Shown here piece by piece: positions 1 to 16,059 of a DNA stretch of 16,059 nucleotides. The stretch's first letter is position 1. Every line of letters begins with the position of its first letter. The DNA comes from Plakobranchus ocellatus (lineage: Eukaryota), in contig BLXT01005793.1 of the NCBI GenBank assembly GCA_019648995.1, forward strand, positions 717,157 to 733,215. Reading direction: 5' to 3'. The position numbers and the translations under genes were made by a program. The notes below the pieces were generated by a model. It ran no database searches. It had not been told where the DNA came from and was given only the letters and a program-made list of their open reading frames with translations.

Positions 1-31
1 TAGTTTTTTCCTGCGTTGGAACTCATTTTAA

Positions 32-246
32 CTAAGGATATCATGCGGACATTCTGATAAACTGATGCCTAAAGCTCACACCTGTGGCAGTATACGAAGA
101 ATCCTGCAGATTTATGGATTCAAAACTGAAAGCAAAGAGGCATACAGAGATTTCTTTGACAGAGCCACAGCACTTCCTAAAAGCCATGCAGACACAGACA
201 ATAGAGTATTTTTTTATCCAATCCACCAAAACCTTTCAATGTAGAC
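32..246 (+). other. Possible 3'-terminal coding segment of a convergent neighbouring gene (…HTCGSIRRILQIYGFKTESKEAYRDFFDRATALPKSHADTDNRVFFYPIHQNLSM*), unidentified
   Basis: There is a stop-free plus-strand frame from 32 to the TAG at 244-246 in a region that is less AT-rich than the introns. It is not in the ORF track because it has no start codon. I recognise no family. It could equally be 3' UTR or intergenic sequence. Confidence 0.15.
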
Positions 247-2562
247 ATAATATGCATATTTAGTGAGCGTTGTTTTGCCCTCGTTTTATTTTCCTTGACC
301 TGTTGTTTTCCATCAATCTGCAGATGGAGTTTCATAGGTCCTCCGCCATTTCATTGTTTAGTATGTGAAAAATTGCACACTGGCACTGGAACCCATTTCT
401 ACCCTGACATGGTGGCAGCTTTCAACGGCCGACCCTCTGATTGTTATCCTCCCAAGTGGTTACAAGATGAAGCTGGACCTAGCTGATGTTTTAAAATAAT
501 GATAATAATTTTTATAGTCTAATTTTTGTAACTTTCTCTGCATTATCTTTTAGCCAAAAAATGGGGTAGAAGAGGAGACTTATATTCAACATAATCATGC
601 AAATATGAAGCTTGCAAACAGAAAACTGGATCATCCCATTGTTAAAACTTATCAAGTGCTAGATAAGACAGTTTTATAAACTGGTTGAATTAATAAGAAA
701 AATATGTTGTTTGTGCAAATGTAGAAACTATAATGGATGCTGGTTCTTTATCTTCCGTCCAGCTTGAGGGGGCTGCCATTTTTCAAATTTATGCCATGAT
801 GACAAACAGTGTTTGAAAATGGATCATTTAATAAAAAAAAGAATGTAATATTAACTCTAATTTGGAGATAAATCTTTCCATTTTATTCTCTTTCTATTGG
901 TATTTGTTCAAATATTCAAATTTTTAAATATTCCTTCCAACCAATGCTGTGTCTTATACATCTGAACCAAGTGCATGTGTATATAAGCACAGTGTGTGCA
1001 TAACGCAAGCATTTTGTTTGAAAAATATACACCGTTACACCCTATCAGTGGTAAAAAAAAATGTGCAAACAAAAACAAAATATCTGAAACGTTTAATATT
1101 GAACTAAAACAAATATTTAAAATAATTTTATCTCACTGAATTTTCAAATAAATGAAGAGATGATTGCCTTTTAAAAATTATATTTACAAAACAAATACAG
1201 CAGCATTTAGAGATGGAAAAATGATTTGCCTCTTTTAGTTTTGGCTTCTTTTATTGTTGAAAATGGTTACTTAGCATATGGGGGTCATCTAAATTATTGG
1301 GTTTGTCAATTTTAGACTGCACTGATATAGCTACCATAATGACCCTTGTATGTGTAAGTGATGTTTGTAAACAAAGTCAACTGATCAAAGTTGGGAATCG
1401 AATAATAAAGGATTGTAACTTTTTCATATAAACCAAAAAGGAATTGAAAAAGAATTTTTTACGTATCTAGGAATGAAAAGTGTTTATTTGTTGCAAAACC
1501 AACTTTTTTTACATGTAAGAATCACAACAAATCTTTTACTTTTTTACAATAATGCACATAAGTTGATACTTTATAGAGAGAGAAAAGAGGTATTTGAAGC
1601 AGAGTAGCATAGACACAAGTTATAATCATTTGAAACCTCTGATTTTATATTTGTCTCTTTAAATGAAACAAAGTGTATGCTTAAGTAAATAAAAAAAAAT
1701 TCTACATTATATAACAAAGGGAAAGAAATTACATCATATGCTCTACACATTTGAAATGTTGCATTGATCTTTCTTTTTCTCCAACAATGAATAAGATAAG
1801 GATCCAATGAATTGTAAATCATATAAAAAATGAGCAAAAAATATTTTTGTGTCTTCATAAATGTCCTGAAATGTTGGTCATGTCTTAAAGAAATGTATCA
1901 CCTCTTAAACTGATAAAAAAAAATAAAAAAAAAGTGAAAAAAGTTGTAAGAAACACCCTTCAAAAGCATAAAGGGTTGTGATATCTTATTTTAAAAAACC
2001 CACACACATAAAATAAGCTGTAAATAGGCTTGATGAATTGAAAATGTTTAAAAAAAAAAAAGAAAGAAAAGAAAAGGGAATATCATTCTGCCTTAAGGCA
2101 ACATAATTCACACAAAAGATGAAAAAAGGATGAAGTGAAGTTTAAATATGATCACAGTGGATTTTTCAACAATATCTTTTATGATTATTTATGAAACATG
2201 GAGCAAGACAAACCACCAAACTTATGCTAAATGTATCAGAGAAGATAGACAATTATTCAAACCCATCCATGTTAGAGTATGCATGGTGGCCTGGGTGTGC
2301 AAATATTTTACACTATAACTACATATTAGTCACAAACAGAAGAAAAAAATAGATTCTCTATTTGCTGATTCTGGTAGAAATTGAAGAAGGATTTATATTT
2401 TTTTAAATGTATAAATACTTTGGAATATATTTTTTAAGATAATCTTCAAGAAGATCTCAAATTCTTTCAAATGAATTACAATGAAAATTCCTGAGGTATT
2501 AAAAATGTGATAGATAGCTTTTAACTCTTGCAGAAGATAAATTGAAATAAAAAATAATGTAT

Positions 2563-2568
2563 TTAATG
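2563..2568 (-). promoter_or_regulatory. MVP: Candidate poly(A) signal ATTAAA (plus-strand tttaat), about 230 nt downstream of the MVP stop codon
   Basis: First AATAAA/ATTAAA-type hexamer on the minus strand downstream of the stop at 2796. No canonical AATAAA (plus-strand tttatt) occurs between 2400 and 2795. This is an inference only. Confidence 0.3.
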
Positions 2569-2795
2569 CAATTCATCACAAGAGATCTCTTAGATTAGGT
2601 TATTCACCAGTAAAAAGACTTTTCGTTTTTAAAATTATCGTAAACAAAAATCATTTTAGTACAAAATATGAGCAGTGAAAAAAACTGTAAAACTATAATT
2701 CAGTCTGGACATTAATATCATCAGCACTTGATATTCGAAACAGTGGTCTTAGAGTACTTGATGGATCACGCAACCTACATCTGGTTAATTCAAAC

Positions 2796-2936
2796 TTATT
2801 CATCATCATCATCCTTGGAGGCTTTGGCTGGTACCAGGCCACCAATTAGGCCAGAAGCAGTATTGAACAGGTTTATGGGAGATGAACCATCTGTGATGAG
2901 TGTCGACTTCAACCCCAGCGCCTGTAGCATGCGCAC
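2796..2936 (-). CDS. MVP: Major vault protein, terminal coding exon ([46 protein letters not shown])
   Basis: Reverse-complement translation matches the MVP cap-ring/C-terminus motif ([21 protein letters not shown]). Acceptor on the minus strand is ttctttattcatcag|GTGCGC (exon upper boundary 2936). Stop is TAA at 2796-2798 (plus-strand tta). Length is 141 nt (46 codons plus stop), phase 0. Confidence 0.88.
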
Positions 2937-3286
2937 CTGATGAATAAAGAAAACAAATTAGCTATCTGATGGAGCAATGATCATTTCTCATCCTAAACCC
3001 TTCTCCTTACTGTTCAATCCTCTAGGCCACAAATCCTTCACAGCTGTCAACTAGTGGAAACTCTAGTTATTAACAAGATTGGCTACACAAAAGATGAATT
3101 CCCTCTTATAAATCATAAAACAGCAAAACAGTATTATTTTAACCAATTTTCCTTACAACAAAACATATACTGAATTGAGTTCCTTTTTTTTTTAAACGGA
3201 CAAACATTGTTTCTTACAATAATTTTTGTTTACCCACACCCAGCATACACATGTATGGTCTGGAAAAATTGCTCAAAGGAATATAC

Positions 3287-3475
3287 CTGCATATCTGGAC
3301 CAGCAGTGGCCATGGCAAGAAGTGTATTGGATCCAATGGCGTCCACCATCTCCTTGAACTTGTTGATCTCGATAGATGAGAGCTCCTGGGCTTTTTCCAC
3401 CGCCATCTTGTTCTGCTCAGATTCATATTTGAGTTCAGCCTCGCGGGCTAGTGTGAGACGGTTCAACTCAGACTC
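3287..3475 (-). CDS. MVP: MVP exon (ESELNRLTLAREAELKYESEQNKMAVEKAQELSSIEINKFKEMVDAIGSNTLLAMATAGPDMQ), cap-helix coiled coil
   Basis: Colinear with human MVP ...[41 protein letters not shown]. Minus-strand acceptor is tattttttatcttag|GAGTCT and donor is CAG|gtatat. Length 189 nt, phase 0/0. Part of track ORF 3230..3466(-), whose tail (VYSFEQ...) is intron read-through. Confidence 0.9.
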
Positions 3476-4111
3476 CTAAGATAAAAAATATATATTTTGG
3501 TGGATTTCAAGTTTCCATCATAACAAAAAAGTTCCTCAAATTCATTTAGCAATTTATCATATAAAATACAGGCTTGTCATTTAAAATCACAATAGGACCA
3601 TTTTTTAGATGTTAAAGGGGCCCAAGGCCTTTTGTTTTCTATTCCTAAATTCATTTGAGACTTCCTTTTTGAATAACTGAAAATTAGTCATCTGCAGTGC
3701 CAATTGCTGTAAAAATGTGTAGTTGTCTAGTCTCATAAAATGAGTGGTGCAAGAAAAAAAAAAACAATACTTTATGCACAGAAAGTCGCAATATGATTAA
3801 GAAAAATCTACATTTAGAAAAATTTTAGAAAAATGAAATATTTTTTACCCTTCTCATTTACAAAATTTATTGAATGTCAAGTCGATAAAAGCATATCTCG
3901 GTTAATTATAGCCATGCTGTTTTCTCTTCTCGTTCATAAAATAGCCATTTATGAATTCTTCAATGAACCTATTTTTGTTTTTATTCCTTTTCCTTCTCTT
4001 AATGGATATTGCAAAATAATGAAAACCCTAGACCTCAATTACAATTACCTTAAATTGCAAAATGACATTCAATGCACATGCAAAGTGAATGTTTTTTTTT
4101 TGTTTTTGTTT

Positions 4112-4126
4112 TATATATATATATAT
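4112..4126. repeat. (TA)7 microsatellite
   Basis: tatatatatatatat in an AT-rich intron. Confidence 0.8.
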
Positions 4127-4627
4127 CATATTATTTCTAGGTTTATAATACCTGATACAATGAAATTTTTCAAATATTAGTTTATTTTTCGTTGAAATAC
4201 AATCCTTTAAAGATTATGGAGTGATAAGCATACACCAAAAATCTTAAATATCCTACAAATCTAAATAAAAAATCTAACTTGAGAAGCATAGACATTCATC
4301 AAAAAAAAAAACAACAAAAAATTACTCCCAAAAATATAATTACATTTGTGAAAAGATTGGCTCTAGAGTTCAAGATATAGAGTAGAGTAAGAAAAAACAG
4401 AGTCTCATCAAAGAAAGTTTCTTGCATTCGAGATAGACAATGATATTTTTTACATGATAAAAATATCTAATATCTAAATCCACTGATTAATATACCAAAT
4501 AAAGAAAACAAAGCCCATAATTAATAGCTCACAAAAGCAGAAATAAATTTCATCATAGTGAAGTAATCATGAACCCAAGAAGAGATATATATATACTAAA
4601 GAAACCATGCCGAGTAGAACCACTTAC

Positions 4628-4871
4628 AGCCTCAATCTTGTTTGCCATAGACTTGAGCTTGGCTTGTTCCACAGCAGCTTCACCTTCAATTTTGGAGGCT
4701 TCCGCTCGACTCTGGGCCTCTGCCTTAGCCTGGCCAGTGCTCTCAACAGCTGCACTGTTGGCCTGGAGCTCCAGCAGTTGCTTTCGTGCCTTCTCCGCCT
4801 CTGCCTCATCAGTGATCTTCTGACGCTCAAGCCTGCCCTTAGCTTCTTGCTCAAGACGCTCAGCCTCATGC
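4628..4871 (-). CDS. MVP: MVP exon ((R)[81 protein letters not shown]), cap-helix coiled coil
   Basis: Hand reverse-complement translation has no stops and aligns to human [65 protein letters not shown]. Acceptor is tttcttcacag|G and donor is GCT|gtaagt. Length 244 nt = 1 + 81 codons. The true frame is absent from the ORF track because the exon has no start codon. Track ORFs 4569..4823(+), 4607..4891(+) and 4624..4869(-) are wrong frames. Confidence 0.9.
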
Positions 4872-5503
4872 CTGTGAAGAAAGGTTTATGAATTGATAAA
4901 AACTGTAATAATTATGAAATGACTTTAAGAAGAAAAGAACAAAATAAATATATTTATTCAAAGTTAATCCAAACTAAAACAACCAGTGCAAAAGAAAGAA
5001 TCACAAACAAATTCCTACCCAAACCAAAAAAGTTATTAAATTTACCAAAAGCATTTTACCCATTGGATTTTGTCAAAGAAAAACTGTTTTAAACTAATTG
5101 GTTGCATAGCCAAAAGCATCGACAATTAGGAAAGAAAAAGCGAAGGGTCAACCTATATGATAAATCCATCTAGCATAAGCATTTGGACTGTCATTAAAAT
5201 TGTAGCTTTCTTTTTTCTTTATCGGTAATAAAGAGGAACCGCACACATCAAGCTGCAGATCTACATGACTGATTTTAAAAGAATGGCTTAAATTAAAGAA
5301 AAAGAATTACCACTGCTTTGTGTTCAGAAATTTTAGAATATTTATAGACAGTTCTGCAAGTAGAGAAATGAGACTTTTTTCCTTTTTTATTTGGGTTTAT
5401 AATGTAAAGTCACTTGTGTTGATTCACAACTTGACTCATTTTGTAAAGCTCCTACACAAATTACATATTAGACTTGAAATACTATAAGACTAGTCAAAGT
5501 TAC

Positions 5504-5715
5504 CTGGCAGCTGCCTCCTGAGAGTTGGTTGTGATTTCAATTGCCAGCTGAACAGATTTTTGCAGTGCATCTCTGGTTCTTTGGTCGACTGGCTCCACAG
5601 ACTGGATATCAATGCTGGTGATGACCAGGTTGTTCTGAGGGAAGTTGAAGTGCTCTTTAACTTTCCCATTGGTATCCATGCCAAATACAGAAGCGCGGAT
5701 GATTTTGGCCGAGTT
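5504..5715 (-). CDS. MVP: MVP exon ([70 protein letters not shown](R)), shoulder domain
   Basis: Matches human NSARIIRTAVFGFE...[48 protein letters not shown]. Acceptor is tttcaaccag|AAC and donor is GCC AG|gtaact. The split Arg codon (AG|G) is completed by the first base of exon 4628-4871. Length 212 nt = 70 codons + 2. Confidence 0.9.
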
Positions 5716-6145
5716 CTGGTTGAAACACAAGATTACTCTACTTAGAAATGGCGTTCCAGAAATATGATGAATAACAAGAGGATGTGGTAAGGACCACTAA
5801 AGAAAGAATAAATTATATTATGTCTTGAGGCTGGTATAAAAGAGTCACATGCTGCATAAGCATAAAATTTTTTTAAATGTTCATTGCTCATACTAAAAGA
5901 ACAAACTTAACCTTGATGTGCTTTTATCATTGTTAAATACATTTGAAAGAACAATGTCAAAATGTGACAGGCAATACTTAAAATGAATCATGTCTACTCT
6001 TGCATCACTTTTGAGTTTTATTTCTAGGAAGAATGTTTGCTTAAAATGGAATTCGGTAATCTTTACAATACAACAAAAAAAAATCATCATGAAACCATCA
6101 TACAAATGATACCAATATTGCCAAATACAAACTTTTATGGCCTAC

Positions 6146-6287
6146 CTTGTGGAAGTCATCAAACTGGACTTGAGCCACAGCTCCTCGCACACGGGATGCA
6201 ATTGCTTTACAAGCGTCTCCTGTAAAGTCGGGCACACTGAAAAGCTTGGCTGCCTCTTCTGGGGTCTTGCTTGTATAGGCAAAATGC
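6146..6287 (-). CDS. MVP: MVP exon ((W)[47 protein letters not shown])
   Basis: Matches human [48 protein letters not shown]. Acceptor is ttctgttcctgtag|G and donor is AAG|gtaggc. Length 142 nt = 1 + 47 codons. The W codon is split TG|G with the upstream exon. Confidence 0.9.
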
Positions 6288-6911
6288 CTACAGGAACAGA
6301 ATAGCAGCAACTTAAACTATTGTATCATATGTTTAAGTGATTTATGACAGCAGAAGCAAAGGTCCATTTTTTTTCACCTGTTATCCCAAAACAAGGGATA
6401 TTCTGTTCATATCATCTCAACCAATGATGATTCTCTAGTTGTCATTTTTTTTTTAATTTATTTCACTTGACATTTGAATATTTTTCAAAATACTTTTACT
6501 CTTATTAATATTTGCCCTAATTTGGGCCTTTGAAAAAAAACTAAGTAGATCTGTCTATTTTTTTTTTTCAAAAACATTGCATGTTTTCAGAAAAAAACAA
6601 ATGACACATGTAAAAAGAAACTTTTCTATAGGCGAGTCAGGGTTCACAATTATAAAAATACAAATAGAAAAAAAAAAAACCTACAAGATTATTATCATCA
6701 AATGTAATGGCATATCATGCAATTCCACTATGACTGAAGTGCATTTCTTTATATGATACATCCCATCAAAAACAGTTTAGGCTAACATATCTGGTGGTCA
6801 TCTGGTATTTTGGCTGAATGGCATTTCACTAATGCTAATTGTATTGGTACCTAAAATAAACCAGACTATATCTTTTGAATATATGCAAGAGAAAATCATT
6901 CCAAGACCCAC

Positions 6912-7109
6912 CAGTTGTAGGAGAGCTGCAATGAGAGCCTAGCATGGTCTGCTGTCTCTACCACAATGATATCAGTGCAAAAGTCTGGCCCAAGCAGCAG
7001 GCACAGAGATTTGATCATGTTGGGCTTCTTGGGCTTCCCTCCAGACAGACTCAGCTGGGTGAACTGCTCATCAGGGCCCAGCATCACAAGCTCAGGCCCG
7101 AACACAACT
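6912..7109 (-). CDS. MVP: MVP exon ((R)[65 protein letters not shown](W))
   Basis: Matches human [67 protein letters not shown]. Acceptor is ctcctttttgatcag|A and donor is AAC TG|gtgggt. Length 198 nt = 1 + 65 codons + 2. Confidence 0.9.
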
Positions 7110-7872
7110 CTGATCAAAAAGGAGAGGAGAGAATTATATAATTATAAGAGTCAAGACCCAAAATTGCACAGTGATTGTGGGTTTCTATCACTTCAAATTT
7201 ATTATTGCACTCATAATTTAAATCAAAGATAGCAACAGGATAAATATTTTTGGGATGAATAAAAACAGAACTTCATAAATGAAGAAACATCTTGAAATAT
7301 GTCTAAATCAGCCTAAAGACAGACTTTAAATATTTTTCCTCTTTGAAAGAGCCTGAAACTTCTCTTTTTGTGCTTTAAGATGGTGAAAACTGGATGCAGT
7401 TTTGTTGATTATGAGACGAGACAAAGGTTTTTTATTCATTTAAAAAAGACATTTAACAAAGAAAAATTAACTCATAATTTCTTTTTCTTTTTTTCAAATT
7501 TTTCATATGTTTGTTTAAGATTAAGCCCAAAACAAAAATTTAAACCATTTATATAAAGATCAATTCTCAGTGAGATATCATACCCTGCAAAAGAAGAGGG
7601 AGAAAGCATTTGACAAAGATCTTTGGGATACTAATATAAGAGAGAAAGTACTGCTGGGAAAATGCGCATAACAGAAGAAAATGAAATAAAACTAACAAAT
7701 AAGATAATGTTTGCCTCACAACATACAGCTTTGTTTGAAAGAGAGAGAAACACACTAAAAGACTCTTCAATAGGCAGCAATGCATTTCAATAAAAGTGTT
7801 TTTTTTTAATCAGATAACAATAGTTTTTAGAATCTACTGTCAGATTTCTAATTTTAGAACGAAAAAGGAAAA

Positions 7873-7950
7873 GTGAGAGGGAGAAAAAAACAGAAAGAGA
7901 GAGAGAGAGAGAGAGAGTGAGAGACAGAGAGAGAGAAAGAAGGAGAGAGA
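7873..7950. repeat. (GA)n microsatellite / polypurine tract with pure (GA)10 at 7897-7917, flanked by imperfect GA/GAA repeats
   Basis: Direct reading: ...gtgagagggagaaaaaaacagaaagagagagagagagagagagagagtgagagacagagagagagaaagaaggagagaga. It is intronic, between MVP exons 6912-7109 and 8090-8322. It generates the spurious SLSLSL track ORF 7787..8080(-). Confidence 0.9.
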
Positions 7951-8089
7951 TAAAAGAATAATGTACTTGTTGTGCTTTCTTAAATACAAAGTGTTCACAT
8001 ATATTAGAGAGCAAAGAAAAAAAATTTAATGGCCAGATTGTAGGAGGGTTAACTTTAAAATGAAAGAGAAAGGTGTGCAAGTCTCAAAC

Positions 8090-8322
8090 CTGGCTTTTTT
8101 CTCTTTGTAGTCATAGATCTGAACAGCAGCATTGTGAGGAACACGGAAATTGACCACTCTGGTCTTGTCTCTAGCCTTGTGAGCATCTCTAGAGTCTTTG
8201 CGGTCACTTCGCTCTGCTAGATGGTCGACTGTAAGCAGATTTTCAACAGCAGGTGGGAGCTCTTTTGCCCAAAGCTCCTCATCTTGATTAAGCATGTAAG
8301 TGACACCTTGGATAGCACGGAC
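8090..8322 (-). CDS. MVP: MVP exon ([77 protein letters not shown](R))
   Basis: Matches human [30 protein letters not shown]...[25 protein letters not shown]. Acceptor is ttattacctttcag|GTC and donor is GCC AG|gtttga. Length 233 nt = 77 codons + 2. The split Arg codon AG|A is completed by exon 6912-7109. Confidence 0.9.
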
Positions 8323-9300
8323 CTGAAAGGTAATAAATCCATCAATAGTTAGCACAGGATTTTAGTCATTTAAAAAACTGATGTAACAAAGCCCTTGAAA
8401 TTACTTATCATCTGTAGATTCTGATAGACTTGTGAAATTCATTATTTGAATTTATAACTCAACATTTATTACAACCCACTCCCCACTTCCAATCTCTTCT
8501 CATCCCAAAAGAAACTATCAACAAAAAAAAAAAATTCCACTAACAAACAATCCTTGGAGATTATTTTTAAGATTCTACACTATGAAAACATTACTGGAAT
8601 CAAAAAATGATTTATTTGAAGCCTTGTGACAAAATGAGTAAGTGAAGATTTGGCCTAACAATTTGTAGCTGGTTTAATTATTTATAAATGATTATATTTT
8701 CTATGTCTATGGCTGGTTTTAAAGAAATATACAGTCTATAACAAACAATGTAATGTCACTGTGGTTGATAAAGATTGCCATGAATCTTCTTTCAGGATAT
8801 TTTAAATATTGTCTAGGGCTAAAGCATATAGAAACTTATTTTTTCAGGGGTTTTTTCTTCATTGATAGGCTTTTACTTTGATGTACAGGCAAATGTCAAC
8901 ATAAGATGCTTTGCTAGTACAAGTGATGTTGTGGCTGTCCTTTACATTCTATTCTATCCTCAATGTTGTTCAGAACAGGTTTATTCATCTCACGGTGAAT
9001 CTACAAGAATGCTCTTTAGCACAAATTATATTAACATCTCTATGGCCAAGATACTTTTTATGCATCACAGAAATTATTTTCATATGATGAATGAAAAGAG
9101 ATGCACAAACCTGCAAACTTCAAATTGCAGTTCTTTCTTAGACTCTTAAACTTGTGCTTTTCTTGCTTATATTTTGGCTTCTTTCTCTTCAAATATCAAA
9201 AAACAAATGATTTTATGTTTGATGAGTGGTTTTGAGAGGATAATTTAATGCATAAAAAATGAGCAGCTGGGAAATATTATTGACAGGTCTTGTCATTTAC

Positions 9301-9450
9301 CTTTCCACTCTTGATGTCTCTCACATATATGCCTTCATTTTCATCCATAGGGATTGCTTGCCTCTTCATAACAACTTCAACTTCTACAGGTGGGACATAT
9401 TCCTTTGGACCTCTGATCATCCATCTGTCCCCAGGGCTGCGAGATACTTG
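9301..9450 (-). CDS. MVP: MVP exon ([50 protein letters not shown])
   Basis: Matches human [47 protein letters not shown]. Minus-strand acceptor has a very strong Py tract: ttttttttttttttaccttttttctttccccatcag|CAA. Donor is AAG|gtaaat. Length 150 nt = 50 codons, phase 0. Confidence 0.9.
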
Positions 9451-9463
9451 CTGATGGGGAAAG

Positions 9464-9669
9464 AAAAAAGGTAAAAAAAAAAAAAGAAACAGTGACAATG
9501 TGTAAGTGACAAGCTGAAAAGCAATGTGTGAAAAAAAATGCAGGCATAAACAAAATTTTCATTCCTTTAAATGAAAATTTTGTTTATGCCTGCATTTTTT
9601 TTCACACATTGCTTTTCAGCTTGTCACTTACACATTGTCACTGTTTCTTTTTTTTTTTTTACCTTTTTT
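9464..9669. repeat. Perfect inverted repeat (palindrome) with 100-bp arms (9464-9563 and 9570-9669) and a 6-bp spacer (ccttta, 9564-9569)
   Basis: Hand reverse-complementation of 9570-9669 reproduces 9464-9563 exactly. This includes the 13-nt A run (9473-9485) versus the T run (9648-9660), and ggt...gaaac versus gtttc...acc. The first mismatch is at 9463 (g) versus 9670 (a). The mirror-image track ORFs 9377..9562(-) and 9528..9722(+) are a by-product of this symmetry. Confidence 0.95.
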
Positions 9670-10595
9670 ATATACATGCATTTTTTCTCCACTCATTACT
9701 AGTGGGTTTTTTTTTCTTTTAAAATTAACAAATTAACTGTAATTGAATATTCATGAATTTTTTTTTTTTCTCATTTGGCTTTGATTAAACCTAAGATGAT
9801 GAAGCCATTAACTGATTCTGGAAAGATCACGGTTGACTACAATGTAATTTATCAACATAGATCTTAATACCAGTTCACTGGTTCTTCAAGGATCAATTTA
9901 TATCATTTTCAATGGTCCACATATTCTTTTTTCCCTTTGCTTTAAATACATACTAAACAACAAAGAATGCATCATTCCCTTTATACAATCAAAACTTTGT
10001 TGCAGCACAATAATTCTCCTAAAATTTAATTACCATTTTGTACCCCCTGAAAAATGACATCCTTGACGAATTAAGTTTTGCACACAGCTAATTTGAACAG
10101 AAACTTTATGTTGGAATGTTAAAATATAAAACTCACTACTTGACAGTAATGCTTTTAGACTGGAGGCAAAAAGTTATGATTTCTAAAACTTAGCATCTTC
10201 TTTCTTTTTACAACAGCAAATATATCCCTTACAAATTATATATTTTTATTTTTTATCCATATTATTAACTTTGTGGGAATAATTTTTCCTGCTGTCAAGT
10301 GATTATGCTGCCTAAGTTATTCAGGCTGTTTATCAAACCACTTTTGAGCAATTAGTTATTTTTTTTAGGTAAAGATTCCATATAAATGAACTCTTTTGGG
10401 TCTTGGGTGAAAAAAATCCTAATAAATATATTTTGCTTTAATTTCAATTATGCAAAGTTCAAATTGAAGCTACAAAAGTCAGAAAAAAAATGCTTATTTC
10501 TTTGTTTATTAAAAAAGATGATGATTCTTACAGTCACACTGAGAAATAGAAAGCAAATGTAGAGGATTCACAATTCAAATGACCTTGATACTCAC

Positions 10596-10715
10596 CCCAT
10601 CCATAAATGACTCTGTAGCCTTAAGAATGAGGCCCTCATCCTCTCCCATTATGTACACATTCTGGATTCCTTTCTCCAGTTTTTCACCAGGCATCAAGAA
10701 AAATGACTTTTCACC
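10596..10715 (-). CDS. MVP: MVP exon ([40 protein letters not shown])
   Basis: Matches human [40 protein letters not shown]. Acceptor is ttcctgacatttag|GGT and donor is GGG|gtgagt. Length 120 nt = 40 codons. Not in the ORF track because it has no start codon. Confidence 0.88.
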
Positions 10716-11706
10716 CTAAATGTCAGGAACATATTGAAGAAAAGAATTTTACTCCACAACACAGTCATGTCACATAAGATAAATTGTCTTGAGATCTGTC
10801 CCAAATGAGTTGAACAAGACATTTTTGACATTTTTTTTTTGGTTGCTTTTTTTTCTTTTTAAACAACCTTAAATGCTCATATATTTGTATCCAATATTCA
10901 GTAATACAAAGCTCAAAGAATTCAATTCCAGACAAAACCACTAATTTAAAATCTTCAAAATGCAACTTGCCACTTCTTTGGACCGGTCTTGACACAGTTA
11001 TCAAATCTTTTATGAAAGCCTGCCAGTTTCCTTTATGGCTACTTCCACTAAGTTAAGGTTATGAATTTTAACAGCCTAAACATTGTCAACTCAATAGCAA
11101 GTAATGATGACTTTCAAAAAAAAAAAAGTGTCAATGAACTATTAAACTAATTTTAAAACTGCGCAGAAATTATAAACCTGTCCCAATAACACTTATCATC
11201 TCAAATCAAGCAGATGGCAGATGAAAAAAAAAAAGAAAAGGTTTCAACGTTTCACTAAATGCTAATATACATCCTTTTTTTCTTTTATATTTAGTAAAAT
11301 TTGAGGAAATAAAAAAGGTTTTCTCATGTAATAAAGATTTTTTTTTTTGCTGATTATACACTAATAACAAAAGAGAAAAAAATTGGTTACAAGATCAGTA
11401 CTAAATGATTCTGAAATAGCTGATAACAGCTTCATGCAAAGTAAATAAATCCTTCATATGAAAAATTTCAGAAAAGGTGGAGAAGCTCATGTCTTGCTTC
11501 AGAACTTAAATATACTTCATTTTCTCTTTTATTCAAATTTTTCAAAGGCCAGAACAAATAAAATTTATTTTCATTTTTTCCCTCTTTTTAGAGGTTGGAA
11601 GGTCAAATGGAGTAAATTAAAACTAAAGATCTCAATTACAATTTTCACTCTCCCCTCATTTATACAAGTTTGAATACATTTTCAATTTGTGCACCCTTTG
11701 GTTTAC

Positions 11707-11817
11707 CTTGACGAGTTTCTTTTGGCCTAGTTGGGGATGTCCCTGGGCATCTGTTGGGTCCAGGATCACACAATACTGGCGGTTGTTAAGAGTTGTGATG
11801 TTCACAACACCTACAAC
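11707..11817 (-). CDS. MVP: MVP exon ([37 protein letters not shown])
   Basis: Matches human [37 protein letters not shown]. Donor is AAG|gtaaac. Acceptor is taken as aaaactttttag|GTT (first base 11817), which gives phase 0 consistent with the upstream exon ending on a complete codon. A second AG 7 nt downstream (first base 11810) would break the frame. Length 111 nt = 37 codons. Confidence 0.82.
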
Positions 11818-12138
11818 CTAAAAAGTTTTAAAAAAAAAGAAATGGCAGTTTAGAGGCGCTAAACCCCGCAAAAAAGACTGTGACTGCTTTACATCTTACC
11901 CCGCAGCATATATAACAGCACAAGAGAGTTTAATTCATAATTATTTTGTTCTTCATGTCAAGCGCCCAATTTGAAAAGGACTAGATCTATATTATTGAAA
12001 ATCTGCATTAACAGCCATTCCCAAAGACAATTCATGAACAAAGCCATGTTTGAGACCACATTATTAATCACCAGTATGGCTCTCAACTATTATACCACCG
12101 ACACTATCAAATTTTTAAATGGAAAAATAGATTTATAC

Positions 12139-12296
12139 TTAGTTATTGGTAACATATACCCAATGAATGTATTTTATATTCCTAATACTTACACTTAGTT
12201 ATTGGTAACATATACCCAATGAAGGTATTTTACATTCCTAAGACTTACACTTAGTTATTGGTAACATATACCCAATGAATGTATTCCACATTGCTA
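12139..12296. repeat. 56-bp tandem repeat (minisatellite), about 2.8 copies, unit ttagttattggtaacatatacccaatgaatgtattttatattcctaatacttacac
   Basis: Copies are at 12139-12194 and 12195-12250, with a partial third copy at 12251-12296. There are a few substitutions (gaatg/gaagg, ttttat/ttttac/ttccac, aatact/aagact). It is intronic, between MVP exons 11707-11817 and 12643-12768. Confidence 0.9.
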
Positions 12297-12642
12297 CGAT
12301 TCATTCATTTGTGTATTTTTCTTCTTGATATACAGGGCATTTTATAATGATTATTTCTAAATATCAAATAATTATTTTTGAAATATCTGGTAAAAGTAAA
12401 TAAAAACCTTATTCTAAATAAAAGTGAACTTGGATTACAAATTTACTCTAATCTAAGAAAAATTGATTTTAATATCTTTTAATTTCAAAACCTCCATTTC
12501 ACTAGTCATGACTATATCCTAATATCAGTTTAGAAGCTGGTAAACAAACTTTTCCACTGGAAAAAAAAATTTTTCATCTAAAAATCTATGCATACATAAA
12601 ATATAATTCTTTGAATATCAAGACACTGAGCATATAAATTAC

Positions 12643-12768
12643 CTCTTCATACACATTTGGAATATGTGTCTCTGTCTCCTTCATTGTAATCAGCCATTCC
12701 TCCCCATTCTTTCTAACAATGCCAAAATCATCTTTGAAAGTTCTAAGGGCTCTCATGTGAAGGGCTTT
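12643..12768 (-). CDS. MVP: MVP exon ([42 protein letters not shown])
   Basis: Matches human [42 protein letters not shown]. Acceptor is ttttaccataacag|AAA and donor is GAG|gtaatt. Length 126 nt = 42 codons. Not in the ORF track. Confidence 0.88.
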
Positions 12769-13699
12769 CTGTTATGGTAAAAGCAAAGTCGGATAAGTAA
12801 AAGAGTGAGAGACAAAACAATTATTAGGTACTGACCCATATGTGTGTTAAAGATTTGATGGAATTTATTTTAAAAATTATATGCCAAAGCAATGAGTTCT
12901 ATTGCCATGAAAGGAGATATGATGTAATGGGAACATGCATTATAAATATTTGTCTTAACATTTTAAAATAAATTTCTCTAAAAGAGTTCAAGAGATCTGA
13001 AAATGATTGATATCAATCAACATCCATGTCAATGCTCTCCAGTTTGCATTCATGTGTATTTTTCTATCAGCTTTCAGCAAAATGTGTGATTTTTTATGGT
13101 ACCTAAGAATCTTGAAGATTTTATAACCAAAATATTTTTTTTCTTCTCTATGTGAGCATGTGTGTGTTTTTTAGTGGGATTTTTTTTTGTTGTTGTTGTT
13201 TGTTTTCCAGTAATGAATGCTACAAAACTTAAAGGAAAAATAATGTAAATAAGAAATTCAAAGCTTATATAATGACACATACACTTGGAATCAATTTTTC
13301 AAATTTGTATTTCTGTACATTTTTTTTTTCTCAATATATTGAAACCTATGTGATCCCTCGCAGTGGCCCATCACTATCACAAATTTTTTAAAGTTTATTT
13401 TGAACTTATACTTCAGTTTTCTTGGACTGCTAGTGTGAGATAAGGTAAAATGTTGAATTTTAAAGGTGTGAACTCAAAAAAAAAAAGCACAGCTGAAAAC
13501 AACAAAATTGATGAAACAATACTTAATTATGTATTCAATATAGCAAAAATTATGAAGAAAAAGAGTGAAAACCATGCTGTCAGAATTTTTTTTATAAGAC
13601 TTAATTAATTGAACATCTGATAGCATTGCTAGATGCGGTCTTAACATTAAATTGATATGCAAAAGATAATTTGAAATCAAGTTAAAATGTTGAACAAAC

Positions 13700-13929
13700 C
13701 TTCTCTGTGAGCACATAGGCATTAACAATATCCACAACCTCCTCATAGGCCCCAGGCAAATATGCTCCTGTCTTCTTAACCAGCCACTCTTCCCCAGTCA
13801 CCCTGGGAATGCTATCTCCACGAGCCACACATTCTTTGCGTGCTCTCAGACGGATGGCTTGGTTTGGGCCAATCACAGTGGCACGAATAGTCTCTTCCAC
13901 AACACATTCTTTCCTTGGAATATAGGTGC
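13700..13929 (-). CDS. MVP: MVP exon ((G)[76 protein letters not shown])
   Basis: Matches human [76 protein letters not shown]. Acceptor is ctaaactttgacag|GC, where an in-frame TAA just upstream forbids extension. Donor is AAG|gtttgt. Length 230 nt = 2 + 76 codons (phase 1 at the 5' side). This is the most 5' exon I can find in the window. It lies within track ORF 13682..13936(-). Confidence 0.88.
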
Positions 13930-15482
13930 CTGTCAAAGTTTAGATCATAGAGAATTGCAATTAGAACTGATGTGTTTTGTTGTTTGTGGCTGCAAGTACA
14001 GCAAAACTGCCTCTCGCTATCAAAAGGTGTTAAAAATTTGTTTTTATGATGAGTTTTGGTGCAAATTAAAGTGATCAAAGCTAAACTTACATTTAGAGGG
14101 GTATTCTTAATTTCCACCAGCTAATGTGTTCTATCTTCAAGCAACCTAATGGATGTCATAATCACGGCTTTAGGTAGTGATTGAAAAAAAGGGCGGGAAA
14201 AACATTATGTTGCATACCATAGGAGACAATCATTAATATATATTGGGCAGCACAAGAATACATTCTTATTTTTCTCTGAATTTTCATTTGTATCTATATT
14301 TTTTTTTTTTTATTTAAAAAAACTACACTGTAATTTTGTCCTTAAGTCAGAAGGTTAAGGACTAAGACTAATGATGGATGATTTTTCTGAAGAACTTGCT
14401 TTATTTTTGCACTTTGGTCTGAAAAAAATTAATTTTACATTTATTTTCAGATTTGGTGGACATATACTATGGCTAAAACAAATTTGATGGTGCTAAACAA
14501 CTAAATACATCCACATCTGATGTTGTGCTTCTTTCATATTCTAATCCCACCCTATCCACATTCTTTCCTCTCTTTCAGAAAGCATAGGATTTCTTGGCAT
14601 TCTAGTGAACATTTAAATGTTTTTTAAAGGAAGGGAGAATAGGCCTGGGAGATAAGTTATTAAAAAATGATTGGCACTGATTTAAATCTTTAAACCATTG
14701 TGCAATGTAACATACGAGAACATAATGATTCCATATTAAATCACTAGTTGAGTTACGTTAGCTATGTAGTTGAAGTTAAATACATGCTGGTTTAAGTTAG
14801 GACCAAACTTTAATGAATATCAATCAGAAGAAGCTCTCTCAAAATTCAGTTGCGGTAATTTTCCATTACTAAGAAAAGTAGTTCATCTGAACACTTTCAA
14901 TTTGAAAGAAATCAGATAATTGCTTCTTAAAATATAAATGAATTACATGAACACATGTGAATAGACAAAAAAAAATTGTCAGAGTTAGTGGATGTATGCA
15001 TATATAATGTAAAAATGAATCCCTAATTAGATCAAAATGGAGACACTATTTTCTTATCAGATTGCAGGACTCATACCAGTAACAATTACGTGAAAATAAC
15101 TCGAGATTACAGAGTGAGTTAAGTAAAAACTTCAGGACAGCTATTCAAAAGTATACCATGATATTAAGCAGAGGTTAAAAATTTAACACAGTCTTCAACA
15201 GTCTCTTGTTCAACTTCAACGTCTTGACTGCTAGTTAATTTGCCCTGTGTCATTAAGACAATTTTCCTTAATAGCTAATCTAGATCTATCTAAAAATTTT
15301 TAATTCATTTTTATCTCATCAAGAGTCTTTCTAGATCAGGATTTACATCTAATCTATAGCTCATGTGGAGCAAAAATGGGTTAAATCTTCAGCTAGAAAT
15401 AAATATTTGGCCAATTAAATAAACGGAAGAAATGCTATTTAAATAATAACTCATTAACAGACCTGCCAACCCCAATTTGTTC

Positions 15483-15536
15483 TCACAGGAATATTCACCT
15501 CTACTCACAGGAATATAGAAAGTCTCACAGGAATAT
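15483..15536. repeat. Short tandem repeat: tcacaggaatat recurring 3 times with a 20-22 bp period
   Basis: tcacaggaatat occurs at 15483-15494, 15505-15516 and 15525-15536, separated by divergent ~8-10 nt linkers. Confidence 0.7.
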
Positions 15537-16059
15537 GCCAGTATACAATTAAATGCGCATGGATAAACCGTATTACACCTTAATTATAGACTCGACCATA
15601 GACATTCCATATCATTTAAGTATAATATCAGAGGACAATTAATGCATTTTCGACTCGAAAGATGCAAGAAAGTATCCCCATACTCACTGCCATTAGTCCA
15701 ATAATGTTACCATTTATCAAGCCTTAAAGACCTGTAGGCTTAGGGCCTGGATGATGAATTTTTTAAAGGTGCAGTACAATGTATAAAAATTCAAAATCTA
15801 GCTCATTCAATAAAGGGTTACATGAAGAAAAAAAAAAATCTATGTCAGACAGGTCTACAGAATCTCAGTAAGGCTTAATATTGTGACCCATTGTATATTA
15901 AATAAAAGAAAACATCGAATTTTTTTTTTTTTTTTTACAGAGATCCCCGCAAGTCATGTCGGCCTACAATGTATTAATGTCTGTGTAAGCTAAGGCCTTG
16001 ACTAAAGCCTAAATTAGATCTCGAGGACCATTATCAAATTTTGATTATACATGAAGAAA

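Follow-up and report, generated by a model that had tools for sequence, protein, structure and literature searches.

The window, i.e., the whole stretch of 16,059 nucleotides analysed here (Plakobranchus ocellatus, contig BLXT01005793.1, positions 717,157 to 733,215, 0 N bases), carries on its minus strand twelve exons that, judged from sequence comparison, are the 3' part (coding exons 4-15) of an ordinary and intact gene for the major vault protein (MVP), of the single-copy type and corresponding to the 'A' paralogue of heterobranch gastropods, a reading to which we assign a probability of about 0.95. The same 12-exon model had been put forward in an initial annotation, and it turned out to be right at every junction: all eleven introns are of the GT..AG type on the minus strand (13929 to 2796), and a pyrimidine-rich tract precedes the AG in each of them. 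When joined, the exons (Table 1) read through as a single open frame (697 codons plus TAA) that has 0 internal stops and 0 frameshifts and in which the three split codons read as proposed earlier (R as AG/A at 8090/7109, W as TG/G at 6912/6287, and R as AG/G at 5504/4871). The first of these exons begins in phase 1 (x/GC, a glycine codon), which makes position 13929 a genuine acceptor rather than a start. Exons have a GC content of 48.8%, as against 29% in the introns. Four exons (4628-4871, 10596-10715, 11707-11817, and 12643-12768) had been placed exactly but also described as invisible in the open reading frame track, which holds for 4628-4871 (no call in its own frame) but not for the other three, as these are partly shown by frames with an ATG/TTG start at the 40-aa threshold (10575-10697, 11656-11805, and 12586-12756).

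Table 1. Features of the window, with exon lengths in the MVP genes of Biomphalaria glabrata and Lymnaea stagnalis
Feature	Position	Strand	Length (nt)	Length in both snails (nt)	Remarks
3' UTR and downstream intergenic DNA	1..2795	-			no second gene detected
MVP exon 15, last coding	2796..2936	-	141	150	length includes stop TAA at 2796-2798; cap-ring and acidic tail
MVP exon 14	3287..3475	-	189	189	cap-helix end
MVP exon 13	4628..4871	-	244	244	cap-helix
MVP exon 12	5504..5715	-	212	212	shoulder end and cap-helix start; ends in split codon AG/G
MVP exon 11	6146..6287	-	142	142	shoulder domain
MVP exon 10	6912..7109	-	198	198	repeat R9 and shoulder start; ends in split codon TG/G
MVP exon 9	8090..8322	-	233	230	ends in split codon AG/A
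MVP exon 8	9301..9450	-	150	150	phase 0 at both ends
Perfect palindrome in intron 7	9464..9669				two 100-nt arms and 6-nt spacer
MVP exon 7	10596..10715	-	120	120	frame, cDNA alignment, snail gene structures
MVP exon 6	11707..11817	-	111	111	frame, cDNA alignment, snail gene structures
MVP exon 5	12643..12768	-	126	126	frame, cDNA alignment, snail gene structures
MVP exon 4	13700..13929	-	230	227	phase 1 start at AG acceptor; product (G)TYIPRKE...VLTEK covers the R3 end plus the repeat after it
3' part of intron 3, ahead of exon 4	13930..16059	-	>2130		cut by window end; no MVP coding

The identification as MVP, already made from the letters of the sequence, was borne out by the Pfam domains, by a match to residues 150-850 of solved structures in the PDB and by 87-94% identity to mollusc MVPs. 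Within the partial protein, Vault (three times, 4e-47), Vault_3 (2.4e-33), Vault_4 (6e-19), and Vault_2 (5e-12) all scored above their gathering scores, and the whole MVP_shoulder model (PF11978; 1-118 of 118, E 1.7e-53) was matched at residues 363-480, directly after the repeats. In the PDB sequence search the window protein aligned over its entire length with residues 150-850 of mammalian MVP chains (E 5e-299), from the last part of R3 to R9 (R1, R2, and the greater part of R3 fall outside the window) and continuing without gaps past the shoulder, from chain residue ~640 to 850, so that both cap-helix and cap-ring are present. The known domain order of MVP is repeats, shoulder, cap-helix, and cap-ring (PMC7916137). 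The 697 encoded residues start near the end of body repeat R3 and take in R4-R9, shoulder, cap-helix, and cap-ring, followed by the short acidic tail (...KASKDDDDE) that had been recognized before. Compared with mammalian MVP (rat and human; PDB 4v60, 4hl8, and 9z4w), every domain is matched and colinear from residue 150 to 850, but the loops in repeats R7 and R8 and in the shoulder are shorter, and the window protein, which terminates in DDDDE, lacks the long C-terminal extension, rich in proline and glycine, that human MVP has.

The splice junctions, which remain predictions, rest on the cDNA of a related species and on conserved gene structure. An alignment had been suggested as the check on them, and the cDNA of P0001 (L001) indeed fell into 12 blocks (blastn, 79-84% nucleotide identity to the window), the ends of which match the predicted exon borders. 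All 11 introns of the window also share their alignment column and phase with introns 4-14 of the MVP genes of Biomphalaria glabrata and Lymnaea stagnalis, and 9 of the 12 exons have the same length as in these two species. Nucleotide conservation with the two snail loci is confined to the exons; no conserved non-coding elements were found in this comparison.

The closest relative is P0001, an MVP of 856 aa found in RNA-seq assemblies (SRR22428377/79/81) with 94% amino-acid and about 80% nucleotide identity, which has one more residue in the loop of R8 and six more in its C-terminal tail. No protein in the database search was more than 94% identical to the window protein. As synonymous divergence from P0001 comes close to saturation (pS 0.71), P0001 belongs to a different species. 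The MVPs of the Hygrophila snails Biomphalaria glabrata (P0004), Bulinus truncatus (P0002), Physella acuta (P0003), and Lymnaea stagnalis (P0006) have an identical domain set and are 87-90% identical in amino acids over all 697 residues; in the database search, the values for annotated Hygrophila MVPs were 87-89%. Relative to the Hygrophila genes, the window gene has one additional codon each in exons 4 and 9, a tail that is three codons shorter, and mostly longer introns, including an intron 3 of > 2.1 kb where theirs measures ~1 kb.

Downstream of the gene, the first AATAAA/ATTAAA hexamers on the minus strand lie 229 and 1308 nt past the stop. Med24 is a conserved convergent neighbour that follows 1.8-2.6 kb after the MVP stop in Biomphalaria and Lymnaea; its last-exon peptide (L004, L005) had no counterpart in 1-2795, where 2.8 kb are available and spacing in this genome is generally larger. 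Among the open frames of flanks and introns that do not belong to MVP, ten of the longest were without a Pfam match at E ≤ 0.1, no tRNAs were found in the window, and no RNA family of Rfam, vault RNA included, reached its gathering score there.

Intron 7 contains a perfect palindrome, a feature absent from the initial annotation, that sits 13 nt from the 3' splice site (the exon 8 acceptor), its proximal arm coinciding with the intron's natural 3' terminus. Two origins come into question, a recent structural mutation in the form of an inverted duplication and an artefact of the assembly. A reading that we consider improbable takes the palindrome as real: template switching would very recently have duplicated the last part of intron 7 in inverted orientation, and the pre-mRNA would fold there into a 107-bp dsRNA hairpin. 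Such a perfect hairpin beside the exon 8 acceptor might disturb splicing: at 7-13 nt from the acceptor, it would bury the probable branch point together with half of the polypyrimidine tract, and could modulate splicing via in-frame skipping of exon 8 (150 nt), which encodes part of the body repeats, or supply the ADAR or Dicer pathways.

The part of the protein missing from the window (~152 residues) corresponds to coding exons 1-3 of the snail genes (137 + 196 + 124 nt), and these end in phase 1, in agreement with the phase-1 start of the first exon in the window. Ten mollusc MVPs were used as tblastn queries for exons 1-3, and the matches were inspected for the two closest, P0001 and P0002: their N-terminal residues had no match in 13930-16059 (word size 2, E ≤ 10), where the sole tblastn match is a chance one of 13 residues (E 8), while secondary matches elsewhere in the window are cross-matches among vault repeats. 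Nucleotides 1-1093 of the L001 cDNA had no blastn match in the window either. The claim that N-terminal coding is absent from 13930-16059 was thus upheld on both strands by six-frame reading, tblastn, and blastn, and because exons 1-3 are not within these 2130 nt, the gene start and promoter are placed beyond the window end, as had also been supposed. We infer that the MVP gene is complete, in which case three 5' coding exons and the promoter would sit farther upstream, outside the window and separated from exon 4 by an intron of > 2.1 kb.

The same absence could be taken to mean that exons 1-3 are truly deleted and that the rest, an unprocessed pseudogene or 5'-truncated dead copy, is no longer expressed, the more so as the homologous intron 3 spans just 1032-1110 nt (1.0-1.1 kb) in the two snails Biomphalaria and Lymnaea and heterobranch snails do have more than one MVP gene. 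However, the 11 complete introns in the window measure 350-1152 nt, and 7 of them exceed the corresponding introns of both snails, which makes a longer intron 3 unremarkable. Frame-disrupting differences, named beforehand as the mark of a pseudogene, were not found in the 697 codons, which hold neither stop nor frameshift, and 22 of 22 splice dinucleotides are intact. Against the P0001 cDNA, dN/dS is 0.018 and the differences fall mostly at third codon positions (44/20/333 by position), and the window copy groups with the conserved 'A' orthologue instead of standing on a long branch. A dead copy is therefore very improbable, and was rejected on the intact frame, on dN/dS and on the position in the neighbour-joining (NJ) tree. 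That the gene is instead the divergent second ('B') paralogue, present in Lymnaea, Physella, Biomphalaria, and Arion (P0068, P0075, P0091, and P0081), is extremely improbable and was rejected, as the window protein is 86-90% identical to A copies but only 76-78% to B copies, lies within the heterobranch 'A' clade of the NJ tree as sister to P0001 and apart from the 'B' paralogues, and has the exon lengths of A genes.

MVP is ancestral in eukaryotes and deeply conserved (PMC3762200), and the human gene likewise has 15 exons (PMC7916137). By homology, 78 full-length copies of the Plakobranchus protein would build the vault shell, with their N-termini at the waist and the coiled coils of the cap-helices bundled into the caps, and the lumen would hold PARP4 and TEP1 homologues together with small RNAs. 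Dozens of molluscs have an annotated MVP, and the protein has been studied in mussels, Aplysia, and Biomphalaria. The locus encodes an ordinary ortholog of this well-known protein and has little significance past annotation. What it provides for Plakobranchus ocellatus is a 5' end of MVP to be sought upstream of the window end, and an exact, cross-validated model of exons 4-15.

Six-frame reading located clear major vault protein (MVP) sequence in twelve minus-strand stretches running from 13939 to 2799, and the exon borders were set by locating each of these stretches and then reading its flanks. All 11 introns (350-1152 nt) start with GT and end with AG after a pyrimidine-rich tract, and the joined exons, numbered after the 15-exon snail genes, give 697 uninterrupted codons followed by a TAA stop. 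The initial annotation had described the same continuous frame of twelve GT-AG segments; its exon coordinates proved exact, its split codons (AG/A, TG/G and AG/G) were recovered, and we consider its observation confirmed and its interpretation supported. Its remark that exons 5, 6, 7 and 13 are invisible as ORFs did not hold for three of the four, which are partly covered by ORF calls at a 40-aa threshold. Exon 4 follows an AG acceptor and opens in phase 1, which makes position 13929 an internal exon border.

Coordinates of the MVP exons, the palindrome arms and the Med24 genes of two snail loci
Feature	Location	Strand	Length	Remark
MVP exon 4	13700-13929	-	230 nt	
MVP exon 5	12643-12768	-	126 nt	
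MVP exon 6	11707-11817	-	111 nt	
MVP exon 7	10596-10715	-	120 nt	
MVP exon 8	9301-9450	-	150 nt	in-frame
MVP exon 9	8090-8322	-	233 nt	
MVP exon 10	6912-7109	-	198 nt	
MVP exon 11	6146-6287	-	142 nt	
MVP exon 12	5504-5715	-	212 nt	
MVP exon 13	4628-4871	-	244 nt	
MVP exon 14	3287-3475	-	189 nt	
MVP exon 15	2796-2936	-	141 nt	
Palindrome arms	9464-9563, 9570-9669			MVP intron 7
Med24, Biomphalaria glabrata	L004 24078-32312			convergent to MVP
Med24, Lymnaea stagnalis	L005 22992-30423			convergent to MVP

The model was cross-checked with a foreign cDNA (L001, encoding the 856-aa MVP P0001); its blastn alignment to the window splits into exactly twelve blocks (79-84% identity), and apart from chance extensions of a few bases the block ends coincide with the predicted borders. 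In addition, the MVP exon chains of Biomphalaria glabrata and Lymnaea stagnalis were rebuilt exactly from their genomic loci. Both genes have 15 coding exons (137, 196, 124/121, 227, 126, 111, 120, 150, 230, 198, 142, 212, 244, 189, and 150 nt), as does the human MVP gene (PMC7916137), and comparison of exon lengths equates the twelve window exons with snail exons 4-15. In the protein alignment, 11/11 window introns share column and phase with snail introns 4-14, and snail intron 3 (phase 1) falls exactly at the start of the first window exon. Unlike the two snail genes, the window gene has one additional codon in each of exons 4 and 9, and a shorter tail.

Snail exons 1-3 total 457 nt (152 codons plus one base), in agreement with the phase-1 start of the first window exon. 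Nothing resembling them was found on either strand of 13930-16059 by six-frame reading, blastn, or tblastn (ten mollusc MVPs as queries, word size 2; matches of P0001 and the Bulinus truncatus protein P0002 inspected), and nucleotides 1-1093 of the L001 cDNA had no blastn match in the window, which bears out the earlier claim that N-terminal coding sequence is absent from this stretch. As the initial annotation inferred, the simplest reading places the gene start and the promoter past the end of the window. Intron 3 would then exceed 2130 nt, as compared to 1.0-1.1 kb for the homologous intron in Biomphalaria and Lymnaea, consistent with the greater length of most other introns in the window gene. 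On the evidence of the window alone, we leave a real 5' truncation a very small probability.

Pfam matches of the window protein (MVP_shoulder, 1.7e-53; Vault repeats, 4e-47; Vault_3, Vault_4, and Vault_2) were all far above the curated cut-offs, and its reported colinearity with human MVP was borne out by an end-to-end alignment against PDB sequences, covering residues 150-850 of solved mammalian chains (E 5e-299). The top match in a large protein collection was P0001, which derives from RNA-seq assemblies (94% identity), followed by MVPs annotated in freshwater snails (Bulinus, Biomphalaria, Physella, and Lymnaea) with 87-89% identity; values were 84-87% for land snails and slugs, and about 79-85% for other gastropods and bivalves. 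In a neighbour-joining tree built on 697 shared columns, the window protein is the neighbour of P0001 and falls within the heterobranch clade of the main 'A' MVP, separate from the more divergent 'B' copies of Lymnaea, Physella, Biomphalaria, and Arion (76-78% identity). These four genera carry two paralogues in separate clades (P0068, P0075, P0091, and P0081 vs. P0006, P0003, P0004, and P0009). The window gene is a member of the conserved 'A' clade, which indicates a heterobranch gastropod as its source, one whose own MVP is absent from the protein collection.

Differences from the L001 coding sequence at codon positions 1, 2, and 3 numbered 44, 20, and 333, respectively (pN 0.038, pS 0.71, dN/dS about 0.018, with synonymous sites close to saturation). 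Nucleotide-level conservation with the two snail loci was confined to exons, and GC content was 48.8% in exons vs. 29% in introns, within an AT-rich window (29-37% GC per 1 kb) free of N bases. The gene is under strong purifying selection and is not a decaying copy.

Intron 7 contains a perfect palindrome (9464-9669; 100-nt arms, 100% complementary, 6-nt spacer), without counterpart in the Biomphalaria and Lymnaea loci. In mRNA sense, the intron's own 3' end, together with part of the polypyrimidine tract, makes up the proximal arm, of which the distal arm is an exact inverted copy. As RNA, the palindrome is predicted to form a continuous 107-bp stem (-160 kcal/mol, z = -27) whose end lies 7-13 nt upstream of the exon 8 acceptor. 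Perfectly identical arms with sharp borders suggest one of two origins: a template switch that produced an inverted duplication very recently, or an artefact of the assembly or the reads. Elsewhere, intron 5 holds a 56-nt unit repeated three times in tandem (12129-12296, copies 86-93% identical), and intron 9 an imperfect (AG)n microsatellite of about 30 units (7892-7950), which accounts for low-complexity 'SLSLSL' minus-strand ORFs.

In both snails Med24 (PF11277) lies convergent with MVP, 1.8-2.6 kb past its stop; no counterpart of the Med24 last-exon peptide was found in the 2.8 kb past the stop in the window (1-2795). This flank has 30% GC, contains no open frame with a Pfam match, and carries minus-strand poly(A)-signal hexamers 229 and 1308 nt past the MVP stop. 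A 93-codon plus-strand open frame without Pfam match spans 205-483, and positions 1-1000 are slightly GC-richer (35% vs. about 27-29% in 501-2500), possibly a repeat fragment. Neither tRNAs nor Rfam families were detected in the whole window.

In full-length MVP, nine body repeats are followed by a shoulder, a cap-helix of 155 residues, and a cap-ring; the vault shell is built from 78 such chains, their N-termini located at the waist and their C-termini at the caps (PMC7916137). Of this architecture, the window covers the part that begins at the end of R3 and runs to the C-terminus. MVP is regarded as ancestral in eukaryotes (PMC3762200) and is a routine find in mollusc proteomic and immune studies; the window gene is a routine orthologue of this well-known gene, and by homology its product would serve in the vault shell.

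Follow-up and report, generated by a model that had tools for sequence, protein, structure and literature searches.

We describe a perfect palindrome that covers most of the 3' splicing signals of an intron in a gene for the major vault protein (MVP), and we read it, at a probability of roughly 40%, as a very young inverted duplication of the native intron end, made in a single step, that probably weakens the 3' splice site and is no evolved regulator. The two arms, of 100 nt each, are complementary at 100 of 100 positions and enclose a spacer of only 6 nt; outward of the arms the pairing stops, with G9463 mismatched against A9670. At the composition of this AT-rich window (the whole 16,059-nt stretch of DNA that was analysed, which contains no Ns), an inverted repeat with perfect 100-nt arms no more than 50 nt apart is expected by chance about 7e-50 times. 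The palindrome described in the original prediction for the region 9451-9669 was confirmed, and a search of all 16 kb returned it as the sole long inverted repeat. The whole unit measures 206 bp; its arms are 27% G+C and 73% A+T, the outer arm ends form an A6/T6 run beside a T-rich flank, and the outer 22 bp of the stem are nearly all A-U. The parts of the palindrome are as follows.

9464-9563, minus strand: left arm, from the inverted-repeat search, with the branch candidates and the accessibility calculation
9564-9569, no strand assigned: spacer, CCTTTA on the plus strand, which is the loop UAAAGG in the pre-mRNA
9570-9669, minus strand: right arm, from the inverted-repeat search, a composition test and the sequence

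The host gene lies on the minus strand, and its closest named MVP is that of Nematostella (77% over part of the query). When the MVP homologue P0001 was placed on the window by tblastn, residues 121-160 fell at 10715-10596, residues 161-210 at 9450-9301, and residues 211 onward from 8322, from which it follows that the exon at 9301-9450 is 150 nt long and in phase 0 at both ends. The MVP reading frame is intact across every exon examined.

9301-9450, minus strand: MVP exon, 150 nt or 50 codons, phase 0 on both sides, from translation and tblastn (P0001 residues 161-210)
9451-10595, minus strand: host intron, 1145 nt, from tblastn; position conserved in many relatives
10596-10715, minus strand: upstream MVP exon, phase-0 end, donor GUGAGU, from tblastn (P0001 residues 121-160)
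8089-8322, minus strand: downstream MVP exon, from tblastn (P0001 residues 210-290), acceptor ...accuuucag followed by GUC

The acceptor of the 150-nt exon, which had been assigned to 9451-9453 on the minus strand, was confirmed as CAG at 9453-9451, and the donor GUAAAU (GTAAAT in DNA) follows directly past 9301. Were the exon skipped, the acceptor of exon 8089-8322 would be the one used, and the expectation that the reading frame would then be kept is borne out by the phase-0 boundaries that tblastn gave on both sides. In solved mammalian MVP chains the product of the exon corresponds to about residues 344-397; among Pfam domains it covers the last part of a Vault repeat (PF01505) and runs into Vault_4 (PF17796). 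Skipping would thus remove 50 amino acids, as had been proposed, but because these cross the Vault/Vault_4 boundary they do not make up one clean repeat of the MVP repeat region. Two simple repeats were also noted in other introns of the gene: a 56-bp minisatellite at 12129-12296 (3.0 copies, 91% matches), and an imperfect (AG)n microsatellite of about 29 units at 7892-7950, in the intron downstream of exon 8089-8322; AG tracts similar to the latter are present in one relative (L089).

The left arm begins at the 14th intron base and comprises intron bases -14 to -113, in keeping with the 13-nt distance first reported. On the transcribed strand the intron ends ...cacugUUUCU13ACCU6, then cuuuccccaucag, then the exon, which opens with CAAG. 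The arm itself is U-rich on this strand (55% U) and holds the long pyrimidine tract U6 CC A U13 C UUU; in the string quoted for this tract in the original prediction the T run was given as 14 where it is 13, and the string reached 3 nt beyond the arm. The further statement that the whole tract is engulfed was overstated: the long U-run is inside the arm, but the 8 pyrimidines nearest the exon, CUUUCCCC, fall outside the palindrome, and this run matches or exceeds the longest pyrimidine run at two other MVP acceptors in the window, which is 5-6 nt there. The branch point, by comparison, is probably engulfed, as originally suggested; the branch-like adenosines (yUnAy or nUnAy) between -22 and -97, at 9472, 9493, 9503 (CUUAC), 9507, 9529 and 9547, are all within the left arm. 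A motif scan found no consensus yUnAy close upstream of the right arm, where the putative alternative is a GUAAU whose adenosine, A9696, would come to lie about 39 nt from the AG across the stem base if the hairpin were looped out.

9451-9463, minus strand: intron 3' end, 13 nt between arm and exon, with the acceptor CAG and the 8-nt pyrimidine run
9471-9475, minus strand: best-placed branch-point candidate by motif scan, UUUAC, with its A at 9472 (-22), 9 bp inside the stem
9695-9699, minus strand: putative branch-like motif by motif scan, GUAAU, with its A at 9696, upstream of the hairpin

Core splicing signals therefore lie inside a stretch of intramolecular complementarity, and folding calculations gave this arrangement a pronounced stability. 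The RNA of 9431-9700 (minus strand) is predicted to form the complete hairpin of 100 bp, with a folding energy of -161.5 kcal/mol (z = -25), against -50 ± 4 kcal/mol for shuffled sequences, none of 200 shuffles folding as stably; the perfect pre-mRNA hairpin of about 100 bp over the pyrimidine tract and branch region that had been foreseen is, at the level of predicted structure, upheld. In a 500-nt context, the mean probability of being unpaired across the left arm was 0.005, compared to 0.39 after in-silico deletion of 9570-9669, and that of the branch candidate A9472 rose from 0.001 to 0.53 upon the same deletion, so that these signals are predicted to be inaccessible when the right arm is present. 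For the last 13 intron nucleotides the value was about 0.30 whether or not the right arm was present. As single-stranded DNA the locus folds at -117.5 kcal/mol (z = -27), and it is a cruciform-capable, AT-rich palindrome of 206 bp.

The right arm, an exact reverse complement of the left, is transcribed first and is A-rich (55% A) on the transcribed strand; given this order and the 6-nt loop, co-transcriptional zipping is to be expected. The A-rich copy would emerge and the U-rich native segment would follow 6 nt later, such that the 100-bp hairpin would close as the pyrimidine tract left the polymerase, burying the long U-run together with every plausible branch point and leaving only CUUUCCCCAUCAG single-stranded. 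A rigid helix of 100 bp at 13 nt from the AG may also hinder the binding of U2AF. Provided that the palindrome is real, its net effect under this model would most likely be to weaken the 3' splice site of the allele that carries it, leading to some in-frame skipping of the 150-nt exon (about residues 344-397, across two vault repeats), to intron retention, or to both. There is precedent for such an outcome: a constitutive exon becomes alternative when a pair of inverted Alus lies 24 nt upstream of it (PMC2533698), and a structure that sequesters the pyrimidine tract weakens recognition of F8 exon 16 (reviewed in PMC11802352). In a study of designed libraries, on the other hand, pairing of the pyrimidine tract could in some contexts accompany more efficient splicing (PMC6783452). 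Three features of the locus likewise speak against weakening, namely the accessible 8-nt pyrimidine run, the GUAAU that looping out of the hairpin would bring to about 39 nt from the AG, and the breathing of the A-U outer stem.

Two donor-like motifs were noticed in the right arm on the minus strand, AAG/GUAAAA (GU at 9662-9661) and UGU/GUAAGU (9631-9626), the latter a perfect match to the +1 to +6 donor consensus. Both result from the inversion of the native pyrimidine and branch region into an A-rich arm. They would sit inside the hairpin, and were it to open, they could become cryptic 5' splice sites.

Which of the arms is native was approached through composition and through likeness to other acceptors. 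Two contigs from one relative, L086 and L087, have an acceptor similar to the final 20 nt or so of the intron, a stretch that takes in the outer T-run of the arm. In the introns of this gene, read on the transcribed strand, 100-nt blocks as A-rich as the right arm make up 0.14-0.33% and blocks as U-rich as the left arm 0.7-1.3%, the former thus being about 5 times rarer, and the corresponding stretch at the intron end has at least as much U as A at 9 of 11 other exons examined. These observations weakly favour a left arm that is ancestral and a right arm that is its inverted copy; the direction of copying originally proposed is accordingly plausible, short of proof, and the right arm is probably the derived one. 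The converse possibility, a right arm native by virtue of its likeness to its right flank (families D1/D2), was tried and set aside, as 41 of 300 shuffles scored as well and the likeness was not significant.

Comparison with relatives places the palindrome in a conserved gene context. GT..AG introns occur at the same codon boundary as the host intron in ten related loci (L005, L008, L016, L059-61 and L073-76), and the exon order matches in four others (L086-L089). The orthologous introns of the former group contain no hairpin, their perfect stems reaching at most 8 bp; by this comparison the pairing is not conserved. In the latter group, the acceptor-proximal 260 nt of the introns showed no likeness to the palindrome and the introns could not be aligned with the window. 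The relatives, which lack the hairpin, are only about 80% identical to the window even in exons, and beyond the last 20 nt or so their introns fail to align. Across 346 kb of related eukaryotic DNA, the longest perfect short-loop hairpin outside simple sequence had arms of 19 nt. In L001-L004 and in many metagenome loci (genomic contigs and probable transcripts), the region of the three window exons is uninterrupted, from which the intron upstream of exon 9301-9450 appears to be present in only some of the sampled relatives.

No independent copy of the palindrome was recovered by three routes: an exact look-up of 10 window ORFs, four of them spanning the palindrome, gave no match; the best hit in a homologue search with the exon ORF was 98% identical over 41 amino acids and only about 80% at the DNA level; and the best match in a metagenome scan was 89%. 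At the protein level, the segment encoded by the exon was retained in 30 of 30 homologues that span both neighbouring exons, that is, none of the 30 was a naturally skipped isoform, in a set that is biased towards proteins containing the segment. The two contigs L086 and L087 (ENA ERZ26859052) represent haplotype-like MVP copies of one relative; they are 97.2-99.7% identical, differing by about 2%, and carry kb-scale intronic indels, among them about 1.4 kb that one contig has and the other lacks. This degree of difference points to introns that are, in this clade, highly heterozygous in structure, and makes structural variants plausible.

Taken together, the perfect arms and the haplotype divergence of about 2% in a relative argue for a very recent event, and the lack of a target-site duplication and of other copies argues for a local copy, not a mobile element. 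In the mechanism that we favour, a replicating strand would fold back or switch template at a tiny hairpin, copy about 100 nt backwards (intron -14 to -113), and then return, a step for which the A6/T6 run at the arm ends would suit microhomology guidance; any microhomology at the inner switch point would be hidden within the arms. What is observed, an adjacent reverse-complement copy identical to its source at 100 of 100 positions across a 6-nt spacer, is what template switching leaves behind: the process makes perfect hairpins in one event, often in introns, although the events typically inferred span tens of nucleotides and are shorter than 100 nt (PMC10710096, PMC5453318). Probably the event is confined to the sequenced lineage or still polymorphic within it. 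An arm length of exactly 100 nt, a round number with no natural reason behind it, counts against a natural event.

That arm length, with its technical look and its 100% identity, is also the first argument for a doubtful but substantial possibility: that the copy at 9570-9669 is a product of library preparation, of sequencing, of assembly or of the closing of a gap, or entered the sequence in some other way, and that the real intron is free of a hairpin. Amplified libraries do acquire artificial palindromes through polymerase snap-back and fold-back chimeras (PMC6218980), palindromes that are long and perfect lack stability in vivo (PMC3855049), and the palindrome is exceptional beside the 19-nt and 8-bp maxima found in related DNA and in orthologous introns. 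Yet the N-free window reads across homopolymers of 17 nt, microsatellites and a minisatellite, and the gene is collinear on either side of the palindrome, which is at neither a gap nor a break in collinearity; an internal insertion of 100 nt would moreover have to win a multi-read consensus. The fold-back read artefacts that are known have kb-scale arms and usually occur at the ends of reads or contigs. Natural AT-rich palindromes of like size do persist, such as the human PATRR17 of about 190 bp (PMC1851657). Should the artefact reading hold, reads would run from ...CATTCCTTTA straight into other sequence, and the palindrome would serve as a useful flag for an assembly check. It is very improbable, by contrast, that the structure is a palindromic MITE or foldback transposon landed at the acceptor, or that it is a gene for a miRNA or hairpin RNA within the intron. 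A long perfect hairpin and sub-threshold Rfam matches to long-hairpin plant miRNA families would fit such an element, but the flanks, ...GGGGAAAG and ATATACAT..., share no direct repeat that could be a target-site duplication, no second copy exists in the 16-kb window, and no copy of an arm came up in the blastn matches between 8000-11000 and 85 related loci or in those between the whole window and L086-L089; on these grounds a transposon was rejected. The outer end of the left arm, in addition, looks like a native acceptor. A known RNA family was rejected as well, the best Rfam match, to MIR5048, scoring 71.7 bits against a gathering score of 160 and being equal on both strands, as a generic hairpin would be. 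The Rfam E-values nonetheless fell to 1e-15 (MIR5048, MIR6027 and MIR2118; window 9483-9650, both strands), purely from the long perfect stem, which indicates that a perfect hairpin can mimic family matches.

Granting that the palindrome is real, its consequence for splicing may still differ from the weakening that we favour. Helicases or ADAR editing could open the helix, and it is conceivable, if unlikely, that the hairpin is harmless, being either looped out or opened by helicases or A-to-I editing, with the exon included constitutively; the spliceosome would then combine the 8-nt pyrimidine run with a branch point lying either upstream of the right arm or where the A-U end of the stem breathes. 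In support of this reading are the length of CUUUCCCC relative to two other acceptors of the gene, the place of the GUAAU at 9696 across the stem base, the A-U richness of the outer stem and the intact MVP frame in all exons examined, as well as reports that splicing can gain from a structure lying between the branch point and the 3' splice site, through a shorter effective distance (PMC6783452; yeast work reviewed in PMC7404189). It is weakened by the lack of a yUnAy close upstream of the right arm, by the possible obstruction of U2AF by a rigid helix near the AG, and by the inverted Alus, which at a similar distance did lower inclusion (PMC2533698). The opposite proposal, that selection keeps the hairpin as a regulatory switch for exon skipping, controlled for instance by helicases or ADAR, could draw on the in-frame skip and on a placement ideal for co-transcriptional masking, but we consider it extremely improbable: no pairing is conserved in the orthologous introns, the segment is kept in all 30 region-spanning homologues, and its 50 amino acids cross two repeat domains and are not one module. 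A perfect 100-bp stem, besides, far exceeds regulatory need and lacks the mismatches of older functional hairpins (PMC10710096). The regulated skipping anticipated in the original prediction is not supported; arms that are perfect leave no trace of selection. There is, finally, a small chance that the palindrome exists as a segregating allele and serves MVP as an on/off or dosage switch, in effect the birth by one mutation of a structure-controlled cassette exon. In that event, forced in-frame skipping would yield a vault protein shortened across repeats 7-8; alternatively, the double-stranded RNA would be cut or hyper-edited, and helicase, ADAR or RNAi would set the amount of full-length MVP.

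A single mutation that places a perfect 100-bp helix over the signals of a conserved, normally constitutive exon would, if real, amount to a natural experiment. It would test in vivo how much structure a metazoan 3' splice site tolerates, whether a looped-out hairpin recruits a distant branch point, and how fast template switches make alternative exons, substrates for dsRNA editing and sources of small RNA; it would also place a fragile AT-rich palindrome inside a gene. The larger significance depends on a real allele with a strong effect in reads and RNA.

Among the closest known parallels is the pair of inverted Alus in intron 2 of RABL5 (Lev-Maor et al. 2008, PMC2533698), which like the palindrome consists of complementary segments of one intron just upstream of an exon. 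The Alu pair is 24 nt from its exon and the palindrome 13 nt, a distance that matters to the effect (PMC2533698). Pairing of the Alus in the pre-mRNA has been demonstrated to push a constitutive exon towards skipping, whereas the effect of the palindrome is predicted. The Alus are diverged transposon copies of about 280 nt, lying about 100 nt or more apart; the palindrome is a perfect local duplication with a 6-nt loop, and its duplex, unlike theirs, takes in the branch region and most of the pyrimidine tract itself. A second parallel is with structures that sequester 3' splice signals, such as the three-way junction of F8 intron 15 and the SF3B3 branch site held in a stem-loop (PMC11802352). 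Those structures are short, imperfect, conserved and experimentally supported; the palindrome is predicted to form a perfect helix of 100 bp and is unconserved.

In its presumed origin the palindrome resembles the template-switch hairpins described by Loytynoja and Goldman (2017, PMC5453318) and by Monttinen et al. (2023, PMC10710096), with which it shares a one-step reverse-complement copy of adjacent sequence and perfect pairing; the events in those studies are often intronic, lineage-specific and young. The miRNA-like stems selected in that work measure 30-55 nt, compared to 100 nt here, and the likeness is drawn in our case from the extant sequence and not from a reconstructed ancestor. 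As DNA, the palindrome is akin to PATRR17 (about 190 bp) and PATRR11 (about 450 bp) in being AT-rich, nearly free of spacer, about 200 bp long and capable of forming a hairpin or cruciform (PMC1851657, PMC4940405). Its 206 bp, its 27% G+C and its modelled DNA hairpin put it among AT-rich, near-perfect palindromes of about 200-600 bp with little spacer, and by analogy with the PATRRs it would be expected to be polymorphic and fragile. The PATRRs mediate translocations, and no link to splicing is reported for them (PMC1851657, PMC4940405). Whether real or artefact, the palindrome is a fresh instance of known phenomena and not a new kind of system.

Follow-up and report, generated by a model that had tools for sequence, protein, structure and literature searches.

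The major vault protein (MVP) gene of Plakobranchus ocellatus, a kleptoplastic sacoglossan sea slug, carries at the 3' end of one of its introns a perfect palindrome of 206 nt. Our reading, to which we assign a probability of roughly 0.65 on the sequence evidence, is that the palindrome is real and recent, and that it arose locally and in one step as an inverted duplication, through template switching or fold-back synthesis, with probably neutral effect. Below we describe the structure and its setting in the gene, and weigh this reading against an assembly artefact, a mobile element, an older inverted repeat and a selected RNA.

A perfect 206-nt palindrome

The 16,059-nt stretch of DNA that we analysed (hereafter the window) contains two arms of 100 nt each, separated by a 6-nt spacer (Table 1). 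Both a repeat search and a direct reverse-complement check found the arms complementary at 100/100 positions, so that the perfect palindrome described in the initial annotation, with 100-nt arms, a 6-nt spacer and no mismatch, holds on re-checking, as do the flanking letters given there (...GGGGAAAG on the left side and ATATACATG... on the right). Complementarity stops abruptly at the outside, where G9463 and A9670 form a mismatch, and the outer ends are sharp and lie within T/A runs (A6GGTA13 / T13ACCT6). At the inside, a 4-bp CATT/AATG pairing bounds the spacer. The stem is strictly Watson-Crick throughout, without G-U pairs, mismatches or bulges and with A13 and T13 homopolymers of the same length, and its outer 26 bp contain just three G-C pairs.

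The palindrome is far above chance expectation. The second-longest perfect hairpin in the window (spacer of at most 20 nt) has arms of 12 nt, and the longest hairpin arms in 20 dinucleotide-preserving shuffles of the window measured 9-11 nt. In orthologous gastropod loci totalling 153 kb no perfect arm exceeded 23 nt, a length reached in one (AT)n-type tract, and the rest stayed within 15 nt. Folding bore out the complete pairing: as RNA the region forms one unbroken 100-bp stem (-161.5 kcal/mol, z = -23.8), and as DNA it likewise forms a perfect 100-bp stem (-117.5 kcal/mol, z = -26.9). No other sequence similar to either arm was found within the 16-kb window.

Table 1. Positions of the palindrome and of the surrounding MVP features in the window (a slash marks a splice junction)
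Feature	Position	Strand	Description
Upstream MVP exon	10596..10715	-	100% identical to GFO26131.1
MVP intron with palindrome	9451..10595	-	1145 nt, phase 0; donor GGG/GTGAGT, acceptor CATCAG/
Right arm	9570..9669		Distal arm in the pre-mRNA; sense strand purine-rich, 55% A
Spacer	9564..9569		CCTTTA; sense strand UAAAGG; hairpin loop, non-palindromic
Left arm	9464..9563		Proximal arm in the pre-mRNA; sense (-) strand AATGAAAATTTTG...CACTGTTTCTTTTTTTTTTTTTACCTTTTTT, pyrimidine-rich
Tail between palindrome and exon	9451..9463	-	13 nt, CTTTCCCCATCAG, single-stranded; acceptor AG 9452-9451
Downstream MVP exon	9301..9450	-	150 nt, 50 codons; donor AAG/GTAAAT

The host gene and its intron

MVP is encoded on the minus strand of the window, where twelve exons cover residues 152 to the stop (from about position 13930 down to 2799); the N-terminal exons lie outside the window. 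In a homology search the encoded protein groups with heterobranch gastropod proteins. The 90%-identity cluster of its best match holds three Elysia species together with P. ocellatus, and the P. ocellatus protein GFO26131.1 is an exact match to the window exons, species-specific stretches included, which identifies the window as P. ocellatus DNA. This protein spans the junction ...SFMDG/QVSRSPGD... over the palindrome-bearing intron, and the location of the palindrome within an MVP intron, as first annotated, is correct. The palindrome occupies intron positions 927-1132, inside the final 219 nt. To its right lie 926 nt of unique intron and then the correct upstream exon; each flank is unique and follows the exon order conserved in the relatives. 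The exon downstream has a length that is a multiple of 3, and the reading frame would be kept if it were skipped.

The database entry GFO26131.1 is a partial protein (803 aa, ending in ...GPDMQ); the last MVP coding exon and the stop codon are present at 2796-2939 (-) of the window, and the gene model can be completed from there. Two further introns contain repetitive sequence. Three tandem 56-nt units, 86-93% identical, lie at 12133-12300, in the MVP intron that separates exon 12771..12640 from exon 11817..11707, and a purine-rich, (GA)n-like low-complexity tract lies at about 7856-7960, in the intron downstream of exon 8322..8089. Similar (GA)n-like tracts occur in three Elysia loci (L005, L007 and L008) and are the source of many spurious blast matches. 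A Pfam scan found no domains in stray ORFs elsewhere in the window. Among the protein matches, the UniRef entry 'Salmonella sp. s51228', a major vault protein of 759 aa with 71% identity to the query, almost certainly reflects a bacterial record contaminated with eukaryotic sequence.

Comparison with other gastropods

We compared the orthologous intron in seven loci, from Bulinus truncatus, Biomphalaria glabrata, Elysia crispata, E. marginata and three ENA gastropod contigs. Three of the seven come from confamilial Elysia, and one of the ENA contigs is near-identical to the E. crispata locus. The intron varies from 204 to more than 1000 nt across these loci (204 nt in Bulinus truncatus, about 600 in Biomphalaria glabrata, about 500 in E. 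crispata and 615 in E. marginata), and only the exons can be aligned to the window, at about 75-87% nucleotide identity; the introns do not align. The initial annotation had pointed to this intron in related species as a place to look, and we find no conservation there: a hairpin at the orthologous position is absent from 7/7 loci, neither arm has homology to the Elysia introns, and the 153 kb of related gastropod loci hold no second copy of the palindrome. Judged from these sequences, the palindrome is lineage-specific, a derived state confined to one lineage.

The comparison also bears on the identity of some of the deposited contigs. Two near-identical MVP loci in ENA ERZ26859052 (L003 and L004) differ in intron lengths and are probably haplotigs of one heterobranch. 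For nearly all exons, the locus from ENA ERZ24894579 (L005) gave blast statistics against the window near-identical to those of the E. crispata locus from GCA_033675545.1 (L007), with identities and alignment lengths in agreement, which indicates that the former belongs to E. crispata or a very close relative and was deposited separately.

Read and assembly artefacts

The published P. ocellatus genome was assembled with Platanus 1.2.1 at default settings out of paired-end Illumina data (reads of 150 nt, inserts of 250 and 600 bp) plus Nextera mate-pair libraries, with no long reads and no amplification (PMC8079154), and the exons in the window are identical to the annotation of that genome. 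A missed adapter or chimeric long read, offered in the initial annotation as a possible source of the palindrome, therefore does not apply: the published genome, from which the window presumably comes, is Illumina-only, and the palindrome is bounded, the right arm ending at 100 nt and giving way to unique intron. Fold-back artefacts are palindromic across the entire read, with a breakpoint near the read midpoint (PMC12870357). The P. ocellatus palindrome resembles such palindromic reads (PMC12870357; PMC6218980) in its perfection and its very small loop, and differs from them in its bounded arms and in its unique and collinear flanks.

We also searched for adapter sequence. Eight adapters, comprising Illumina, Nextera junction, TruSeq and SMRTbell types, showed no similarity at the centre of the palindrome or in its arms; the best score (Nextera R1, 11/33 positions) was equalled in 4/300 shuffles before correction for the eight adapters. 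An adapter-derived palindrome was rejected, as the best scores fall within the shuffle range and none lies at the centre.

An artefact of short-read assembly is a different matter. Here the Platanus graph or its gap-closing step would have passed one unitig twice in opposite orientations, and the animal would have only one arm, or else an imperfect or interrupted inverted repeat. Platanus does merge high-identity bubbles and close gaps by local assembly (PMC4120091), and the two arms constitute one node in a canonical k-mer graph, which would make them identical by construction. Moreover, no independent assembly was matched by exact look-ups of the window ORFs: five window-encoded products, palindrome-crossing ORFs included, and GFO26131.1 gave no match, and a homology search with the exon-plus-intron ORF returned other species only. 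We nevertheless regard this explanation as unlikely. An assembly free of Ns needs reads that contain the loop junction (...TTTTCATTCCTTTAAATGAAAA...) as well as the outer junction (...ACCTTTTTTATATACATG...), the latter dividing as ...ACCTTTTTT and ATATACATG..., and random chimeric molecules would not give both junctions at a fixed position. Nor do chimeric library molecules produce arms fixed at 100 nt whose outer junction is defined. The unique flanks, the conserved exon order and the lack of adapter similarity likewise argue against it, and the E. marginata assembly, a product of the same pipeline, shows no hairpin of this kind in 37 kb, which is a small sample.

The assembly method does affect how the identity of the arms is to be read. 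Given shared canonical k-mers and the removal of bubbles by Platanus (PMC4120091), a small number of true arm-to-arm differences could have been lost, which makes the zero divergence weaker evidence of extreme youth; the age of the palindrome may be underestimated.

Search for a mobile or viral element

With a length of about 200 bp, an AT-rich composition, an intronic location and what amount to full-length terminal inverted repeats, the hairpin-forming palindrome resembles foldback elements and MITEs, and repeats make up 29% of the P. ocellatus genome (PMC8079154). We asked whether it could be a palindromic non-autonomous transposon of this type, inserted beside the 3' splice site, and find this improbable. 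A scan of all symmetric boundaries for target-site duplications of 2-12 nt detected none except a trivial palindromic TA inside the arms, in agreement with the initial annotation, which had seen no clear duplication. The whole element is palindromic, with no unique core beyond the 6-nt spacer, its ends (A6/T6) carry no superfamily-like terminal motif, and unlike known MITEs and foldback transposons it has no second copy in the sequences searched, namely the window and the 153 kb of related loci. Exact 22-27-mers of the arms are absent from metagenome, prokaryote-genome and viral collections, in which slug DNA is not expected. A library of 5.8 billion proteins contains no relatives of the arm-encoded ORFs, and among 1.84 billion protein representatives these ORFs had a single match, to a low-complexity repeat protein. 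Perfect arms would in addition demand that a transposon had inserted very recently.

Two more specific candidates were rejected. A TA-flanked MITE of Tc1/mariner type with an inner boundary would need a palindromic target of 8+8 nt (an 18-nt perfect palindrome). A parvovirus-like terminal hairpin or a Helitron end does not fit a simple AT-rich stem with no viral ORFs nearby and no Helitron termini.

Position of the stem relative to the splice signals

In the sense strand the intron ends with, in order, the A-rich distal arm, the loop UAAAGG, the proximal arm ending ...CACUGUUUCUUUUUUUUUUUUUACCUUUUUU, the tail CUUUCCCCAUCAG and the exon. The stem thus ends only 13 nt from the acceptor AG of the 150-nt exon, and the polypyrimidine tract of this acceptor is formed by the proximal arm. 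The best-placed candidate for a branch point, the motif UUUAC at about 22 nt from the AG, also lies in this arm. As the reverse-complement relation of the arms involves a splice-acceptor region, further splice-like motifs occur within them: the proximal arm contains a 3' splice site-like TTGCTTTTCAG (RNA UUGCUUUUCAG) at 9513-9521 (-), with its AG at 9514-9513, and the distal arm contains, within 9630-9663 (-), the 5' splice site-like motifs AAG/GTAAA (GT 9662-9661) and TGT/GTAAGT (GT 9631-9630).

The A-rich block of the distal arm continues into the upstream flank at 9670-9800, the sense strand being 48-60% A over 9651-9800. As this A-richness runs on from the arm into the flank, it speaks weakly for the distal arm as the original, in which case the pyrimidine-rich proximal arm would be the copy; on the other hand, a pyrimidine-rich intron end is also typical of an original 3' splice region.

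Search for a structured or selected RNA

The initial annotation had named strong constraint, such as a structured RNA, as one cause of the identity of the arms, an idea that the present data do not bear out. The palindrome is not conserved, and no Rfam family matches anywhere in the window at the gathering score. Under relaxed thresholds it matches several long-hairpin models, among them the plant families MIR5048, MIR6027 and MIR2118, far sub-threshold; the best of these, MIR5048, reaches 71.7 vs 160 bits on both strands, and since the scores are equal on both strands the matches reflect shape only. No covariation-backed structure is conserved in the relatives, where homologous sequence is absent. 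The lack of G-U pairs, mismatches and bulges, together with the equal length of the A13 and T13 runs, points to copying at the DNA level and not to selection at the RNA level.

A selected RNA element could take several forms, namely a source of hpRNA, endo-siRNA or a young miRNA, an ADAR target, or a regulator of the 3' splice site. Its attractions are that the palindrome is transcribed as part of the sense strand of a gene that is conserved and expressed, that the stem is extremely stable and occludes a polypyrimidine tract 13 nt from the acceptor, that the adjacent exon is a multiple of 3, and that intronic template-switch hairpins have turned into miRNAs elsewhere (bioRxiv 10.1101/2023.04.19.537475). 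We hold it to be highly improbable in view of the seven gastropod loci and the Rfam results described above, and of the stem itself, which is three times the length of miRNA or mirtron hairpins, ends short of the splice site and has no wobble pairs.

Among known systems of this kind, hpRNA (endo-siRNA) loci and tailed mirtrons share with the palindrome a long, perfectly paired intronic hairpin at the 3' end of the intron. They differ in that the stem here is 100 bp and not about 30 bp, that a 13-nt tail precedes the acceptor, and that the palindrome is neither conserved nor matched in Rfam at threshold. A tailed mirtron was rejected, as it requires a hairpin of ~60-70 nt with one end at the splice site, and the present hairpin is 206 nt long and leaves intron tails of 13 nt on its 3' side and 926 nt on its 5' side.

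Origin of the palindrome

A recent fold-back or hairpin-primed inverted duplication, which the initial annotation had listed among its explanations, is the best-supported origin, given the exact arms, the lack of a target-site duplication and the lineage specificity. We infer from the sequence the mutational mechanism, the youth of the event, its neutrality and any effect on the RNA. In our proposal, about 100 nt of intron by the 3' splice site would have been copied once in reverse-complement orientation, leaving the 6-nt spacer, the likely cause being a switch-and-return error by a DNA polymerase. This could have been a template switch during replication, either within one strand (hairpin-primed) or between strands, or alternatively a fold-back 'snap-back' synthesis during break repair, at a resected break. 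One-step copying of this sort would give perfect pairing along the whole hairpin and no target-site duplication. An exact and adjacent inverted copy, a short spacer bounded by CATT/AATG, sharp ends, the absence of a target-site duplication and lineage specificity all fit a single switch-and-return event.

Processes of both kinds have precedents. Template switching creates perfect hairpins in a single event with no need for a pre-existing repeat, and the resulting hairpins are located mostly in host-gene introns, in the sense strand (PMC5453318; PMC8794818; bioRxiv 10.1101/2023.04.19.537475). Mutations of this class, described by the four-point model (Loytynoja & Goldman 2017; Monttinen & Loytynoja 2022; Monttinen et al. 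2023), are the closest known kind to the palindrome, sharing with it an adjacent reverse-complement copy, a perfect hairpin formed in one event, and the lack of both a target-site duplication and a prior repeat. The hairpins described there are miRNA-sized (bioRxiv 10.1101/2023.04.19.537475), and the 100-nt arm is well above this. The P. ocellatus palindrome behaves like a large example and is best called a putative member of the class. Fold-back templated inverted duplications at double-strand breaks, involving Pol delta or Pol theta, are likewise documented (PMC11724301; PMC11292364). They resemble the palindrome in being inverted copies of a flank whose synthesis starts from a few microhomologous bases and leaves a tiny loop; CATT/AATG at the 6-nt spacer would correspond to such bases. 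Their reported products, unlike the present one, are mostly short (5-34 bp at yeast breaks; PMC11724301), and a deletion or junction scar would be recognisable only against the ancestral allele. A copy of 100 nt stands at the large end of the documented events, which are mostly shorter.

We also considered an older inverted repeat, whose arms were kept identical by recurrent arm-to-arm correction, through intrastrand template switching or gene conversion, or whose small differences were collapsed by the assembler. Template switching is known to homogenise imperfect inverted repeats (PMC5453318; PMC8794818), the bubble removal of Platanus (PMC4120091) would act in the same direction, and the A-rich composition of the distal arm runs into the flank. 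There is also a weak similarity between flank and arm interior, where 24/30 positions agree between 9664-9695 and 9530-9560 / 9578-9603. This similarity is not significant, however, being reached in 29/200 shuffles, no degraded repeat continues past the sharp ends of the arms, and the palindrome is absent from the relatives at all seven loci. An older repeat is in our judgement quite unlikely. The variant in which the distal arm formed part of an old ~80-nt tandem repeat shared with the flank was rejected, as TRF reported nothing and the best local alignment was not significant.

Discussion

Our analysis favours a one-step inverted duplication that placed a second, inverted copy of about 100 nt of intron next to the first, and the resulting palindrome probably has no selected function. 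Established splicing and dsRNA biology nonetheless suggests several ways in which it could act on the MVP transcript. The pre-mRNA would fold co-transcriptionally into a perfect 100-bp hairpin, the 3' arm of which would comprise the polypyrimidine tract and the probable branch region and would end 13 nt before the acceptor. Because the distal arm is transcribed first, the hairpin can close once the proximal arm emerges, before the AG is made. U2AF and U2 require the polypyrimidine and branch sequences to be single-stranded; the stem could therefore weaken the acceptor, leading to in-frame skipping of the 150-nt exon, to intron retention or to the use of cryptic sites. Alternatively helicases could unwind the stem, ADAR could hyper-edit it or it could be diced, and its outer 26 bp, with their three G-C pairs, may breathe. 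The annotated P. ocellatus protein includes the 150-nt exon, and the gene-modelling pipeline used RNA-seq evidence (PMC8079154), which is compatible with normal splicing and falls short of direct proof.

We think it very unlikely that the palindrome is already an active RNA element, that is, a newborn 100-bp dsRNA that buries the polypyrimidine tract and branch region of a constitutive exon in a deeply conserved gene, and that works as a nascent locus for small RNAs or ADAR substrates, or else as a switch for in-frame skipping of the 150-nt exon. Were it so, the locus would offer a natural snapshot of a very large template switch creating a new regulatory RNA.

As a single, non-conserved locus in a draft genome, the palindrome is of limited general importance. 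Should read-level data not confirm it, it would serve as a useful caution on palindromes in de Bruijn assemblies built from short reads. Should they confirm it, the MVP intron of P. ocellatus would hold an unusually large and clean example of a perfect hairpin made in one step, with arms of 100 nt and zero divergence, and the one-step creation of intronic hairpins is the proposed source of new miRNA and hairpin genes. Its effect on the RNA would moreover be directly measurable: with a perfect 100-bp stem at a 3' splice site, the locus would offer a simple natural test of how such a structure is handled by the spliceosome, ADAR and Dicer.
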